The notes beneath the pieces are model-generated. The model was not told the origin of the DNA. It searched no databases and saw only the letters and a program-made list of their open reading frames with translations. From a virus (taxonomy: Duplodnaviria > Caudoviricetes): a DNA stretch of 64,000 bases. Position numbers and translations under genes: made by a program. How positions within the stretch are numbered: position 1 is the stretch's first letter; each line of letters opens with the position of its first letter. Where the stretch lies: IMG/VR virus record IMGVR_UViG_3300036784_000120, positions 32,001 through 96,000 of that record, one strand, 5' to 3'. This document shows, piece by piece, positions 1-64,000 of this stretch.

Positions 1-221
1 CACACCGGCAGCTTGATGGTGCGGTTGGAGGCGCGGCGCCCGAACGGCCGTTCCCCGTCGAGCAGCAGGCTGGCTACGAAGTCGGTGGTCGGCTGCGGTG
101 CCCCCGGGTCAGCGCCGGGCTGCAGCCGGAACATGGCACCGGGGCACAGCGGGTTGACCGACGCGACCTGACCGCCGAGCAGCTCAATAGTGTTCGCGAT
201 GACGAGAGAGTCGAACCCCAT
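1..221 (-). CDS. Minor/distal tail protein, N-terminal part (runs off the window)
   Basis: ATG at 221 abuts the TMP stop; reads MGFDSLVIANTIELLGGQV...; position directly after the tape measure. Confidence 0.6.
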   Translation of the reverse strand, partial: MGFDSLVIANTIELLGGQVASVNPLCPGAMFRLQPGADPGAPQPTTDFVASLLLDGERPFGRRASNRTIKLPV

Positions 222-3200
222 CTAGGCTCCCCCGCGCGGGTAGCGGCGGGCGTACGACGCGTCTGATGCGCTCGCGTTGATCACGCCGCCGACATGCCGC
301 CCCACCCCGGCGGGGACAGCGCCGGTGACTTCGATCAGCCGGTCGAGGCGGGCCAGGATCGCCGCCGCGGACCCGTCGCTGCCCGCGGCGGGACGGCCGC
401 CGACGGGGGTGACCATTTCGCTGCCGGCCTCGCCGAGCACGTAGCCGCGGCCGGAGTTCACGCCGTAGCCGACGACCGGCTCCGTGATCATGCCGCCCGA
501 CCCGTACCAGTGATACTGGGCCTCATGGTTCCAGGCAGCGGCCGGCGAACCGTACCGTTGCGCGATGTAGTTGAGCATGCCGGTGATCTGGCCGGCGACC
601 GTGTTCACGTTCCCGCCGTACGTGGCGTACTCCGCTGGCCCGTTGATGAACTGGGCCAGGCCGTAGGCGTTTGACGTTGGGTTCTTGGCGTTCGGGTTGT
701 AGCCGGCTTCCGCCATCTCCACGGCGTTCAGCGCCGTCCACTCCGCGCCGGTCCAGCCCTTGGCGGCGGCCATCGTCTTCATCAGCGCCATGACGCTGGC
801 CTGCGTGGCGTTCAGCGCGTAGCCGTGGACGCTGTTAATGACGGCCTTGACCGCGTTGACTACGCCGCTGGCCTTGCTGAGCCCGATGCCCAGCCCGGCC
901 ATGATGTGCTTCCCGGCGTCGATCGCCCACTGCGGCGGGCTCTTGATGCCGAGCGCGCTGAGAATGTCGCCGGGGATGCCCTTGAAAAACGACACGACGC
1001 TGTTCCACACGGATTTCACCCCGGCCAGCAGTCCGTTGATGACCCCGGCACCCCAGCTGGTCAGCACTTTCGCGGCGCTGCCGACCGCCGAGCTGATCTG
1101 GCCGGGGATGCCCTTGAAGAAGTTGACGATGGCGCCCCACACCGACGTGATCGTGTTACGGACGCTGGTCCAGCCCGCCGACAGGACCGATTCGATGGTG
1201 GCGATGGTTGACCTGAAACTGGCCACCTCGGCGTTCCACCAGCCGGTGAAGAACGAGGCGACCGCGTTCCACGCGGTTTTGAGTGCGCCGGTGATCGCGG
1301 TCCAGGCGGCGGACAGCGCATTCTCGATGGTGGTCAGGGTGGTTTTCCACCCGGTCACCTCCGTGCTCCACCAGGTGGTGAAGAACGCGGCGACCGCGTT
1401 CCACGCGGCCTTCAGCGCGCCGGTGATCGCAGCCCAGGCACCGGTGAAGAACGTCTCCACCCCGGAGATGACGGCCATGATGTCGTGCCAGATGGTGGTC
1501 CAGTGCTGGGCGAGCTCGATCGCCGCGAGGGCGAGCAGCCCGACCGGGCCGAGCAGCGGCAGCAGGTACTTGCCGATCCCGTTGTAGATGAAGTTCCAGG
1601 CGTCCTCCGCGGCCGTCTTGATCGCGCCCCACACCGTGGACCAGTGCGTGACCAGCTCAGTGATGGCGACGGTGATCAGGGCTATCGCGATGACGATCTC
1701 GGTCCACCCGGTGGCCGCCCCGATCGCTGCCACGATGGCCTCCGCGATGGCGAACGCCTTGAACGCGGCTACCAGGCCGAGCACGCCGATCACGATGGCG
1801 TTCAGCAGGCCGGGCGGGATGGCGGTGATGATCGCGGCCAGCGCGGTGGCCAGGGCGCTCACCGCAGCGACTACGGCGGCGGTGAACACCCCGGCGAGCT
1901 GCAGCAGCAGCGGCAGGACGACCGGCAGGATCGAGGCCAGCGACTGGAGCACTTTGGTGACGAGCTGGGTGAGCGGCGGCAGCAGGGCGCCGACAGCGGA
2001 GACCAGCGCACCGACGAGCAGCCCCGACAGTTTGGCGATGAAGTCGATGACTGGCGGCAGGATGGGCATCAGGCCGTGCAGGAAAGCGTTGATCAGGCCG
2101 GCGAGGGGCTTGACGAGGCCCTCCAGGGCGTCGCCCAGGATCGCGAATACGCCGGTGTTTTCCAGCACGGTGAACACGGTGGAGATCACCTGCGCGAACT
2201 GGGCCAGGGCGGGCGCGACGGCGGTCAGAAGCTGGGCTAGCGCGCCGAACGCGGCCACCAGGTCCCCGAGCACCGCCCCGGCCAGGGACGCGAACACTTT
2301 GCCAATGATCGTCAGGAACGGCAGCAGCGCCTGGATGACCCCGGCGAACTGGGTGAATACCGGGGCCAGGGTCGCCGCGAAGATGGCGGCCAGCTTGCCT
2401 ATGATCGGCAGCAGCGCCCCGATCACGTCGAATATCGCCTTGAACAGGACCGCGCTCTGGTTGATGACCGGCGCGAACGCGGAGAACACGCCGCCGATGT
2501 CCTTGCCCAGGGTGCCGAGCACCTGCGCGAACACGTTAATAGCCGGGCCTGCCACCTTGAGCAGCGTCACGATGCCGGGCAGGATGTTCGCCACCAGTGC
2601 GCCCAGGCCGTCGATAATCGGGCGGATCAGCGGGGCAGCAGCGGCGAAGCTGGAACTGAAGGCAGGCAGGACCGTCTTGGCCAGGTCGCCCAGCCCGGAG
2701 ATGAGCGGCTGCGCCAGCACGAGCGCCGACGTGAAGAAATGCTCGATCAGCGGCGTGAGGGTGACGAACAACTGGGATGCCTGCGCCAGCGGCTTGGCGA
2801 ACCCGCTGGCAATGTCCATGCCGATCTGCTGCCACTGGTTACCGATCGCGACTTCGGACTTGTAGATGCTCTGGAGCGCCGGGGACAACTGGGCGACAGC
2901 CTGGTTGAGGCTGGCGGTCTGCGCGGCCACCGCTTTCTGCTGAGCCGGGGTGACTGCCAGCGCGGCTGCCTGCTGAATTGAGTTCTGCTGCGACACCAGG
3001 CTGGAGACGTTGGAGTTGACGGCGCTGAAGCCCGCTCCGAGCGCGCCCACGCCAGCGCCGCCGATCACGCCCGCACCGCCGGCAGCCAGCAGCGGGCCCA
3101 GGCCGCCCAGCAGGGACGCGCCTCCGACACCGATCGCGCCGGCCTTGCCCAGGAAGTTGGCCCCGAGGATGTTCGGGCCGATACCTCCGGCCAGGTTGCC

Positions 3201-3983
3201 GAGGAAGCTGCCGCCGCTTCCCCCGCCGCCGCTGGCACCGGACGAGCCGCCTGCGTGGCCGCCGATGAGGCCGCCGATCGCGCTGGTGAACAGCGCGCCG
3301 ACCCCGGTCAGCATGCCCTTGAACCAGCCGGAGCCGTTGCGCCTGGCCTCGTCGGTGGCGCCCTTGTTGGCCGCGTCGGCTGCCTGCCTTCCGGCTTCCT
3401 CGGCCTGGGCTTTGACTGCGGTGCTGTCGATCTTGTCCGTGGTGGTGATGGTTCCGCCGCTAGCCGGCAGCCCGGTGACGTTCACCCGGTCCGTGGTGGT
3501 GATGTTCCCGCCGGAGGTGGGCAGCCCGGTGACGTTCACCCGGTCCTGGGTGGTCGTGTTGCCGCCGGCGGCGGTGTCGAGCACGCGGCCCACCGTGGTC
3601 TGCGACCCGCCCGCCGGCCCGCTGGCACCGCCGCCGGCAGGCGCGGACACGATCTTGCCGAGCAGCCCCTGCTGCGCGGACTGCTGCGGTGACGGCGCCC
3701 CGGTGACCGGGTGGGGGGAGAACAGCGCGTTCAGCGCCCCCAGCACCGACCCCTGCGGGGAGGACCGCAGCCGGTTCGCGGCGTCCTTGGAGATCGCGTT
3801 GTCCAGGTTCGCGAAATCCGTCCGCGCTTTCGACGATGACGCGTCGTCGAAGACAGCCGAGACCTTGACCTCGTGCCTGCCGTCCTCGAGCGCCTTGATC
3901 CTGGCCTCGATCTTGTCGAGGTCCGCGTTCGCCTTGGCGGTGCCGATGGTGAGGGTGGCTTCGATGGCGCCTGCGTCGAACAC
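222..3983 (-). CDS. Tape measure protein with C-terminal lytic transglycosylase-like domain
   Basis: 1253 aa, Ala/Gly/Leu-rich with periodic Trp; C-terminal EMAEAGYNPNAKNPTSNAYGLAQF SLT-like motif; follows the chaperones. Confidence 0.93.
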   Translation of the reverse strand: MFDAGAIEATLTIGTAKANADLDKIEARIKALEDGRHEVKVSAVFDDASSSKARTDFANLDNAISKDAANRLRSSPQGSVLGALNALFSPHPVTGAPSPQQSAQQGLLGKIVSAPAGGGASGPAGGSQTTVGRVLDTAAGGNTTTQDRVNVTGLPTSGGNITTTDRVNVTGLPASGGTITTTDKIDSTAVKAQAEEAGRQAADAANKGATDEARRNGSGWFKGMLTGVGALFTSAIGGLIGGHAGGSSGASGGGGSGGSFLGNLAGGIGPNILGANFLGKAGAIGVGGASLLGGLGPLLAAGGAGVIGGAGVGALGAGFSAVNSNVSSLVSQQNSIQQAAALAVTPAQQKAVAAQTASLNQAVAQLSPALQSIYKSEVAIGNQWQQIGMDIASGFAKPLAQASQLFVTLTPLIEHFFTSALVLAQPLISGLGDLAKTVLPAFSSSFAAAAPLIRPIIDGLGALVANILPGIVTLLKVAGPAINVFAQVLGTLGKDIGGVFSAFAPVINQSAVLFKAIFDVIGALLPIIGKLAAIFAATLAPVFTQFAGVIQALLPFLTIIGKVFASLAGAVLGDLVAAFGALAQLLTAVAPALAQFAQVISTVFTVLENTGVFAILGDALEGLVKPLAGLINAFLHGLMPILPPVIDFIAKLSGLLVGALVSAVGALLPPLTQLVTKVLQSLASILPVVLPLLLQLAGVFTAAVVAAVSALATALAAIITAIPPGLLNAIVIGVLGLVAAFKAFAIAEAIVAAIGAATGWTEIVIAIALITVAITELVTHWSTVWGAIKTAAEDAWNFIYNGIGKYLLPLLGPVGLLALAAIELAQHWTTIWHDIMAVISGVETFFTGAWAAITGALKAAWNAVAAFFTTWWSTEVTGWKTTLTTIENALSAAWTAITGALKTAWNAVASFFTGWWNAEVASFRSTIATIESVLSAGWTSVRNTITSVWGAIVNFFKGIPGQISSAVGSAAKVLTSWGAGVINGLLAGVKSVWNSVVSFFKGIPGDILSALGIKSPPQWAIDAGKHIMAGLGIGLSKASGVVNAVKAVINSVHGYALNATQASVMALMKTMAAAKGWTGAEWTALNAVEMAEAGYNPNAKNPTSNAYGLAQFINGPAEYATYGGNVNTVAGQITGMLNYIAQRYGSPAAAWNHEAQYHWYGSGGMITEPVVGYGVNSGRGYVLGEAGSEMVTPVGGRPAAGSDGSAAAILARLDRLIEVTGAVPAGVGRHVGGVINASASDASYARRYPRGGA
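3430..3560 (-). repeat. 54-nt (18-aa) tandem repeat within the TMP N-terminus
   Basis: TTTQDRVNVTGLPTSGGN / ITTTDRVNVTGLPASGGT / ITTTDKID. Confidence 0.8.
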
Positions 3984-3999
3984 CGCTACGTCACCGCCC

Positions 4000-4344
4000 T
4001 CACTGCTGTCGCCTGGCTGCCGGGTTGGCTTCCAGGTCCGCGATCATCGCGCCGAGGTCGATCACGGAGGCGCCGGTGTTCACGCCCCTCCTGACCGTCG
4101 GCCCGTCGGTTCCCGTCGCCGCTTCCGGCTCCTGCGGCCGGGGCGTGTCAGCCGCGATGCTGAACGGGATGTCTTCCTCGGCGGACAGCCCGTCCAGGTA
4201 GGTCTGCTGGGTGTCCCAGGTCATGGCGTCCCATTCGGCCCGGCTGATGTTCAGCCAGCGGCGCACGGCGTAGAGGATTACCCGGCGGCTGCGCGCCGCA
4301 GGTTCGTCACCTGCGCGTTGCCACCGCCGGGCGCGGCTTCCGGG
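4000..4344 (-). CDS. Tail assembly chaperone, -1 frameshift extension (gpT-like part)
   Basis: The -1 frame is open from C-CCG-GAA (4338-4344) through ORF 4000..4266. Confidence 0.75.
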   Translation of the reverse strand, partial: PGSRARRWQRAGDEPAARSRRVILYAVRRWLNISRAEWDAMTWDTQQTYLDGLSAEEDIPFSIAADTPRPQEPEAATGTDGPTVRRGVNTGASVIDLGAMIADLEANPAARRQQ

Positions 4345-4739
4345 GCCATCACCTCCTGCTGCAGCCAGCTGTAGAACAGGCCGCGGATCCGGATCGGGAG
4401 CTTCAGCAGGTCCTCGGCTGACGGGTCATCGGAGCAGAGTTTCGCCACCACGGCGGCGAGGCCGGCGTGGAACTCGACGACGACCTCCGGGTCCAGGTCG
4501 CCGACAGCATCGGTGAGCTCGGCGGGGCTCGCCGTCCCCGACATCAGGTCGTCGGGGAGTTTCCCGCGGAACGAGGCGACCAGCTTCTTGATCCCGGCGA
4601 GATAGTCGGCCAGCTGCCGGTCGGTCGGCTCGCGGACAGCGCCGGCCTTGTCGCAGTACGGTTTCCCGGACGGGTCCAGCAGCGTCCTGAAGCTGTAGTC
4701 CAGCGGCTCCACCACGGAGCCGGCGTCGAATCCTGGCAT
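4278..4739 (-). CDS. Tail assembly chaperone (gpG-like)
   Basis: Lies between major tail and TMP genes; slippery site near the 3' end; AGGAGG RBS. Confidence 0.85.
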   Translation of the reverse strand: MPGFDAGSVVEPLDYSFRTLLDPSGKPYCDKAGAVREPTDRQLADYLAGIKKLVASFRGKLPDDLMSGTASPAELTDAVGDLDPEVVVEFHAGLAAVVAKLCSDDPSAEDLLKLPIRIRGLFYSWLQQEVMAPEAAPGGGNAQVTNLRRAAAG

Positions 4740-4788
4740 CGTCCTCCTTAGCTAGCGGCTAACTAGTTAGCGGCTAGCCGTCGGCTAG

Positions 4789-5406
4789 TTAGCTGGTCGC
4801 CGGTGCGGTCAGTTCCGTGAACGTGATCGCGTTGTAGGGGCAGATCGCGGACAGGGTGAGCGGGTACAGGCGCTGCTGCGCGGCACGCCGGTATGCGGTC
4901 TGCACCTGACCGGCGGAGACGACCACCGGGACGGACAGCACGGTCGCGTACCCGAACGCGTTCCGGGCGATCAGCGCCACGGAAACCGTCTGGAAGGTGG
5001 TGGACAGGGTGAGGACGATCTTCCCCGGCTGCCCCGCCCCCGCCGCGGTGGTGGCCATCGACCCGCTGTTCCCCCACGCGAGGTTGATGTTGAACAGGGT
5101 CTCTTCCGACAGGTTCGTGGTGAACTGCAGGCTGGCGGTGGTGACGGCGACACCGACGGGGGTCGGCTGCTCCTCGATCATGATGTTCTGCACCGTCGGG
5201 TTGTACGTCTGCGTGACCCCGGCCTCAGTGGATCCGACGTAGGACCAGCCGAGACCCAGCCACGCGGACCCGACACCCAGGTTCGCGTCGGACGGCACCG
5301 TCGCCCCGACACCAGGGCTGGGGTTGTTCTGCACGAACATGATCCCGGTCCCGAACATGACATCGGTGGTCCCGTACGCGGGCGGAGTGTAGGGCAGGGT
5401 CGGCAT
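4789..5406 (-). CDS. Major tail (tube) protein
   Basis: 205 aa, beta-rich, GWSYVGSTEAGV motif, synteny. Confidence 0.85.
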   Translation of the reverse strand: MPTLPYTPPAYGTTDVMFGTGIMFVQNNPSPGVGATVPSDANLGVGSAWLGLGWSYVGSTEAGVTQTYNPTVQNIMIEEQPTPVGVAVTTASLQFTTNLSEETLFNINLAWGNSGSMATTAAGAGQPGKIVLTLSTTFQTVSVALIARNAFGYATVLSVPVVVSAGQVQTAYRRAAQQRLYPLTLSAICPYNAITFTELTAPATS

Positions 5407-5407
5407 G

Positions 5408-5695
5408 TCAGGTCTCCTCGGCGAGGTTGACGCCCGCCTCGCCCGCGGCTTCCATCAGCCGGGGCACAGCGTGGGCGGGCACGGGGGTGGGCTCGGTGCC
5501 CACGGTGATGCCGCCGTGGGTGAAGGCGGAATGCGGCGCCAGGACACGCAGCAGCGTCTTCGCGCCGCCGATAGCTTCGGCGCGGATCTTCGCCAGCTCG
5601 TCGACGAGCTGAGCGGCCCGGCTCGACGGGTCTTTCGGTGCTGCTGCGGGCATTGCCGCCTCCTGTCCTGCGGGCTGCTCATCGGGGATGGTCAT
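5408..5695 (-). CDS. Hypothetical virion-module protein
   Basis: 95 aa, tightly packed in the operon. Confidence 0.6.
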   Translation of the reverse strand: MTIPDEQPAGQEAAMPAAAPKDPSSRAAQLVDELAKIRAEAIGGAKTLLRVLAPHSAFTHGGITVGTEPTPVPAHAVPRLMEAAGEAGVNLAEET

Positions 5696-5704
5696 TGAGA
5701 GCTC

Positions 5705-6199
5705 CTACGGCAAGACGGAGGAGAACGAGAACGCGGCGACAAGCAGCGTGGTGGTGGTGGTGAACGACACGACGAAACAGCCGGCGTACGCGGCGGGCAT
5801 CGCCCCGGTGACGATGCTGGACGCCGGCACGGTCGCCACGTTCTGGATGTTGTAGACGGCCGGGGACAGCGGCCCGATCCATCCCGACGAGTTCGCGGCA
5901 AGCGTCATCGCCGTGGTCGCGGGAAGAACCTGCCCGGCGACCTGCTCACCGACCAGCACCTGAGTGATCCCGGCACCGGTCGCACCGCACCAGTACCAGA
6001 GCAGGACACTGCCGGTGTTGGGGACAGCGACCGCGTTCGGCGCGGTGCCCCACGCGGTCGGCGCGGTGATCGTCGAGGTGCCCGAGGTCGCGTACCCGAA
6101 CGACGCCGGCGCGGCCGGGCCGGGGTAGAACGAGCCCGTGGTGGGCGTGGAGTTGAAACTGAACGGTGCCAGCGGCACAGCGGTCCAGGTCCCGGCCAT
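5705..6199 (-). CDS. Hypothetical structural protein
   Basis: 164 aa, Thr/Ala-rich, beta-rich, in the head-tail region. Confidence 0.6.
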   Translation of the reverse strand: MAGTWTAVPLAPFSFNSTPTTGSFYPGPAAPASFGYATSGTSTITAPTAWGTAPNAVAVPNTGSVLLWYWCGATGAGITQVLVGEQVAGQVLPATTAMTLAANSSGWIGPLSPAVYNIQNVATVPASSIVTGAMPAAYAGCFVVSFTTTTTLLVAAFSFSSVLP

Positions 6200-6202
6200 G
6201 AT

Positions 6203-6637
6203 TCAGGCTCCCGTGGTGATCAGGTAGGTGGTCGTGTACTCGAACCGCCGGTCGGCGGGGTCGAGGGGAAGCGGCGCCGGCGGTGACCCGGCCCGGGTCA
6301 CCAGCGCGACGAGCACGCCGTCAACCGTCTGCGGGTAAGGCCCGTTGACGATCAGCACATCCAGCTGCGCGGCAGCCAGCTCAGGGGTCAGCGGGTCATC
6401 AGCGGGGCCGCGGACACGGGCCTGGAACGACCAGCAGTCCAGCCCCGCCTCCTCCGTCACCCACCCGGGACCCCCGGCGGGGGTGATGAACAGCGCCCGG
6501 TCGGGGGCGGTGAGGATCTCCGGGCCGGGCAGCGGCGGATACCCGGTCTCCTGGGTGCCGTCCCAGCCGAGACCGGTGATGAAATCAGCGATCAGCTGCG
6601 TCTTCGCGACCGTCGGCGGCGACAGCGGGAACGTCAT
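6203..6637 (-). CDS. Tail terminator
   Basis: GGPG...FQARVRG...DPADRRFEY pattern; synteny. Confidence 0.75.
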   Translation of the reverse strand: MTFPLSPPTVAKTQLIADFITGLGWDGTQETGYPPLPGPEILTAPDRALFITPAGGPGWVTEEAGLDCWSFQARVRGPADDPLTPELAAAQLDVLIVNGPYPQTVDGVLVALVTRAGSPPAPLPLDPADRRFEYTTTYLITTGA

Positions 6638-7323
6638 GCGCCCACCGCCTCAAGAACGCCCTGCGACAGCCTGCGGGCGGCCATCTCGGCGTACCGCTCG
6701 TCGATCTCCACCCCGACCGCCTTGCAGCCGAGGTTCCGCGCGGCCACCAGCGTTGAGCCCGAGCCCGCGAACGGGTCCGCGATCACGCCTGGCGGGCATG
6801 CGGCGATGAGCTGTTCCATCACGTCGACCGGCTTGGCGTGCGGATGGTCGTAGCGGATCCCGACGCCGCGCGGTCCCGCGACATGCGCGCCTGTGTGCAG
6901 GATCGACGAGCGGCCCCCGACCCCGGCCGGCCACGAGCCGACGAGGTAGATTTCCTCCAGGTCGCGCCGGAAGCCCGCGCGGGCACCCTTGATCCCGGCA
7001 TCGGCCGGCTTGGCGTAGGCGAGGACCTGGACGGTGCCGTCCGGGCGGGCGATAAGCGGATCGCCGAAGACGATCGCGGGCCGGCTGCCCCATCTGGCCA
7101 GGGCCTCGTCACGCACGGTGGTGTCAGAATCCCCGGCGATGCCGTCGTGAGCGATGGAACCGCGCCCGCCTCCGAAGCTGTTGGTCATGCCGGCACCCGA
7201 CCGCCAGCCGCGTCCGTACGGCGGGTCGGTGACCAGCACGTCAGCCTCAAGCCACGCCGTCACCTCGCGGCAGTCACCCAGGTACAGCGTCACCAGCTCA
7301 TCGGCGTAGTAGGGCGTTGTCAC
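6634..7323 (-). CDS. DNA methyltransferase, N6-adenine/N4-cytosine, beta-class motif order
   Basis: GDC, DPPY, HPHAKP and DPFAGSGST motifs; 4-nt overlaps with both neighbours. Confidence 0.9.
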   Translation of the reverse strand: MTTPYYADELVTLYLGDCREVTAWLEADVLVTDPPYGRGWRSGAGMTNSFGGGRGSIAHDGIAGDSDTTVRDEALARWGSRPAIVFGDPLIARPDGTVQVLAYAKPADAGIKGARAGFRRDLEEIYLVGSWPAGVGGRSSILHTGAHVAGPRGVGIRYDHPHAKPVDVMEQLIAACPPGVIADPFAGSGSTLVAARNLGCKAVGVEIDERYAEMAARRLSQGVLEAVGA

Positions 7324-7844
7324 AGCCGCCCCCGCAGCCCGTGGGGCTCGTTCTTGCCGGGGATCCGCATGACCTTCCCGCCGCGCATGAAGTAGACGGT
7401 CAGGCCCTCAGCGAGCCGCTGCCGGAGGATCGCGCGGGACTTGACGCGCAACTCCTCCTCGGTCAGCCGGCCGGCCTTCGGCGGCCGGTCATAAACGGTC
7501 CGCTCCCCCGCCGTCACCCGCGGATGCCCGGACTTGCGGAGGTCACCCCACTCGCGGGGCGCGGTGAGCTCCACCTCATCCGACAGGTGCTCCACCGACC
7601 GCTTCATGGCGGGCTGGCCGCCGTCGTGCAGCACGGTGTCCGCGTAGTCGGTGAGGTAGTCGCGGTAATGGGCGTACAGCGGCTGCTCAAGGTACTTGGC
7701 GGTGCCGCCGCGCGGGTGGTGGAACTCCATGTGCTCGTGCTGGTAGTGCGCGTACACCTGGTCCACGGTCACCGTGCCGGTGAGACGATCGGAACCGATC
7801 ATGCGTCTCAGTTCGCTGATGCGGTCCGTGAAAGTACCGGACAT
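7320..7844 (-). CDS. Neck/tail-completion protein (HK97 gp10-like position)
   Basis: Start MSGTF after GGAGGTGAT; YAHYQHE...AKYLEQPL motif. Confidence 0.7.
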   Translation of the reverse strand: MSGTFTDRISELRRMIGSDRLTGTVTVDQVYAHYQHEHMEFHHPRGGTAKYLEQPLYAHYRDYLTDYADTVLHDGGQPAMKRSVEHLSDEVELTAPREWGDLRKSGHPRVTAGERTVYDRPPKAGRLTEEELRVKSRAILRQRLAEGLTVYFMRGGKVMRIPGKNEPHGLRGRL

Positions 7845-7867
7845 GACGGCATCACCTCCTTCCCTCG

Positions 7868-8425
7868 TTAGCCCTGGTAGATGGCCCCGCCGGCGTCGGC
7901 CCAGTCGGCACCCATCGGCGCCCACTGGCCGAGCGGCACGTCCGGCTCGAGGGTGCCGGTGCGGGGGTCGAGGCGGGTGTTGGAGTTCGCGCCGGTGAAG
8001 ATCGGCGGGAGCCGGTTGATGATCGTGCCGGTTTCACTGCCGATGCCGGGCGCCACGGCCGGGTCGAGAAGGATCGTGCCGGTCCTGACCGCCTGAAGGA
8101 TCTGCATGGCGTTCTGGTAGGCGATGAACACCGGTGAGGTCGGCTCGATGGACTTCCATTTGAGATAGGTCTTGCCGGCCCAGAACACGGCGAGGTCGAG
8201 GGTCAGGTCGTGGAGGATCGCGGGTGGCTGCGCCTCCCCGCTGGACCCGTCGTAGACGTTCCCCGCATAGACGCTGACCCGGTTGGAGGCGGCGTAGAGG
8301 GCGAGGGTCAGCTGGTCGTCGGTGAGCTGCGCGGCGGTGCCGGTACCGGAGTCGGTGCCGGACATGACGTTGCGGAGGTCGGCGACGGAGGCGTACAGGG
8401 TGCCCGACGCGGCGGGGGTGGTCAT
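7868..8425 (-). CDS. Head-tail adaptor (Mu gp36-like)
   Basis: LYASVADLR...AASNRV...LHDLTLDLA...AYQNAMQIL pattern. Confidence 0.7.
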   Translation of the reverse strand: MTTPAASGTLYASVADLRNVMSGTDSGTGTAAQLTDDQLTLALYAASNRVSVYAGNVYDGSSGEAQPPAILHDLTLDLAVFWAGKTYLKWKSIEPTSPVFIAYQNAMQILQAVRTGTILLDPAVAPGIGSETGTIINRLPPIFTGANSNTRLDPRTGTLEPDVPLGQWAPMGADWADAGGAIYQG

Positions 8426-8610
8426 GGCACGACCCCGGACAGGATCCAGGCGGCGAACCCGCCGAACGCCCACGACAAGGCCGGGACGGTGCCTACCTTG
8501 TCGCCGCCGGCGGCGAACGCGGCGAGGATGAACAGGCCCCCGCCGATCACGAGCAGGACCTGCGACCAGGACACTTTCGCGGCGGGACGCGGCTGCGCTG
8601 GGCTGGTCAC
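8422..8610 (-). CDS. Small two-TM membrane protein
   Basis: 62 aa with two hydrophobic helices; overlapping start/stop codons. Confidence 0.65.
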   Translation of the reverse strand: MTSPAQPRPAAKVSWSQVLLVIGGGLFILAAFAAGGDKVGTVPALSWAFGGFAAWILSGVVP

Positions 8611-8894
8611 GGGGCCTTCCCTTCACCGGTCAGGTCAGCGCCGGCGTCCACCGTCTTCCCGGTGGCTGCGGTGCGGGGTTTGGCCGGGGCGGGTTTCTCC
8701 GCCACTGCGGGTTCCGGTTCGGGCGGCGGCTGCGCGGCTGTGGCGCCGAGCGGCACGAGATGTTCCGCGCCGATGGCGTCCTCGAGCTTGGAGCCGGGGG
8801 GCACGTCGATGACCTGGCCGCGGGGCAGCCGCTGCGACACCCCGTCCCACTCGATCGTGCGGTCTTCGGTGACGATCCGCGGGCTGCCGGCCAT
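8607..8894 (-). CDS. Small head-module protein (paralog family)
   Basis: MAGSPRIVTEDRTIEWDG...GQVIDVPPGS resembles 8894..9121 and 13352..13555. Confidence 0.65.
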   Translation of the reverse strand: MAGSPRIVTEDRTIEWDGVSQRLPRGQVIDVPPGSKLEDAIGAEHLVPLGATAAQPPPEPEPAVAEKPAPAKPRTAATGKTVDAGADLTGEGKAP

Positions 8895-9121
8895 CAGTTG
8901 CTTACGCATGCTTTGCTCAGGCACGTCTCGTTGCCGCGCTGCGCGATCGGGATGACGCCGGACAGGTTCCCGCTGCCGCCGTAGGCGGCGGCGAGCGCCG
9001 AGCCGGGCACGATGTCGACGACGGTGCCGTGCCGGGCGAACGTGGTCACCGGGACGCCGCTGGCGTGGCCGTCCCACGTGACCGTGATGTCGGTGAGGAT
9101 CCGCTGCGGGTACTGGCTCAT
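8894..9121 (-). CDS. Small head-module protein ending in VSN
   Basis: 75 aa, paralog family. Confidence 0.65.
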   Translation of the reverse strand: MSQYPQRILTDITVTWDGHASGVPVTTFARHGTVVDIVPGSALAAAYGGSGNLSGVIPIAQRGNETCLSKACVSN

Positions 9122-9762
9122 AAGTTCGATACACCCACTCCCCAGCCGGGCATGCCGGCCTCAGCGTGCGGCGCGTACGGGAGCGTGTTCAGCGCCGAGT
9201 AGCCGCCCGCCCCGGTCGGGGCGACCGTGTTCGCGGCCGAGTACACGGGGGCGTCGGAGTGGGCCACGGTCAGGTCGATCGGGTCGAGCCACGACCAGCA
9301 CACGGTGCCGGTGTAGGTGACCGCGATGACCGACCCGGCGGGCAGCGGAATGCCCGCCGTGTAGGCGACGTTCGGCTGCATGCCGGGTGCCTGGACGATG
9401 TTGGTGGTGACCCCGTTGATGCTGATCGCGGAGACGGCGCCGCCGCCGGTGAACACGACGGACAGGTTCCGGCCGGTCGTGTTCGTGGTTGAGCTGGTGG
9501 AGGCGGGCAGGACCGGGGTGCATTCGGACCAGAACCAGACGGGGACCGCGACGGTGTACTGCAGCGCGCAGGTCCCGCCGGGCGGCACCGACATCATGAA
9601 CGCGGTCGCCGTGGTGGCCACCGACGCGGCGTTGACCCAGTAGTTGGCCATCGTGCTGCCATTCGCCCCGACCGTGACTAGGGCGGTGTTGCCGGTGGTG
9701 TTGACCGCAGTGTTGGTGAGTCCGGCGGGGCTGGTTGCGGGCACTGCAGGCTGGGTGATCAC
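9118..9762 (-). CDS. Putative decoration protein with two beta-sandwich repeats and a VSN tail
   Basis: Two NTTG...vN...P...Y...WxW repeats. Confidence 0.6.
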   Translation of the reverse strand: MITQPAVPATSPAGLTNTAVNTTGNTALVTVGANGSTMANYWVNAASVATTATAFMMSVPPGGTCALQYTVAVPVWFWSECTPVLPASTSSTTNTTGRNLSVVFTGGGAVSAISINGVTTNIVQAPGMQPNVAYTAGIPLPAGSVIAVTYTGTVCWSWLDPIDLTVAHSDAPVYSAANTVAPTGAGGYSALNTLPYAPHAEAGMPGWGVGVSNL

Positions 9763-10076
9763 GGGTTCGCCTCCTGGTGGAGCTGCTCGCGCAGGAGATA
9801 GCCCTCCAGCGCCCAGATTTTGTCTCGCGCGTCGGCTCGCGCGATCTTCCGGCCGATCTCCTCGTTGAAGTTCTCCGGGCTGGCCGACGCCGACTGGCCG
9901 ATCACGCTGTAGCCGTTCTCCAAGGTCAGGCAGCAGACCGTGACCGTGGTGAAGGGGAACACGTGGTACTGCTCGCCGGTGATCTTGGAGTCGAGGTCGC
10001 TGGCGGCGATGCGCGGCGCGTTCAGGCCCTTGGCCCGCACGTCCGCTTCGATGTCTCGCTCGCCGTACTCAGGCAT
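9759..10076 (-). CDS. N4 Gp49/Sf6 gp66 family protein (candidate nucleotide-signal sponge)
   Basis: TVCCLTLENGYSVIGQSASASPENFNEEIGRKIA...KIWALEGYLLRE is the family signature. Confidence 0.85.
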   Translation of the reverse strand: MPEYGERDIEADVRAKGLNAPRIAASDLDSKITGEQYHVFPFTTVTVCCLTLENGYSVIGQSASASPENFNEEIGRKIARADARDKIWALEGYLLREQLHQEANP

Positions 10077-10612
10077 CAGTTGCTCAGCGCTCCCCAATGC
10101 CCGTGACCCACGTTGTCGGTTCCGTCGATCCACGCGCGGAGGTTCCCGCCGCCGATCGCCGCGTACAGCTGCCCGCCCGAGTCGAGCCACAGGGGCGTGC
10201 CTTGCAGGAACACGGTCTGCGGGAGCGTCCCCGCCTGCCCAGCTGGCGGGGCGGTGCCGGACACGGCCGCGGTCATCGACGAGGACCCGGACTGCGGCAG
10301 TTCCGCCGCCGTCCACGTCCACGTCGGCGTCCCCGACGGGTAAGTGAGGCTGATCGTGCCGGGATAGGGGACGATGACCGTGCCGGCGGCGGCGAGCGCC
10401 TGGGTGCCGTTGACGGTGACCGCGGTCACGGTCGCGCCGGTGACGGCCACGGTCACGGGCACGCCGGCGGCGTTGTCCGCGGCGACCGTCGTCGCTGGCA
10501 CCGCCGGGGCGGCGACAGGCGTGTTCGCTGCGCCCTGAATGATCTCCGACCAGGTGGCGGGCCAGGTGATGGTCACGTCAGCGGTCAGCACGTACCGGGC
10601 GAGCGCCGCCAT
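10076..10612 (-). CDS. Putative decoration protein (beta-sandwich inserted in the small paralog domain, ends LSN)
   Basis: RYVLTADVTITW...[insert]...LYAAIGGGNLRA...GALSN. Confidence 0.6.
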   Translation of the reverse strand: MAALARYVLTADVTITWPATWSEIIQGAANTPVAAPAVPATTVAADNAAGVPVTVAVTGATVTAVTVNGTQALAAAGTVIVPYPGTISLTYPSGTPTWTWTAAELPQSGSSSMTAAVSGTAPPAGQAGTLPQTVFLQGTPLWLDSGGQLYAAIGGGNLRAWIDGTDNVGHGHWGALSN

Positions 10613-10628
10613 GACATCACCTCCTGGG

Positions 10629-11258
10629 TTAGTAGCTGGTTGCCGGGACGGTTTCGACGCTGGACAGCAGCGGGGACGCCTGCGCGACGGTTACGAGGAC
10701 CCCGGTGAGGTGCGCCGAGTTGAGTGCGCCGACCGGCACGCTGGTGCCTGTGGGGGTGCCGTTGACGACGACGACATCGGATGTGCCGGACGGGTCGACG
10801 ATCAGCACCTGCCCCTGCGCGAAGGTGGTGCCCCACGCGGTGAACGGCAGCGCCGTCCCGCCTGCGGACACCCCGGCGCTGATCGCGGGCAGCGCCCACG
10901 CCATCGTCGGCTGCGTCGTCGCCCAGGTGATCGAGATGGTTCCGGCGACCGGGATGAACACGGTCCCGGAGGTTTGCCCGGTCGCGACCCCGTTCACGGT
11001 GATCGCGGTGACCCCGCCGGCGGTGGTGATAGTCGCGGCGACGACCGTGCCGGAGCTGTTGGTGTAGACGGTGTTGTTCACCGGGGACGCAGTGGGGACG
11101 GTCACGGTCGCCGCGGCGAGGGTGAACAGCCATTCGCAGCGGCCGCAGCGGAATGTGAGGGCCGCTGTCGGGGTGAACGGGGCCGGGAACCAGCAGCGGG
11201 GGCAGCGCAGCTGCGCTACCTCTGCCGGCTGGATCTGCGCCGTCGTGTACCCGGGCAT
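10629..11258 (-). CDS. Zn-ribbon plus beta-sandwich structural protein
   Basis: CPRC...CGRC followed by the repeat domain. Confidence 0.6.
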   Translation of the reverse strand: MPGYTTAQIQPAEVAQLRCPRCWFPAPFTPTAALTFRCGRCEWLFTLAAATVTVPTASPVNNTVYTNSSGTVVAATITTAGGVTAITVNGVATGQTSGTVFIPVAGTISITWATTQPTMAWALPAISAGVSAGGTALPFTAWGTTFAQGQVLIVDPSGTSDVVVVNGTPTGTSVPVGALNSAHLTGVLVTVAQASPLLSSVETVPATSY

Positions 11259-11261
11259 CAG

Positions 11262-11843
11262 CTACCCCTGCCTCGGGCGGCCGCGGCCGCGGGTAGGCGG
11301 CAGGTCCACCGCGTCGGCGACGACGGGGGCTGCCGTCAGGTGGGCTTCCATCTCCGACGGTTCCGCGGTCGACGCGCCGTCCGCCTCGGGGGCGCGGCCG
11401 CCGTCGTCGACGACCTGGATGCTGGAACTGCCCTGCGGGTCGGGGCGGGGCGCGTCGGAGCCGGGCGGCGGGACAGCGGGACGGAACAGGCGGCCGGACA
11501 CGTGCCGGGGCAGCAGCCTGGGGGCCGGCTCGCTGGTGCTTTCGGGGCCGGACAGCCGACGGATCACCGCGACCTGGCGGCCGTCCCGGTTCCCGTGCCG
11601 CTCAAACCAGCGGGCTTCCTCGTCGGTGAGGTACACCGTCTCGCCGGGCATCACGAGGTCGGTTTGCCGGTCCTTGTCACCCCGCCGCGGGACGGACAGG
11701 CAGATGAGCGCCTCATACGGGCTGCCGATCCGCGTCGCCGGCGTCTTGTCGGCGGACGCGCGGGCCAGCAGCTTCCCGAGGAGGTTCTGCTCGTCGGCGG
11801 TCAGCGGCGCCAGCGGCGGCGCGGCGGCGGTGGTTTCCGTCAT
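11262..11843 (-). CDS. Hypothetical protein after the capsid gene
   Basis: 193 aa in the operon. Confidence 0.6.
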   Translation of the reverse strand: MTETTAAAPPLAPLTADEQNLLGKLLARASADKTPATRIGSPYEALICLSVPRRGDKDRQTDLVMPGETVYLTDEEARWFERHGNRDGRQVAVIRRLSGPESTSEPAPRLLPRHVSGRLFRPAVPPPGSDAPRPDPQGSSSIQVVDDGGRAPEADGASTAEPSEMEAHLTAAPVVADAVDLPPTRGRGRPRQG

Positions 11844-11844
11844 G

Positions 11845-12756
11845 TCAGACGCCGCTCAGCAGGGCGATCGCCAGCGGCTGGTCCAGGCCGATCGCGCTGG
11901 ACCGCTGCGTGTCGCTGCGCCACGACTTCTGCGATTCGGCGCGGTACAGCGGCCCGGCGAGGAACGGCAGCTCGTCGGCGTAGAAGCCGCACCTGTGCCG
12001 CTGCATGATGATCGCGTTCCCGGCGGGCACCTGGCGGCTGACCAAGACATCCAGATTGAAGATCTTGTTCGGCAGAACACCCGTGTACTGGAGGTTTTCC
12101 GACGCGATGTCGCCGATGTACGGGGCGGCGAACGTGCTCGACTGCAGCAGCGTGTTCTTCGTCCCGTGGTTGATGATCAAGGTGTCGGCTTCAAAGCCGA
12201 GCCACTGCGTCACACCGGACGGCGACACGATGTTGGCGTTCTCGACGAGGTAGACGCCCTGCGCGATGTCCGACCGGGTGGTCGCCGACGCGCTGGCCCA
12301 CGGGTTCGCCACGGCGAGCGTCTGAATGGACGCGTTCGCGACTACCGCCGAGTAGAACGCGGTGTTCCAGCTGTAGACCATCGTGTTCTTGACCTGCAGC
12401 AGCTGCCTGGTCACAGGGTCGATGGCCTGGCGGCGCCGCATTTCGTCCGACACCATGACGGCCATCGCGCGTTCGTGGCTGAACACGACGCGGGGCACGC
12501 CGATCGACGTGGGGACGACCGGCACTTCACCGAACTCAGGGCGGATCTCGGGGAAGTCGTCGGCGTACAGCGGCGTCGACTCCGAGTAGCGGACAGCGCC
12601 GGACGGGGCCGCGCCGCCCATCCGCAGCACCGAGTCCATGATGAACTCGTTTTGGGTGATGTCGAGGATGAGCGCGGGAATGACCAGGGGGTCCTTCAGC
12701 AGCTCGTTGACGGTGATCCGCGGGGCATCTGAGTACCCGCGTGCGCCAGTAGGCAT
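11845..12756 (-). CDS. Major capsid protein
   Basis: 303 aa; EIRPEFGEVP, VSDEMRRR and DQPLAIALLSGV patterns; synteny. Confidence 0.88.
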   Translation of the reverse strand: MPTGARGYSDAPRITVNELLKDPLVIPALILDITQNEFIMDSVLRMGGAAPSGAVRYSESTPLYADDFPEIRPEFGEVPVVPTSIGVPRVVFSHERAMAVMVSDEMRRRQAIDPVTRQLLQVKNTMVYSWNTAFYSAVVANASIQTLAVANPWASASATTRSDIAQGVYLVENANIVSPSGVTQWLGFEADTLIINHGTKNTLLQSSTFAAPYIGDIASENLQYTGVLPNKIFNLDVLVSRQVPAGNAIIMQRHRCGFYADELPFLAGPLYRAESQKSWRSDTQRSSAIGLDQPLAIALLSGV

Positions 12757-12770
12757 CTCTCAGTTCCCCT

Positions 12771-13337
12771 TCAGAAGACCCGGGCCCGGCCCAGGAAGTA
12801 GTAGCTGTTGCCCTGGCCGCCGATCTGCTGCGTGAGCATCGCGGACGACACCCCGCCGGGCTGGGTGCAGCGGGCCACGATCGTGTTCGGCGTGAACGAC
12901 GTGATCGCCGTGCTGGTGAAGAACGGGGTGCCGGCGATGCCGGTCACGCATCCGGCGACCACATGACCGGACGTGCCGGTCCCGATGACCAGCAGTTCCC
13001 CGGCCGCGGCGGGCCCGCCGTACCACACCCAGATGTCGACGCCGCCGTACCAGACGCCCACGTAGTCGCCGAGCACGCTGATGTCGATGAGCGGCTGCCC
13101 GTAGGAGTTGGCGGCACCGGTCTGGGTGGTGATCACGTTCGCGTCGGTGCCCGCCACCCCGAGGACGTTGGGGACGCCGGTCGCCGCGGCGGCGAGGCCG
13201 TTCGGCGCGACCGCCACCGTCAGGTCCGTGGTCCCTGCCGTGATCGTGTTGGGGACCACAAACTGGCCGCCGTAGATGAGACCCGCCGCCTGGTAGTTGG
13301 CCGGGCCGGTCTTGTAGTGCGGCAGGACCGCAGTCAT
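12771..13337 (-). CDS. Capsid decoration/cement protein
   Basis: Gly/Ala-rich VLGVAGTDA; lies between scaffold and capsid genes. Confidence 0.65.
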   Translation of the reverse strand: MTAVLPHYKTGPANYQAAGLIYGGQFVVPNTITAGTTDLTVAVAPNGLAAAATGVPNVLGVAGTDANVITTQTGAANSYGQPLIDISVLGDYVGVWYGGVDIWVWYGGPAAAGELLVIGTGTSGHVVAGCVTGIAGTPFFTSTAITSFTPNTIVARCTQPGGVSSAMLTQQIGGQGNSYYFLGRARVF

Positions 13338-13351
13338 CGGCGCGTTCCCTT

Positions 13352-13555
13352 CTAGTTGCCGTTGCTCACGCTGGCGGATTCGCCGAGCTGGTCATGCAGG
13401 GTTGAGGTGGTGACGGCGCGCAAGTTCTGGGCGCCGATCGCGGTCACCTCCGCGGCGGACAGTTCCACCACGGCGCCTTTCGGCAGCGGCCTGGCCGGCT
13501 GCCGGTACCCGGACGCGGCCACCGTCACCGGGGCCGCGACGACGTAACGGGTCAT
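13352..13555 (-). CDS. Small head-module protein (paralog family, ends VSNGN)
   Basis: MTRYVV...KGAVVELSAAE...IGAQNLRA. Confidence 0.65.
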   Translation of the reverse strand: MTRYVVAAPVTVAASGYRQPARPLPKGAVVELSAAEVTAIGAQNLRAVTTSTLHDQLGESASVSNGN

Positions 13556-14872
13556 CTACTTGAGGCCGGTCACGGTCTTGAACCGGGACACGAGGTCGTC
13601 CCGGGAGGTGGCCGCCTGCCCGCCGTCGCCGGCGTCGTCCGGCTCGTCGTGCGGCGAGCCCATCTCATCGGACAGGTCGAGGAGGCGGGCCTGCCGCGCG
13701 TACTCGGTCAGGACCTTGCGGGTGATCGCGCCCGCATCAACGGTTTTGCCGTTGGCGAGCTCCACCGCCCGCCCGGCGCCCTCGAGCAGCGGCCTGGCCA
13801 GCTCCGTAATGTACGGGGGGACACCCAGGTCGGCGAGGTGCCGCTTCTCCGCCTGATAGTCCTCTTCGCGGAGCCGCGCGGTGACAACCGCGAGTTCCCT
13901 GGCGGTCTCCTCCTGCCGCGCGTTCGCCAAGTCGATCGCGAACTGGGCCTCAGCCGTCAGTCCTGCTGTCACGGGCTCCCCCTCTGGTACGTAATCCGGT
14001 GTGGCATCCGGGGTCCCGGACTCCGCTGCGGCCCATTCGGCTTCCAGCGCGGCGAGCTCGCCGTCGGACATGGCGGCGATCTCGTCAGCCAGCTCGTCGG
14101 CAGCCGCGTCCTCGCCCTGGCCGCCGTCCCCGTCGTCGCCCTCGTCCCCGGTGTCGCCGGGGTCGGTGAGCGCTTCCAGTTCCTCCGGGGTGACCACCGT
14201 GCCGCCCGCCGCGAGCGCGTCGAGAACGTCGTCAGGCAGGTCGAGCAGCTTCGTCAGCCGCTGCTTGTCCGCATCGCTGAGGCTGGTCAGGTCCGGCATG
14301 CCGTCTGTCCCTTCCGGGGGCTGGGTGATCTGGATGGCCGGCGCCTCGCCGGCGAAGTGCAGGGCGGACAGGTCAACTACCTGTTCCGGGACCGGGGTGG
14401 CGGCTTCGATCGCCGTCCATGCGCCGAGCCCGGGGATACGCGGGTCCAGGGTGCCGAGGACATGCTGGATCGCGGCCGGGAAACGCCTGCCGTCGGAGCG
14501 GGCGTAGTCCTCCACGATCCGCGCCGACACACCGAGGTTGGGGTTCTCGGTCAGCACCTTGTTCCCGGCCTCGGTCGGCTGCAGGGTGAGCCACAGGCCG
14601 TCAGGCTCGGCGTCCATCCCCACGATGTCGCCGCGGAACCGTTCGGGGTCGTTCGTGTGCGTGTTCTGCGCGTCCGCCAGCTGGAACGCCACCTGGTCAT
14701 AGGCGCGGTCCCGGAACGCCTGCGCGAGCTGCCCGAGGTAGTCCTTCGTGAAGTGCAGCAGCCGCCCCTTGTACTCCACGTCGCCGACGGGCAGCACCTT
14801 CTTGCGCCACAGCCGGTTGCCGAGCTCCACCGCCTCGCCGGAGGTGAACGGGGTCAGGACCGCGGCGGTCAC
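13556..14872 (-). CDS. Prohead protease-scaffold fusion (Mu gpI-like)
   Basis: N-terminal HTNDPE...GLW...GVSARI...HVLGTLDP domain plus acidic coiled C-terminal half. Confidence 0.8.
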   Translation of the reverse strand: MTAAVLTPFTSGEAVELGNRLWRKKVLPVGDVEYKGRLLHFTKDYLGQLAQAFRDRAYDQVAFQLADAQNTHTNDPERFRGDIVGMDAEPDGLWLTLQPTEAGNKVLTENPNLGVSARIVEDYARSDGRRFPAAIQHVLGTLDPRIPGLGAWTAIEAATPVPEQVVDLSALHFAGEAPAIQITQPPEGTDGMPDLTSLSDADKQRLTKLLDLPDDVLDALAAGGTVVTPEELEALTDPGDTGDEGDDGDGGQGEDAAADELADEIAAMSDGELAALEAEWAAAESGTPDATPDYVPEGEPVTAGLTAEAQFAIDLANARQEETARELAVVTARLREEDYQAEKRHLADLGVPPYITELARPLLEGAGRAVELANGKTVDAGAITRKVLTEYARQARLLDLSDEMGSPHDEPDDAGDGGQAATSRDDLVSRFKTVTGLK

Positions 14873-14875
14873 CGG

Positions 14876-15847
14876 TCAGCCGGCCTTGCCGAACGAGCCG
14901 GCCTTCGTCTTCTGGCTGTTCTTCGCGAACGCCAGCGCCCGCGCGGCGGGGAACCCCTTCGCGATCAGCTTCTTGTAGATGGCCTGCCCCTTCGGGGTGA
15001 GACCGTTGTCGTCGGTGCTGTCACCTGACCCGCCGGCCGTGGTCATCTTCGGCCCGTCGCTGGCACCCGCAGTGGGGGTGGCGAACCCGGCGGAACGCAT
15101 CGCGGGGATGCCGTAGGTGGCCATCAGCGGTGTCTGCACCGGTTCCGGCTGCAGCGGCGCCGCGTCGTGCTCGGGGGTGACAGCGGACCGGATCGCGCCG
15201 TTCCACTGCCCCACCGCCTCCATCAGCGCGGTCCGCTGATGATCACGGGGGGTGAGGTCACGGCCGTTGACAGACGCGACCCACTGGCCGCCTTCGGTTT
15301 TGCGGAGCGACGCGATCGTCGCGCCGCCGTGCCGGTGCCGCAGCACCGCGGTCCCGTCAGCGCCGCGGGCGACAAGCACGTCCATCGGGCCGTGGATGGG
15401 GCGGCGCACTGTCCCGGTCGCCAGCTCGACGGCGCTGCGGGTGCCCGCGAGGGCGTGCGCGGCACCGGTTTTGACGGTCAGCGGCACCCCGTCACGCACA
15501 TACCCGGTGGACGGGGCGGGAGTTTGGAGGTCACCCGGACTGGAGTCCAGGGACGCGCCGCTGGCACCGAACCGGTTCGCGGGCCCCGAATAGCTGCATT
15601 CAGGGCAGGTCAGGGTGAGGCCCTGCTCGTCTTTCGCGGTTTCCGCGAGGTAGATGCCGAGGTCCGGGTTGGCGAGATGCTTGCCGTGCGACAGGCGCCC
15701 CATGCCGCCGGCGCCGTACTTGCGGCGGCCGATGAAAGCGGCGAGCGCGTCCGGGTTGCTGGCACCGCGGGCGGCGAGGGTCGCCGACAGTTTCTTGAAG
15801 CGGGTGCCAGAGCCGAGTTTTGGTGCGGCAAGATCCAGGGATGCCAA
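14876..15847 (-). CDS. Modular basic head-associated protein
   Basis: 323 aa, CPEC motif, modules preceded by LDLA / VELA. Confidence 0.6.
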   Translation of the reverse strand: MASLDLAAPKLGSGTRFKKLSATLAARGASNPDALAAFIGRRKYGAGGMGRLSHGKHLANPDLGIYLAETAKDEQGLTLTCPECSYSGPANRFGASGASLDSSPGDLQTPAPSTGYVRDGVPLTVKTGAAHALAGTRSAVELATGTVRRPIHGPMDVLVARGADGTAVLRHRHGGATIASLRKTEGGQWVASVNGRDLTPRDHQRTALMEAVGQWNGAIRSAVTPEHDAAPLQPEPVQTPLMATYGIPAMRSAGFATPTAGASDGPKMTTAGGSGDSTDDNGLTPKGQAIYKKLIAKGFPAARALAFAKNSQKTKAGSFGKAG

Positions 15848-15899
15848 CGGAATGCCTTCCCGACTGGCAACCCCTGCCTAGCGCATAGCATAGCCCGCG

Positions 15900-15921
15900 T
15901 GCACGTGCAGATGCACGTGCA
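15900..15921. promoter_or_regulatory. TGCACGTGCA-N2-TGCACGTGCA operator, copy 1
   Basis: Upstream of the head operon; minus-strand TATGCT -10-like hexamer nearby. Confidence 0.75.
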
Positions 15922-15939
15922 CGCGGCTAGAGTTTTCGG

Positions 15940-16043
15940 GTGAGGCCGGGCGTAATGGGCTGGCTACCCCTGCCGGCAAGTACGCCCGGCCTCACCGCCG
16001 GAAACGCAAACGGCCGGGGCAGCAGACCACCCCGGCCGTTTCG
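15940..16043. terminator. Two GC-rich stem-loops
   Basis: gtgaggccgggcgta...tacgcccggcctcac and aaacggccgggg...ccccggccgttt. Confidence 0.6.
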
Positions 16044-16314
16044 CATCCCCATGCTCACGCTCAGGCCCGTTCCCGGACCTAAATAGATGTGGACGAACTA
16101 GACCCGATCGAAGACCTGACCGCCGCCATCACCGACGAGCACATCGAAGTCGAACTGTTCCTGCTGACGATGAAGTGGCTCGGGTACCTGGACTAACCGG
16201 ACCGGTGCTGGCGGGCCTTGGCCGCCGCGTACCTCGCGTCCCTCCGCCGCACCCTCGCAGCGGCCCGCGCCAGCCGCCGCCCCGCCAGCCACGCCCTGAC
16301 CTTGCCGATCGGGG

Positions 16315-16914
16315 TCACTCCCCGGCGGCGAGGTGACCCGGCGGGGCCGCCCGGCCGTCTGCGGCGTCATCCGCGACCCACCTCGTCACCTGCTTCTCCA
16401 ACGGCTCGAGGGCACCCACCGCGCCGCGGATCACGGTCAGCAGGTAGGCCAGCTGGTTCGGGTGCACCGGCGCGGCCGCCAGGATCTTCGCCACCTGCCG
16501 GCCCGCTTCCTCCCCGGCCACGGTGATAACCCGGTCCCGTTCAGCGACACCCTCCTGCACGATGCCGTTCCGTTCGGTCACCGCGTCCTGCACGATCACG
16601 TCGAACTGGTGCCGGGCGGCCTCCACGATCTGCCCGCCCTGGATCCGTGCGCTGGTGATGGTGCCGTCAGCGGTCCGCTGCGCGGCGACCAGGATCCGTT
16701 CACCGTGGCTGGTCACCGCCGACCGCAGATCATCCATCTCCGCGGTGAGCCGGGTGATCTCAGCGAGCCGCGCGTCCAGTTCACGCGCCACGTCGAGCTG
16801 GAACGCATGCACCTCGGCTGCGGAAATCCCGCCGAAGCGCACCGCCTGAAACGTGATGCCCCGGATGTCGCCGGGAGTCAGCCGTCTCTGGCCAGAAGGC
16901 CCGGTGTGTCCCAT
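16315..16914 (-). CDS. DivIVA-domain coiled-coil protein
   Basis: LTPGDIRGITFQAVRFGGISAAEVHAF plus coiled coil. Confidence 0.8.
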   Translation of the reverse strand: MGHTGPSGQRRLTPGDIRGITFQAVRFGGISAAEVHAFQLDVARELDARLAEITRLTAEMDDLRSAVTSHGERILVAAQRTADGTITSARIQGGQIVEAARHQFDVIVQDAVTERNGIVQEGVAERDRVITVAGEEAGRQVAKILAAAPVHPNQLAYLLTVIRGAVGALEPLEKQVTRWVADDAADGRAAPPGHLAAGE

Positions 16915-17004
16915 GTTCGCTTCGCGGCCGGCCCGCCCTCCTCGCTCCCCTTGCCGGCGGCCGCTTCCTCCCTTCTCGGGTGATCGCATGACAGGTGTCA
17001 TGCG

Positions 17005-18144
17005 CTATTGCGGCGCCGATCTGAAGTCTTCGGTGAGGATGTGTTCCGCGGGCACGCCGCGGGCGGTGAGCTGCTCGACAGCGGACGCCGCCATGGCGGA
17101 CGGGCCGGCGGCCAGGACATCATGGCCGCGCCAGTCGCCTGCCTGCGCCGCCACGACAGCGACCGGGCCGTGTTCCCCGCGCCAGCCGGGGGTGACCGCC
17201 GGGCCGGCGGCAACCGCATAGGTGACGGTCAGCCACGGGTACCGTTCCGCGAGCGCGTCGAGTTCCGGGGCGGCGTACAGGTCACGGGGGATCCCGGCGC
17301 CGAAGAACAGGTTCACGGGAAGCACGGTCTGGCGCCGTGCTGCGAGCTCGTAGATGATCGCGAGCATCGGCGCGACCCCGGAGCCTTCCGCGATCATCAG
17401 CAGGGGCCGCGGCGATGCCGGGTCAGCGTAGAGAGAGCCGCCGGTCCGGCCGAGCCGCAGCCGGTCACCGGGCCCGGCATGCAAGGCGAGAGACGGTGCC
17501 ACAAGAGCCCCCTCGGTCATCTGCACGTGGAAAATGATGTCCCGGCGGCCGGGGAGGGTCGCAGGCGCGAACCACTGCCAGTACCGGGGTGCCCCCGCCG
17601 GGAACTGGACGTGGATCCGCTGCCCGGCCCGCCACATCACCGGCTGCTCCGGGCGGGCATGGAGGATAGTGACATCCGCGGTGACCCGTTCCGCGCTGGT
17701 GACCTCCGCTTCCTGCCAGCGGGGCACCCCGGCGTTCACGGCGTCTTTCGCGCCGTTCTGCATGATGTCGGCGATCACCCCGTACGCCTCCGCCCACGTC
17801 GCCTCGAGTTCCGGGGTCCAGGCGTCCCCCGCGAACTTCGCCAGCGTTGCGAGGAGGGCTTCGCCGACCATCGGGTAATGCTCGGGGAGCACCTCATGCT
17901 CAAGGCCGTGGTGGGTGCCGAGCTTGGCCAGGTAGCCGCTGAGGGCTTCCGGGTCGTCGACAGAAGTGATGATGCGGATCAGGGCCTGCAGCAGCACGTC
18001 CCGCTGTTCGGTCATCCCTGCCGGGAACATTCTGCGGACCGGTTCCCCGCCGAGGAGGAACAGCCGGGCGTAAAACACTTCAGCGAGTTCCCCGGCCTGC
18101 GGGGCGACGAGCGCGAAACTCTTCTTGAGTAGCTCGGTGTCCAC
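17005..18144 (-). CDS. Flavohemoglobin-like protein (globin plus FAD/NAD reductase)
   Basis: FYARLF...RRMFP...LGTHH...EHYPMVGEALL globin followed by an FNR-like domain. Confidence 0.85.
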   Translation of the reverse strand: MDTELLKKSFALVAPQAGELAEVFYARLFLLGGEPVRRMFPAGMTEQRDVLLQALIRIITSVDDPEALSGYLAKLGTHHGLEHEVLPEHYPMVGEALLATLAKFAGDAWTPELEATWAEAYGVIADIMQNGAKDAVNAGVPRWQEAEVTSAERVTADVTILHARPEQPVMWRAGQRIHVQFPAGAPRYWQWFAPATLPGRRDIIFHVQMTEGALVAPSLALHAGPGDRLRLGRTGGSLYADPASPRPLLMIAEGSGVAPMLAIIYELAARRQTVLPVNLFFGAGIPRDLYAAPELDALAERYPWLTVTYAVAAGPAVTPGWRGEHGPVAVVAAQAGDWRGHDVLAAGPSAMAASAVEQLTARGVPAEHILTEDFRSAPQ

Positions 18145-18422
18145 GGCGACTCCAGCTGCACAGGCCACCCGGTGCCTGAAACCAAGGTGACGATGCCACC
18201 GGACACTAACACTGACGGCACGTCCCGTCACTAGCAGTTTGCCGAAAAGACACCTGCGGCCGGGACAGACTGTCCCGGATGGGAAAGACACCCGGCCCCC
18301 GGCTAAGCGCTGGTCACCGGAGGCCGGGCGTTCCCGGGATGCGGCACGCGCAACCGCGCTGCCGGGCCGTGACCAGGAAACACGGTTTCAGGCTGCTCGC
18401 GCCGCGCCACGATCGCGGTTCT

Positions 18423-19085
18423 TCAGACTAGCGTGCCGTGCGCCTCCCACAAGGTGCCCTGCTGGTTGACTTCCCGCAGCCATCCCAGCACCTCGGGCAG
18501 GTTCACGTCCGGCGCGAACGCCAGGTGCGTGCCGTCGGCTGAATCGCAGCCGATCGCGCGGGCGTACCTCAGCCGGGCCAGCGAGTTGACCCGCCCCATG
18601 TGGACATGCTTCCCGCGGGCCTTAGCCTCCGCGGTCAGGGCCCGCGCCGCGGCACCCAGCTTCCACTCGGTTGACCCGCCGAGGAACAGCGCGTCGAACC
18701 AGGTCCACGGCACGTCCAGGTCCTCGAGCCCGTCCTGCGCGACCAGCGCCACGGGCAGCCCGAACCACGCCCGGACCCGGTACACGAACCGGGCTGACCG
18801 CTCGATCGTCGCCGCGGCGTCGCCGAGCACGTCCGGCGCGGTCGCGAACACGCACCGCCGCCGTGACTGCGCCGACAGGTGCGACAGGAACTGCAGGTAC
18901 GCCCGGTCACCCGGGTAGCCGGTGCCGGCCTGACCGTCTTTCCCCGGCCCGCAGTTGTTGTCGATGCAGAACAGCGCGCCGGCCGGCAGCCGGTTACGCT
19001 GCCGCGGGGTCAGGATCGCCCCGAGAGACCCCGTGGCCATCGCCGCGCGGACCCGGGGTGTTGAGGGGTTCGCGAAGTACAGCAC
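18423..19085 (-). CDS. TGT-fold/DpdA-like base-exchange protein
   Basis: IDN, APDVLGD, VAQDG, LFLGGSTEWK, HMGRVNS and CDSADGT motifs. Confidence 0.65.
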   Translation of the reverse strand: MLYFANPSTPRVRAAMATGSLGAILTPRQRNRLPAGALFCIDNNCGPGKDGQAGTGYPGDRAYLQFLSHLSAQSRRRCVFATAPDVLGDAAATIERSARFVYRVRAWFGLPVALVAQDGLEDLDVPWTWFDALFLGGSTEWKLGAAARALTAEAKARGKHVHMGRVNSLARLRYARAIGCDSADGTHLAFAPDVNLPEVLGWLREVNQQGTLWEAHGTLV

Positions 19086-19086
19086 G

Positions 19087-19923
19087 TCACGCCGCCAGCA
19101 GCGGACTGTCCCGTTTCGGGTACGGGCCCGGCTCCATCGCGACCTTGACCGCGTTGCGGGCAGCCTTAGTGGTGCCGAGCGCGCACGCGTACCGCAGGTT
19201 GCCGTGGTGGCGGAACTTGACTGCGCCGATGTCTTCCAGCTGGTCAGCGAGCCACGTCGTAGGGTTCTCGCCGGCGCGGACCGGCCGGGCCCCGAGCGCG
19301 ATGAGCTGCTTCTCGGCGTACTCGTGGCCTCGGTCCTGCGCGCGGATCTTCTGCGCGGCCCGGTCAGACAGCACGGTCGCGTCAGGCAGCATCGTCAGCG
19401 TGCGGGGTGTGGAGCGGCCGAGGTACAGCGCGTTGCTGGCCTGGTAGATCGTGCCCCAATGCCCCGGTTTGAAGACTGTCCCGTCCGTCAGGCACCGTTC
19501 AACCGGGTCGGCGAACATGACCGCCCCGCGGAACCCCGCCTCAGCGGCCAGCCGCCGCACTTCCCCGATCATCCAGCTTTCCCCGTTCGCCGGCACTTCC
19601 GGCAGCAGGCAGAACCGGCCCAGGTCAGCGCTCTCCGTGTACGGCTCGAGGCCCGGGAACACTGACGTGAGCACCGACCGCTGCGCGGGCACTGACAGCA
19701 CCGCGACACCGACCAGTCGGCCGGTGTCAGCCTCGAACATGCCGTAGTTCCTCAGCGACGCCGGGAACGTCCCGGCGTAGTGGACAGACTCAATGAACGG
19801 CTTCGCCAGCGCCTGCACAATCTCGGTGACGTAGTAGCGGGATGCGTCGAACCCGCCGTCTTCCGGCCGCCGCCACGACGGGCGGCGGCCGAAATCCCAG
19901 CGCTGGCACGCAATGTTCTGCAT
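19087..19923 (-). CDS. Mom-family adenine modification enzyme (GNAT)
   Basis: LVGVAV, LGRFCLLPEVPANGESW, FADP and GHWGTIYQASN motifs. Confidence 0.8.
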   Translation of the reverse strand: MQNIACQRWDFGRRPSWRRPEDGGFDASRYYVTEIVQALAKPFIESVHYAGTFPASLRNYGMFEADTGRLVGVAVLSVPAQRSVLTSVFPGLEPYTESADLGRFCLLPEVPANGESWMIGEVRRLAAEAGFRGAVMFADPVERCLTDGTVFKPGHWGTIYQASNALYLGRSTPRTLTMLPDATVLSDRAAQKIRAQDRGHEYAEKQLIALGARPVRAGENPTTWLADQLEDIGAVKFRHHGNLRYACALGTTKAARNAVKVAMEPGPYPKRDSPLLAA

Positions 19924-20062
19924 GGATATCAGCCCCCCTCGGGGCAAGCGGTGTCCCGAGTGGTCGAGGTGGTCGAGAGTGGCGGTCTCCCTGGTGGAGT
20001 ACCGCCAGCCCTTCTCATACCACTTGCGGTACTCCGGGTTGGCGGCTTGAGCCTGCGCATCG

Positions 20063-20380
20063 TCATGACGGCACCTCGCACAGCGTGCACTTGGCGCGGC
20101 CGGACTTCGACGCGAGCCGGCGGCATGGCGTCTTCACTGTCGGCCCTATGGCCGTCTCTTGCGTCCACACCGCGATCGGCGCACCGAGAGCACCCTTGAT
20201 GTACAGGCCGGGCACGGTGCCGAACACCTCGCGGCCGTCAAGATCGTCATGGTTGCGGAGCACGTCGCCGCCCCGCCCGCCGGTCACCCGATATTCGGTC
20301 CGCTCGTGCTGGCCGTTCCACAGGTCGGTGTACACGAGCCTCAGCTCGCCTGACTCGTCGTGTGCCAGGAACTTCCTCAT
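20063..20380 (-). CDS. Hypothetical protein
   Basis: MRKFLAHD..., overlapping start/stop. Confidence 0.55.
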   Translation of the reverse strand: MRKFLAHDESGELRLVYTDLWNGQHERTEYRVTGGRGGDVLRNHDDLDGREVFGTVPGLYIKGALGAPIAVWTQETAIGPTVKTPCRRLASKSGRAKCTLCEVPS

Positions 20381-20679
20381 TGCTCGCCCTCCGTGATCTG
20401 GTCGCAGTCGTGTGGCTGGCCGGCACCGTCGACGAGGTCGACGGCCTGGCCGTCCGTGCCGGGCTTCGGCTTCAGGAGCGTGCCGCAGTGCGGGCACGGG
20501 GTCCCGGCGTCGCCGATGATTTCCAGGCAGTCGGGGCACGGGCGCTGCGATGTGCAGCCTGGCCGTGAGCAGGACACCCGGATGTTGATGCCGATCAGGT
20601 CCTCGCGCGGGAGGTCAGGCATTGCAAGCCGCCTCATGGCTTCGCGCTGCAGCCGCTTGATGCCCTCGTCCGTGGTCAT
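20377..20679 (-). CDS. Cys-rich Zn-finger protein
   Basis: CSRPGC, CPDC, CPHC. Confidence 0.6.
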   Translation of the reverse strand: MTTDEGIKRLQREAMRRLAMPDLPREDLIGINIRVSCSRPGCTSQRPCPDCLEIIGDAGTPCPHCGTLLKPKPGTDGQAVDLVDGAGQPHDCDQITEGEQ

Positions 20680-21062
20680 ATCCATCTCCTGACGCTCTTG
20701 CTGAATGCCTCCGGGCCGCCGGCGACGGCGATGAGCCGTTGCACCAGCGAGTCCAGGGAGCGGGCGGCGGACAGGTAGCCCAGCCGCTCGCCGGGGCTGT
20801 TCATCGAGTCGCCGGCGTTGTCGGCCGGGATGTCCCGGCTGGACGTGACCCGGTACAGGGCGGCGTCCAGGTTCTGCTGCCCGGCCCGGATGGTGAGCAC
20901 GGCCGGGCCCCTGCTCGTGCGGCCGGTCCAGGCCAGCTCGCCCCAGTCCGGGTTGCCACCGGCGGCGTCGATGTCCAGGCCGTGATCGACTTCGGCGGCC
21001 TGGAACGGCGTCAGCCGCATGGTGATCGTGCCGTCGTCTAGCCGGTGGTCGTTCGTGTTCAT
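20676..21062 (-). CDS. Hypothetical protein, paralog of 44717..45091
   Basis: Near-identical protein. Confidence 0.75.
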   Translation of the reverse strand: MNTNDHRLDDGTITMRLTPFQAAEVDHGLDIDAAGGNPDWGELAWTGRTSRGPAVLTIRAGQQNLDAALYRVTSSRDIPADNAGDSMNSPGERLGYLSAARSLDSLVQRLIAVAGGPEAFSKSVRRWI

Positions 21063-21076
21063 ATCCCACTCCTACT

Positions 21077-21367
21077 TCAACGGCTGAGCGGGGCCACGGC
21101 GAGGTATTCGTCGCTGCCCGGCTCACCGCCGGTGTCGAATGCCGTCCGGTCGTCGCCTTGCTCGGCCAGCAGCATCCTGTCGTCCACGAGCAGGAACACA
21201 TCGGCCATGTCGTCGCCGGGCTCAGCCCATGCGGCTACGGCGGTGAGCTGCTCGCAGGTGACGGTGATCTGCTTGCCAGCTGCAGTCAGGGTGACATCGC
21301 CGGAGGCGGGCAGCGCAACTGTCCGGTCTCGCAGGTCTTGGACGGTAAGGCGCAGGTCGTACAGCAT
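21077..21367 (-). CDS. Hypothetical protein
   Basis: MLYDLRL..., first gene of the leftward unit. Confidence 0.55.
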   Translation of the reverse strand: MLYDLRLTVQDLRDRTVALPASGDVTLTAAGKQITVTCEQLTAVAAWAEPGDDMADVFLLVDDRMLLAEQGDDRTAFDTGGEPGSDEYLAVAPLSR

Positions 21368-21430
21368 TTTTCGGGGATCCCTTCGGGTCCGGACTTTTTT
21401 GCTTACATGACCATTATATGTCAAGTCCGC

Positions 21431-21460
21431 TTGCATGTACAGGGGGACGTACTGTACAAT
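21431..21460 (+). promoter_or_regulatory. Housekeeping-sigma promoter TTGCAT-18-TACAAT with two TGTACA boxes (leaderless)
   Basis: ATG 6 nt after the -10; near-identical copy at 27407-27436. Confidence 0.75.
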
Positions 21461-21466
21461 TAAGTT

Positions 21467-21706
21467 ATGACAGGGACAAGGAAGCCGATGTTCGCGAACC
21501 TCACCGGCGACGAGCTGGCTGAGCTGGCGGACACGCTGAAGCGGTCACTGTCGGACACCGACCCGGCCACGCTGCCGGTGTCGTGGGTCTTTGAACTTTC
21601 ACTTCTGATCAAAGACGTTGAGGGCGCGCAGCGAGCCGCCCGGATGCGTGACGCAATACCGAGGAAGGCAGACGAGCACGATGACCGCAACCAAGCAGCG
21701 GCGTAA
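21467..21706 (+). CDS. Hypothetical protein
   Basis: 79 aa, leaderless start. Confidence 0.55.
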   Translation: MTGTRKPMFANLTGDELAELADTLKRSLSDTDPATLPVSWVFELSLLIKDVEGAQRAARMRDAIPRKADEHDDRNQAAA

Positions 21707-22241
21707 CGAGCGGCCGAAGGGCCGCAGCACTGAGGAACGGCAGGCAGCCGCGCAGGCACTGCGCGACCGGCTCTCCAAGTTCACCGAAGAGGCCGACCCC
21801 GCCCTGCTGGCGATGCTCGCCGCCCGGTTCGCCGGGTACAGCGAGCGGAACGCATGGCTGATCGGCATGCAGGATCCGGACGCGACCGTCGTCCGCGGGT
21901 ATGAGGCGTGGCGCGCTGAAGGCCGCCAGGTCACCGCGGGCCCGAACGGCATCCAGATCATCTCCTACGCCGGCGATGACTCCCCCAAGGGTGAGGAGGC
22001 CGCGAAGGCACCGGCGAAGGAAGGCGAGGAAACCGAGAAGGTTAACCGCTGGTTCCGGCCCGCCTACGTGTTCGACATCCGGAACACCGAGCCGATCGTG
22101 TGCGAATGCGGCGAGCCGATCCGGCGGACCGGTTACGACAAGGCCACCCGCCGCAACATGTGGGTCCACTTCGACGCCGCGATCACCGGGCATGACGCCC
22201 GCCCGCCGCGCCGCGAGACCCCCGCGGAGGTGGCGGCATGA
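21681..22241 (+). CDS. ArdC N-terminal-like ssDNA-binding protein
   Basis: RFAGYSERNAWLIGMQDPDATVVRGYEAWRAEGRQV...YVFDI. Confidence 0.75.
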   Translation: MTATKQRRNERPKGRSTEERQAAAQALRDRLSKFTEEADPALLAMLAARFAGYSERNAWLIGMQDPDATVVRGYEAWRAEGRQVTAGPNGIQIISYAGDDSPKGEEAAKAPAKEGEETEKVNRWFRPAYVFDIRNTEPIVCECGEPIRRTGYDKATRRNMWVHFDAAITGHDARPPRRETPAEVAA

Positions 22242-22687
22242 CCTGCTGCCCGTGGCAGTTCCACGGTGCCGTCCGGGCGGAGAACCCGGACGGCACCGTC
22301 ACCTTGACGCTCACCGGCTGGAACTACACCAGCCACGAGCAGCGGCACCACGGCGACACTGCGACGTGCCGCTGGTGCAGGCAGCCCATCCACCGGGCCG
22401 GGCCAGTCGGCTGGGAAGCGGACACGCCGGGCGACTGCCCCGACGCCGGCCCGCTGCTGCCCGACCACTCACCCGAGCCGCTGCCGCAGGTGGTGCACGC
22501 CACAGAGCCGTGCATGACCCGCACCGTCCCGCTGCAGTTCTCCGGGAACGAGCAGGTGATGGAGTCCGGGACAGTCGCCGACATGGTGCACGAGCACGTG
22601 AGCGAGGACTACACGGTCGTGTGGCAGGGCCGCGGCTGGACTGTTGAGATCCGCAGCGACTACCCGCTGTGGCAGATGACTGGCTAG
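22238..22687 (+). CDS. Hypothetical protein
   Basis: ATGA overlap, CRWC. Confidence 0.5.
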   Translation: MTCCPWQFHGAVRAENPDGTVTLTLTGWNYTSHEQRHHGDTATCRWCRQPIHRAGPVGWEADTPGDCPDAGPLLPDHSPEPLPQVVHATEPCMTRTVPLQFSGNEQVMESGTVADMVHEHVSEDYTVVWQGRGWTVEIRSDYPLWQMTG

Positions 22688-22698
22688 GGAGACGAGCG

Positions 22699-23397
22699 AT
22701 GGGATGCACCAGGCCTGACCACGCGGGAGTCCCGCAGGACGGCTGCACAGGCTGCGCCAGGGAATGCGAGGCTGAACTGACCCGGCTGGGCGACCAGCAG
22801 GCACGCAGCATCACTGACCGGCGCGGGTGGGAGGAACGCACCACGGCCGCGGCCCGCCGCGCCGCCCAGGATCACATGCGTACCTGGGCTGGCCTGTACT
22901 ACCTGCAGCCGGCGTTGACGGACCTGACCTTCCCGCTGGAAGAGACACTGGGCCGGGCTGCGAACGTTGACCCGGCCTGGGGCCGGACTAAGGATCAGCG
23001 GGCCCTGCTCGAAACGCTGAAGGTGCGCGCCGGGCAGGCGCAACAGCAACTGCAGGAGGTCGCGGCCGGCGCTGAGCCAGCCTGGCAGGCCGACCCGCGC
23101 GAGGCTGAAATCACCCGGCTGCGGCAGGTCATCACCGACCATGCGCAGGCGCTGCACAAGCAGTACGCCCCGCCGTCCGACGGGTTCACCGCATGCACCT
23201 GCCCCGGCTGCGAACTGATCCGCGCCATGGACACGGAGGTGACCTGCACTCACGCCGGTTCGGCGTGCGGAGGGTACAAGTGCCCCAACTGCCGGCGAGC
23301 GTCAGACACCCCGTTCAGTTGCCCGTGCGGCGCTGGCCGGGCTGACCACGTTCTCATCATCCCGGATGCCGTCGAGGCGGTGACCGAAGATGCCTGA
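22699..23397 (+). CDS. Cys-rich hypothetical protein
   Basis: Several CxxC motifs. Confidence 0.55.
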   Translation: MGCTRPDHAGVPQDGCTGCARECEAELTRLGDQQARSITDRRGWEERTTAAARRAAQDHMRTWAGLYYLQPALTDLTFPLEETLGRAANVDPAWGRTKDQRALLETLKVRAGQAQQQLQEVAAGAEPAWQADPREAEITRLRQVITDHAQALHKQYAPPSDGFTACTCPGCELIRAMDTEVTCTHAGSACGGYKCPNCRRASDTPFSCPCGAGRADHVLIIPDAVEAVTEDA

Positions 23398-23662
23398 CCG
23401 CCCGCCCGCCAAGCTGGCGAACGAGTCAGCGCTCGGCACCTACTCATTCACCTGGACCAGCGCCGACGGGGCGCGGATGGGAGTCATGTGGGGTGACGGC
23501 ATGGCCGCCCCGATGGCGTTCCGCGGCAAGGCGACCCGCGACGTGGTGAACCCGGAACGGTTCGGCTGGAAACCGCCGAAGAAAGCCGCCGACTTCAAGC
23601 AGTTCGCGCAGGCGTTCGCCGACGAGTTCGAGGCCGGCTACGACGAAGAGGAACCGGCGTGA
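23390..23662 (+). CDS. Hypothetical protein
   Basis: 90 aa in the operon. Confidence 0.55.
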   Translation: MPDRPPAKLANESALGTYSFTWTSADGARMGVMWGDGMAAPMAFRGKATRDVVNPERFGWKPPKKAADFKQFAQAFADEFEAGYDEEEPA

Positions 23663-23946
23663 TGATCATCGACCAGTCCAGGATCAACGCGCCGGACTTC
23701 CCCCGCAGCCAGGAATGGTGGCGGCGGTTCGTACCGGAATGGGTGACCGTCACGGTGCGCGACGACGGCACCGTGACGCTGGAACCCAGCAGCCTCGTCA
23801 TGCGCTACACCGCCGAACGGGGCACCTGGTGGGAACCCGGCGACCTGAAAGCAGCAGCACTCAGACATCGCGCGAAGTCGCTGGCCCAGTGGGTCGGCGG
23901 CCTCCCGCGCCTATCAGTAGCGATCGTGGAAGAGACAGGACAATGA
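23659..23946 (+). CDS. Hypothetical protein
   Basis: 95 aa, overlaps neighbours. Confidence 0.5.
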   Translation: MMIIDQSRINAPDFPRSQEWWRRFVPEWVTVTVRDDGTVTLEPSSLVMRYTAERGTWWEPGDLKAAALRHRAKSLAQWVGGLPRLSVAIVEETGQ

Positions 23947-25892
23947 CACTAGAAAGGCTCCCCCATCCGGCGATTGTGTGCTCAGGCACGCAACTGCTGA
24001 AGGTCATAACCGAACTCGAGGCAGGGACGTACCCGCAGCCCGACGATGCGATCTGGCGCGACGACCTGCCCCGCGACCTGGCGGTGCGGCTCGCGCTGGC
24101 CACCGGCGCGACCGCCGAGCAGATCGCGGAGATCACCAGCCAGCCCGCCGCCGGTGCCACCATCGCGGGGACGGCAGCCGACGGCAGCCTGGCCGTGGTC
24201 GCGGAGACACGCCACACGGACATCACGGAACCCGCGGCCGACCCGCCGGACATCATCATCCGGCACACGCACGAAGACGGGACACTGGTCCTCGGCACCA
24301 GCAAGAACGACGGGGTGTACGAACTGATCGGCCCTAAGACCGCCGCCCGGTTCCGGTACTTCCCGTCGATCAAGATGATCGGGATCCCGCAGTCCCGCGA
24401 CCACCTCGCCAAGCGGTGGCAGATCGACATGGCGCGTAAGGCGCTGGAAGCGGCCGGGTTCACCGTCGCCGTGGAGATCGACGACACGCCCCGCGACGTG
24501 GCCCAGGCCAAGGCGGACCGGGCCGGCCGGCTCGACGACCGCTACGACCGGCTGACCGCCGCAGCGGACCGGAATCAGCAGGAGGGCGACGCGCGGTGGG
24601 CACGCGCCACCGAGATCGTCGACGCGCGCAACGGCCAGCCTCGCCTCGCCGGGCATCACTCGACGCGGCGCTGGGACGCCGACGCGAAGCGCATCGACCA
24701 GAACGAGCAGGGAGCGAAGACCGCATACCGGAAGGCAGCGCGGGCCGCCACCGCCGCGAGCGTGGTCGGCGACGCCGACGCCTACCGGGAACTTCCCCCG
24801 GTGATCATCCGCCGCATCGACAAGAACGAGGCCGAACTGCGGCAGACCATGCACTACATCAACGGGACCCGGCCGGCGAACGACTGGCGCGGTGCCTACA
24901 GCATGGACCGCGAGCCCGCGACCGGTGACTGGCTCGAGCAACTGACCGCCCGCAAGACGTTCATTGAGCACCAGCTGGAAGCCGACCGCGCCGCGCTCGC
25001 CGAGCATGAGAAGAACGGGTACGTGCGGCTGACCCGCGAGACGGTGCACAAGGGCGACACCGTGACCTGGGCGGGAGGATGGGGCGGCAACAGCGCCACC
25101 GTGACCCGCGTCAACCCGAAAACGGTCACCCTCAACAGGGACCGCTACCCGCGGACCCTGCCGTATGAGCAGATCAGGACGGTGGAATGCCCGCACGCCG
25201 ACCTGGACGGCAGCCCGGAGACCGTCACGGTCACCCGGCCGCGCAGGCAGCGGCGGCGGGACCGGGTGGAGGTCAGCGAGCAGGCGCGTGCCGTTATCGG
25301 TCAGCAAGTGCGGCTCGAGGAACCGCTGACGGTGGCCGCGTCAACGGAATGCTTCCAGACCCCGCCCGCCGTGGTCGCCGAGATGATCAGCGCCGCCGCG
25401 CTCGAGCCGCACATGACGGTCCTGGAACCGTCCGCCGGCCTGGGAGCGATCGCGCTCGCGGTCGCGCCGCTGGTCGCCGCTGTCGACTGCATCGAAAACG
25501 AAAGCCAGCTAGTGGGGCGGCTGCTCGCCGCCTGGAACCCGGAGAAGGGCGCGGTGGAATACGCGGACTTCCTCGAGATCCAGCCGAACCCGATCCGGAT
25601 GTATGACCGGGTGCTGATGAACCCGCCGTTCAGCCGACAGGCCGACATCAAGCATGTCCTGCATGCGCTCGGGTTCCTGCGGCCCGGCGGGCTGCTCGTG
25701 GCGGTCATGTCCGCCGGGGTCGAGTTCCGGCAGGACAAGACGGCGACCGCGTTCCGGGAACTGGTCGCTGCCCGCGGCGGCCGGATCGAGCGGCTCGACG
25801 ACGACGCGTTCGCCGGGGCCGGGATCAGTGTCCGCACCGTGCTGGCCATCATCCCGGCCAGCACAGAGACAGAACAGGAGGAAGCGGCATGA
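23943..25892 (+). CDS. DUF3560-like domain fused to an N6-adenine methyltransferase
   Basis: IIIRHTHEDGTLV, GQPRLAGHHS; VLEPSAGLGAI and MNPPF. Confidence 0.82.
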   Translation: MTLERLPHPAIVCSGTQLLKVITELEAGTYPQPDDAIWRDDLPRDLAVRLALATGATAEQIAEITSQPAAGATIAGTAADGSLAVVAETRHTDITEPAADPPDIIIRHTHEDGTLVLGTSKNDGVYELIGPKTAARFRYFPSIKMIGIPQSRDHLAKRWQIDMARKALEAAGFTVAVEIDDTPRDVAQAKADRAGRLDDRYDRLTAAADRNQQEGDARWARATEIVDARNGQPRLAGHHSTRRWDADAKRIDQNEQGAKTAYRKAARAATAASVVGDADAYRELPPVIIRRIDKNEAELRQTMHYINGTRPANDWRGAYSMDREPATGDWLEQLTARKTFIEHQLEADRAALAEHEKNGYVRLTRETVHKGDTVTWAGGWGGNSATVTRVNPKTVTLNRDRYPRTLPYEQIRTVECPHADLDGSPETVTVTRPRRQRRRDRVEVSEQARAVIGQQVRLEEPLTVAASTECFQTPPAVVAEMISAAALEPHMTVLEPSAGLGAIALAVAPLVAAVDCIENESQLVGRLLAAWNPEKGAVEYADFLEIQPNPIRMYDRVLMNPPFSRQADIKHVLHALGFLRPGGLLVAVMSAGVEFRQDKTATAFRELVAARGGRIERLDDDAFAGAGISVRTVLAIIPASTETEQEEAA

Positions 25893-26173
25893 GCACCGAC
25901 ACCCAGCCGGCCGAGGCAGAGTGCATTGCTGTCCGTGATGCGATTACTGCGTGGCAGAACGGCGAGGAGGGCGCGCGGGACCGGCTCAACACCATCTTCG
26001 CGAGCTGGGCAGCCAACAGCTTGCCGCTCACCCTGAAGGACCGGTACGACATCGCCGACTCCATCGCGATGACCATCACGGCCGGCATCTCCCCGTACCT
26101 GGAAGCCACGGTGCTACGGCTGGCTGCACGGACGCGTGAGTGCCCCGGGGACTCAGACGGGAGCAAGGCATGA
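25889..26173 (+). CDS. Hypothetical protein
   Basis: 94 aa, ATGA overlap. Confidence 0.55.
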   Translation: MSTDTQPAEAECIAVRDAITAWQNGEEGARDRLNTIFASWAANSLPLTLKDRYDIADSIAMTITAGISPYLEATVLRLAARTRECPGDSDGSKA

Positions 26174-26439
26174 GCGATCCGTTTACCCGCAAGGTCCCGA
26201 CTCTGGCCGAGCAGACCGCGCTGACGGCGCAGGCCGTCGACACCGACCCGCGGCTGCTGTACCGCCCGCGTACCCGTTCCTATGCGCTGTACGTCGAGGG
26301 GCGCGAGCTGGGCCCGTGCCACATCTGCGGCGGCGAGGCTGACGGCGAGTGCGTGATCTGCGACCGGCCGGTGTGCGACGAGGACGCGCGGATGAAGGAT
26401 CACGACCGGTACTGCACGGGTTGCGCGCCACACCCATAA
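26170..26439 (+). CDS. Zn-finger protein
   Basis: CHIC, CVIC, CTGC. Confidence 0.6.
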   Translation: MSDPFTRKVPTLAEQTALTAQAVDTDPRLLYRPRTRSYALYVEGRELGPCHICGGEADGECVICDRPVCDEDARMKDHDRYCTGCAPHP

Positions 26440-26443
26440 GGGG

Positions 26444-26495
26444 AAAAGCCCCGGAGGACCGAGACCCAGCGGGGGGTCTCGGTCCTCCGGCTTTC
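26444..26495. terminator. Bidirectional terminator
   Basis: ccggaggaccgagaccc...gggtctcggtcctccgg between convergent genes. Confidence 0.8.
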
Positions 26496-26501
26496 TGGCG
26501 C

Positions 26502-26981
26502 TCAGGCGGCGTGGCTGAACAGCGCGCGGAGCGCCGCGGCCTGCGCCGGGGTGTAGCCGGCGGACAGCCGCAGGATCGCGGTGCCGGCGCTGTAGTCGTA
26601 CCCGTCACCGAACGGGGCGGTGAACACCCGCAGGTAGGACAGCCGTTCCTGCATGGCTTCCGCGGCGGGGAACACTTCGATGCTTCCCCCGGCGACCCCG
26701 GTCGTGGTTTCGGGCTGGGCGGTGTAGCCTCCCCAGCTCGCTTTGCTGGTGTAGCCGTTCTGGCGGCCGAGCAGGTGGTTCGGGTCGGTCGCGGCGTTGT
26801 AAACCGTGTATCCGGCCTGCTGGGACAGTCCCATCTGCTGGGCTATGGCACCCGCGGTCGGGGTGCCGTGGCTGGCCTGCGCCGCGGCCGGCGGCGGGCT
26901 GCTTGTGCCTGCCGTCCCGCATCCGGCCAGCGGTGCCGCCGCCGCTATGGCCAGCGCCGCCGCTGCCGCCAGTTTCCTCAT
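26502..26981 (-). CDS. Lipoprotein (superinfection-exclusion candidate)
   Basis: MRKLAAAAALAIAAAAPLAG-C lipobox. Confidence 0.75.
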   Translation of the reverse strand: MRKLAAAAALAIAAAAPLAGCGTAGTSSPPPAAAQASHGTPTAGAIAQQMGLSQQAGYTVYNAATDPNHLLGRQNGYTSKASWGGYTAQPETTTGVAGGSIEVFPAAEAMQERLSYLRVFTAPFGDGYDYSAGTAILRLSAGYTPAQAAALRALFSHAA

Positions 26982-27157
26982 GACGACGCGCGGCGGCGGG
27001 TGGCGCGGCGGCGGTAGAGGCGGAAGTTTGACCACCAGGCTGCGGCTGCCAGCGCCACGCCGAGCAGGTACAGCGGCTGCCCGCGCCACACCGCGAGCGC
27101 GATGAAGAACAAGGCCAGGACCGTGCTGGAAGCCGCAGCCAGCAGGTTCACTTTCAT
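26978..27157 (-). CDS. Small two-TM membrane protein (59 aa, not in ORF track)
   Basis: MKVNLLAAASSTVLALFFIALAVWRGQPLYLLGVALAAAAWW..., ATGA overlaps at both ends. Confidence 0.65.
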   Translation of the reverse strand: MKVNLLAAASSTVLALFFIALAVWRGQPLYLLGVALAAAAWWSNFRLYRRRATRRRASS

Positions 27158-27384
27158 GACGACGCCTCAAGGCGGGAGAGAAGCAGCTGCGTGACCGCAT
27201 CGGGGCCGCCGGCGGCGTGCACTGCCTCGCCGAGCTCGGCGGGGACGAGCGCGGCCTGCGGCTTGTCTCGCCGGGTGAGGATGATCACCGTCCGGCGGAT
27301 GCGTACCTGGGCGGTGATCTCTGACAGGTTGGCCCGCGCGGTCGCGACCGGTTCCCTCGCGATCGGTTCCTCGTTGATGTCCAT
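27154..27384 (-). CDS. Orphan Phd/YefM antitoxin-family DNA-binding protein
   Basis: PVATARANLSEITAQV...IILTRRDKPQAALVP. Confidence 0.8.
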   Translation of the reverse strand: MDINEEPIAREPVATARANLSEITAQVRIRRTVIILTRRDKPQAALVPAELGEAVHAAGGPDAVTQLLLSRLEASS

Positions 27385-27406
27385 GCCGTTTAGGGTACCA
27401 CTCCGC

Positions 27407-27436
27407 TTGCATGTACAGGGCGACGTATTGTACAAT
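27407..27436 (+). promoter_or_regulatory. Second TTGCAT-18-TACAAT promoter with TGTACA boxes
   Basis: Two mismatches versus 21431-21460. Confidence 0.75.
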
Positions 27437-27464
27437 TGGATCATACGGAGAGGATCCATCAGCC

Positions 27465-28607
27465 ATGACAATGATTCAGGTAAACCGCAAGGAACTCGCC
27501 GACGCGATCGCGTTCGCGAGCCTCGCCCTGCCGCGGCACCCCGTGGTGCCCGTGCTCGCCGCCCTGCGGGTGGACGTGCTCGCGGGAACCGTCACCTTCT
27601 CGGCGTTCGACTATGAGGTGTCCGCCCGCGTCAACGTGACCGGGCAGGGCGACGGGCCCGCCACGGGGACGCTCGTGTACGGCAAGGAACTAGCCGCCGC
27701 AGTCAAGAGCCTGCCGAAGGGCAAGGCCGGCACCACGGCGGAACTGGAAGTGACCGGCGCGGGCGTCACCGTCCGCTGCGACGGCGTTGAGGCGTTCGCC
27801 GCGGCGCTGCCCGCCGAAGCGCACACCGAGTACCCGAAGCTGCCCGACCTGCCCGATGAGGCAGGCGTCGTCGACGCCGCCGCGTTCGCGCGGTCCGTCG
27901 CCAGGGTCGCCGCCGGTGCCGGCAGGGACGACACGCTGCCCGTGCTGACCTGCGTCAACCTGACCAGCGACGGTGGCGTGCTCGAGCTGGCCAGCACCGA
28001 CCGGTACCGGCTGTCCGTCGATCAGCTCGACTGGAACGGCCCGGACATGGACGGTGTGAAGGTGCCCGCCGTGATCCTCGCGAAGTACGCGAAGGCAGCC
28101 GGCAAGGCCGGGAAGGTGTCGCTGTACTTCGGCGGCGAGGCCGACAGCGAGTTCGCCGGGTTCAGCGACGGGACACGGACCCTGACCGTCCGCACCAACT
28201 CGGGCGAGTTCCCCAGGTACCGGAGGCTGCTGCCGACGCGGGCCGACGCCAGCACGACCGTGACCGGCGACGCGCAGACGCTGCGCGCCGCTGTGGACCG
28301 GGCCGGGAAGCTGACGGCGCGCGGCGAGCGGATGGGGTTCGCCGTCGCCGACGGCAAGGTCACCGTCACCGCCGTTAAGGACGGCAACACGGTGAGCACC
28401 CAGCATGTCACCGCCACCGTGGACGGCCCGGATGTGGACGCCGGATTCAACGCCGCCTACCTCGCGTCAGTGCTCGCCGGGTTCGACGGTCCCGTCACGA
28501 TCGGCCTGAACGCGAACGATGAGGGCGTCGTGCTCAAGCCCGCGCTGCTGACCGCCGACGGTGACAAGTTCACCGCCGTGGTCATGCCGATCCGCAAGGC
28601 GGCGTGA
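27465..28607 (+). CDS. dnaN: DNA polymerase III beta sliding clamp
   Basis: PVVPVLAA, FSAFDYEVS, GRDDTLPVLT, STDRYRL, GEFPRYRRLLP, FNAAYL, VVMPIR. Confidence 0.92.
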   Translation: MTMIQVNRKELADAIAFASLALPRHPVVPVLAALRVDVLAGTVTFSAFDYEVSARVNVTGQGDGPATGTLVYGKELAAAVKSLPKGKAGTTAELEVTGAGVTVRCDGVEAFAAALPAEAHTEYPKLPDLPDEAGVVDAAAFARSVARVAAGAGRDDTLPVLTCVNLTSDGGVLELASTDRYRLSVDQLDWNGPDMDGVKVPAVILAKYAKAAGKAGKVSLYFGGEADSEFAGFSDGTRTLTVRTNSGEFPRYRRLLPTRADASTTVTGDAQTLRAAVDRAGKLTARGERMGFAVADGKVTVTAVKDGNTVSTQHVTATVDGPDVDAGFNAAYLASVLAGFDGPVTIGLNANDEGVVLKPALLTADGDKFTAVVMPIRKAA

Positions 28608-28625
28608 CCGGGTGGCGCAAGGTCG

Positions 28626-28658
28626 TCAGGGCCGGGGAGGAACACTCCCCGGCCCTGA
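28626..28658. terminator. Stem-loop between convergent units
   Basis: tcagggccgggga...tccccggccctga. Confidence 0.7.
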
Positions 28659-28772
28659 CATTTCTGCTGCCAGCCGAGTTGCTGCCTTCTCCGCGGCCTC
28701 CGGGGGTACGCCCGCCTGGGTCATGCAGGAAATCAGGAAGTCGATGCCCTGCTGCCGCTGCTGGTCATCCAT
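28626..28772 (-). CDS. Small protein (48 aa)
   Basis: MDDQQRQQGIDFLISCM..., TGATG-coupled to the upstream gene. Confidence 0.45.
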   Translation of the reverse strand: MDDQQRQQGIDFLISCMTQAGVPPEAAEKAATRLAAEMSGPGSVPPRP

Positions 28773-30073
28773 CAGGTGCTCCGCACGTAGTCGTCGATGA
28801 TCTGCGCCATCGGCGCGATGGCGGCGACAATGGCCGCGGCGATCGGCGCGATGCCGGTCACGATCCCGGCGATGGCCAGGCCCACCCCGGCCGTCACGAA
28901 CAGTGAGTACGCCACCAGGTGGACACGATCTTGCCGGTTGGCCTCGTTGTCGCCGTCGATCGCCTGCTTGCGAAGGAACGAGATCGTCCGCTGCTGGCTC
29001 TTGTGAAGCGCGGTGAGCTGCTTCTCCACCTCGTCATGCTGCTGCTGGGTGATCTGCCCGACCTGCCTGGCCACTTCCGCCGCGACCCGCGCATCGACGT
29101 ATGCCTTGAGCGCTGCCTGGCTGGCTCCGGGCGCTGCCAGGCTGGCCAGGGCAGGGTCGGTCTGCTGTAGCTTCTCCCCCACGGTGCCCGGCGTCGTCTT
29201 GAGAGCCTGGCCCCTGGCGACCGCTTCCTGGTGAGCAGGCGTCGGCACAGCCGCGAACACGGCAGCCGCCTGCGCCGCCGTGTCAGGCTGCCCGCTCGGC
29301 TCCGGGCGCGGCGCCACTGCCGCCTCCCTCGGGCGGAGCAGCTCGTTCATCGCCTCGGGAGCGACCCGTCCGTGCTGCCTCTCAGCCGGCGGGACATGGT
29401 ACGCCGGAACTGACGTGTGCACGGACGCACGATGCGTGGCCGGGGTTCCGGCGGCGGTTCTCGGCGTAGCCGGGCTGACTGCCTTCTCCGCTGCCCGCTG
29501 CGCCCGCACGATCTTCGCGGTGTGCTGACGGACCAGTTCCTCCTGATCAGGCGTCAGCTGGCGGCCCTGCGCGCTGGACACCGTGGCGTACCTCTTGGCC
29601 ACGAGCGCCGGGGACTCCCCGCGCTGCACGGCAGCGGCTTTAGCTTCCACGACCTTCTCGGCACGTCGTGCCTTGTTCTTCTCCCATTGCGCCGCCACCG
29701 CCGCCGACGTGTCGTTGAGCTGCTGGCCGATCAGCGGGAGCCAGCCGTGCCGGTACGTGAAGCTGGTGCCGGGGATGTGGTGACCGTGGATGGCCGCCAG
29801 GTCGAGTTGCTCCCAGATGGTCACCGGCTGGGACAGTTGCGCGCTGATCGGCACGGCGACCGTGGCCGCGGGGGCAGGCGGCCTCAGCGTGCCCACGAGG
29901 CGGGACAGCATCACCGACGCATCCCCGAGCTCGTTCGCCTCCGCGCCGTCCGCTCCGGCCGCCATCTCCCGGACGGCTTCCAGGGCGGCCGCGGCCCGCT
30001 GCTGCGGGTCCCGCCACGCCCAGCGCATGATCGAGCGCGCTTCCTCGCCCGCCGCCGTCAGCTGGACGCTCAT
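28772..30073 (-). CDS. Modular protein with C-terminal TM hairpin (ejection/cargo candidate)
   Basis: LDLAAIHGHHIPGTSFTYRHGW motif shared with 34724..38080; hydrophobic C-terminus. Confidence 0.6.
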   Translation of the reverse strand: MSVQLTAAGEEARSIMRWAWRDPQQRAAAALEAVREMAAGADGAEANELGDASVMLSRLVGTLRPPAPAATVAVPISAQLSQPVTIWEQLDLAAIHGHHIPGTSFTYRHGWLPLIGQQLNDTSAAVAAQWEKNKARRAEKVVEAKAAAVQRGESPALVAKRYATVSSAQGRQLTPDQEELVRQHTAKIVRAQRAAEKAVSPATPRTAAGTPATHRASVHTSVPAYHVPPAERQHGRVAPEAMNELLRPREAAVAPRPEPSGQPDTAAQAAAVFAAVPTPAHQEAVARGQALKTTPGTVGEKLQQTDPALASLAAPGASQAALKAYVDARVAAEVARQVGQITQQQHDEVEKQLTALHKSQQRTISFLRKQAIDGDNEANRQDRVHLVAYSLFVTAGVGLAIAGIVTGIAPIAAAIVAAIAPMAQIIDDYVRST

Positions 30074-33000
30074 GCCGCCTTCCCCTCCTCGGCCTGGAGC
30101 TGCTGAAGTTTCTGGGCAGCGGCGGCACGGAGATCAGCAGGCGTAGACGCATGGCCCTGATCCCAGTCGTCAGCGATATTCGCGGCTGCGGCAACCGTCA
30201 TCGCGTACGCCTGCTGCTGGTTGGCAGGGAGCATGTCACCGATCACCTGCCTGGCCATGACGTTCGGCTTGTCCAGCGTCCCGACCGCGTTCACCTGGTC
30301 CGCGATGTCCCTGATCGCAGCCATGGTGGCCGGGTCATTCTCCGGCTTGCCGGTTTTCATCTGCGCGGTCATCGACGCCCACTCGAACGCCTGCGCCGTC
30401 TGCTGCGGGTAGTGGCCCCACGAGTCCCCGGTCCTGATCGCGTCCGGTGACGACTTGTTGGCGGCCAGGTCAGACATGGTGGCACCAGGCGGGGCGTGCG
30501 GCGCGTCCGTGCCCGGTCCCCTGGCTATCGGCCTGTCCCCGATGCCCAGCTTGCCGAAATACTCACCGGCATGCTGAATAGCGCCCAGCTCAGTGAACCC
30601 CTCCTCTATATCGGCATTGCCCATGGACATGTTGTACGCTTCCTTGTCCCCGTTGGTTTCGCGGCTCTGCCCTTCGGGCACTACGGCGTGGATCAGCTCG
30701 TGCAGGTTCACCGCGTATGCGCCGGGCACCTTGACCGGCTGGTCAGGGTTATTCTCCGCGTCGGCTATCCCGGCGGCCACGTCGTTGCGCATGTCCATGT
30801 GGCCGTTCCAGTCCATGATCGCCAGGTCATTGCCCATGCTCGGGGACCACTTGCTGTACGTCGTGGGCGGCTTGCCGTCCCAGTCCAGGTGCGTGTCCGG
30901 GCCGAACATGTGCGGCACTATGGGAGCCGACCTGGCAATCAGCCTCCCGGCAGTTGCCTCGTCGCTCTTGCTTATGTGCTCAGTCCGGGAAATCTGGTTT
31001 TCTAGCTTGGTTATCTCATCCCCTTCGCCGCTCTTGACCCACTCCCCGCGGTGCCCGCGCAGTTCCGCCCGCCAGGCGTCACGCCAGCTCAGTTCCACTC
31101 CGGAAGACGGCACTTCACGAATGATGCGGACCGGGGATTTCGTTTGATGCTGGTCAGAACCGGCGGCGATTGGCCAGTGCTTCCCCGTGGGCTCAACCTC
31201 ATACACGTGCGGGTCACCCAGGCCGCCCCGGTCCCGTTCTGCGTAGTGCAGGGCATGCCGGACAGATCCCGCGATGTAAACAGACTTCGGGTCACTGTGC
31301 TCGGGACCGAAATTAGCCCGGTGCCCCACGGCCGGGTCAATAACGTCGCCCGGCTTGTGCACGTCACTGGTGCCATGGAACCATCGGCCGCCCGGCCCGC
31401 GATCCTCAGTCTCCCAGTCCAGTTCGATGACCTGCCCGGAGATCGAGTTGCTCGCGGAGATGATCCCGGCCGGCGGCTCGGTGTCCTCGTCTGCCCCGGT
31501 GTCTTCGGGTTCGTCGTGGGGCTGCTGCACTGCGACGGCCTGGGAGTGCCAGTGGCCGGGCCCGCGGAAGTGGTGGCCGCTGCCCACCGGGGTGCTCATC
31601 GCAGCTGCGGCGTGCTCGGGGACGTGCGGTGGCCAGAACCCGTCGCCGGACGCGAAATGGTAGGCGCCGCCGATCGCATGGGTGTACGCGCCGATCGTCT
31701 CCACCTGCCGCAGGCTGTCGAGCACCGTCACCGGGTCGATGTCGATCCGGTTCAGGTCATCGTCGTGGAACACCCCCAGGTACGAGCCGCCCTTGGCGAG
31801 CTGCTTGCCGTACTTGGACAGCGCGATGTTCATCGCCTCGTCGAACTGCTCGCGGCTGGCATGCTCGTCGATCGAGGTGGTGTCCAGGCCGGTCGGCTTG
31901 ATGCTCATCGCGTACTTGTCGGCGCCCTGCGGCAGGTCCTGCCCGGACCGCGGGTCGATGGTCGCGCCGCCCCACGACTTCTGCACCTCAGCGTAGGTGC
32001 GTGCCTTGATAGCCTCCCAGTTTTTGCGCATCCCCTCGGTGGTCCACGGCTGATGCTGAATGTCGTGGAGCCGGTCGCGGCCTTCCGCCGCCATCTGATG
32101 GAACTCGTCTTCGCTGACCGGCCTCGAGTTACCCCGCGCGCCTTCACCGCGGATCGGCTCAGTGACCTTCTCGAGCAGGCCCGCGCCGCCGCGGGTCCAC
32201 CGGCCGTCACGGTCGCGGGGCTCATCCCGCCACCCTTCCCAGCCGCGCAAGTCGATCAGGCGGGCCTGCCCGCTGACTGTCATGTCCTGCTCAGGTGCCA
32301 CCTCACGGACAACGCGCACCGGATGCGTGGTGCGGAAATCCTCCCCAGGCCGCCCGTCTGGATCCGCTTCCACTGGCCCGGTGGGTTCTACCTCATAGAC
32401 ATGCGCAGCCGCGTTCTCGTCCCGGGCCGCGCGCAGCCGGCCGATGCGATTGTGGGCGACGGTCGCGGCACGGTCGGCGTAGCGGGTAGCTACCTTGACG
32501 CTACGAGACACATGGTTGTACTGCCCCTGCAGACCGTTCACGTTCTCAAGACGGGGATCACGGGATGTGGCTGGGTGCCCTGTCTCAACTAGATCCCCGG
32601 GCTTCAGTACCGCGCTGGTGCCGTGGAAAAACTGGCCGTGCTCGTCCCGCGGTTCTGTCCGCCAGCCTTCCCAGTCGGATGCCGCCAGCTGCGCGGTCCC
32701 GCCGTACCGGGCATGCTGCTTCCCGCCGCCTTCCTCAGCGTCGGCCGTGACCTTATCCAGCCCGGCCAGCCATTTCGCCTCGGCCGGGTAGTTGTCGGTG
32801 AAGTGGACGGCGAGTTTCCCCGCATGCTCCACCGCGCCGGCGAGGTGCTTCTCGCAGTGGTCGGCGTTGAACTCCCATTCGGCGCCGTCCGGATCGGTGT
32901 CGGCTGTCATCGCTTCGGCGTGCCGGGATCCGTGGGTGAGCTCGTGGAGCGTTGTCTCGAGGAGATGCGCGGTGGTGGCGCTCTTGGCGGCGCTGCTGAC

Positions 33001-34089
33001 TGCCTTCGCCAGCCCGATCACGTTCCAGTCGTCAGCTACTGCCATGTCGGCTGGATAGTCAACGAAACCGGTCACGGGGCGGACACCTGCCACCATCTTC
33101 GCGGGGATGTCCTTCTTCAGCGCATAGGCAGCCCCGCCCATATGATCTTGCGCGGGCCACAGGAACTCGCTGGCCCTCGACTTCGGGATGCGGATCTTTA
33201 CGGTGGCGCGGTCACCTGCGCCGCGGCTGGCGTACGCATCGGCTGTCTGCCGGTTTACGGTAGTGACGGGCCATTTCGCGGGATAGATGTGCCCTTCTGA
33301 GACATGCAGGCCGGTTTTGGCGATGGAGTCGGCATTCTCCCGGCTCGTACCGTGGTAGAGCGTGATCCACTCGCCGTGCCCCCCCCGCGCCTCGTGTTCC
33401 CATGCGGCCAGGTCCAGTGCCGCGGCCTGCTGCCCGGTCAGCCCGACCGCCTGGCGGACCTGCTCGAGTTCCGCCGCCTCAGCGGGGTAATGCTCGCGGA
33501 GGTTCGCGGTGAGCCAGTGCGCGTCGTCGAGGGCGGAGGCCAGGTGCCGGGCGACATGCGTGCAGTGATACGCGCGCAACGCCCCGGCCGCGGCCCGGGC
33601 GGCGGTCATCCGGCCGGCGGCGTGCGCGAGGTTATGCAGGATCCCGTCGACACGGTGGGCGGTGAACATGGCGATCGCCGCACGATCGCCGGGGACGGGC
33701 AGGCCGGGTGCTGTCATCGCCGCCGGGGCAACCGTCACCGCGGCGGCCAGGTCCAGCGCCTGGGCGGTGATACTGGCGTGCTCCTGGCCGGGCTGCGGGT
33801 CGTTGCGGCGTTCGATCAGCTCGTGGGCGATCTCAAGCCAGTCAACTGCGGCCGGGTCACCGCCGGACGCTGCGAGGTCCTCGAGCACGGCACGGGGCAC
33901 CAGGTGCTCGTGCAGCGTGTCCGCGACAGTGTGCGGGTTACCCGGGTATTCGCGGGCCACGTCGAGGGCCTGCCGCAGCACATCCTCGTTGGTGAAGATC
34001 CACTTCACCAGGTGCATGGTTTCCTGGGTGTGCCAGCCTTGCCCGGTGAAACCGGGGACATGGCCGTCAATCTGAGCGGTGATCGTCAT
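30070..34089 (-). CDS. Polyvalent protein: three ADP-ribosyltransferase-like domains, a HEXXH metallopeptidase and His-rich repeats
   Basis: YHGT once and FHGT twice, VYEVEPTG twice, LHELIH...EEGFTE. Confidence 0.78.
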   Translation of the reverse strand: MTITAQIDGHVPGFTGQGWHTQETMHLVKWIFTNEDVLRQALDVAREYPGNPHTVADTLHEHLVPRAVLEDLAASGGDPAAVDWLEIAHELIERRNDPQPGQEHASITAQALDLAAAVTVAPAAMTAPGLPVPGDRAAIAMFTAHRVDGILHNLAHAAGRMTAARAAAGALRAYHCTHVARHLASALDDAHWLTANLREHYPAEAAELEQVRQAVGLTGQQAAALDLAAWEHEARGGHGEWITLYHGTSRENADSIAKTGLHVSEGHIYPAKWPVTTVNRQTADAYASRGAGDRATVKIRIPKSRASEFLWPAQDHMGGAAYALKKDIPAKMVAGVRPVTGFVDYPADMAVADDWNVIGLAKAVSSAAKSATTAHLLETTLHELTHGSRHAEAMTADTDPDGAEWEFNADHCEKHLAGAVEHAGKLAVHFTDNYPAEAKWLAGLDKVTADAEEGGGKQHARYGGTAQLAASDWEGWRTEPRDEHGQFFHGTSAVLKPGDLVETGHPATSRDPRLENVNGLQGQYNHVSRSVKVATRYADRAATVAHNRIGRLRAARDENAAAHVYEVEPTGPVEADPDGRPGEDFRTTHPVRVVREVAPEQDMTVSGQARLIDLRGWEGWRDEPRDRDGRWTRGGAGLLEKVTEPIRGEGARGNSRPVSEDEFHQMAAEGRDRLHDIQHQPWTTEGMRKNWEAIKARTYAEVQKSWGGATIDPRSGQDLPQGADKYAMSIKPTGLDTTSIDEHASREQFDEAMNIALSKYGKQLAKGGSYLGVFHDDDLNRIDIDPVTVLDSLRQVETIGAYTHAIGGAYHFASGDGFWPPHVPEHAAAAMSTPVGSGHHFRGPGHWHSQAVAVQQPHDEPEDTGADEDTEPPAGIISASNSISGQVIELDWETEDRGPGGRWFHGTSDVHKPGDVIDPAVGHRANFGPEHSDPKSVYIAGSVRHALHYAERDRGGLGDPHVYEVEPTGKHWPIAAGSDQHQTKSPVRIIREVPSSGVELSWRDAWRAELRGHRGEWVKSGEGDEITKLENQISRTEHISKSDEATAGRLIARSAPIVPHMFGPDTHLDWDGKPPTTYSKWSPSMGNDLAIMDWNGHMDMRNDVAAGIADAENNPDQPVKVPGAYAVNLHELIHAVVPEGQSRETNGDKEAYNMSMGNADIEEGFTELGAIQHAGEYFGKLGIGDRPIARGPGTDAPHAPPGATMSDLAANKSSPDAIRTGDSWGHYPQQTAQAFEWASMTAQMKTGKPENDPATMAAIRDIADQVNAVGTLDKPNVMARQVIGDMLPANQQQAYAMTVAAAANIADDWDQGHASTPADLRAAAAQKLQQLQAEEGKAA

Positions 34090-34337
34090 CCCGTCGCCGC
34101 CCTCGATCGTTTCCCTGTCCCGCTGCAGTGCTCGCAGGGCACGGTGTCATCCACCGTCGCGGCGGCCCGGGCGCGTTCCTGCCGCCGCCATTCGAGGTAC
34201 TCGTTCGACAGGACCCGGATGCTGGTCGGGACGGGGCGCCCGCACCGCCACAGCCGCACATGGGTGGCGCGGGCCTCACGCAGCACAGCGATACGGTCCT
34301 CGTCGATCGTGGTGGTCTCGGCGGGCTGGGTGGTCAC
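34086..34337 (-). CDS. Hypothetical protein with C-terminal CEHC
   Basis: 83 aa, overlaps neighbours. Confidence 0.55.
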   Translation of the reverse strand: MTTQPAETTTIDEDRIAVLREARATHVRLWRCGRPVPTSIRVLSNEYLEWRRQERARAAATVDDTVPCEHCSGTGKRSRAATG

Positions 34338-34714
34338 AGCGCCCGCCGTTCCTGCCCGGCGGCGGGCAGTTCCCGGTCTGCGTTCTCCCAGTTCCGCCAG
34401 ATAGTCATCAGCTCAGCGAGGCATTCCGCATAGGTCGGCTTGGTGATGATGAGCATCCGCTGCATGACGGTGGTGAGGTGCCAGCCGTCGAGCGCCTGAA
34501 CGGCATCGACCGCGGCCTGGAACGCGGATCCTTTCAGGTCTTTGCTCGCGTACAGCCGTTTCCCGGCGGGCACGTCGACACCGACCATGACCCATTCGGG
34601 GTCCAGTTCACCCGCTGGCCGGGGCGGCTGGTAGCTGCCGCTGCCCCGTTGCCGCCTGGGGGCGTCCGCCGCGGCGGCGGAGCCCGGTCGGCTGTACCGT
34701 TCGACCTCGGTCAT
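34334..34714 (-). CDS. Hypothetical protein
   Basis: 126 aa. Confidence 0.6.
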   Translation of the reverse strand: MTEVERYSRPGSAAAADAPRRQRGSGSYQPPRPAGELDPEWVMVGVDVPAGKRLYASKDLKGSAFQAAVDAVQALDGWHLTTVMQRMLIITKPTYAECLAELMTIWRNWENADRELPAAGQERRAL

Positions 34715-34723
34715 GCCGGCTCG

Positions 34724-37700
34724 CTAAAGTTTCGCGGCCTGCGCGGTGAGCGCGGCCGCCTGGGTCAGCAGGGCGGTGACCTGCTTGGTCAGCGCGGTGA
34801 TCTGCGCCTTGATCTGCAGCTGCGACATGCTCTTTTGCAGCGCGGCGGTCTGCGCCGGGGTGACCGCGCTCGCGGCGGCCTTCACTCCGGCGGTGACCTG
34901 GGAGGCGACCGTGGACGCGGCGGTGGCGGTCTTGGCGGCGGTGGTGGTCTTGGCTGCCGTCGTCTTCGCCGCGGTCGTGGCGGTGGTGGCTTTCTTGGCG
35001 GCGGTCGTGGCCCCGGCCTGCTTGGTGGTGGTGCCCTTGAGCGCGGCTTTCAGCAACGCGAGCTGCTTCATCTTGGCCGCAGCCTGCGCCCGCAGCGCGG
35101 CGGCCTGCTTGTTGAGGGCCGCCTTCTGGCTGGCCTTTGAGTTAGCACCGCCGCCGGCCCCGCTAGCTCCACTGCCGCCGCTGCCGAACTGGCCGCCGCC
35201 GAGCTGCCCGGCCGCGATCCGCGGGTCTTGCGCCGCCCCCGCCGCCGTGCCCGTCAGCTCAACCACCACCGAGGACAGGTCATCCCAGGTGCGGCCTCTC
35301 CTGGCAGTCGCCGGCCGGCTGGCCGTCAACTCAACCACCGATGCCACGTTGTCCCATGTCACGGTCATCATCTTCGCCGCCTGTGCCTGTGTCTGCCACG
35401 CTGATGCGAGCAGGTCGCTGATCTGGGTGTTGAGCAGCGCGACCCGCTGCCCGTCGCCGCCGGTTTTGCGCAGCGCGTCCCGCTGCCTGATCAGTGCGGC
35501 GGCCTTCGCCTGCCCCTCCTGGGCGGTGACCATCGCCTCCGCCTCCGCCGTGGACACGCCGTTAGCCTGCGCGACGCGGGCGACCTTCTTCGCGCGGGCG
35601 GCCTGCGCCTTGGCCGGCACGGCGGCGGGCTTCGCCGGCGCGGCGGTCTGCGCGGCGGGCTTCACCGGCGCGGCAGCCGCAGCAGCCGGGTCCGGCGCGG
35701 CGGCCTTCACCGGCACGGCAGCCGGGGCCGGAGCGGCAGCCTGGCCGCCTTTGACAGCGCCCTTCGGCGGGTTGAGCACCGCCGCGAACTCGAGCGCGGC
35801 GGTCTGCGAGCTGAACTGGCCGGGATCATCGAGGCGGTTGCCCGGACCCTTGGCTATGGCCCGCTGGTTGGCGGCCAGGGGGTTGGACGTAACCGCGCGG
35901 ATAGCGTTAGCCATGCCAGCAGCCCGGCCACTTCGCTTTTGGAACCCGAAACTGGGATTCGGCCAGCCGGACTTGACCTCGAACTGTTCCTTCCGGCCGC
36001 CGGGGAACTCCATCAGGACGCGCTGCGGACCCTTGGGGCTGACCAGCTTGCCCTGCTTGTTCCTCACGGGCAGCATGTTGCGGCTGCCGCGCACGACTCC
36101 CCGCCCGTACTTCGGGTGGGTGTGTATGGTGCCCGGCTCCGTCTCGGTGATCCCGCCGACCAGGACCCACCCGTGGTGGTACGTGTACCCGGTCCCCGGA
36201 AGGTGGTGCCCCGCGATCGAGGCCAGCTCGATCACCCGGTCGAGGTCACGCCAGGTCCAGCTCAGTTCGTCCATGCCGCCGTTAGGCCCTCCGCCGTAGC
36301 CGCCGCTGTCGACCAGTTCCTGCTGGATCTTGCGACTGGAGAGTGTCGGCGGCCCGTACGAGCTGAGTGCCGCGTTGTCCTTGAACTCCTGGATCTTCGC
36401 TGCCGCCAGGTCAGACGCCTGCATCCACAGCTGATGCGACCGTTGCATGTCACCGGCTGCCGCCGCCGCGCGGGACTGCCTCACCAGCCGCACGACATCC
36501 GGGTGCTTGTTGGCCGCCGCCCTGGCCTTCTCGTCCAGCGAATTCGGGTCGGGGGCACTCGTGTCAGACCAGGCAGCCCCGCCGCCGGACCACTCGCCGC
36601 GACGGTTACGCCGCTGCGCCGGGTTGAAATGGCTGAGGAAACCCAGTTCGATCGGGTCGAAGCGCCAGGCCAGTTCAACCACTGCCGCGACATCATCCCA
36701 GGTCGCGGCGTGACCGTGGATGGCCCTGGCTGCCGCGCCTTTCGCTTTCTCCTCCGCCAGCGCTCCCGCCGCCGCAGCACGGACCTCCGGGTGGGCGTGA
36801 CCGCCGCCCCGCGACCATTTCCGCAGCGCCCCGTACGCGATCGCCGACGCGCGGCCCTTGTCCATGCCCCGCTTCTCCATCAGGGCCTTGACGACCTGCT
36901 CGAAGTAGTCGGAATGCTTCATGCCCTTGACGCCGTACAGGCCGGGTCCGCCCGGCTTCCCGTACGGCGCCGGGGTGACCGCCAGCCGGCCTGTCTGGGC
37001 ACTGAACTCGAACAGCGGTGCGCCGTTCCTGGTGGGACCGTATCCGTACTTTTTCGTGCTCTTGCGGATCGCCTTGGGCAGCGGCTGCCCTATGATGCGC
37101 GCCAGGCTGGCGATGTCCGCCTTGCCCACCTTGGACCGGCTGGAGTTGCGCTCGCGCTCGCGCATGGCCTTCACGCTGTGACTGGTCGCGCCCTTGGTCA
37201 GCCTCTTAACCAGCGCGTTCACCAGATCGTCACTGGACCACTCGCCGTGCTTGCCGCGCTTCTCGCCCGGGTCGTAGTGGTGCCCCAGCCCGATCACGCG
37301 GTCAAGGTCACCCCACCCGTATGCCGCGAACTGCTTAGAACCGTTCGGCTGCCCGCGCTGCGGGTCCGCCACGGCCGGGTCACTGCCGCCGCTGCTGGTC
37401 CGGTCCGGGGCGTTCAGGGCCCGGTCACCGCCCGGCTGCCTCGCGGTTGGCCTGGCGGCGAGCGCTCCCGGACCGTACCCGGCGTTCGGGTCGCGGCCCG
37501 GCGGGGCTGACGCGTCGTCACCGTAGGAGTCCCGCCGGAGCGCCGCCTGGTTCCGCTCCGCCACATCGGCGATGTCTTTGACGAGCAGCAGGTGCCGGTG
37601 GACGCCGTGCATCGTCAGGCGGGCGGCGGTGTGCGCGTCGTCGGTGTGCAGGCCGTGCCGCATCAGCGACTGCGGGGTCAGGGAGAACATGGCGGCCCGC

Positions 37701-38080
37701 AGATGCCGCTGGGCGGCTTCCTCGTTCCCCGCGCGGAGCGTCCTGGCTGCGTCCCGGACATGCTGGTGGACGATCATGTCGGGATGGTCGGCGGCGATGT
37801 GGTCGGCGAGTTTGCTCATCGACTTCGCGGCCTGCACCCGCATCGGGGTCAGCGGCGTGTGCCTCGAGCGGCGGAACGCCGGCGGCGGGACGGCGGCAGG
37901 AGGTACGGAATTGGCTCCCCGCGCGCCTACCGTTTTCGCCGGAGTTGAACCGGTCCCTGCTCTTACCTGCGGATTGACCGCCGTCCTCCGCCCGCCGCGG
38001 CTGCGTGAGACAGCGCCAGCCGGCTTACCCAGCGGACGGCCAGGGGGCGCCTTCTTGACTGCTGCCGGGGAAGCGGTCAT
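34724..38080 (-). CDS. Large basic modular protein with repeated WxD..V[VI]EL motifs and a histone-H1-like tail
   Basis: 1118 aa; AAKKATT repeats. Confidence 0.7.
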   Translation of the reverse strand: MTASPAAVKKAPPGRPLGKPAGAVSRSRGGRRTAVNPQVRAGTGSTPAKTVGARGANSVPPAAVPPPAFRRSRHTPLTPMRVQAAKSMSKLADHIAADHPDMIVHQHVRDAARTLRAGNEEAAQRHLRAAMFSLTPQSLMRHGLHTDDAHTAARLTMHGVHRHLLLVKDIADVAERNQAALRRDSYGDDASAPPGRDPNAGYGPGALAARPTARQPGGDRALNAPDRTSSGGSDPAVADPQRGQPNGSKQFAAYGWGDLDRVIGLGHHYDPGEKRGKHGEWSSDDLVNALVKRLTKGATSHSVKAMRERERNSSRSKVGKADIASLARIIGQPLPKAIRKSTKKYGYGPTRNGAPLFEFSAQTGRLAVTPAPYGKPGGPGLYGVKGMKHSDYFEQVVKALMEKRGMDKGRASAIAYGALRKWSRGGGHAHPEVRAAAAGALAEEKAKGAAARAIHGHAATWDDVAAVVELAWRFDPIELGFLSHFNPAQRRNRRGEWSGGGAAWSDTSAPDPNSLDEKARAAANKHPDVVRLVRQSRAAAAAGDMQRSHQLWMQASDLAAAKIQEFKDNAALSSYGPPTLSSRKIQQELVDSGGYGGGPNGGMDELSWTWRDLDRVIELASIAGHHLPGTGYTYHHGWVLVGGITETEPGTIHTHPKYGRGVVRGSRNMLPVRNKQGKLVSPKGPQRVLMEFPGGRKEQFEVKSGWPNPSFGFQKRSGRAAGMANAIRAVTSNPLAANQRAIAKGPGNRLDDPGQFSSQTAALEFAAVLNPPKGAVKGGQAAAPAPAAVPVKAAAPDPAAAAAAPVKPAAQTAAPAKPAAVPAKAQAARAKKVARVAQANGVSTAEAEAMVTAQEGQAKAAALIRQRDALRKTGGDGQRVALLNTQISDLLASAWQTQAQAAKMMTVTWDNVASVVELTASRPATARRGRTWDDLSSVVVELTGTAAGAAQDPRIAAGQLGGGQFGSGGSGASGAGGGANSKASQKAALNKQAAALRAQAAAKMKQLALLKAALKGTTTKQAGATTAAKKATTATTAAKTTAAKTTTAAKTATAASTVASQVTAGVKAAASAVTPAQTAALQKSMSQLQIKAQITALTKQVTALLTQAAALTAQAAKL

Positions 38081-38628
38081 GTGATCCTCACCTTCCCGCG
38101 CATGGCGAGCGTCACCAGCGCAGACTCCCAGCCCGTGTCACCCAGCGTCTCAACCCCGATCGGGCGGCCTTCGCCGTCCACGTCAACCATCAAGTCATCA
38201 CCGACGGGAATGGTGCGCGCTACCGGTGTCTTCTCCGGCAGCAGGTACACGTAGCCGAGCCGCAATCCGTTCCCGGTTTCCTCCCGTGCCTTAGCCAGCG
38301 CCGGCCGCAGGTCGAGGATGCCGACCACCCGGCCGTCCGGCAGCGGCACTTTCGCCAGCATCGGATGCCCGTGGTGGAGCCGGTTCGATTCGGCCCACAC
38401 GTCAGCTGCCTCATCGTCCCGGTAGATGGACGCATACACGTCGTCGGCGGTGACAGCCGGGTCGACGGGAACCTGCGTGGTCCTGGCCAGCGCCAGGGCG
38501 TCAGCACCAGCGATGTGCTCTGGCATGCCGTACTGCGCGGCCATCCCGGCACGCCGGGCGCTGCGCTCCACTACCCCGGCGGCCCGCGCCGGGTCGGCGT
38601 AGAACTCGTACGCCTCGTCATCGCTCAT
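38077..38628 (-). CDS. Protein with C-terminal DUF2283-like domain
   Basis: GYVYL...VARTIPVGDDLMVDVDGEGRPIGVE. Confidence 0.65.
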   Translation of the reverse strand: MSDDEAYEFYADPARAAGVVERSARRAGMAAQYGMPEHIAGADALALARTTQVPVDPAVTADDVYASIYRDDEAADVWAESNRLHHGHPMLAKVPLPDGRVVGILDLRPALAKAREETGNGLRLGYVYLLPEKTPVARTIPVGDDLMVDVDGEGRPIGVETLGDTGWESALVTLAMRGKVRIT

Positions 38629-39140
38629 GCGGCCACCGCCAGCGGCCCGCAGATCCCGCAGGCAGCGTCCGTGACGTTGCCGACGGACAGGTGCGGGCAG
38701 GAGAACGTCCGGCCGGCGCCGGACAGCGACGTGCCGAGCGTCTTCGGCTCGCCCATCCGGCCACTGCCCTTGATCAGTCCCGTGGGACGCGCGGCACCGA
38801 GACGCAAGTCAACCTGCCCGTACCTGACGAGGACGGGCAGCAGCGCCGCAGCGACCTGCTCGAGCGCGCCAGCCGGGATCCGCAGCGGCTCGTCGAAGCC
38901 TTCCACGGCCAGTTCGGTGGCGGCCGGCACGTCGAGCTCCCGGCGCACCAGCCGCCTGATCCACGATCCCACAGTGACCCCTTCCCCGGACGCGCGTTCC
39001 TTCACTGCCTCGATGACCTCGGGCGCGAACCGGACCGCGGTCATGGCGGTGAGCCGCTGCCCCTGGCGTTTGCGGCCCGGCCCGGTGATCTGCAGGTGCT
39101 CCGGGTTGGCGTAGAACTCGTACGCCTCGTCATCGTTCAT
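38625..39140 (-). CDS. Ribbon-helix-helix (CopG/antitoxin-like) protein
   Basis: TAVRFAPEVIEAVKERASGEGVTVGSWIRRLV. Confidence 0.75.
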   Translation of the reverse strand: MNDDEAYEFYANPEHLQITGPGRKRQGQRLTAMTAVRFAPEVIEAVKERASGEGVTVGSWIRRLVRRELDVPAATELAVEGFDEPLRIPAGALEQVAAALLPVLVRYGQVDLRLGAARPTGLIKGSGRMGEPKTLGTSLSGAGRTFSCPHLSVGNVTDAACGICGPLAVAA

Positions 39141-39261
39141 GAGGCGCACCATCCGCAGGTCGTGGTGTGGCGGCGGCCCAGCGGACGCCACCGGCAGCCG
39201 CACCGGCAGTCATGCCGCCGCCAGACAGCGAGCCGGACCAGCCGCCGCTCAAACGTGACGC

Positions 39262-40746
39262 TCATGCTGCCCTCGCATATCTCGCGCCGCGGCTCGGCAG
39301 CAGCGCCGCACCCGGCCAGGGCGGGCCCGGATAGCAGCGGCAGTTGTGAACTAGAATGCTATTGGCGGTGTACCAGCCGGTCGTGGTCTGGAGGTTGTAG
39401 ACGTGCGTCGAGTCCCGGAACCTGCGGACCTGCCTAACCTGGTCGAACGCTACGACAGAGGCCAGAGCGTCAAGGCGCTCGCCGACGATCTCGGCATGAG
39501 CCGGATGGCGCTGACCAGGTTCCTCCGCGAGAACGGCGTCCAACTCCGCGGCATCACCGACGCTAACCGCCTGCTGGCGGCTAACCGCAGCCCCGAGGAG
39601 CATGCGCGCAACGCCGAGGCGGCTCACGCCGCCGTGCGCGGAAGCCGTCAGACGATCGGGCACCGGACCAAGATCGCCCGCGCCAAGCACGGCCAGGCGA
39701 CCGGGAGCCCCACGGAAATGCTCTATGCCGAGTGGCTGGCCGACCTGCACCCGGTGCATCAGTTCGCGGTCGGCCCGTACAACTGCGACCTGATGATCGA
39801 GCCCGTCGCCGTGGAAATCAACGGCGGCCACTGGCACGGTTCCGGTCGCCACGCGGCCAGGGCCCGCGCCCGCACCGAGTACATCCTCGATCAGGGCTAC
39901 AACATCGTGTTCGTATGGGTCACCGGCCGCACAGGCGGCGCCCGGATCGAGAGCGCGAACTACATACGATCTGTCGTCGAGTTCGCCAGCAGCCCGGTAC
40001 CCCTGCGGGGTAAGTATTGGGTGGTTTGGGGTGACGGTGAGGTCGTACCCATCGGCGGTTACGATCTCGACGAACTCGCCGACGTACCGACGCGCGGCCC
40101 CAAGCAGCACTGACGGCGACACCACCTTGGTGCCCGCCGGGAAGCAGTGCGGGTGGACAGCACCGGGGAACCCTATGTGCGGCATGGCCGTGGCGTAGAA
40201 GTTTTTCCGGTCCGCGGCCATGCACTCGGCGCTGGTCCGGTCGTCGAGCACCGTGTTCCAGCCGAGCAGCGGCCCGTGCTCCACCGCGGCCATATCCGTT
40301 TTCCCTGCCGCAGTGGCCCGGTTCCACATGGCTGCCTGATGCTGCGCATAGAAACGGCGTTCGGTGGCGAGCTGATCCCGGATCGCGGCGGTCACCGGGG
40401 TGCCTTTCGCCCGCGCGTCCCGCGCCGCCCCCATCACCCGGCGGGTCGCGGCGATCACGTACTGGGCGCGGCGGGCCGCGTTCATCCTTGAGGTTTGCTC
40501 CGATGCCGCCCCGATCACCCCGGTCACCGGCGGCGGGGTCTGCATCACGTCGGTGAGGACCCCGCCGAGCGCCTGCCACGTCGCGGCGGGCAGGGCGAAC
40601 CGCCGTTTCAGCAGCGCGACCGCGGAGGCCGCGGATACGGCGGTGACGAGCACCGCGGCGACAGCGACGGCGAGGGCAGCGTCACCCAGGCCGTCATCAC
40701 CCGCCGGCGGCGGCGGGGGCTGCTGCTGCGGTGCCGGGGTGGTCAT
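39262..40746 (-). CDS. MuF/SPP1 gp7-like minor head protein containing an intein
   Basis: WNTVLDDRTSAEC; HPH|CRC is restored after splicing. Confidence 0.88.
   Translation of the reverse strand: MTTPAPQQQPPPPPAGDDGLGDAALAVAVAAVLVTAVSAASAVALLKRRFALPAATWQALGGVLTDVMQTPPPVTGVIGAASEQTSRMNAARRAQYVIAATRRVMGAARDARAKGTPVTAAIRDQLATERRFYAQHQAAMWNRATAAGKTDMAAVEHGPLLGWNTVLDDRTSAECMAADRKNFYATAMPHIGFPGAVHPHCFPAGTKVVSPSVLLGAARRYVGEFVEIVTADGYDLTVTPNHPILTPQGYRAAGELDDRSYVVRALDPGAACAAGDPYEHDVVALIEDVLGAGAGPGRVATGTVPVAAVDFHGDGLDHQVAVVRADRELMHRVQVGQPLGIEHFRGAPGRLAVLGAGDLGPVPDRLTASAHGGVSRLGVARMLLGAAVSRQQAVSVGDAAELDAVLAEEPGQRHPAHAEIVGERLDALASVVAFDQVRQVRRFRDSTHVYNLQTTTGWYTANSILVHNCRCYPGPPWPGAALLPSRGARYARAA
39343..40146 (-). 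mobile_element. Intein (268 aa) inserted in the MuF HPxCRC motif
   Basis: C1 CFPAGTKV, block B TPNHP, block F HVYNL, terminal VHN followed by Cys+1. Confidence 0.92.
39403..40113 (+). CDS. HTH plus Vsr/DUF559-like endonuclease, antisense inside the intein
   Basis: HTH SVKALADDLGMSRMALTRFL; SPTE...QFAVGPYNCDL...AVEINGGHWH...GYNIVFVW; GGAGG 8 nt before the GTG. Confidence 0.82.
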   Translation: MRRVPEPADLPNLVERYDRGQSVKALADDLGMSRMALTRFLRENGVQLRGITDANRLLAANRSPEEHARNAEAAHAAVRGSRQTIGHRTKIARAKHGQATGSPTEMLYAEWLADLHPVHQFAVGPYNCDLMIEPVAVEINGGHWHGSGRHAARARARTEYILDQGYNIVFVWVTGRTGGARIESANYIRSVVEFASSPVPLRGKYWVVWGDGEVVPIGGYDLDELADVPTRGPKQH

Positions 40747-41005
40747 GTCGAGGCTGCCCCGGTGTCTTCCGGGCTGGCCGGCGGGCGCCTGATCACGTCC
40801 GGGTCACCGCCGAGCTTCGACACAAGCCACGCCACCATCCGGCCGACGCCCTGCACCTGGTCCTGCAGTTCCCAGATGATGTCGTCGGTGACGTTAACAG
40901 CCACAAGCCCACCAGCTTTCCCTAACATGTCCGGCCGTAAACGCTCCTTATTGTGGCCTCACTGGTCACCCTCGCGCACCTGGTCATGTCCTTCGGTGTC
41001 CCGGT

Positions 41006-41338
41006 TCACGTGCCCACCAGGATGTGCGTGTCGTCGTCGCCGTCCATCCACGTGAACTCGCCCTCGGCACCCACTGGCCTATGGAGCCGGCAGCCGGCGC
41101 AGTAGGTGGAACCGTAGAACGCGGGGTTCCGCGCGTACGTTTCGCACAGCGCGAGCCCCATCGTGGTCACCACACCGCATTCCGGGTCGTGGTGAATGTA
41201 GGCGCGGTACAGCGGCCGGACGAACCCCTTCGCCCGTTCCTCCTCCGAGAGGACGAGGTAGACCTCGTGCTGGTCCCGGGGTTCCCGGTCGGCGCCGTGG
41301 CCGAGCCGCGGATCGTGCGGGTCGGTGGTGAGGCTCAC
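41006..41338 (-). CDS. Conserved Zn-binding phage protein
   Basis: VLSEEERAKGFVRP...H..CG...YARNP.FYGSTYCAGC..H. Confidence 0.65.
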   Translation of the reverse strand: MSLTTDPHDPRLGHGADREPRDQHEVYLVLSEEERAKGFVRPLYRAYIHHDPECGVVTTMGLALCETYARNPAFYGSTYCAGCRLHRPVGAEGEFTWMDGDDDTHILVGT

Positions 41339-41688
41339 GGCGGGAACCCGAGTTTCGTCATCGTTTCCAGGGCTTCCGGCATCTTCATGCTCATCCCGTC
41401 GGCCACCGACCGCCACCCGGGGTAGGTCTCCTCATAGTCGTGGTCGAGGCGTTTGGCTTCCGCCTCGAGCGCGGCCCCGAACTCCTGCTCGGTGAAGACG
41501 CCTTTGCTGATCAGCAGCCCGGTCAGCGCGGTGACCTCGGCGCGCAGCAGGATCGACAGTTCCCGGTGGTGGACGATCGCACGGAACTCGCCGTCGCTGG
41601 GCAGGCGGGAGCCGAGCTGCCAGCTGGCGAAGAACCTGCGCCACTTGGTCAGTTTCTCCAGCGCGGCCATCATGGTTTTCTCGCTCAT
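41335..41688 (-). CDS. Hypothetical protein
   Basis: MSEKTMM..., overlaps neighbours. Confidence 0.6.
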   Translation of the reverse strand: MSEKTMMAALEKLTKWRRFFASWQLGSRLPSDGEFRAIVHHRELSILLRAEVTALTGLLISKGVFTEQEFGAALEAEAKRLDHDYEETYPGWRSVADGMSMKMPEALETMTKLGFPP

Positions 41689-41897
41689 CCCGCTCCCTCC
41701 GCTGCGGCCTGCATCAGCCACTGCGCGGCCGGCATTCCGTCGACCGTCACCTGCGGGCCGCTGCCGTCCGCGGCGGCGAGCTCGGCGGCCATCGACAGCG
41801 GCAGCCGTCCCGCATACCGGCATTCGAGCCGGCCGCCGCGTTCCTCCACCCAGATCGTGCCGGCGTCGATGGCGAGCACCGCGACCGTCTCAGCCAC
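41685..41897 (-). CDS. Hypothetical protein
   Basis: 70 aa. Confidence 0.45.
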   Translation of the reverse strand: MAETVAVLAIDAGTIWVEERGGRLECRYAGRLPLSMAAELAAADGSGPQVTVDGMPAAQWLMQAAAEGAG

Positions 41898-41912
41898 CGG
41901 GCATCTCTGGGG

Positions 41913-42464
41913 TCAGGCTGACGGCGGGGCGGCGGGCGGCTGGTCCTCAGCGGTGCCCTCGCTGATCACCAGGCTCGTCGCCGCCGACGACACGACGGTG
42001 ACGCTGCCGGTGCCGGTCAGCGGCGGGTTCACCGTCGAGTCGGTCACCGTGTAGCCGGCGGTGCCGTCGGCCACGCCGACGATCAGCGCCGAGTACCCGT
42101 CCGCTGCCGGGGTGAGCGTCGCAACCGCCGGGTTGTCGATCGTCCAGGCGAGGTTGTCGCCGGTGACCGGCTGGGCCTTGGAGTCCTGCTCGCCGACAGT
42201 TGCGGTGTACTGCTGCGTGTCAGTGATCTGCACGGTGTTTCCTTTCCTGATGGTTGGCGTCCCCGGGCCTTCCGGGGCAGCCTGGTCAAACGTTTCCGGG
42301 TCCACGGTCAGGAACAGGACCGCCGGGCCGTCAAGCCACCGCCAGAAAACCTGGGCGACGGTAGTGATAGCCGCCGCCTGCTCTGCGGTCGCGGGAAGGT
42401 TCCCGTCCTTGGCCACAGCCTCGATGGCGTACTGCAGCGCGAGGACACGGTTCTCCGCGGTCAC
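41913..42464 (-). CDS. Protein with C-terminal Ig-like domain
   Basis: LAWTIDNPAVATL...GTAGYTVT. Confidence 0.65.
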   Translation of the reverse strand: MTAENRVLALQYAIEAVAKDGNLPATAEQAAAITTVAQVFWRWLDGPAVLFLTVDPETFDQAAPEGPGTPTIRKGNTVQITDTQQYTATVGEQDSKAQPVTGDNLAWTIDNPAVATLTPAADGYSALIVGVADGTAGYTVTDSTVNPPLTGTGSVTVVSSAATSLVISEGTAEDQPPAAPPSA

Positions 42465-42628
42465 GGCGAACTCCCTCCGTAGGTGTCCCGGATGTACGCC
42501 AGTCCCCGCCGGATCTGCTCGGCGGGATCCGGTGCGGTGAAACCGTGCGGGCCAGCGTCGAAACGGGCGAAGATCACGGCCGGGTCCTCGTCATCCTCGC
42601 GGAAGCCCGCAGCCTCTTCCGGGGTCAC
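42461..42628 (-). CDS. Small hypothetical protein
   Basis: GTGA overlaps at both ends. Confidence 0.45.
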   Translation of the reverse strand: MTPEEAAGFREDDEDPAVIFARFDAGPHGFTAPDPAEQIRRGLAYIRDTYGGSSP

Positions 42629-42951
42629 TGTGCGGCCCCCGGTGTCCCATGCACCGCTGCCGTCCACGCCGTGATCACGGCCGTCACGAACCGGGGATCC
42701 TGGCTCATCAGCCCGTCCAGGTCGGCAGGCACCGGATGACCGTCGTCGTCCTCCACGTTCCACGACTCCAGGGCGTAGCCGAGCGTCGCGGTCATATGGC
42801 GGAACGCCGCCAGGTCACCGGAGGCGACCGCAGCAGCAGTGTCGAGCATCACCGACATGGGCACCGGCCGGACCGTGATCTCCAGCCCTTCATACTCGGT
42901 GCCGGTGAAGTCCAGCTTGAACGGGGCGCGTTTCGGCCGGAAACCTGTCAC
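42625..42951 (-). CDS. Tail-chaperone-like protein
   Basis: YEGLEITVR...LESWNVEDDDGHPVPADLDGLMSQD. Confidence 0.5.
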   Translation of the reverse strand: MTGFRPKRAPFKLDFTGTEYEGLEITVRPVPMSVMLDTAAAVASGDLAAFRHMTATLGYALESWNVEDDDGHPVPADLDGLMSQDPRFVTAVITAWTAAVHGTPGAAQ

Positions 42952-44557
42952 TGTGCCGCTCCCGGTAGTCCGCCTGCTGCGGGCGGGTTCTGCGGTGGCC
43001 GCGGCGGGCCCGCGGCGGCGGGACGCATCTGCGGTGCCGACGGCGGCCGTGGCCCCTGCTGCCCGCCGCCGGCCCTGGCGGCGGCCTGCTGCGTGATCGC
43101 CGTGCCCGCCTGCGCGAGTCCCTGCAGCTGGCCGAGCCCCGCCGCGGCCTCCGGCGGCATGCCAGGCGGCGGATTGCCAGCTAGCTGTTCGGCACGTTGC
43201 GAAGCGGTAGACACCAGCGCGTCATGCACCTGGTCCACGTCCAGCTGCAGAATCGACGCCATCCGTTCGGTGATCAGGTCAAACACCTGCAGCGGCACGT
43301 GCAGCACCGGCGCCGCCGACATCTGCCCGAACATCGTCAGCAACTGCTGCGCCTGCTCATCCTGAAGCGGACCGAACTTCGCCTGCGGATACGATGCGCC
43401 GGTACCGAAGTTGAGCATCACCAGCGGCCGGATCACGTCGTAGGAGATGGATTCGGCGATTTCCTTCGCCACACCCTGACGCGACTTCAGGTAGAAGTCG
43501 GACTGGTCCTGCGACAGGCTGTAGGCGCCCTTCCCGCCGGTTGACGCGGACGCGAGGCCGAGGAACCCGGCCAGCACACTGCTGATCGCCCACGACGACA
43601 GGAACGACAGCGCCTGGGAGAAGAACAGGCCCGCATCCGCGGACGACGGGATCGCCTCGAACGCCTTCTGCCCGTCGATCGGGTGCACCAGCCCGACGAC
43701 ACCGGAGCCGCGGAGCTGGGAAATGTCGTCGGCGCGGGCGGTGGCTTCCGGCTGGTCGTTGCCGTAGACGACAAGCCGCTGCAACGCCATGTTCTCCAGG
43801 TAGTAGTACCAGAGATACAGCAGCTTCATCTGGGTCGAATGGCACCAGTACGCCACCTCAACCTCGGACACGCCCGTCAGCGGCTCCCGGTGCTTCCCGT
43901 GGGTGTAAATGTAGGAGCGGATCTTCGGGATATCCACATACCCCGGCACCTTCTGCCGCCTGGACAGCATCAGGTTCCCGCCGAACAGCCACACCTGCTG
44001 CCGGAACCCGTTCGCCTCCCCCGACCTGTCGTTATACCGGGCCTGGCACGTGGCAGGCGGGCGGAACGCGATCTTGTCGTAAACGATCTTCCCGTCCGAC
44101 TCGCGGACCTTGAACGTCTTCTCGAAAAACGCCCGCCGGTACAGCTGACCCGACGTGATCTGGCCGAGCAGCTCCGTCATCGGCGTCCGCATGCCGCCCT
44201 CAGTGTCCGGCGTCATCAGCACGCTGCGGATGAAGTCGCATTCGCCTTTGTCGCCCTTGCCGGGCTCAATCGAGAAGTCGGCTTCGCGGATCGGGAGGGT
44301 CAGCACCAGCTCGAGGGCCTGCGCGGTGCCGTTGCGGGAGAACATGGTCTTCAGGTCACGAGACGACCATTCGCCATATTCTTAAATCGAAGACATCACC
44401 CTCGCCGTAGTAGGCGAACAGCCGCTGACCGTAGTCAAACGAGGTCTAAAGTCCCGATCTCAGGACCCATCAGGGTCCGCTTGCCGCCCGGGCCGCGGGA
44501 GCCCTTGGGGGGGAGATCGGGGAAGGCGATCACGTTAGCGTCTTTACCGGATGCCAT
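42948..44557 (-). CDS. Portal protein (about 531 aa), interrupted by two 7-nt TTA-containing inserts
   Basis: Mu gp29/DUF935-like core; N-terminus MASGKDAN...GPEIGT|SFDYGQ...DVFD|YGEWSSRDLKTMF is restored by removing 2x7 nt. Confidence 0.82.
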
Positions 44558-44609
44558 CTTCTTGCATCACCCCCTCTCCGCTGCCAGGGGCGCACAAGGG
44601 CGCCGGTGA

Positions 44610-44631
44610 TGCACGTGCATATGCACGTGCA
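44610..44631. promoter_or_regulatory. TGCACGTGCA-TA-TGCACGTGCA operator, copy 2
   Basis: Perfect 24-bp palindrome 44609-44632 upstream of the portal. Confidence 0.78.
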
Positions 44632-44716
44632 TGGGGCCACGATACCGCCTGCCCGCATGCCGGGCATAGCCACGTACCGCTGTACGCCATGCCGACATGT
44701 GTGGTATGATGTACTT

Positions 44717-45091
44717 GTGGATGAGAAGACGAACGACGGCACGATCACCATGAGGCTGACGCCGTTCCAGGCCACCGAGATCGAGCACGGCCTGGACATC
44801 GACGCCAGCGACGGCAACCCCGACTGGGGTGAGCTGAAGTACGCCGGGCGCCGCACCGGCCCGGCCGTGCTCACCATCCGGGCCGGGCAGCAGAACCTGG
44901 ACGCTGCCCTGTACCGGGTCACGTCCAGCCGGGACATCCCCGCCGACAACGCCAGCGACCCGATGGCCAGCCCCGGCGAGCGGATGGGCTACCTGTCCGC
45001 CGCCCGCTCCCTGGACTCGCTGGTGCAGCGGCTCATCGCCGTTGCCGGCGGCCCGGAAGCATTCAGCAAGAACGTCAGGCGATGGATATGA
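44717..45091 (+). CDS. Hypothetical protein, paralog of 20676..21062
   Basis: Leaderless GTG 6 nt after TATGAT. Confidence 0.72.
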   Translation: MDEKTNDGTITMRLTPFQATEIEHGLDIDASDGNPDWGELKYAGRRTGPAVLTIRAGQQNLDAALYRVTSSRDIPADNASDPMASPGERMGYLSAARSLDSLVQRLIAVAGGPEAFSKNVRRWI

Positions 45092-45342
45092 CCGCCTCCC
45101 CGATCTCGCCGGAGACGATGCGCGAGCACCGTGCCCGCTGGTTCGTCTACGCCGGCAGGGAGAAGATCCGGCACACCGCCACCATGCGCGGCCAGTGGGG
45201 CTACGACGTTGAATGCTCATGCGGGTGGAAGACCCGGACCGGCGGCGGCGTCCGCAGCTACGTAGAGGACGAACTGTTCGCGCACCGTTTCAGCGCCCAG
45301 TGCGACGCTGAGCGGGCCGCGACCGCAGGGGAGACCCGATGA
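45088..45342 (+). CDS. Hypothetical protein (CSCGW)
   Basis: In operon. Confidence 0.55.
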   Translation: MTASPISPETMREHRARWFVYAGREKIRHTATMRGQWGYDVECSCGWKTRTGGGVRSYVEDELFAHRFSAQCDAERAATAGETR

Positions 45343-45632
45343 GCGCCGAGCGAATGCAGGCACCATACCTTCCGTCCGGCGGCACCCGCGTGCCGCTGCC
45401 ATGCGGCCACCACAATGCGCGGCTCCGCCCCGGCGAGCGCACAGCGGAGCGGCGCTGCCGGACCTGCCGCAACTACTACCTCATCGAGTGCTCGGATACT
45501 GAGACCGCGCTGGTCTCGGACATCACGTGCCCGGCATGCGGAGCGAGCATGAACAGCGAGGGTGACATGTGGTGGTGCCCGGGTTGCGGCGACGAATGGG
45601 ACGACGAGACGGTACGGGGAGTGGTGCGCTGA
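45339..45632 (+). CDS. Zn-ribbon protein
   Basis: CRTC, CPAC, CPGC. Confidence 0.6.
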   Translation: MSAERMQAPYLPSGGTRVPLPCGHHNARLRPGERTAERRCRTCRNYYLIECSDTETALVSDITCPACGASMNSEGDMWWCPGCGDEWDDETVRGVVR

Positions 45633-45967
45633 TGGCGACACACGAGTCCGTGGAGATGATCTGCGGGCACAGTGCCCAGCTCACACCTGACAATGCTAGG
45701 CAGGCGCGCAGGAACGGCTCGCTGTTCTGCCCCACATGCGGGCACAAGCAGCCCCTAACGCCTGACTGGCCGGACCGTTCCTGGGTCACGGCCGCCGAGC
45801 TCGCCGCGATCGCGCGGCGCAACGAACGCACCATCCACCGCGAAATCGAACGCAGGAACCTGCACGCCGAACGCGCCGGCGGCGCCCCCTCCCCGTGGAT
45901 CATCGAACGCGCCGAGGCAGAACGGTGGCTGCGCGAGTACAAACCGGAAAGGACGGCAGAACGATGA
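45632..45967 (+). CDS. Zn finger plus excisionase/MerR-like HTH protein
   Basis: WVTAAELAAIARRNERTIHREI...WII. Confidence 0.65.
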   Translation: MATHESVEMICGHSAQLTPDNARQARRNGSLFCPTCGHKQPLTPDWPDRSWVTAAELAAIARRNERTIHREIERRNLHAERAGGAPSPWIIERAEAERWLREYKPERTAER

Positions 45968-46188
45968 CGCGACTGCAGCAGGAGATAGCCGACTACCTGC
46001 ATAGCCCGGTAACCGCCGCCGAAGTCCAGACCGCCGCATACGTGAGGTTCGCGGCATGGATGGCCGCGCACGATACCGGGCCGCGCAGCGTCACGGTCGG
46101 GCAGATCGGCCGGGAATTCCAGAACCTCAGCTACGAGACTATCTGCCGGTGGATCAGGCACTACCGGGGAGGGGAGCAAGAGCAGTGA
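45964..46188 (+). CDS. Small HTH-like protein
   Basis: VGQIGREF..LSYETICRWI. Confidence 0.5.
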   Translation: MTRLQQEIADYLHSPVTAAEVQTAAYVRFAAWMAAHDTGPRSVTVGQIGREFQNLSYETICRWIRHYRGGEQEQ

Positions 46189-46451
46189 GTGACTACATTC
46201 CGCCTGAGCCGTCGTCTCGCGACAAGGTGCTCCACCGGGTGCAAGGCGGCCGGTGGGTGGCCAGCGGGTACGACATGGGACTGGTGCTCAACGACCAGCC
46301 CGAGCACGAAGACGGGGTTCTCGGCGTGGCGGAGTACGAAGGCGGCCCGGTCCTTGAGTTCATCAACGGGCACGCCTACGACACCGGCGTGACCGTGACG
46401 ATCATGATCATCACCACCGAGGCATCCATCCGGACGGAGGACAAGCGATGA
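46185..46451 (+). CDS. Hypothetical protein
   Basis: GTGA overlap. Confidence 0.5.
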   Translation: MSDYIPPEPSSRDKVLHRVQGGRWVASGYDMGLVLNDQPEHEDGVLGVAEYEGGPVLEFINGHAYDTGVTVTIMIITTEASIRTEDKR

Positions 46452-46744
46452 GGTTCCGTGACACGTACGGCGGGTCATGGCCGGGCCCGTACCCCGGCAC
46501 CCGCCGGTGGGCGAGTAGGTCCGTCTCCTACGGGCCGGGCACCGCACTCGCCTACCTGACCGTCAAGACCCTGCTGTGGGTGTTCCTGCTCGGCCCGCTG
46601 TGGATCGTCGCTGAATGCTGGACGGTCCTCATCTCCGCGGCCGCGGTCATGGCCGGCTGGTGGATCACCAAGACGATCCCGCAGTACGACGTGCGGTTCA
46701 TCCCCGGCCGGTTCCGCCTGTGGTACTTCACCGGGAGGCCATGA
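46448..46744 (+). CDS. Membrane protein
   Basis: Hydrophobic core. Confidence 0.55.
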   Translation: MRFRDTYGGSWPGPYPGTRRWASRSVSYGPGTALAYLTVKTLLWVFLLGPLWIVAECWTVLISAAAVMAGWWITKTIPQYDVRFIPGRFRLWYFTGRP

Positions 46745-47034
46745 TGAGCAAACGGCAGGTATTCCGGTACACCGTCCCCATCGACGAACAGCCCCACGTC
46801 ATCCAACTCACCGGTGACCCGCTGCACGTCGCGAACGGCACCCTGATTGATGAGGTTGAGTTCTGGGCTGAGCACGACATGGACGCGCCTGAGTACCCGG
46901 CGGTGTTCCAGGTAGTCGGCACCGGGGATCCGGTGCCCGACGGCGCGGTGCACGCGGGGACGACACCGAGGGATGCAGTCGGCGGCGTGTGGCACCTTTA
47001 CCGGCTTCCGCTAGACGCCGGGAGGCAGTCATGA
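46741..47034 (+). CDS. Conserved small phage protein
   Basis: VFRY...FWAE...FQVVGTG..VP...HAGT...VWHLY. Confidence 0.6.
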   Translation: MMSKRQVFRYTVPIDEQPHVIQLTGDPLHVANGTLIDEVEFWAEHDMDAPEYPAVFQVVGTGDPVPDGAVHAGTTPRDAVGGVWHLYRLPLDAGRQS

Positions 47035-47264
47035 CGGCCACCCGGTGCCGTGGCCGCGCCCGGCACTGGCGGATCGCGTTCGGCACCGTCGGGCTCCGCA
47101 CCCCCGTGTGCGTGTACTGCGGCGACCCGAACCCGAAACCGCTCACCGACCAGGAGTGGGCCGAGCTGATCTACTACAGCACGACCGTCCGCAACGCCGG
47201 CGGCCAGTACGTACGGGCGGCGATTGAGGCGCGCGAGGCGGAGAAAGCCGGGAGGCCGCAGTGA
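47031..47264 (+). CDS. Hypothetical protein
   Basis: CVYC. Confidence 0.5.
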   Translation: MTATRCRGRARHWRIAFGTVGLRTPVCVYCGDPNPKPLTDQEWAELIYYSTTVRNAGGQYVRAAIEAREAEKAGRPQ

Positions 47265-47566
47265 ACGGCCCCGCTAGGGACGGAGAAACCGTGATGCAGG
47301 ACGACGACCCGAGGAAGATTGAGATCAAGCCCGGTGACCGGGTGGCGATCCACTACCCGTCCAGCGGTCCGGGCAGGGCCGCGTCGGAGTCGGCTGAGAC
47401 GATCGCGGCCGCCATGGACGTGGTGGAGAAACTGGTGCCCGGCTGCACCTGGCGGCGGTACCCGGCGGAGTTGGCCGAGCCGACCCGCGCCCAGGCGGTC
47501 GTGCTGAACTGCCACAAGCCTGACGGCAGTTACACCGGCTACCAGGTCCACTGGATTCGGCGGTGA
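47261..47566 (+). CDS. Hypothetical protein
   Basis: Overlaps neighbours. Confidence 0.5.
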   Translation: MNGPARDGETVMQDDDPRKIEIKPGDRVAIHYPSSGPGRAASESAETIAAAMDVVEKLVPGCTWRRYPAELAEPTRAQAVVLNCHKPDGSYTGYQVHWIRR

Positions 47567-47790
47567 CCGAGCATGAGGGGCCGGGTCACGGGGACGTGAC
47601 GCTGAGCCTCACCGAGGAAACCAAGGACGGCGGGCGGCTGTTCCAGTCGTGGAAGGTCTGTGAATGCACCGCCGTCGCGCTGCGAGCCCGGCTAGGGCCC
47701 GCGCAGCATGAGAGCATCGCCACCGCTGAGGCTGTCCGCGCGACCGCGGAAGCGGTCCTGAACCAGCCGGGTGCCGTACACCGCCTGTGA
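47563..47790 (+). CDS. Hypothetical protein
   Basis: GTGA overlap. Confidence 0.5.
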   Translation: MTEHEGPGHGDVTLSLTEETKDGGRLFQSWKVCECTAVALRARLGPAQHESIATAEAVRATAEAVLNQPGAVHRL

Positions 47791-47810
47791 TGATGGGGGC
47801 CGGGGGCGGG

Positions 47811-47885
47811 GCGGGAGCCGGCCCCTGTACCGTTCAATTGGGGACTCAAGCGGTACAAGGTTAGACGGGGTTAGCCGGCTCCCGC
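47811..47885. terminator. Long interrupted hairpin (terminator or structured RNA)
   Basis: gcgggagccggc...tgtaccg...cggtaca...gccggctcccgc. Confidence 0.55.
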
Positions 47886-47977
47886 CGGCTAAAGGCAACC
47901 ACCCAGCAGCATCACCGCCCTAAGTTACGAGGCGTGTCCGCTTCCAGCATGACACACGCATGGCATACTGCAAGCCC

Positions 47978-48229
47978 ATGAATGAGGAGAGCGAGGCGCT
48001 GGCCCTCGCCCGGGTCCGCGCCCAACTCCGTACCGGGGAAGCACGGGCGATCCGGAAACAGGCCGGCCTGTCCCAGGCAGACGTAGGCCGTGCGGTGGGC
48101 AGTGACGGGCCGCAAGTGTCCCGCTGGGAGACGCAGAAGTCGGTGCCGCGGCGGGAGTCGGCGCTGAAACTCGCCCGGCTGCTCGACGATCTCGACGCGA
48201 TGAACCGCAGCGGCGACGGTGGTGCCTAA
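47978..48229 (+). CDS. XRE/Cro-like HTH protein
   Basis: IRKQAGLSQADVGRAVGSDGPQVSRWE. Confidence 0.8.
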   Translation: MNEESEALALARVRAQLRTGEARAIRKQAGLSQADVGRAVGSDGPQVSRWETQKSVPRRESALKLARLLDDLDAMNRSGDGGA

Positions 48230-48466
48230 CTCCGGCCACCGCCCGGCCTGCTTCAGCAGGTCCAGGTCGTGGGGTGACAGGAACCCGAGATCGTTCATCA
48301 GCCGCAGCTCGTGATCGCTGAACATGGCGGTCATCGCGCCGACCCAACATGAGGTCGGCCTGCCGTCGGCACCTGTCACGCTCGCGCTCAAATCGGCCGG
48401 CCACGTCGGGGACCTGCCGGGACCTGAACGGGTCAAGGACCGGCCCTACGTTGACGGTGCCGTCGC

Positions 48467-49297
48467 TCACCGGGCACCTGCCCATGCGCGCTGGTAGGCG
48501 CTGACCAGCCACCGGTTAGCCACGTCGTAGTTCGGATGCTCAGGCAGCGGCGACGCCAGCGGCGACGCCAGCAGGTCCCTGATCCGTGCCTCGAGCTGGT
48601 CGGCGAGCATCAGCGCCCGGTCCATCGGGACCAGCCCCGTGCGGATGTCGCGGACGATCTCCCGCTGCCACTCCGGCATGGGAAGCGTGATCTGGCCGGT
48701 TTCCAGCAGCTCCACGCCCTGGAAGCCGAGCCGGACCATGTGGCCGCCGAACTTGGTGTCCCAGCCGTAGGCCGCGATCAGTTCGGGGCGGGTGACATCG
48801 CGGCCTTTCCCGTCGTGGGACAGCATCGACCGGCGCTGCGCGTGCAGGTACCCGGCGAACCGGTGCCCCGCCTGCCTTGAGACGATCAGCGGGGTGAGGT
48901 CCCGCAGGTCCGCGCCGAGCGGCGTGATCGTGACGATCTCCGCGGGCGGGACGAACAGGGGGATCAGGATCGACGGGTTCCCGGCCAGCGCGAGACGCAG
49001 GTACTTGCGCAGCGAGTAGATCGTGATGTCCAGGTCGCCGGGGCCGGACCGGTTGGCGAGCCCGCCGGGGCGTTCCCACGCGGTGTGATGCTCGTACTGG
49101 TCGAACTCGCGGAGCCCGATCACGTACTCGGCCGGCTCAGTGCAGATGCCCATCTCGTCGCGGTCGTCGTGGCCGGTGATCGCGGTGCCGTGGACACCGG
49201 AGCCGACCTGGCAGCGCAGGATGGTGGCCGATTCGGCGAGCTCGCGGAACTCCGCGCTGCCGTGCTTGCCGGGACTGCGGTATTCCGTGTCGCTCAT
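48467..49297 (-). CDS. Pol-beta superfamily nucleotidyltransferase (YcgL/RlaP-like)
   Basis: VGSGVHG...DDRDEMG, GNPS, GWDTK...HMVRL. Confidence 0.85.
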   Translation of the reverse strand: MSDTEYRSPGKHGSAEFRELAESATILRCQVGSGVHGTAITGHDDRDEMGICTEPAEYVIGLREFDQYEHHTAWERPGGLANRSGPGDLDITIYSLRKYLRLALAGNPSILIPLFVPPAEIVTITPLGADLRDLTPLIVSRQAGHRFAGYLHAQRRSMLSHDGKGRDVTRPELIAAYGWDTKFGGHMVRLGFQGVELLETGQITLPMPEWQREIVRDIRTGLVPMDRALMLADQLEARIRDLLASPLASPLPEHPNYDVANRWLVSAYQRAWAGAR

Positions 49298-49347
49298 GCA
49301 CCCCAGCATACCCGTTCGGCTACATAGGGCATAGTAGACTACTGGTC

Positions 49348-49815
49348 ATGTCGAAGACTCGCATGACGCTCCAGGCGAAGACGGTGCTCCGCATGCTCGC
49401 AGCCGACCCCGGCCGTGAGGTGTACGGCCTGGAAATCATACGCGCGACCGGGCTGATCAGCGGTTCCGTCTACCCCCTCCTGGGCCGCCTGGAATCGAGC
49501 GGCTGGCTGACATCACGGGCCGAGCAGATCACCCCGGCCACCGAGGGGCGGCCGCCGCGCCGCTACTACCGGATCACGCCGGCAGGCATCGCGCAGGCAC
49601 GCGCACTACCACCCGCGCAGGCATCCCCCGCAGAAAAAGCCCTGGCGCGCGGGATGCTCCAGATCGCTGACACTGCGGACATGCCAGACTCGTTCTGGCA
49701 GGCCGACAGGCGCATCAGGCTAGCCCGTGAGGTCCTCGGCGTGCCCGACGACGGCCGGTACACCCACAGCGCACTATGGGAAGCGGAAACCAGAGACGAG
49801 GCGGCCAGAGCATGA
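49348..49815 (+). CDS. PadR-family regulator
   Basis: YGLEI...SGSVYPLLGRLESSGWL...RRYYRITPAG. Confidence 0.88.
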   Translation: MSKTRMTLQAKTVLRMLAADPGREVYGLEIIRATGLISGSVYPLLGRLESSGWLTSRAEQITPATEGRPPRRYYRITPAGIAQARALPPAQASPAEKALARGMLQIADTADMPDSFWQADRRIRLAREVLGVPDDGRYTHSALWEAETRDEAARA

Positions 49816-49967
49816 CCGGCGAACATGAAATGGTCACGGTTCGCCGCGATGACCTGGCGGTGTTCCTGGCCGCAGTGGATACCGACTACGTAAGCACCGA
49901 TGACCTGCCGGACCTTCAGGACCGGATCGAGCGGCTCTATGCGGCCATCGGCGAGGAGACCGGATGA
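49812..49967 (+). CDS. Small hypothetical protein
   Basis: ATGA overlaps. Confidence 0.45.
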   Translation: MTGEHEMVTVRRDDLAVFLAAVDTDYVSTDDLPDLQDRIERLYAAIGEETG

Positions 49968-50513
49968 CTGACGACAATGTGACGCCGTTCCGGCGGCCCG
50001 GCCAGGCTCCGCCGCCGGCCGGTGAGCTGAGCCGTGCCCGCGCGCTCGCCGCCGAGCAGAACGCCGGCCCCCGGGAACGCTACGGGGCTGCGATCAGCCG
50101 GCAGCGCGCCGAACGGCTCATCGCGACCGGGAAAGTTGTCCCGGCCCGCATCACCATGGCGCTCGACATCCGTGACCTCGAGGGCCCCGAAGTTGACATC
50201 GCATGCGGCGCCGCCGAGCCGGACGTGGACATGTGGGAGCTGGGCCTGGCCGTCCCGTCGCCGGAACAGGTGACGCTGCTCGCCGAGCTGACCGGATTCC
50301 AGCCCGCGTTCTTCTACAATCCGATCGAGCCCGGTCCGCTCGCCGCGTCGGCGATATTCATGTGCAGCGGCCCGCACCTGCACGGTCACCGCGCCGGACG
50401 TGGTGGATGAGAACGGGGTGCTGCTGTACGAAGGGAAGCCCCGCAATCTGCCCGCCGCCGTGCTCCGCAAGATGCGCAAACAGCCGCCCGCCGGGCAGGG
50501 AGCACTGTTCTGA
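49964..50513 (+). CDS. HTH protein with an apparent 1-nt frameshift near 50371
   Basis: PARITMALD...VDMWELG HTH; coding-like continuation in another frame to ...GQGALF. Confidence 0.55.
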
Positions 50514-50680
50514 TGACGAGACCCGTCCCGGAAGAGACACCGGAGGACTGGCTGCTTTCCGCTCGGCAGCATTCCCTACCTGGATAGCAGCGGCGAGATC
50601 CTGATCAGGACGCCGTACGGTGACACGATCGGCAAGAACGGACTAGCGACAGCAGGGGGACGGCCCTGGGGGGTTCATCC

Positions 50681-50765
50681 GGCTAGGGGAAGAGTCGAAC
50701 TTCTCCCCCCGAAGGGGGCCTGGCATCCCGTATCCACCGGGCCACTCCTGTCCTGGTGGTTAGCC
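50681..50765 (-). ncRNA. tRNA-like structured RNA (degenerate)
   Basis: GGCTA/TAGCC terminal stem, T-arm GAAG-TTCGACT-CTTC, cUUCGg hairpin. Confidence 0.4.
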
Positions 50766-50816
50766 AAGTCACAAGTCCCGGACACCGCAGCCGAATGCTC
50801 GCCAGCATAACCCGGG

Positions 50817-51026
50817 TCATGCCCGCCGGGCCACCGCGTGCAGCGCATACACGAACGCGAGGTGATACCCGTCTTCGGCGAGCAGCTTGTCCAGCCGGTC
50901 GGTGTAGCCGTCGTCGCGGCCGACGGCGAGGCGGAACATTGCGGTCTGGGCCAGCACCCGCGCCGCGCGCTGCGGCGTCATGATCTGCTCCATCCGCGCC
51001 ACCGTCATGTACTCCTCGGGTTTCAC
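50817..51026 (-). CDS. Hypothetical protein
   Basis: 69 aa, AAAGG RBS. Confidence 0.5.
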   Translation of the reverse strand: MKPEEYMTVARMEQIMTPQRAARVLAQTAMFRLAVGRDDGYTDRLDKLLAEDGYHLAFVYALHAVARRA

Positions 51027-51165
51027 CCGGCCACCTTTCAGTTCACCGCCATGATTTGACGTTGCCCCGGCCGGAAGTTCACGCCCCAGGGGTGCTGACC
51101 GGGCATCCTACCGCCACGATCGGACATTCCCCCCGTATCACCGGGTACAGGTTAAACTAGATCCC

Positions 51166-51591
51166 ATGCCGTATGCCGATCCAGAGAAGCACAGAAAATG
51201 GCAGCGTGAGTGGATGGCTCGGCGGCGTGCCGAGTGGATAGCTGCGCACGGCCCTTGCGTGGACTGCCGCACTTGGGACGATCTACAGGTAGACCATGTT
51301 GACGCCTCGACAAAGGTCACTCACCGGGTCTGGTCCTGGGCCAAAGAGAGGCGCGAGGAGGAGCTGGCTAAGTGCACCGTCCGGTGTGCCCCGTGTCACG
51401 AAGCGAAGACGACAGCCAGCCGCGAGGATCCCCGCGGCGAGCAGCACTGGGCCGCGAAGCTGAAAGACGACCAGATACCGGACATCCGCGCCTCACAGCT
51501 TTCGATTTCACACCTGGCTAGGGTTTACGGCGTCAGCCGGAAGGCTATCCGCAATGTGCGCCAGGGAAAGACCTGGCTTCACGTCGCTTAG
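51166..51591 (+). CDS. HNH endonuclease with C-terminal HTH
   Basis: CVDC...QVDHVD...CAPCHEAKT; leaderless after TAAACT. Confidence 0.85.
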   Translation: MPYADPEKHRKWQREWMARRRAEWIAAHGPCVDCRTWDDLQVDHVDASTKVTHRVWSWAKERREEELAKCTVRCAPCHEAKTTASREDPRGEQHWAAKLKDDQIPDIRASQLSISHLARVYGVSRKAIRNVRQGKTWLHVA

Positions 51592-51594
51592 TCC

Positions 51595-53287
51595 CTATCG
51601 CCACGACTTGACGTTGCCCCGGCCGCGGTCCGGTTGCGCCTGGTCATCGTCGTCTGGCGAAAAGCCGTCCAGGTCCCACGGGGCCGCATCCATGTTCTGC
51701 TGCGCCTTCTCCATGATTTCCCGCATCCTGCGATGCCCGCGTGCTTCCTCCCCGATGCCCATGTCCGCGAGGTTCTGCGCGCCTGCCCACTTCCGTACGG
51801 CACCCGGCCCGTACTCGCCGAGGTGCGGCACGAACGCCTGCACCACGGCGTCGCCGTCGTCGGTGGACCGGCCGAGCCGCTCCCGGATGTCGTCTTTGCC
51901 TTCCACCTGGATCCGGCCGCTTGACGTGACATCCCACTGCGGTGTCGACAGGTCACCGAGCAGCATCTCGTCGTCCGGCAGGCAGATGTCCGGGCGGGCC
52001 GACGGGTCCAGGGCCTGCCGCAGCGTCCACCACGCTTCACTCCTGCGGTTGGCGAACCCGAACTCGCGGGTGGAGTCTTTCGCCTTCGACCCGCGGGACG
52101 CGTTGAACGCCAGCACCCTGGCGTGCTGCTCGCGGAGCCGGTCGACGACACCCGCGCCGATACCGATCACGTCAACCACGGCGGTGCGGGAATCGTCAGC
52201 GGACAGGATCGCGTTCACCCGCCCCGTGGTTTTCATCGTGTCTTCCCGCACGAACCGGCGCAGCTCCGTGATCACGGGCCCGTTACGGATCGCGAGGACA
52301 GTGCGGTCCTCACCGGTCCTGGCCACGTCCACCCCGACGGTGCGGGGCCTGCCCAGGTCCGGCTTGCCCGCAGCCTCCCACTCATGCCAGCGGGCCACCG
52401 CCGCCTCAGCCCACGCCAGCGGGATAACCGAATCCTCGTCGCCGGCGTGGAACTCGCCGAGCACCCGGTTCACGTAGATCGCTGACGTTTCACCCCACTG
52501 GCGGAGCCGCTGCGCCGCCCAGTCCCTGGTGACCCGCCCCGCCGTGATCGCGTCGTCGAGGGTGACATGGACCGGATACCAGTCCTCGTACCCCTGCCGG
52601 CGTGACTGAATGTCGTAGAACCGGCCCTGCGGTGCCCCCGGCGTCGACAGTGCCAGCGCGAACGCTTCCCTCGTGCCGTCCCCGGCGCCGGAGAACGCGC
52701 CTTCGCACGCGTCGAACGTGCCCGCCGGGATCGCCTTGCTCTCGTCGTAGACGAACAGCAGCGAATCGGCGTGCGCGCCTTCGATCAGCGCCGCGTTAGC
52801 TGACGCGCCGGCGAACGCATGCCCGTAACTGAGCCGCAAGTTCAGGTTCTGCAGCTCCGCCCGGGTGAACGGGTGGCCGTCACGGACCCTCCCCCATTTG
52901 ATCCGGCCGGCCCACTTGTGGATTTCCGGCCACAGGTACTGGGTCAGCTGATGCCATGACCCGGCGGTCGTCGCGACCTTCCAGTCCACGCCGGCGGCGT
53001 CCCGGGTCAACGCAAACCACAGCACCGTCACCGCCGCGATGGTGCTTTTGCCCAGTCCTTAATCCATGGGGGCCGCGGACCGCTTCGCGTTTCCGCTGCG
53101 GCAGGCCCCCAATGATTTCCTCCTGGTATCCGGTCAGCCCCTCGCCGCGCCAGTCGATGCAGTCCGCGGCGAAGCCGAGCGGGTCATCGTAGTAGCGGGC
53201 GACGCCCTGCTTGATTTTCGCTGCGCGCCGCTGCAGTTCCAGCAGGTAGCGCAGCCGGTCAGCCGGCGCCTGTATCTGCGGGGTCAT
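51595..53287 (-). CDS. terL: Terminase large subunit (about 561 aa), interrupted by a 7-nt TTA insert in Walker A
   Basis: GPHG|LGKST restored; VYDE Walker B, LSTP, VGVDVARTGED, STDDGDA. Confidence 0.9.
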
Positions 53288-53855
53288 TATCGGCCAGCTG
53301 CGATTCCAGTTCGGTGATCCGCGACTCGATCATGTCGGCGGTGATCACCTCGACACGGGACTTGGCGGGCGCGTCGTACCCGAAGATCCTCGCCCGCCGC
53401 TCGAGCAGGCTGCGGATCGTCGCTATCGCGGCCAGCTTCGGGCCGTCGTCGAACACGTCCTCGAACACGGGGATCGTCTTGCCGGTCAGCGGGTCGAGAC
53501 GCTCAATACCGTCAGCGTCGCGTTCCACGCCGACGAAACGGCGGACGACCCGGCCGTTGGCGTGCGCCAGGTGCGGTGTGAGCATCACCTGCCACGCCTG
53601 CTCGATCAGCCGGTCGAGGCGCTCAAGGTCAGCCTGCCGCGCCGCCCCGGCCTTCTCGGTCGCCATGTCGGCGTAGGCGCGCGTGACGGCATTGCATGCG
53701 GCGCCCTTCGACGCGAAGCCGAGCTCGTCAGCGATCCGCTGATAGGACCAGCCCTGCCCGTGCAGCTCGGCGGCGTGGTAGTCGCGTCTGCGGGTGCTGT
53801 CGGTGCGGGTGTAGCGGCCGCCGCCGCCGCGTCCCGGCGGGGTTTTCGCGGTCAT
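53259..53855 (-). CDS. terS: Terminase small subunit (HTH)
   Basis: GWSYQRIADELGFAS...ERRARIFGYDAP; adjacent to terL. Confidence 0.78.
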   Translation of the reverse strand: MTAKTPPGRGGGGRYTRTDSTRRRDYHAAELHGQGWSYQRIADELGFASKGAACNAVTRAYADMATEKAGAARQADLERLDRLIEQAWQVMLTPHLAHANGRVVRRFVGVERDADGIERLDPLTGKTIPVFEDVFDDGPKLAAIATIRSLLERRARIFGYDAPAKSRVEVITADMIESRITELESQLADNDPADTGAG

Positions 53856-53961
53856 GGGTTTTCGCGGTCCTCACCGCCGGGCAGGTCGACGATGTTGCTG
53901 CCGTCGCGGGCAGCGTGCAATGTCATGGCGGCTGGCTCCCTTAGCGCTGGTTGGGTCATGA

Positions 53962-54267
53962 TCACTCCCGTCCCTGGTTCCGCTGGGTGCGCCAGATCAT
54001 GACCGCCCGCCAGGCCACTACCGCGCCCGCCCCGAAGACGGCCGCCACCTGGAACCAGGCCAGGAACGACCCGTACGGCACGCCGAACATGGCATGCAGC
54101 GGGGCAGGCAGCAGTGACACGCAGATACAGGCGTCGAACAGGACAATGTTGAGGCCCCAGTCGCTCCGCCACCACGGCCAGAACAGTGACGTGACCAGCG
54201 GGAAGGCGAAGCTGATCCAGAACGTGAATATCGAGCCAGCTTCCAGCAGTACCGGGACGGGCTGCAC
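53962..54267 (-). CDS. Three-TM membrane protein (putative holin paralog)
   Basis: FWPWWRSDWGLN. Confidence 0.6.
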   Translation of the reverse strand: MQPVPVLLEAGSIFTFWISFAFPLVTSLFWPWWRSDWGLNIVLFDACICVSLLPAPLHAMFGVPYGSFLAWFQVAAVFGAGAVVAWRAVMIWRTQRNQGRE

Positions 54268-54268
54268 A

Positions 54269-54628
54269 TCAACCGTCCCCTCGCCGCTCTCGCTCGCGCA
54301 GCTCCACGGCAGCCCGCTCGCTGGCCCCGGCCTGCTGCGCCCGGTAGATGAGCCAGGTCCGCCAGGTCAGCACGATAGGGATCAGCGTGACCGCCGCCAC
54401 CGCGACCCACTCCAGCGCGAGGCCAGGCTGGATGCCGAACTCGTAGTGCAGGGTGGTGGCCAGCAGGGCGGCGGCGATCAGCTCGGTCTTGAGGACCATG
54501 TTCCAGCCCCACTCGTCCCGGTACCAGGGCCAGAACGTGCGGACCACCAGCGGCCAGGACAGGCACACCCAGAAGGCGATGCCCGATGCCCAGACCACCC
54601 AGTCATGAAGGAACTGCATCTGCGTCAT
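54269..54628 (-). CDS. Three-TM membrane protein (putative holin paralog)
   Basis: FWPWYRDEWGWN. Confidence 0.6.
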   Translation of the reverse strand: MTQMQFLHDWVVWASGIAFWVCLSWPLVVRTFWPWYRDEWGWNMVLKTELIAAALLATTLHYEFGIQPGLALEWVAVAAVTLIPIVLTWRTWLIYRAQQAGASERAAVELRERERRGDG

Positions 54629-54840
54629 GTCCCCGCCGACCCCCCGATTTCCCTTGCCTTGCGCTGGATCAGCCGGTTCAGCCGCGGGGCGACATGGTTC
54701 TCCTGGCGCAGCTCGGCCAGGGGGATGATCACGTGCTCGCGGGCGTGCTCTAGCCGCTGCTCGGCTGCTTCCAGCTCGCGCGCCGTGTCAGCGCGTTCTG
54801 CTCTCATGTCCGTCCTGCGCCTCCAGCGGAAAACCCTCAT
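54625..54840 (-). CDS. Small lysis-cassette-associated coiled-coil protein
   Basis: LAELRQENHVAPRL. Confidence 0.55.
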   Translation of the reverse strand: MRVFRWRRRTDMRAERADTARELEAAEQRLEHAREHVIIPLAELRQENHVAPRLNRLIQRKAREIGGSAGT

Positions 54841-55080
54841 TCACTCCAGCTCCTTACGGAGACCGAGCATCACGTCCCTCACGATGGCTCCCGTCGCCAC
54901 CCCGGCCTCGGCTCTGGCTCTTTCCAGCTCGGCGATCCGTTTCCAGTCGTCACGGTCGGCGCGCATCTCGTCGTAGGCGTTCTTGGAGAAGATCTGCCCC
55001 GTGACGAACAGGACGCAGAACACGATCGCGGTGCCCCCGCTGGCACCCCCGAACAGCGTGAGCAGGTCCCCAGCTGACAT
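54841..55080 (-). CDS. One-TM plus coiled-coil protein (lysis cassette)
   Basis: IVFCVLFVTGQIFS...RADRDDWK. Confidence 0.6.
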   Translation of the reverse strand: MSAGDLLTLFGGASGGTAIVFCVLFVTGQIFSKNAYDEMRADRDDWKRIAELERARAEAGVATGAIVRDVMLGLRKELE

Positions 55081-55099
55081 CCCCGGCCTCCTGTCAGGT

Positions 55100-55456
55100 T
55101 CATGGCCTGCTCGTCCCCGTCTGCCCGAGGTGGTGCCGCAGCCGGTCCTCAACATGCCGCTTGATCCTGGCCTCGGCCGCAGCCACATGAGCACCGGCGA
55201 GACCGCCCGTGAACAGGCTGAACGTGGCCGCGAACAGCGGCACGACAAGCACGTACTCCGCCACGTTGATCCAGTGGCCCGCCGCGGTCGCCGGAGTGGT
55301 GCAGGCACCTTCGGTCACCGCGTTGCCGACCGCGCAGTACAGGCCGTGCGCCGCCCCGGTGTGCTCGGCGGCGGCGTAGAGCAGCCCGCATGCCACGTCG
55401 GCCGCGACGGCGACCACGATGGTGATAAGGGCGGTCCGGTGGTGGCTCATGCTCAT
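55100..55456 (-). CDS. Two-TM potassium-channel-like pore protein with degenerate filter
   Basis: GLLYAAAEH...GLYCAVGNAVTEGACTTPATAAGH. Confidence 0.6.
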   Translation of the reverse strand: MSMSHHRTALITIVVAVAADVACGLLYAAAEHTGAAHGLYCAVGNAVTEGACTTPATAAGHWINVAEYVLVVPLFAATFSLFTGGLAGAHVAAAEARIKRHVEDRLRHHLGQTGTSRP

Positions 55457-55474
55457 GCCCGCCGCCCGCGCAGA

Positions 55475-56017
55475 TCAGGCTTGCTGTTGCCTCCGGGGCT
55501 TCTTCCACTGCGCGTAGTAATGACGGTCGCACAGCCCCCGGCATACAGCATGCTCGCCGCAGTCCGGCTCAGAGCATGTGCCGCCGTTGATGAGTACCCG
55601 TTCCCGCTGATTTTCCCGCTGCTGCGCAGGTGTCGCCCACCGGCAGTTGCCCGGCTCGTAGTTCCCGTCGTTGTCGATGCGGTCAAGCGACGTGCCGGGC
55701 GGGCGTTCCCCCATGTCGGCCGCGAAGTTGTCGAACGAGTTCCACCGCTCACAGACGGTGATGCCCCGGCCGCCGTACAGTTCCCATCCGATGAAGTTCG
55801 GGTTCGTGCACCGCGTCCGCATCGAGCACCAGCTCTGGTACTCAGGCGAGGCGCGGTCACCGCTCCTGCGCCCCGGCCCCCACGATTCGAGCGGATCGCC
55901 GTGCCTGCGGTAGTTCGACAAGTGCTCCATGCACCAGCGCCCGTACCGGCTCTGCGAGAACTCGCCGCACCCGTCGATGATGCAGATCGTCCAGTCACCA
56001 TCGCGTTCAACTGCCAC
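55475..56017 (-). CDS. HNH homing endonuclease
   Basis: WCSMRTRC...YGGRGITVCERW...SLDRIDNDGNYEPGNCRWAT. Confidence 0.88.
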   Translation of the reverse strand: MAVERDGDWTICIIDGCGEFSQSRYGRWCMEHLSNYRRHGDPLESWGPGRRSGDRASPEYQSWCSMRTRCTNPNFIGWELYGGRGITVCERWNSFDNFAADMGERPPGTSLDRIDNDGNYEPGNCRWATPAQQRENQRERVLINGGTCSEPDCGEHAVCRGLCDRHYYAQWKKPRRQQQA

Positions 56018-56020
56018 GTG

Positions 56021-56386
56021 TCAATTGTAGTAGTCATGATGCCTCCGGTGAAGCGCTTCCTCGGAGAGGCCATCACGTACATGAGAGTCGGGGTGGTGCT
56101 TCCTGCACACGCTGAACTGGCCGCCGGCCACCGGATACCGCGCCAAGCGCGGGCAGTTGTCGACATGGCAGGTGTGCCGCCAGTAGAGCGAGAACACTCC
56201 GCCGAACAGGGACAAGACAGTCAGCGCGGGGATAAACCCCGACCACAATTGATACGACCATGGTGTTCCGGGCGGGACGGGCCAGATGCCGATGGCGAAC
56301 CGGGCGGCGTACGGGTGGACGGCCATGTACGTCCCGGCCCAGGCCAGCAGCGCCGCGGCGGGGAACAGCAGCCAGCGGCGGTTCAC
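56021..56386 (-). CDS. Membrane protein with Cys/His C-terminus
   Basis: Two TM segments then CHVDNC...CRKHHP. Confidence 0.6.
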   Translation of the reverse strand: MNRRWLLFPAAALLAWAGTYMAVHPYAARFAIGIWPVPPGTPWSYQLWSGFIPALTVLSLFGGVFSLYWRHTCHVDNCPRLARYPVAGGQFSVCRKHHPDSHVRDGLSEEALHRRHHDYYN

Positions 56387-56844
56387 CCGGTGCCGCCGGG
56401 CAGCAGCCGCGCGCATGCGAACGCGACGGCGACAGCGGCGAGCATCAGCCCCGCCGTCTCGGCGAGGGCCAGGCCGAGGCCGCGGTCTTCGCGCAGCGCC
56501 GCGACGACCACCACGACCGCGACGCAGATGACGACGCATTCAGCGACAGCGAGGGGGCCGTGACCGAACGCGAACGGGATCGCTGGCATCAGGGCGCCGG
56601 TGAACGTGGCGGCGGCCATCACGGCGGACGCTGCCCAGCCGCAGTCACTGTCGCAGAGGAACTCGCCGCCGCCCATCGACACGGCCGCGGTGAGGGCACC
56701 GGACAGGGCGGCGGGGAACACGAGCGCGGGGTGGGTGGCCAGCAGGTAGATGACGACGCCGATCAGTGACGCGCAGCCGTCGAAGCCGCCGAGGATCGCC
56801 GGCGGCATGAGGCTGGCGCGGGCGGCGGGGCGGGCGGTGGCCAT
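56383..56844 (-). CDS. VIT1/CCC1-family transporter-like protein
   Basis: ILGGFDG...GALTAAVSMGGGEFL...PAIPF. Confidence 0.75.
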   Translation of the reverse strand: MATARPAARASLMPPAILGGFDGCASLIGVVIYLLATHPALVFPAALSGALTAAVSMGGGEFLCDSDCGWAASAVMAAATFTGALMPAIPFAFGHGPLAVAECVVICVAVVVVVAALREDRGLGLALAETAGLMLAAVAVAFACARLLPGGTG

Positions 56845-56861
56845 ACCCGAAGCGTAACGGC

Positions 56862-56883
56862 TGCACGTGCATATGCACGTGCA
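56862..56883. promoter_or_regulatory. TGCACGTGCA doublet operator, copy 3
   Basis: Followed on the minus strand by TACGCT and an ATG 6 nt later. Confidence 0.78.
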
Positions 56884-56942
56884 TCAGGTGTTCAGTCGGG
56901 CCATTTCCGCTTCGTAGATATCCAAGCCCCGCTCCCGGTGGG

Positions 56943-57020
56943 CTAGATCGCCCCCACCAGCGCCAGGATCACCAGGACCAGGACAATCACCACCAGGACG
57001 CCCACCAGGTCGTAGCGCAT
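56943..57020 (-). CDS. 25-aa single-TM peptide
   Basis: MRYDLVGVLVVIVLVLVILALVGAI after GGAGGTGA. Confidence 0.55.
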   Translation of the reverse strand: MRYDLVGVLVVIVLVLVILALVGAI

Positions 57021-57213
57021 CAGTGCTCACCTCCGCTGACCCCACTGCCCGGATCACCGCCTTATATCCTCCGTTTTCCCCTGACCGCGGCGAGACCCTT
57101 CCAGTCGACGCGGGGCGGTGGCCTGTCGGCGTCGGCGTGTGCCTTCTCGGCTCATCCCGGACGATCACCTCCCAGTAATCCCCCCTCGCCTGCCCAGGGG
57201 TGCTCTATCCGGG

Positions 57214-57645
57214 TCACTGTGCCTTCTCCAGTTCGGTCCATGGTCGCAGCCCGGTGATCAGCGGCCGGGTGGTACCGAGGACATGCTGCAAGACAACCGG
57301 GAACACCAGCGGGCCACCGGAAACGCGGTAGACCTCAATGAGGCGCGGCGCGGCCGCGAGGCCCGGTACCGACCGGATCGCGTCGTCCCCCTCCGGGGTC
57401 GCGGCTATCACGGCGTCCAGGCCGTCCGTGACCTCGAGGTCGCGGACCTCACCGCGGCACCTGCATGGGTCGCTGGTGTGCTCTCCGCTGTCATCCTCCG
57501 CCAGCTGGAAGGGCACCACGCCGAACACGCCTGCGTTGAACGCCCCCACGATGCCGCCCAGGTACTCGGGAGTGAAGTCCAGGTCGATGCGGTCCCGGTA
57601 CCTGAACGGCCCGGACGGCAGCACCTGCACACGCCACAGGCTCAC
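57214..57645 (-). CDS. Hypothetical protein
   Basis: GTGA overlap. Confidence 0.5.
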   Translation of the reverse strand: MSLWRVQVLPSGPFRYRDRIDLDFTPEYLGGIVGAFNAGVFGVVPFQLAEDDSGEHTSDPCRCRGEVRDLEVTDGLDAVIAATPEGDDAIRSVPGLAAAPRLIEVYRVSGGPLVFPVVLQHVLGTTRPLITGLRPWTELEKAQ

Positions 57646-58076
57646 GGGACCTGCACCCACTCCCCGGCCGCAGCCCGCCAAGCGAACGCCCGCTTCTCCC
57701 CGCCGGTCTCCCGGAGGATCGTGCCGTCTTCCCGCCCCGGCACGGCCTTGGCCGCCTTGAGGGCCCCGGGGGTGACGTACTCCACCGGCACCTCACGGAG
57801 CCCGTCGAGCTCGGCGCGGAGCCGGGCGATCTCCGCGTCCTTCTCGCTCAGCTGGCCGCGCAGGAACGCCAGGGCACCGCCGGCCGCCCGCCGCATCCAC
57901 GGCCGGGCGGTGACCTCAGTCCCGGCCACCGCCGTGTCGGCTGCCTCCTGGCCGTCGAACGGGACGATGATCTCGCTGATATTGCTCAGGTACCCGCCGG
58001 CCACGTAGATGTCGAAGGGGCGGCCGAAGCGGATGACTAGCTCGTGTGAGCCGTCGGGAATGGAGTCAGTCACCAT
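57642..58076 (-). CDS. Hypothetical protein
   Basis: GGAGG RBS. Confidence 0.55.
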   Translation of the reverse strand: MVTDSIPDGSHELVIRFGRPFDIYVAGGYLSNISEIIVPFDGQEAADTAVAGTEVTARPWMRRAAGGALAFLRGQLSEKDAEIARLRAELDGLREVPVEYVTPGALKAAKAVPGREDGTILRETGGEKRAFAWRAAAGEWVQVP

Positions 58077-58296
58077 CGCCTCCGCGTCGCCAGACAGGAT
58101 CTGCGAAGTTGCGCCCGATCGGCACCCGGCACCACGTGCATGTGCTTTCCCGGTTCCCGCGGTTCCAGTCTTCCAGCTGCGGCCGGTGCCATCCGGTAGG
58201 TCCGGGGCACTGCTCGGCCGGAACGTCACTCGGCGGCGGGTAAGGGGGACGCTCCTGCGCTAGCCGGTCGGCCTGCTCAACGGTAAGCCTCGCCAT
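58066..58296 (-). CDS. Hypothetical protein
   Basis: TAATG coupling; CTWC. Confidence 0.5.
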   Translation of the reverse strand: MARLTVEQADRLAQERPPYPPPSDVPAEQCPGPTGWHRPQLEDWNRGNRESTCTWCRVPIGRNFADPVWRRGGDGD

Positions 58297-58679
58297 TAGT
58301 GATCGCGTACCCCTCTCATCGCGTTGCAGCGGCGCATGGTGTGCTTCCGCCATGGTCCCGGCTCCCAGATCGCGGGTTTCGGATGATCCCGCAGCCTGGT
58401 CGTCTCGGGGACCATGGTGACGAGTGTCCCGCAGCATTCGCAGGGAATCGGGTCGGTTGCCTCACCGGAATACGTGAAGTAGTCCTGCGACTCGGCCAGC
58501 GACCGGAACTCCTCGACGAGCTTCGGGTCACCGTTGAGGAAACGCTGCCGCAGCGCCTCCTCCGTCGCGCTGGGGAGCAGCGTCCGGAGACGCTGGTCCC
58601 CAGACCGCAGCTCAACCGTGCCGGGCGGCATGTCCGGGTCAAAGTTGAGGAGGCCCGCGAGCGGGTTTTCGTCAGCCAT
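58296..58679 (-). CDS. Hypothetical protein
   Basis: GGAG RBS; CECC. Confidence 0.55.
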   Translation of the reverse strand: MADENPLAGLLNFDPDMPPGTVELRSGDQRLRTLLPSATEEALRQRFLNGDPKLVEEFRSLAESQDYFTYSGEATDPIPCECCGTLVTMVPETTRLRDHPKPAIWEPGPWRKHTMRRCNAMRGVRDH

Positions 58680-59093
58680 CGCGTACGACTCCCTCCGCGA
58701 TCTGGCCGTCATCACCGATGATCCGCCACCACCCGTGGGGCAGGTTCGCCAGGACCATAACCGGGATCTGCGGTTTCAGCAGGTCCTCACCGGTGTTGAG
58801 GCTCGCGGTGAACTCGGCGAGGCCCGGCACGTACAGCTGCTGCAGCGCGGACGGCACCGCCGGGTGGCATTCCAGCCGGACACCGGCCGGCAGCCGCATC
58901 GGCCACACAGCATCACGGCACATCTTGTCCAGGCGGGCAGCCAGCCAGGTCGCGTCGGCTTCCTGCTGGGTCCAGCCGGGACACCGGACAGCCTCGCCCT
59001 GGCGGTGGGGGAAAAACTCGTGGTCGCCATGCGGGTGCCCGGACTTGTCCGTCCCGTACACGGCGTTCCGGCAGGCAGGCTGACGCAGCTCAC
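58672..59093 (-). CDS. Hypothetical protein with an apparent 1-nt frameshift near 59077
   Basis: The GTGA-coupled start is out of frame with the coding body. Confidence 0.45.
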
Positions 59094-59395
59094 CCACCAG
59101 TGCCTCCCGGCCGGCAGCGGGGGCAGAAATCCCCGTCAGGCAGTTCACGCCACCCGTCCGGGTAGCGCGGCGCGTCGAAGTCGAGTTCCGCTCGAGCACC
59201 GCAGCCGTTGCAGATGAGGACCGCGAGCCGCGTCGCTGCCTCGCCGATGTCCGGCAGCGACGCCTTCAGCTCGGCGGCCCGCTGCGCGAATCCCGCGGCG
59301 GGCAGCAGCTCCTCACGGAACTCGGCGGCGCCGGTCACGCGGTTGACTGTGAGGCGCTGCCGCACCCTCATCCCGTCACGCTCCTCACCCGTCAT
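59090..59395 (-). CDS. Zn-finger protein
   Basis: CNGC, CPRC. Confidence 0.55.
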   Translation of the reverse strand: MTGEERDGMRVRQRLTVNRVTGAAEFREELLPAAGFAQRAAELKASLPDIGEAATRLAVLICNGCGARAELDFDAPRYPDGWRELPDGDFCPRCRPGGTGG

Positions 59396-59823
59396 TCGTC
59401 GCCGTCCTCTGCTCGCAGTCTCGCAAGTTCGGCGCGGGCGGCGTCACTCATCAGTCCTTGGTTGCGTTCGGTGTATTCCAGCAGTTCACGGCGGCGGCGG
59501 CGGGAACGCTCTACAGTCAGCCACTCAGGCGTCGGCGGGGTAACGGCCTGATCCTCCGGCACGTCCATGGTGCGCTTGATGACCCGCACACGGTCGCCCT
59601 CAATGCTGTAGACCAGGCAGAGTACCCAGCCGTCCGCGCGCATAGCCGGGGTGAGTTCCTGCTCACCGGGCACGTGCTCCACCTGATCCGGGGTCACGCC
59701 CTCGGGAAGGGACATGTCTCCCGCCTGCCCGCGGGCGGCCTCGATCGCGGCTTCCTCAGTGCTGAACGGCAGCGCGTCCACATCATCATGCCGGTCCTCA
59801 ATGAGGACTATCCAGGTGTCCAT
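59392..59823 (-). CDS. Hypothetical protein
   Basis: MDTWIVLIEDRH... Confidence 0.55.
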   Translation of the reverse strand: MDTWIVLIEDRHDDVDALPFSTEEAAIEAARGQAGDMSLPEGVTPDQVEHVPGEQELTPAMRADGWVLCLVYSIEGDRVRVIKRTMDVPEDQAVTPPTPEWLTVERSRRRRRELLEYTERNQGLMSDAARAELARLRAEDGDE

Positions 59824-59957
59824 TGGGCTCACGGCACCTGCTCCCATCCGTGGATCTCAGCGAGGCGCGGCAGTTCGGCGGCCTTCAGCCCGTGGCAGGG
59901 TGCTTATCAGGTGCCGGGCACCGCAGCAGCAGCCGTCAACCTCAGACAGCATGCCCA

Positions 59958-60344
59958 TCAGATCAGGTCCTCCCCCTGCCCAGCTGCGGCGCGGATCCGC
60001 TGCTGCCAGTGCTCGCTCATCTCCACCGGCCACAGCCATTCGCGTGTGTCCGGGTCCTGACCGTACTCGGTCAGGGCGACATGACCGCGCCACGGCTGAC
60101 TGATCCGGCCCTGGGACAAGGCGGTGATGATCCGCTGCGCGGCCAGGTTCGCGGCGAACCGTTCCGGCATGGCAAGCGCGATGTCGGAGGCCAGCAGCCG
60201 CAGCGGCGCAGCGACCTGGGCGCCGGCCAGCGCGCCCGCGAACCCGCCCACGATCGTCTCCACCTCGCGTGTCGCCGTCAGCGGATACCAGGACAGGTCA
60301 CCGGACGGGGCGATGACTGCCCACCCCGGCGCGGCCCCGGTCAC
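59958..60344 (-). CDS. Hypothetical protein
   Basis: GTGA overlap. Confidence 0.55.
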   Translation of the reverse strand: MTGAAPGWAVIAPSGDLSWYPLTATREVETIVGGFAGALAGAQVAAPLRLLASDIALAMPERFAANLAAQRIITALSQGRISQPWRGHVALTEYGQDPDTREWLWPVEMSEHWQQRIRAAAGQGEDLI

Positions 60345-60676
60345 TGCGCCACTTCCCCGGCGAGGTCGTAGAACCGCTGCCACTCCTCGTCGTCGGCGTC
60401 GTACAGGAAGTCGTGCCCGGAACTGTAGGCGAGGTGGCGGCCCGGCTCAACCGTCTCGTACTCAATCCGCGACGGGTGATCATCGTAGGACCGCTTGTAC
60501 CGGACCACCAGCACCGGACCGGACGGGAACGTTACCTCGGCCAGTTCGGCGCGGGAGTCGGCCATGCGGGCGACGGCCGTAAGGTCGTTGAGTGGCTGGC
60601 CCGGCTCGTACCGTGCCGCGAACGAATCTTCCCTGCTGACCGGATCAGGCTTACGCCGGTAACGCCGCACGCTCAT
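60341..60676 (-). CDS. Hypothetical protein
   Basis: 111 aa, overlaps neighbours. Confidence 0.6.
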   Translation of the reverse strand: MSVRRYRRKPDPVSREDSFAARYEPGQPLNDLTAVARMADSRAELAEVTFPSGPVLVVRYKRSYDDHPSRIEYETVEPGRHLAYSSGHDFLYDADDEEWQRFYDLAGEVAQ

Positions 60677-61137
60677 CGCTGCTCGCCTTCCTCGCCGGCC
60701 AGGTGGGTGATGATCAGCGCGTACCCGTCCCGCCCGCCTGGGCGGCCGCCCTTGCCGACCTCTACCTCAACCTCGTCGGGCAGGTCGGCGGCGTCGAGGG
60801 AGTTGACCCGGATCTCGCCGGGCTCACCGTTCGACACCACGTACCCGTTGGGGTTGATCTTGCGGCCGAGGTGCGCGCGGGTGAACACCGCATCCCCTTG
60901 CCCGATCCAGCCGTGCCCGGCGCCCGCGCCCTGAAGCACGATGTCGACGCGGACGGCACGAGGCGGCTTGACCCACGTGCCGCTGCTGTCGAAATACTGG
61001 ATGTCAGGCCCAAGCGCGGCCGCGACGAATGCGCGGACAGCGTTTTCTGCACCCGGCTTCAGGCCGGCCGGGACACGCACCTGAAGCAGCGTGTTCCGGT
61101 TCCGGGCCGCCTGCGTTTCCCTGTCACGGTCAGGCAT
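60673..61137 (-). CDS. Hypothetical protein
   Basis: 154 aa. Confidence 0.55.
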   Translation of the reverse strand: MPDRDRETQAARNRNTLLQVRVPAGLKPGAENAVRAFVAAALGPDIQYFDSSGTWVKPPRAVRVDIVLQGAGAGHGWIGQGDAVFTRAHLGRKINPNGYVVSNGEPGEIRVNSLDAADLPDEVEVEVGKGGRPGGRDGYALIITHLAGEEGEQR

Positions 61138-61429
61138 TTGCTGCGCTCCTCATCCAGCCGCCGTCCTTCCAGACGTGGCCGCGTACCTGAACGAATCCGC
61201 CGGTGCTCAGCGGGGTGCCGCCCGCATCGGCTTCGGTGACCGCGCCGTCCGGCCATTCGTACTCAACCGGCTGCAGCTTCTGGTTGCGGCGGTGCGACCC
61301 GTGCCACACGTGCTGCATGCTCATCCGCGCTGCCCGCTTTTTCGGCCGGTCGCCGCACTGGCAGCCGATCACGATCCCGAGACCGGGAACCTTCACCCAC
61401 ACCGGCCAGTGGCCGTCTGCCGTGGTCAT
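61130..61429 (-). CDS. Hypothetical protein (CQCG)
   Basis: 99 aa. Confidence 0.5.
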   Translation of the reverse strand: MTTADGHWPVWVKVPGLGIVIGCQCGDRPKKRAARMSMQHVWHGSHRRNQKLQPVEYEWPDGAVTEADAGGTPLSTGGFVQVRGHVWKDGGWMRSAANA

Positions 61430-61677
61430 GGCGTCACCGGGTATTCGGTCAGCGTGCCGTCACGGCTGATGACCGCGACACCCAGCAGGGTGTCGTCGCC
61501 GTCCAGTGCCGGGTCGCCGACTGCGGCGGAGCGTGCCGTCTCGTGCGCGCCTTCCTCGCTGCTCACGCAGTAGGACAGGCCTTCGGCGGCGTAGATCATC
61601 ACCAGGGCGGCTTCGCGCGGCCCGCACAGGGCGGCGACAGCGCCGGTGAACTGCGGCGCGGTCATGGCGGCGGTCAT
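61426..61677 (-). CDS. Hypothetical protein
   Basis: 83 aa. Confidence 0.5.
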   Translation of the reverse strand: MTAAMTAPQFTGAVAALCGPREAALVMIYAAEGLSYCVSSEEGAHETARSAAVGDPALDGDDTLLGVAVISRDGTLTEYPVTP

Positions 61678-61688
61678 CGCGCTCTCCC

Positions 61689-62036
61689 TCAGAAGTTATG
61701 GTCATAGAATTCGTGGCGTCCGGGGGTGACCCGCTGCCCGTTGCTCATCCAGCCGTGCTTGGTGAACCGCACCGTGCGGGTAACACCGTCGGGGTCCCGC
61801 TCGAACGTCCACCGCTGGTCGCGGTCGTTGGAGGTGTGACCGAGGAAACCGCCGGGGTGAAAGTCTGGCTTCCACGCTGGGTCGATGGTGGCCTTGTCCC
61901 GCTGGATGGTGACGGTCTTCCCGCTCGCCGAGACGGCGGTCACGGTGTAGGCGTGCGCGTCCGTCATGTAGTGCAGCGTGGCGCCGCCGCCGACCTCGAA
62001 TGTGACTGGCGTCTGCTTGGTAGCGGTAGTGCTCAT
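61689..62036 (-). CDS. Conserved hypothetical phage protein
   Basis: VGGGAT..YMTDAHAYTV...GRHEFYDHNF. Confidence 0.65.
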   Translation of the reverse strand: MSTTATKQTPVTFEVGGGATLHYMTDAHAYTVTAVSASGKTVTIQRDKATIDPAWKPDFHPGGFLGHTSNDRDQRWTFERDPDGVTRTVRFTKHGWMSNGQRVTPGRHEFYDHNF

Positions 62037-62053
62037 GGTTCCTGCTTTCCTCG

Positions 62054-62095
62054 GCGGTATACCCACACCATAGCCGGGCGGTATACCGCTGTCAA
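62054..62095 (-). promoter_or_regulatory. Promoter TTGACA-17-TATGGT with paired GCGGTATACC operators
   Basis: Palindrome GCGGTATACCGC at 62078-62089 in the spacer; second copy at 62054-62064. Confidence 0.75.
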
Positions 62096-62122
62096 GCGGG
62101 GCACGCTGATACGCTGAACCGC

Positions 62123-62527
62123 ATGGGATTCCCGGTCGGTCCGTACGTCCCCGTGCTCATGGTGAGCTTGAGCTCAGAGCCGCTCTACCAGGCCGCTTGG
62201 TCGGGCCGTCTCCCGAATGTCGCAATCGGTGAGGCGTTCTGGGCGTCATCCCGCGACGTTCCCGGCCTCCTCGCCGCCGGGCTCGCTGAACTGGCGCCGG
62301 AAGGCACCCCGGCCCCGCCGGCCGAACCCGCGTGGACTGCGCACGGCCAGCCGGGGTTCGCGGCGGGCACGTCGAACTCGTCGCACCAGTGGGTGCCTTC
62401 CGCCGGGGGGACGGCGGACGGCGGCGGCCCCGCCCCGGCCGGGCAGCAGGACTATGGCGGGGTGATCGACGGGGGTCCGCCTGACGGGGGCACCCCGGCG
62501 GGGACGCTGGACGGCGGCAGCCCCTAA
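62123..62527 (+). CDS. Putative virion adaptor (SN motif plus DGG repeats)
   Basis: HGQPGFAAGTSN; ADGG, IDGG, PDGG, LDGG. Confidence 0.55.
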   Translation: MGFPVGPYVPVLMVSLSSEPLYQAAWSGRLPNVAIGEAFWASSRDVPGLLAAGLAELAPEGTPAPPAEPAWTAHGQPGFAAGTSNSSHQWVPSAGGTADGGGPAPAGQQDYGGVIDGGPPDGGTPAGTLDGGSP

Positions 62528-62537
62528 ATTCACCTGA

Positions 62538-62559
62538 TGCACGTGCATCGGCACGTGCG
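62538..62559. promoter_or_regulatory. TGCACGTGCA doublet operator, copy 4 (degenerate)
   Basis: TGCACGTGCA-TC-GGCACGTGCG, 11 nt before ATG 62571. Confidence 0.65.
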
Positions 62560-62570
62560 AAAATCAGGTC

Positions 62571-64000
62571 ATGATCGAGACCATCCGGCTGCGCCGGGGC
62601 ACCGCCGCGACCTGGACAGCAGACAACCCGGTCCTGAGCAGCGGCGAACCCGGGTATGAGACTGACACCGGGAAGGCAAAGGTCGGCGACGGGGCCACAG
62701 CATGGAACTCGCTGGGCTACTGGTCACCCGGTGGTGCCGGCTCCGGCGGCGGCTCCGGCACGGTCACCAGCGTGTCGGTCGCCACCGCGAACGGCTTCAC
62801 AGGCACCGTCGCTAACCCCACCACCATCCCGGCGGTCTCGGTTGGCACCAGCGTCACGGGGCTGCTGAAGGGCAACGGGACCGTCGTGTCCGCTGCGACG
62901 GCAGGCACCGACTACCTTGCGCCGAACGGCTCAGGCGCGGCGCTGACCGGCATCACGGCCGCGCAGGCGGGGGCGGACGCGGCCGGGGCAGCTGCCGCCG
63001 CGCAGGCGGCGGCGGTCGCCGCGTCAGCTCGGCTGCTCACCCCCACCGCCGTCAAGACATCCGGCTACACCGCCGCAGCCGGCGATTTCGTGCCGTGCGA
63101 CACCACTGGCGGATCGTTCACTGTCACCCTGCCCACGGCCCCGGCGGACCTGACTGCCGTCGGGATCAAGCAGGTCACCCAGGGCGGCACGAACACCGTC
63201 ACGGTCGCCTGCGGCGGGTCCGACGTATTCAACAAGGCGGGCGGCTCCGCATCGGGCACGCTGGCACTGCTCGCCCAGGGGATGCTGCTGCAGTACAAGG
63301 CGTCGCTGGGCGTCTGGTACGTCATGTCCGACGACCTGCCGCTGCCGCAGCTGGACGGCCGGTACCCCCAGCGGTCGAACAACCTGTCCGACCTGGCCAG
63401 CCTGACCACGGCCAACACCAACCTCGGCGCCCCCGTCAACGTGATCGCCTACGGTGCCAAGGGCGACGGCACCACCGATGACACGACCGCCATCCAGAAC
63501 GCTCTCAACGCAACCCGGACCGGGGGACGCTGCGTCTTCCCGCAGCCCGCCAGCTTCTACCTCATCAGCGCCGCACTCCAGGTCCCCAATGGCGTCTCAG
63601 TCCTCGGCCCCGCCGTCTCCCGCCCCGGCAAGAGCCGCACCGCGTCCACTGCCACTCCTGCCGTCATCAAAGTCGCCAACGGCGCGAACCTGAACGCGGT
63701 CATCACTGACAAGGTGTACCTCGCCGGCGGCACCGCGCCCGTCGCGCCCTCGGCGTCCATCCTCATCCGCGGCCTCGTCATCGACGGCAACAGCAGCAAC
63801 CAGGCCGGCGGCAACGGGCACGGCATCATCCTCGTCACCGAAGGCTCCTCGGTCGAGGAATGCGGGGTGCAGAACGTCCGCGGATCCGGCATCGTCATCG
63901 CCGACCAGAACGCCGCCGGGAACAACACCAGCAGCAGCCTCAACCAGCCCGAGAACGGCGTCTACCGCTGCAACGTCTATCAGCCCGGGGTGTCCGGCAT
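62571..64000 (+). CDS. Tailspike/fiber with Mtd-N-like N-terminus and pectate-lyase-like beta-helix (partial; not in ORF track)
   Basis: IRLRRGTAATWTADNPVLSSGEPGYETDTGKAKVGDG; VNVIAYGAKGDGTTDDTTAIQNALN. Confidence 0.85.
   Translation, partial: MIETIRLRRGTAATWTADNPVLSSGEPGYETDTGKAKVGDGATAWNSLGYWSPGGAGSGGGSGTVTSVSVATANGFTGTVANPTTIPAVSVGTSVTGLLKGNGTVVSAATAGTDYLAPNGSGAALTGITAAQAGADAAGAAAAAQAAAVAASARLLTPTAVKTSGYTAAAGDFVPCDTTGGSFTVTLPTAPADLTAVGIKQVTQGGTNTVTVACGGSDVFNKAGGSASGTLALLAQGMLLQYKASLGVWYVMSDDLPLPQLDGRYPQRSNNLSDLASLTTANTNLGAPVNVIAYGAKGDGTTDDTTAIQNALNATRTGGRCVFPQPASFYLISAALQVPNGVSVLGPAVSRPGKSRTASTATPAVIKVANGANLNAVITDKVYLAGGTAPVAPSASILIRGLVIDGNSSNQAGGNGHGIILVTEGSSVEECGVQNVRGSGIVIADQNAAGNNTSSSLNQPENGVYRCNVYQPGVSG

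What the first reader, a model, noticed from the sequence alone, without database searches (positions are those of the whole stretch)
44379..44452. Two tandem 7-nt TTA bypass elements in the portal gene
Seen: from ATG 44557 the minus strand reads ...GGG ACT TTA G ACC TCG... (44443-44452), and about 20 codons later GAT TTA A GAA TAT (44379-44388). In both, an in-frame TTA follows a take-off codon, and a near-cognate landing codon (ACT/ACC, GAT/GAA) sits 7 nt downstream. Normal decoding hits TGA soon after each site; skipping 7 nt twice gives a seamless N-terminus in frame with the portal core. Known: UUA is the rare bldA-tRNA-dependent codon in Streptomyces, and T4 gene 60 uses matched-codon hopping. 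Inference: full-length portal is made only when ribosomes stall on a hungry UUA and hop twice, a double gate tying packaging to host tRNA-Leu(UAA) level or developmental stage.
Basis: partly seen in the sequence, partly recalled or inferred. Interest (0 to 1): 0.92.

Follow-up and report, generated by a model that had tools for sequence, protein, structure and literature searches.

The report
Portal gene needing two ribosome hops
The essential portal gene of this uncultured soil phage is broken by two 7-base inserts that begin with the very rare codon TTA and are most likely skipped by the ribosome; about 65 differently built versions in related phages, often travelling with a selfish DNA-cutting gene, turn a recoding curiosity known from three Streptomyces phage genes into a large testable natural series.

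Summary
Observation confirmed at the given coordinates; a re-assembly of the likely source run carries both inserts. Skipping 7 nt twice gives a 531-aa Mu-type portal whose N-terminus matches 24 uninterrupted homologs. A third such gap splits the terminase Walker A motif (53062-53056). Relatives give about 65 gap alleles at 11 or more sites, mostly 4-19 nt, all led by an in-frame TTA or a stop codon. In all 56 curated alleles the landing triplet matches the take-off tRNA at 2-3 positions (48/48 testable; null mean 10.8). The inter-gap segment is under purifying selection. Ribosomal bypassing is therefore very likely (about 0.88; no peptide evidence). Gaps travel with homing-endonuclease genes or inteins, and gapped 5' ends are swapped into otherwise 99-100% identical phages, as with T4 gene 60/mobA. 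This genome has no nuclease beside its portal. Published for phiHau3-type terminases; no portal case found in the papers searched. The scan noted the same kind on other genomes. New variant of a known kind; interest 0.66.

The parts
44566..44579 (-). Strong Shine-Dalgarno site, 8 nt before the portal start codon
   Evidence: duplex with anti-SD -18.5 kcal/mol against -3.8 for Met 44345
44450..44557 (-). Portal coding segment 1 (36 codons), ending in take-off codon ACT (Thr) at 44452-44450
   Evidence: aligns with uninterrupted homologs
44443..44449 (-). Coding gap 1 (7 nt): TTA, one base, landing codon ACC (cognate for the same tRNA-Thr)
   Evidence: absent from 24 homologs; 5-10-nt gaps at this site in 11 non-redundant gap-bearing portals
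44386..44442 (-). Portal coding segment 2 (19 codons), ending in take-off codon GAT (Asp) at 44388-44386
   Evidence: pN/pS 0.12 among gap-bearing alleles
44379..44385 (-). Coding gap 2 (7 nt): TTA, one base, landing triplet GAA (2 of 3 match to tRNA-Asp)
   Evidence: 8- and 9-nt versions in L009 and L030, a TGA-led 4-nt version in L285; gap and downstream bases can form a hairpin covering Met 44345, z -2.8
42948..44378 (-). Portal coding segment 3 (476 codons plus stop), Mu-type portal core; contains the weak internal Met at 44345
   Evidence: PF06074 Portal_Mu E 2.8e-24; phrog_113 portal
53063..53287 (-). Terminase large subunit segment 1, ending in take-off codon GGA inside the Walker A motif
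53056..53062 (-). Third coding gap (7 nt) in the terminase Walker A motif: TTA, one base, exact landing codon GGA
   Evidence: same gap in L041/L079, L063, L081; 11-nt version in L085; CGA landing in L037/L091; absent from the other homologs aligned
51595..53055 (-). Terminase large subunit segment 2; the joined protein is 561 aa
   Evidence: phrog_2 terminase large subunit
51166..51591 (+). Free-standing HNH endonuclease gene next to the terminase 3' end; no link to the gaps shown
   Evidence: phrog_4234 E 4e-30; not found beside other terminase-gap loci
55475..55921 (-). Second HNH endonuclease gene (start not fixed), about 2.7 kb upstream of the terminase gap; no link shown
   Evidence: phrog_3377 E 1.5e-39

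Best explanation
The two 7-nt inserts, and the third in the terminase, are short non-coding gaps crossed by translational bypassing. Shown from sequence: translation should start at 44557, and the portal is whole only if both gaps are skipped. Inferred (about 0.88): the ribosome stalls with the rare UUA in the A site, the peptidyl-tRNA (Thr, then Asp) lets go of its codon, slides 7 nt, re-pairs at a triplet matching at least 2 of 3 positions, and resumes; ribosomes that decode UUA as Leu terminate within 4 or 9 codons. Inferred purpose (about 0.6 given hopping): the gaps are the smallest possible insertions in conserved motifs attacked by homing endonucleases. They spread with the nuclease gene or intein as part of a swapped 5' tract, and probably spoil the cut site, as the T4 gene 60 gap does for MobA. 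They are tolerated because portal and terminase are needed in few copies and UUA is slow in the host. In this genome the portal-side nuclease gene is absent, so its two gaps would be inherited marks or resistance alleles. Any coupling to tRNA-Leu(UAA) supply would be a by-product, possibly exploited.
For: Homologs without inserts. 56 curated alleles at 11 sites: first triplet TTA 50, TGA 4, TAG 2; 48/48 gaps of 7 nt or more land on a 2-of-3 or better match, null mean 10.8, maximum 24 in 20,000 draws; six alleles match by decoding rules though only 1 of 3 letters is identical. A blind procedure on a held-out metagenome set gave 8-9 new alleles obeying the same rule. In-frame gaps holding stop codons (L012, L033, L046, L055, L094) cannot be solved by frameshifting. 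pN/pS 0.12 between the gaps. Nuclease gene or remnant upstream in 19/36 gapped against 1/23 ungapped loci (queries drawn from gapped loci) and 4/5 against 2/32 in the held-out set, p 0.001 (one of the 5 is an ambiguous 2-nt case). The gap at column 233 occurs only in the 5 portals with a nuclease-bearing intein 33 nt upstream. Sister pair L060/L078 differs by an extra nuclease gene plus a gap. L285 and L255 are 99-100% identical to ungapped phages downstream but 58-90% in the first 56 codons. Synonymous divergence peaks in the gap region (pS 0.85 against 0.51-0.65). Precedents: PMC10732093, bioRxiv 10.1101/2022.08.31.505936, PMC5009743.
Against: No RNA, ribosome-profiling or peptide data. This genome has no nuclease gene next to its portal, and 17 of 36 gapped loci have none detected. 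No nuclease link was found for the terminase gap beyond an intein site three codons away. Most gapped loci form one clade, so the counts are not independent. No cleavage site was mapped. No conserved stimulatory RNA structure or SD signal was found, so high hop efficiency with up to four gaps per gene is unexplained. Gap boundaries were placed by hand where placements were equivalent. The host is not identified.
Confidence: 0.6

Rival explanations
1. Regulatory gate (first reader; the Smith 2013 model for phiHau3): hopping is real, but the gaps are kept to make packaging depend on scarcity of charged tRNA-Leu(UAA), sensing host growth phase or development. Not exclusive with the best explanation.
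For: TTA leads most alleles; both packaging genes are gapped here; all 33 non-redundant members of the main clade carry at least one gap (p 0.013 with sites independent); the genome has a tyrosine-recombinase-like gene (seen by eye); reporter support for phiHau3 (PMC10732093).
Against: Stop-led alleles occur at the same sites; p rises to 0.12 when the mutually exclusive neighbouring sites are merged; probable hosts are not Streptomyces and bldA's developmental role may be confined to Streptomycineae (PMC4255298); many relatives have no gap; a sensor would not need 11 sites or swapped tracts.
Confidence: 0.22
2. Expression attenuator: inefficient hops were selected to cut the output of low-copy assembly proteins (portal, terminase) from strongly initiated late mRNA.
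For: Very strong start SD; gaps found only in portal and terminase among genes with homolog cover, not in the capsid gene; any slow triplet, TTA or stop, would serve.
Against: Does not explain the link to nucleases and inteins or the swapped tracts; a weaker start site would be simpler; ungapped relatives exist.
Confidence: 0.08
3. Ordinary +1 or -1 ribosomal frameshifting at the hungry UUA, adding two extra residues, instead of a hop.
For: A 7-nt gap is formally a +1 change; the shortest alleles (2-5 nt) shade into frameshifting.
Against: Gap lengths fall in all three frames (28/23/5); in-frame gaps contain stops; landing triplets are conserved to match; among the terminase homologs aligned, the only other insertions at Walker A are inteins; mass spectrometry favoured bypassing for phiHau3.
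Confidence: 0.05
4. The inserts are removed from RNA (mini-introns, cut and ligate) or from DNA (excision, phase variation) before translation.
For: Most gaps are flanked by a 2-3-nt direct repeat; the phage encodes an RlaP-family nucleotidyltransferase.
Against: Gaps start at a codon boundary with a slow triplet, share no 3' consensus, and six match by tRNA rules, not by letter identity; the covering contig shows only the inserted form (though contigs drop rare variants).
Confidence: 0.03
5. Defective phage, assembly error, or a portal that simply starts at Met 44345.
For: A 465-aa ORF from Met 44345 holds most of the Pfam match; the structure model could not show that the N-terminus is needed.
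Against: Re-assembly agrees; dozens of different alleles; purifying selection upstream of Met 44345; no SD at 44345; the terminase gap splits Walker A, which no restart could repair.
Confidence: 0.02

Closest known systems
UUA-led coding gaps in the large terminase genes of Streptomyces phage phiHau3 (two of 10 nt), prophage StrepC.1 and the S. catenulae prophage (7 nt) (Smith et al. 2013; Antonov et al. 2023, PMC10732093)
   Same: In-frame UUA after a take-off codon, short gap, landing codon, tandem gaps in one packaging gene; a 7-nt gap is already on record. By my reading of the printed sequences, the first phiHau3 junction also lies in the Walker A region.
   Different: Here in a Mu-type portal as well as an unrelated terminase; about 65 alleles at 11 or more sites against 4 published sites; mostly imperfect landings (35 of 56); stop-led alleles; link to homing endonucleases; host probably not Streptomyces; no consistent stem-loop or SD signal.
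Phage T4 gene 60 bypass and the mobA homing-endonuclease cassette (Bonocora 2011 as cited in bioRxiv 10.1101/2022.08.31.505936 and PMC5009743)
   Same: A bypassed insert in an essential phage gene that travels with a free-standing nuclease gene and is thought to protect its target; a slow A-site triplet at take-off.
   Different: Gaps of 4-19 nt, not 50; trigger mostly a rare sense codon; no shared take-off stem-loop; many sites and several nuclease families (HNH with NUMOD3, HNH_3, T5orf172, intein-borne); nuclease missing beside this portal; protection not tested.
Mitochondrial byps of the yeast Magnusiomyces capitatus (as reviewed in PMC5009743 and the bioRxiv paper above)
   Same: Many inserts per gene family, several per gene, two-out-of-three landing, apparent independence from mRNA context.
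   Different: Those are 27-55-nt GC-cluster-like elements led by an unused codon; here the gaps are shorter and unrelated in sequence, and the UUA-reading tRNA gene exists in the candidate host family.
bldA/UUA translational control in Streptomyces (adpA)
   Same: UUA is the rarest codon and is used as a control point.
   Different: Logic inverted (product is made when UUA is not read); host not shown to be a streptomycete; stop codons can substitute.

Membership tests
Mu-type phage portal (PF06074) | Profile match above the curated cut-off, in a head-packaging module | tested here: met
   86.5 bits against cut-off 23.9; terminase upstream, head genes downstream
phiHau3-type UUA bypass | In-frame UUA at the 5' end of a frame-breaking insert in an essential gene | tested here: met
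phiHau3-type UUA bypass | Flanks contiguous in homologs that lack the insert | tested here: met
   24 uninterrupted portals; 58 uninterrupted terminases used for the profile
phiHau3-type UUA bypass | Landing codon matching the take-off codon | tested here: met
   cognate at gap 1 and the terminase gap, 2 of 3 at gap 2; 56/56 alleles at 2 of 3 or better
phiHau3-type UUA bypass | Proposed stem-loop and internal SD stimulators | tested here: inconclusive
   hairpin z -2.8 and SD -10.8 kcal/mol at gap 2 only; across 66 sites mean z -0.33 and -0.43, no stronger than gap-free alleles
phiHau3-type UUA bypass | Junction peptide or full-length product | not testable with these tools
   needs reporter and mass spectrometry
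phiHau3-type UUA bypass | Streptomyces host with bldA-dependent switch | tested here: inconclusive
   relatives co-binned with Streptosporangiaceae (L076, L077, G290), Kineosporiaceae and Mycobacterium MAGs; nearest isolated Streptomyces phage portals 36% identical; no spacer or prophage junction found
T4 gene 60/mobA cassette | Bypass insert co-mobile with a free-standing homing endonuclease | tested here: inconclusive
   met for many relatives but no nuclease beside the portal of this genome
T4 gene 60/mobA cassette | 50-nt gap, stop codon in the A site, take-off stem-loop, topoisomerase gene | tested here: not met
   7-nt gaps, UUA trigger, portal gene; works like it, not a member
T4 gene 60/mobA cassette | Insert protects against the nuclease | not testable with these tools
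   needs cleavage assays
Magnusiomyces byps | Trigger codon unassigned (no cognate tRNA) | tested here: not met
   tRNA-Leu(TAA) gene present in 4/4 contiguous family genomes checked and in G003; host itself unproven

The most novel reading that the evidence does not exclude
In a soil actinobacterial lineage whose UUA-reading tRNA carries C33 in place of the near-invariant U33 (97 of 151 sampled Streptosporangiaceae genomes), UUA acts as a near-constitutive hop signal. Its phages exploit this as a general-purpose translational intron: 4-19-nt gaps that arise repeatedly in homing-endonuclease targets, need no cis stimulator, are crossed efficiently enough to stack up to four per essential gene, and confer immunity to the nuclease.
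Probability: 0.25. Interest if true: 0.88.

Novelty: new variant of a known kind. Interest (0 to 1): 0.66.

Why it matters
Natural translational bypassing in bacteria rests on T4 gene 60 and on four UUA sites in three Streptomyces phage terminase genes, with only partial experimental support. This family supplies about 65 natural variants of gap length, take-off codon, landing match and trigger in two essential genes, so the rules of re-pairing (first-position mismatches, G-U at position 2, stop versus hungry codon) can be tested with short reporters. It also separates the two published explanations, host-state sensor versus nuclease-immunity insert, and here the comparative evidence leans to the second. 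In practice, gene callers truncate these portals and terminases, so such phages are mis-annotated as defective.

Tried and rejected
Host lacks tRNA-Leu(UAA): suggested by a pattern search (55/151) and rejected, because the pattern missed a C33 form and a covariance model found the gene. C33 as proof of poor decoding: not accepted, since C33 has little effect in a yeast tRNA-Leu (bioRxiv 10.64898/2026.02.20.707122), and TTA use in three C33 genomes is low (0.2-1.9 per 10,000 against 2.4 in one U33 genome) but near compositional expectation. TTA avoidance by the phage beyond GC bias: 3 observed, about 3 expected from the CTA, TTG and CTG counts. Conserved RNA structure or SD signal at gaps: none. 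AlphaFold model of an ungapped homolog: pLDDT 57, residues 1-48 under 50, uninformative; no fold search run. A regex scan for HNH genes failed and was replaced by Pfam and tblastn. Host by spacers or host-like genes: nothing decisive. No RNA holder listed among sequencing runs. No phage tRNA. The Smith 2013 paper could not be opened and is cited through PMC10732093. The tree is the quick version; three compensated 2-5-nt artefacts (L263, L283, L286) and the compensated shifts near column 324 were left out of allele counts.

Full report
Observation. The window is part of a 127,789-bp, 69.6% GC phage contig with no tRNA gene. On the minus strand the frame from ATG 44557 runs 36 codons to ACT (44452-44450), followed in frame by TTA, one base and ACC. 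After a 7-nt skip it runs 19 codons to GAT (44388-44386), followed by TTA, one base and GAA. After a second skip it joins the Mu-type portal core. Standard decoding ends at TGA 44437 or TGA 44358. The joined frame is 531 aa. ATG 44557 has a very strong Shine-Dalgarno site and Met 44345 has none. A third gap of the same build, GGA then TTA, one base and GGA, splits the Walker A motif of the terminase large subunit at 53062-53056. These are the only frame switches found in genome regions covered by homologs. Logan contigs of run X1, possibly the source sample, match both regions without a difference. TTA is the rarest codon, 3 of 36,790 in called genes.

Homologs. 74 viral contigs, 4 MAG contigs and 80 metagenome contigs carry relatives of the portal. 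About forty others carry one to four inserts, found by a profile-to-DNA alignment. Curated, these give 56 alleles at 11 sites (10 in the portal, 1 in the terminase), 4-19 nt long, in all three frames. Fifty start with in-frame TTA, four with TGA and two with TAG. Every landing triplet matches the take-off tRNA at two or three positions: 48 of 48 gaps of 7 nt or more, against a null mean of 10.8 and a maximum of 24 in 20,000 draws. Six match under decoding rules although only one letter is identical, which points to tRNA re-pairing and not sequence duplication. Because I placed equivalent boundaries by hand there, I repeated the test blind on the metagenome set; 8-9 new alleles obeyed the same rule, with one ambiguous 2-nt case (L259) and three compensated artefacts. 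Several gaps are in frame and contain a stop, which frameshifting cannot cross. Among gapped alleles the stretch between the gaps has pN/pS 0.12, so it is being read as portal protein.

Mechanism. These facts make translational bypassing the likely way the protein is made (about 0.88; inference, no peptide seen). The ribosome pauses on a slow A-site triplet, the peptidyl-tRNA detaches, slides and re-pairs. No shared RNA structure or internal SD was found over 66 sites, although gap 2 here can form a hairpin that covers Met 44345 (z -2.8). The gap region is AT-shifted and less stable in gapped alleles (GC3 0.60-0.66 against 0.84-0.91), which may ease sliding or may reflect sequence replacement.

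Why the gaps exist. Earlier notes of this scan pointed to homing endonucleases, and I tested that. Genes with HNH, NUMOD3 or T5orf172 domains lie directly upstream of many gapped portals. A nuclease gene or remnant was found in 19 of 36 gapped and 1 of 23 ungapped loci (queries came from gapped loci and most gapped loci form one clade), and in 4 of 5 against 2 of 32 in the held-out set. The gap at profile column 233 occurs only in the five portals that carry a nuclease-bearing intein 33 nt upstream, including one in a distant clade. Sister phages L060 and L078 differ by about 650 extra bases encoding a nuclease and by a TGA-led gap. L285 and L255 are 99-100% identical to ungapped phages over most of the gene but only 58-90% in the first 56 codons, so the gapped 5' end is exchanged as a block. 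Gap combinations are mosaic on the tree, and synonymous divergence peaks at the gaps. The terminase gap lies three codons from an intein insertion site. This is the pattern expected if gaps are minimal insertions that spoil nuclease targets and spread by co-conversion, as described for T4 gene 60 and mobA. Against it: this genome has no nuclease beside its portal, its two nearest HNH genes flank the terminase module with no shown link, and no cut site is mapped.

The regulatory reading. It is favoured by the dominance of TTA and by every member of the main clade having at least one gap (p 0.013, but 0.12 when neighbouring exclusive sites are merged). It is weakened by stop-led alleles and by the host evidence. 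Relatives are co-binned with Streptosporangiaceae (three MAGs), Kineosporiaceae and Mycobacterium, the closest isolated Streptomyces phage portals are 36% identical, and no prophage junction or spacer was found. A review states that bldA's developmental role may not extend beyond Streptomycineae (PMC4255298). The candidate host family does encode tRNA-Leu(TAA), but 97 of 151 sampled genomes, including two MAGs holding relatives (G003, G290), have a form with C33 instead of U33. That may make UUA slow at all times, but C33 is nearly harmless in a yeast tRNA and codon counts were not decisive. It is a lead only.

Comparison and novelty. The elements meet the sequence-level criteria of phiHau3-type UUA bypass. 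The only review of that kind lists three terminase genes and no portal, and four further literature searches found no portal case; most subscription papers are not searchable. They work like the T4 gene 60 cassette in their link to nucleases and like Magnusiomyces byps in their loose landing, but are members of neither. This scan has noted similar gaps in portal, tape-measure and tail genes of other genomes and the terminase gap of this one; those notes are not independent support.

Verdict. Real; new variant of a known kind. Bypassing about 0.88; nuclease-linked origin as the main reason about 0.6 given bypassing; developmental sensor about 0.22. Interest 0.66: not a new mechanism, but it multiplies the known natural cases more than tenfold, extends them to a second essential gene and probably another host family, and makes the sensor-versus-immunity question directly testable.

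Noticed in passing
L171:1501-1576, L172-L174; G003:C479:7342-7373; G290:C80:38205: In 97 of 151 sampled Streptosporangiaceae genomes the tRNA-Leu(TAA) has C33 instead of the near-invariant U33; 55 have the U33 form, mostly larger genomes. No earlier scan note found.
   Followed up: partly
window 39262-40746 (-) and 39403-40113 (+): A probable head morphogenesis gene carries an intein (PF14890, below cut-off) that holds an opposite-strand 236-aa ORF with HTH and weak restriction-endonuclease-like (MTES_1575) matches.
   Followed up: no
window 44717-51591: About 7 kb of mostly plus-strand small genes, an RlaP-family nucleotidyltransferase (48467-49309, minus) and an HNH gene separate terminase from portal; in many relatives the two genes are adjacent.
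   Followed up: partly
window 44609-44632: A perfect palindrome of at least 22 nt just upstream of the portal SD, with similar sequence in L001 and others; possible operator or late-promoter element.
   Followed up: no
L030 portal: Four gaps in one gene (8, 7, 9 and 8 nt; one TGA-led), implying high hop efficiency.
   Followed up: partly
L255/L256 column 27; L265 column 57; L259 column 26: Very short cases: a lone in-frame TTA after Phe, a 2-nt TTA-led shift, and a 2-nt shift on a T run with TTG in the A site; possible birth stages of gaps or sequencing slips.
   Followed up: partly
L065 column 38: An in-frame TGA replaces the conserved Gly after the Tyr pair with no extra bases: read-through or a short hop.
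   Followed up: no
L061:1462-3315 and L044:4665-6371: Fused multi-nuclease ORFs (recombinase-type DNA-binding domain, T5orf172, HNH_3, HNH, NUMOD3 in L061) directly upstream of gapped portals, as if successive homing endonuclease genes piled up.
   Followed up: partly
L033, L042, L045, L050, L067, L068 near profile columns 323-327: Compensated frameshift pair (11 and 13 nt) in a Gly-rich loop of one portal subclade, without TTA; probably an alignment effect or an old double shift.
   Followed up: no
window 17005-18144 (-): Globin plus oxidoreductase-like gene, family common in Streptosporangiaceae (115/151) but at most 42% identical.
   Followed up: partly
L166 (G123:C12:406710-409736): Dense array of 14 tRNA genes in 2 kb, including an Ile(TAT) call; looks like a mobile tRNA cluster.
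   Followed up: no

Follow-up and report, generated by a model that had tools for sequence, protein, structure and literature searches.

The terL and portal loci

The stretch of DNA analysed here, called the window, comprises 64,000 nucleotides and corresponds to bases 32001–96000 of a 127,789-bp IMG/VR record that CheckV rates as complete. Its minus strand carries a gene for the terminase large subunit (TerL), interrupted within the Walker A motif, and a portal gene interrupted at two places (Table 1). GC content of the window is ~69%, and its sequence is present in soil metagenome runs. The nearest TerLs from cultured viruses are those of Streptomyces phage TurkishDelight (57% identity) and Actinoplanes phage phiAsp2 (53%). 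From the GC content, the actinophage source of these nearest TerLs and the soil origin, we infer that the host is an actinomycete. When ~400 Actinomycetes genomes were searched with TerL, only two distant matches were obtained, at 43% identity, and two genomes that had been reached through chance loci gave no match. ARAGORN found no tRNA or tmRNA gene in the whole 127,789-bp record; hence, tRNA-Leu(UAA) is not virus-encoded.

On the minus strand, the terL site reads CGC GGC CCC CAT GGA (53065–53063) TTA (53062–53060) A (53059) GGA (53058–53056) CTG GGC AAA AGC ACC. Frame 0, which opens at ATG 53287, ends at a TGA after 135 codons (product P0001). In the +1 frame, 487 codons can be read without interruption between 53058 and the stop at 51595; the product of this frame (P0002), which starts GLGKST, matches phrog_2, the terminase large subunit family (E 1.8e-25); a Pfam search returned no family for TerL. 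Skipping 7 nt (53062..53056) joins the two ORFs and gives RGPHGLGKST, thereby restoring the Walker A motif GxxxxGK[ST] of a TerL P-loop ATPase in the form GPHGLGKS. Among 120 close homologues, ~100 carry (V)RGPHGLGKS in a single frame, within ORFs of ~555–570 aa. Upstream of the gap, TerL aligns collinearly with the N-terminal regions of homologues that are full-length (P0004, P0018 and P0020). Thus, the last correctly decoded codon is followed immediately by a rare UUA in the frame of ATG 53287, and the take-off and landing codons are both GGA. All of this agrees with an earlier sequence-only reading of the locus. That reading had placed a 7-nt insert in the terminase Walker A motif, with coordinates that prove exact on the minus strand, and had noted that its removal restores GPHGLGKST and fuses the two ORFs, and that identical GGA codons flank an in-frame TTA.

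Table 1. Positions of the terL and portal features in the window
Feature	Position	Strand	Remarks
Shine–Dalgarno-like AGGAGGA, just 5′ of the hairpin	53118..53124	−	
5′ hairpin, 3′ end 2 nt before the take-off codon	53067..53111	−	predicted fold and conservation
TerL N-terminal part, to take-off GGA	53063..53287	−	~75 aa, ends EAVRGPHG
Proposed untranslated gap of 7 nt (TTA, A, landing GGA)	53056..53062	−	relatives gapped at the same place
TerL C-terminal part, from CTG (LGKST) to the stop	51595..53055	−	rest of the ATPase, and nuclease domain
TGA ending the 135-aa frame-0 product if UUA is decoded normally	52880..52882	−	
Portal gene (Portal_Mu family), ATG 44557 through two gaps to the stop	42948..44557	−	PF06074, E 1.6e-24
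Portal site 1, ACT TTA G ACC	44443..44452	−	7-nt gap, 44449–44443
Portal site 2, GAT TTA A GAA	44379..44388	−	7-nt gap, 44385–44379

TTA is the rarest Leu codon in the window, with 8 occurrences among 27,686 codons (106 conservative ORFs). The same count gave 230 AGG codons versus 31 AGA. Because TTA is so rare, the presence of in-frame TTAs at three frame breaks in two packaging genes far exceeds chance expectation. Other exact matches to the pattern XYZ-TTA-N-XYZ in the window (at 46006, 22985, 7049, 2611 and 33252) are not frame breaks. Automatic GC3-based scans for further TTA frame switches returned either the TerL site or nothing, and missed the known portal sites; additional gaps may exist.

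Gap length and sequence vary among relatives

Scanning relatives for TTA-led inserts, a check put forward in the sequence-only reading, uncovered gaps in both packaging genes. For TerL, 11 distinct alleles were found in independent metagenomes. All of them read CAY GGA TTA, and their gaps are 6, 7, 10 or 11 nt long. The gap TTAAGGA occurs in five alleles, whereas TTAGCGA, TTAAACAGGT, TTAATCCGGA, TTAAAAAAGGA, TTAAAAAACGA and the in-frame TTAGGA are seen in one each. The landing codon is GGA in eight alleles, CGA in two and GGT in one. Alleles L002 and L003 (81–82% aa identity) read CAT GGA TTA A GGA and continue with CTA GGC or CTG GGG; L006 and L268 also have a gap of the 7-nt form. What follows GGA TTA in the others is G CGA in L012/L136 (7 nt), AACA GGT in L267 (10 nt), ATCC GGA in L269 (10 nt), AAAAA GGA in L009 (11 nt), AAAAA CGA in L010 (11 nt) and GGA directly in L004, where the gap of 6 nt stays in frame and would encode GPHGLGLGKS. 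The four lengths represent every remainder modulo 3. Residues encoded by the gap would differ from allele to allele, whereas the flanking protein is invariant, with GPHGLGKS found in >100 homologues.

Gene callers handle these genes poorly. Several homologues are called as proteins of ~440–500 aa that start just past Walker A, and their DNA has the same site; in P0003, P0006, P0007, P0014 and P0028 the gene is split. Both parts of the ORF are intact in each of the eight alleles checked. Pairwise comparison of the C-terminal part among gap-bearing alleles gave dN/dS values of 0.17–0.33 at dS of 0.5–0.9, indicative of purifying selection. Just 3′ of the gap, alleles differ by CTG/CTA/CTC and GGC/GGG/GGT, changes that leave the protein of the resumed frame unaltered.

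The site was also followed in other samples. One contig from a second soil sample (run X2) carries an identical stretch with no indel. Run X4 contains a diverged strain with 7 substitutions, in which the site is kept and the alignment shows no gap there. With an 18-nt pattern of the site, 2 of 51 matches in metagenomes were TerL, both of them already known; in the genome_contigs collection all 52 matches were due to chance, none with TerL. Judged from these sequences, the gap in TerL is confirmed as a real, conserved site, neither a sequencing error nor a product of gene decay.

One relative that has no gap at Walker A (L270) carries a 7-nt TTA gap elsewhere. It reads ATA TTA G ATC, at WRQLI/NYLFPE (the slash marks the join), ~130 nt upstream of gene start 701 and further into TerL than Walker A. 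TTA gaps therefore occur at more than one position in TerL.

A conserved hairpin and an SD-like element lie upstream of the TerL gap

The RNA just 5′ of the take-off codon is predicted to fold into a G/C-rich hairpin. Its outer stem consists of 7 G/C pairs, formed by 53110–53104 with 53074–53068, and is followed by an inner CCGC/GCGG stem and a variable apex. Every gap-bearing allele has the same two arms (5′ GGGGGCC..CCGC and 3′ GCGG..GGCCCCC), and variation is found in the apical 14 nt. In gap-less relatives, the peptide IGGLPxRKRxAVRGPH is likewise encoded, but with different synonymous codons, and the predicted folding is weaker, with a mean minimum free energy of about −22 kcal/mol versus −30 to −36 kcal/mol for alleles with a gap. 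For the window, the hairpin has a predicted energy of −31 kcal/mol (z −3.5). The stem is kept even in L136 and L267, where the G-run is offset from the codons (MGA for IGG), and in L267 it is lengthened by a CGC-to-CGG change. RNAalifold counted 15 pairs, 0 of them varying, so support for the hairpin comes from conservation at synonymous sites rather than from covariation. Alternatively, the arms may be invariant because a segment of ~50 nt spread recently by recombination.

The AGGAGGA element 5′ of the hairpin is present in 11 of 11 gap-bearing alleles versus 6 of 17 gap-less relatives. This enrichment is suggestive only, since the alleles are related. By prediction and conservation, then, the TerL site has the stem-loop and upstream SD-like element expected of a site of the phiHau3 type (see below).

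Two gaps in the portal gene and their counterparts in relatives

The portal gene reads GGG ACT TTA G ACC TCG and, 19 codons on, TTC GAT TTA A GAA TAT, which places both gaps within the first 60 codons. Skipping 7 nt gives EIGT/SFDYGQ at site 1 and GDVFD/YGEW at site 2, and the doubly skipped product, EIGT/SFDYGQRLFAYYGEGDVFD/YGEW, is collinear, without indels, with many uninterrupted Portal_Mu relatives (e.g. L210–L226). At the position of site 1, L002 has GGA ACC TCG and no gap. The claim that two portal sites share the geometry of the TerL site holds. A strong structure (−40 kcal/mol) is also predicted in the portal gene, extending exactly as far as its first take-off codon. Separately, a nested palindrome composed of two TGCACGTGCA units lies at 44609–44632 of the window, ~55 nt upstream of the portal ATG.

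We aligned the portal N-termini of 62 relatives, representing ~50 distinct sequences, in a frameshift-aware manner. This revealed ~30 distinct alleles with one to four gaps of 4–15 nt at recurrent positions, nearly all of which start with TTA. Gaps after EIGT (5, 7, 8, 9 or 10 nt) all start with TTA and end with ACC, the take-off codon being ACT or ACC. Those after DYG are 7, 11, 13 or 14 nt long, and five of them end in GGC after GGC or GGT. Gaps after FAYY (4–8 nt) start with TTA or TGA, and those after GDVF and GDVFD span 7–15 nt. Most landing codons are cognate or near-cognate to the take-off codon: ACC after ACT or ACC in 11 alleles, GGC after GGC or GGT five times and CAA after CAA once. 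Many portal gaps, on the other hand, land on codons that match the take-off codon at only two of three positions. For three gap types, one of 9 nt (L227) and two of 15 nt (L208 and L235/L243), the length is divisible by 3 and the gap includes an in-frame stop. No single ±1 shift could rescue such an allele; the block must be skipped.

In L228, L230, L236 and L240, some of the FAYY gaps start with the stop codon TGA, as in TAT TGA C GGA. Here, a stop codon may take the place of UUA as the slow A-site codon.

Translational bypassing as the probable reading of the gaps

We think it probable, at roughly 0.63, that the terL gap is a site of programmed short translational bypass, triggered by UUA, in which the ribosome hops 7 nt from GGA to GGA. 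The ribosome translating terL would arrive with GGA (Gly) in the P site, while its A site holds UUA, a Leu codon that is very rare here. Slow decoding of UUA, or limiting tRNA, would allow the peptidyl-tRNA-Gly to release GGA. The mRNA would then slide by 7 nt, the tRNA would re-pair with the identical GGA and decoding would restart at CUG, yielding the P-loop GPHGLGKST and full-length TerL of ~560 aa. Ribosomes that decode UUA would make the 135-aa dead-end product. Likely stimulators would be the conserved G/C-rich hairpin, which ends 2 nt before the take-off codon, and the AGGAGGA 5′ of it. With the same design at the two portal sites, both packaging proteins would depend on the same event.

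The sites have several elements in common: after a take-off codon comes an in-frame UUA, the gap is arbitrary in length and content, the codon used for landing matches in most cases, and a hairpin lies on the 5′ side. This design is shared with the sites of phiHau3, StrepC.1 and S. catenulae, which favours a hop. The UUA-linked bypass put forward in the sequence-only reading thus gains support, as comparison with relatives favours bypassing over frameshifting. Several observations count against bypassing: landing on CGA in two TerL alleles, the many portal landing codons that match at only two of three positions, the in-frame allele L004, the lack of covariation in the hairpin, and the textbook −1 slippery heptamers (A_AAA_AAG and A_AAA_AAC) of the 11-nt alleles.

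These heptamers, in L009 and L010, are among the arguments for programmed ±1 frameshifting, the main rival, which we regard as unlikely overall. Here UUA would be read as Leu and followed by a +1 shift at UUA_A, or by a −1 shift on A_AAA_AAG/C in the 11-nt alleles; the gap would be translated, and TerL would carry a small P-loop insertion (GPHGLGLGKST for the window). The in-frame allele L004/P0005 encodes exactly GPHGLGLGKS, equivalent to the +1-shift product, so an insertion of two residues in the P-loop may be tolerated. Moreover, UAAGGA is SD-like, and UUA AGG A loosely resembles CUU AGG C, the frameshift site of yeast Ty1. Yet sister alleles would need shifts in opposite directions, and neither TTAGCGA nor the 10-nt gaps contain a shift-prone motif. 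Residues that vary between alleles would be inserted into a motif otherwise invariant in >100 homologues, and the multiple-of-3 portal gaps with in-frame stops would be left unexplained. Particular mechanisms fit no better. For a +1 slip of the prfB or Ty1 type before UUA is decoded, the tRNA would have to move from GGA to GAU, where it cannot re-pair, and the ribosome would meet UAA at once. For a +1 shift after UUA is decoded, the A-site codon would be AGG, which is not rare here, and the TTAGCGA allele has GCG in its place; a Ty1-like shift at a hungry AGG codon was set aside because AGG is common. As for −1 shifting of the dnaX type, the window requires +1 and has no heptamer, and A_AAA_AAG/C is confined to L009 and L010. 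For phiHau3, frameshifting was likewise disfavoured by Antonov et al. (PMC10732093).

It is also conceivable, but very unlikely, that the insert is a neutral lesion in an element, defective or satellite-like, whose terL and portal genes are undergoing decay. Splitting of terL by gene callers would fit such decay. However, the dN/dS values stay low even where dS reaches 0.9, both halves are open in the alleles checked, the supposed lesion always retains GGA-TTA and the hairpin, and the viral record is rated complete. In addition, no break other than TTA gaps was encountered in the packaging genes. One finding named in advance as overturning the sequence-only reading was a transposon footprint that inactivates the gene and is missing from viable relatives; instead, the gap is conserved under purifying selection. 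Slightly less probable still is removal of the gap at the RNA level before translation, whether through editing or excision by some unspecified step or through polymerase slippage. The gap would then only appear to be untranslated, and the A6 run of the 11-nt alleles could permit some transcriptional slippage. But the 7-nt and 10-nt gaps lack a homopolymer, the gap is carried in DNA contigs, and we know of no mechanism that excises 4–15 nt from bacterial mRNA. Finally, nothing beyond the presence of a short indel points to a sequencing or assembly artefact. This explanation, which the sequence-only reading had already argued against, is refuted by the recurrence of the site in independent assemblies from many samples and in the contigs of runs X2 and X4.

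Gain and loss of gaps, and neighbouring mobile elements

In a quick maximum-likelihood tree of the TerL C-terminal part, gap-bearing alleles do not group together but are scattered among gap-less ones within a clade of 25 rows. In seven close gap-less alleles (L118, L120, L122, L123, L125, L130 and L151), Gly-Leu of the P-loop is encoded by GGA TTG, both rare codons. Several gap-less alleles read CAT GGA TTG GGN, which equals the window allele minus one exact 7-nt indel, GGAT[TAAGGAC]TG. This one-indel distance suggests that the gap was gained or lost recently.

Other relatives carry larger insertions nearby. Directly after GPHGLGK, in-frame inserts of ~148 aa are found in L137, L138, L142, L145 and L196 (~1.1 kb in L196). 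Most likely these are inteins, in which case the P-loop DNA is a target of homing elements. The gap in TerL lies two to three codons from the intein site, and we speculate that it may block invasion by inteins or homing endonucleases, by analogy with T4 gene 60, whose gap protects against MobA. The portal genes of L004 and L005 gave faint Hint/LAGLIDADG matches.

Directly after the terL stop, the window contains a gene for an HNH endonuclease (51055–51591, plus strand; phrog_4234, E 9e-30). It is flanked by two copies of the last 9–10 terL codons, at 51595–51624 and ~51043–51072, and both copies within the region 51043–51624 encode GRGNVKSWR followed by a stop. This region looks like a mobile cassette inserted at the 3′ end of terL.

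More broadly, and as a tentative proposal that we consider possible but rather doubtful, the TTA gaps may be evolutionarily dynamic mini-inserts of 4–15 nt, gained and lost at hot spots in the two packaging genes among a large clade of soil actinophages that are uncultured. Together they would make up a late-gene regulon that depends on bypassing and senses the tRNA-Leu(UAA) status of the host.

Comparison with known bypass systems

One known case of bypassing is phage T4 gene 60, in which 50 nt are skipped and tRNA-Gly reads GGA at take-off as well as at landing. The site in the window is similar in its GGA/GGA pair, in the slow A-site codon after take-off, in the mRNA structure on the 5′ side and in the essential nature of the protein. 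It differs in that the gap is 7 rather than 50 nt and the codon after take-off is a sense codon, UUA, rather than the stop UAG. Gene 60 also has a take-off stem-loop that includes the stop codon, together with a nascent-peptide signal, whereas the predicted hairpin in the window lies wholly 5′ of the take-off codon. Mitochondria of Magnusiomyces capitatus are said to contain 'byp' elements, which are GC-cluster-like and 27–55 nt long. Like the TTA gaps, byps are numerous short untranslated inserts in essential genes with matching take-off and landing codons, and their patchy distribution among relatives suggests gain and loss; unlike the TTA gaps, they are mitochondrial, longer and not linked to a rare UUA. 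In E. coli, ribosomes have reportedly been seen to make short hops at hungry codons or at stops. There too, slow filling of the A site lets peptidyl-tRNA move over a few nucleotides to a codon that matches, but those hops are low-level or engineered and are not conserved in natural essential genes.

The closest precedent is phiHau3. The sequence-only reading had mentioned a proposal of UUA-linked bypassing for this phage's terminase, and the literature contains it: Smith et al. 2013 (J Bacteriol 195:4924) put forward UUA-mediated bypassing in the terminases of phiHau3 and StrepC.1. Antonov et al. 2023 (PMC10732093) provided partial experimental support and described 7-nt gaps in the StrepC.1 and S. 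catenulae prophages. In that work, Streptomyces yielded full-length product, and in E. coli the junction peptide was verified by MS/MS when UAA replaced UUA (PMC10732093). Thus, UUA bypassing has so far comprised three terminase genes and one partly heterologous experiment, a topic that the authors themselves describe as 'languishing' (PMC10732093).

The phiHau3 terminase region (g6/g7/g8) has two sites, GGC TTA CTCC GGT and TCT TTA ACGG TCC, each preceded by a hairpin. Several features are common to these phage and prophage sites and the window: a rare in-frame UUA directly after the take-off codon opens a short gap (10 nt in phiHau3, 7 nt in the two prophages and in the window), landing occurs on a cognate or near-cognate codon, a G/C-rich hairpin closely precedes take-off, and the gene is that for the large terminase of a high-GC, actinophage-like virus. 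On the other hand, the TerLs belong to different families (phrog_2 for the window and phrog_9 for phiHau3) with no BLASTP similarity. In the window, unlike in phiHau3, the gap interrupts the canonical Walker A motif and the portal gene has two more gaps; a full-text literature search gave no report of TTA gaps in portal genes. The clade of the window also differs in offering a natural series of gap lengths at one site (6, 7, 10 and 11 nt), known at the level of sequence.

This series is akin to a set of mutants made by nature, with four gap lengths and three landing codons at one TerL site and ~30 portal alleles with gaps of 4–15 nt. On sequence evidence alone, it speaks for skipping of the gaps and against shifting through them. 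It also provides constructs with which to examine the rules of short hops, including the contributions of UUA, the landing codon, the 5′ hairpin and the SD-like element. Actinophage annotation pipelines miss these essential genes, since gene callers divide them or cut them short. If the gaps are hopped, as is most likely, many natural examples are added to a barely documented mode of decoding. The kind of element is already known, as a candidate with partial proof, and the site in the window is itself new. With these comparisons, the range of UUA-linked bypassing would grow to include an unrelated TerL family, the catalytic P-loop and a portal gene, the last apparently without precedent.
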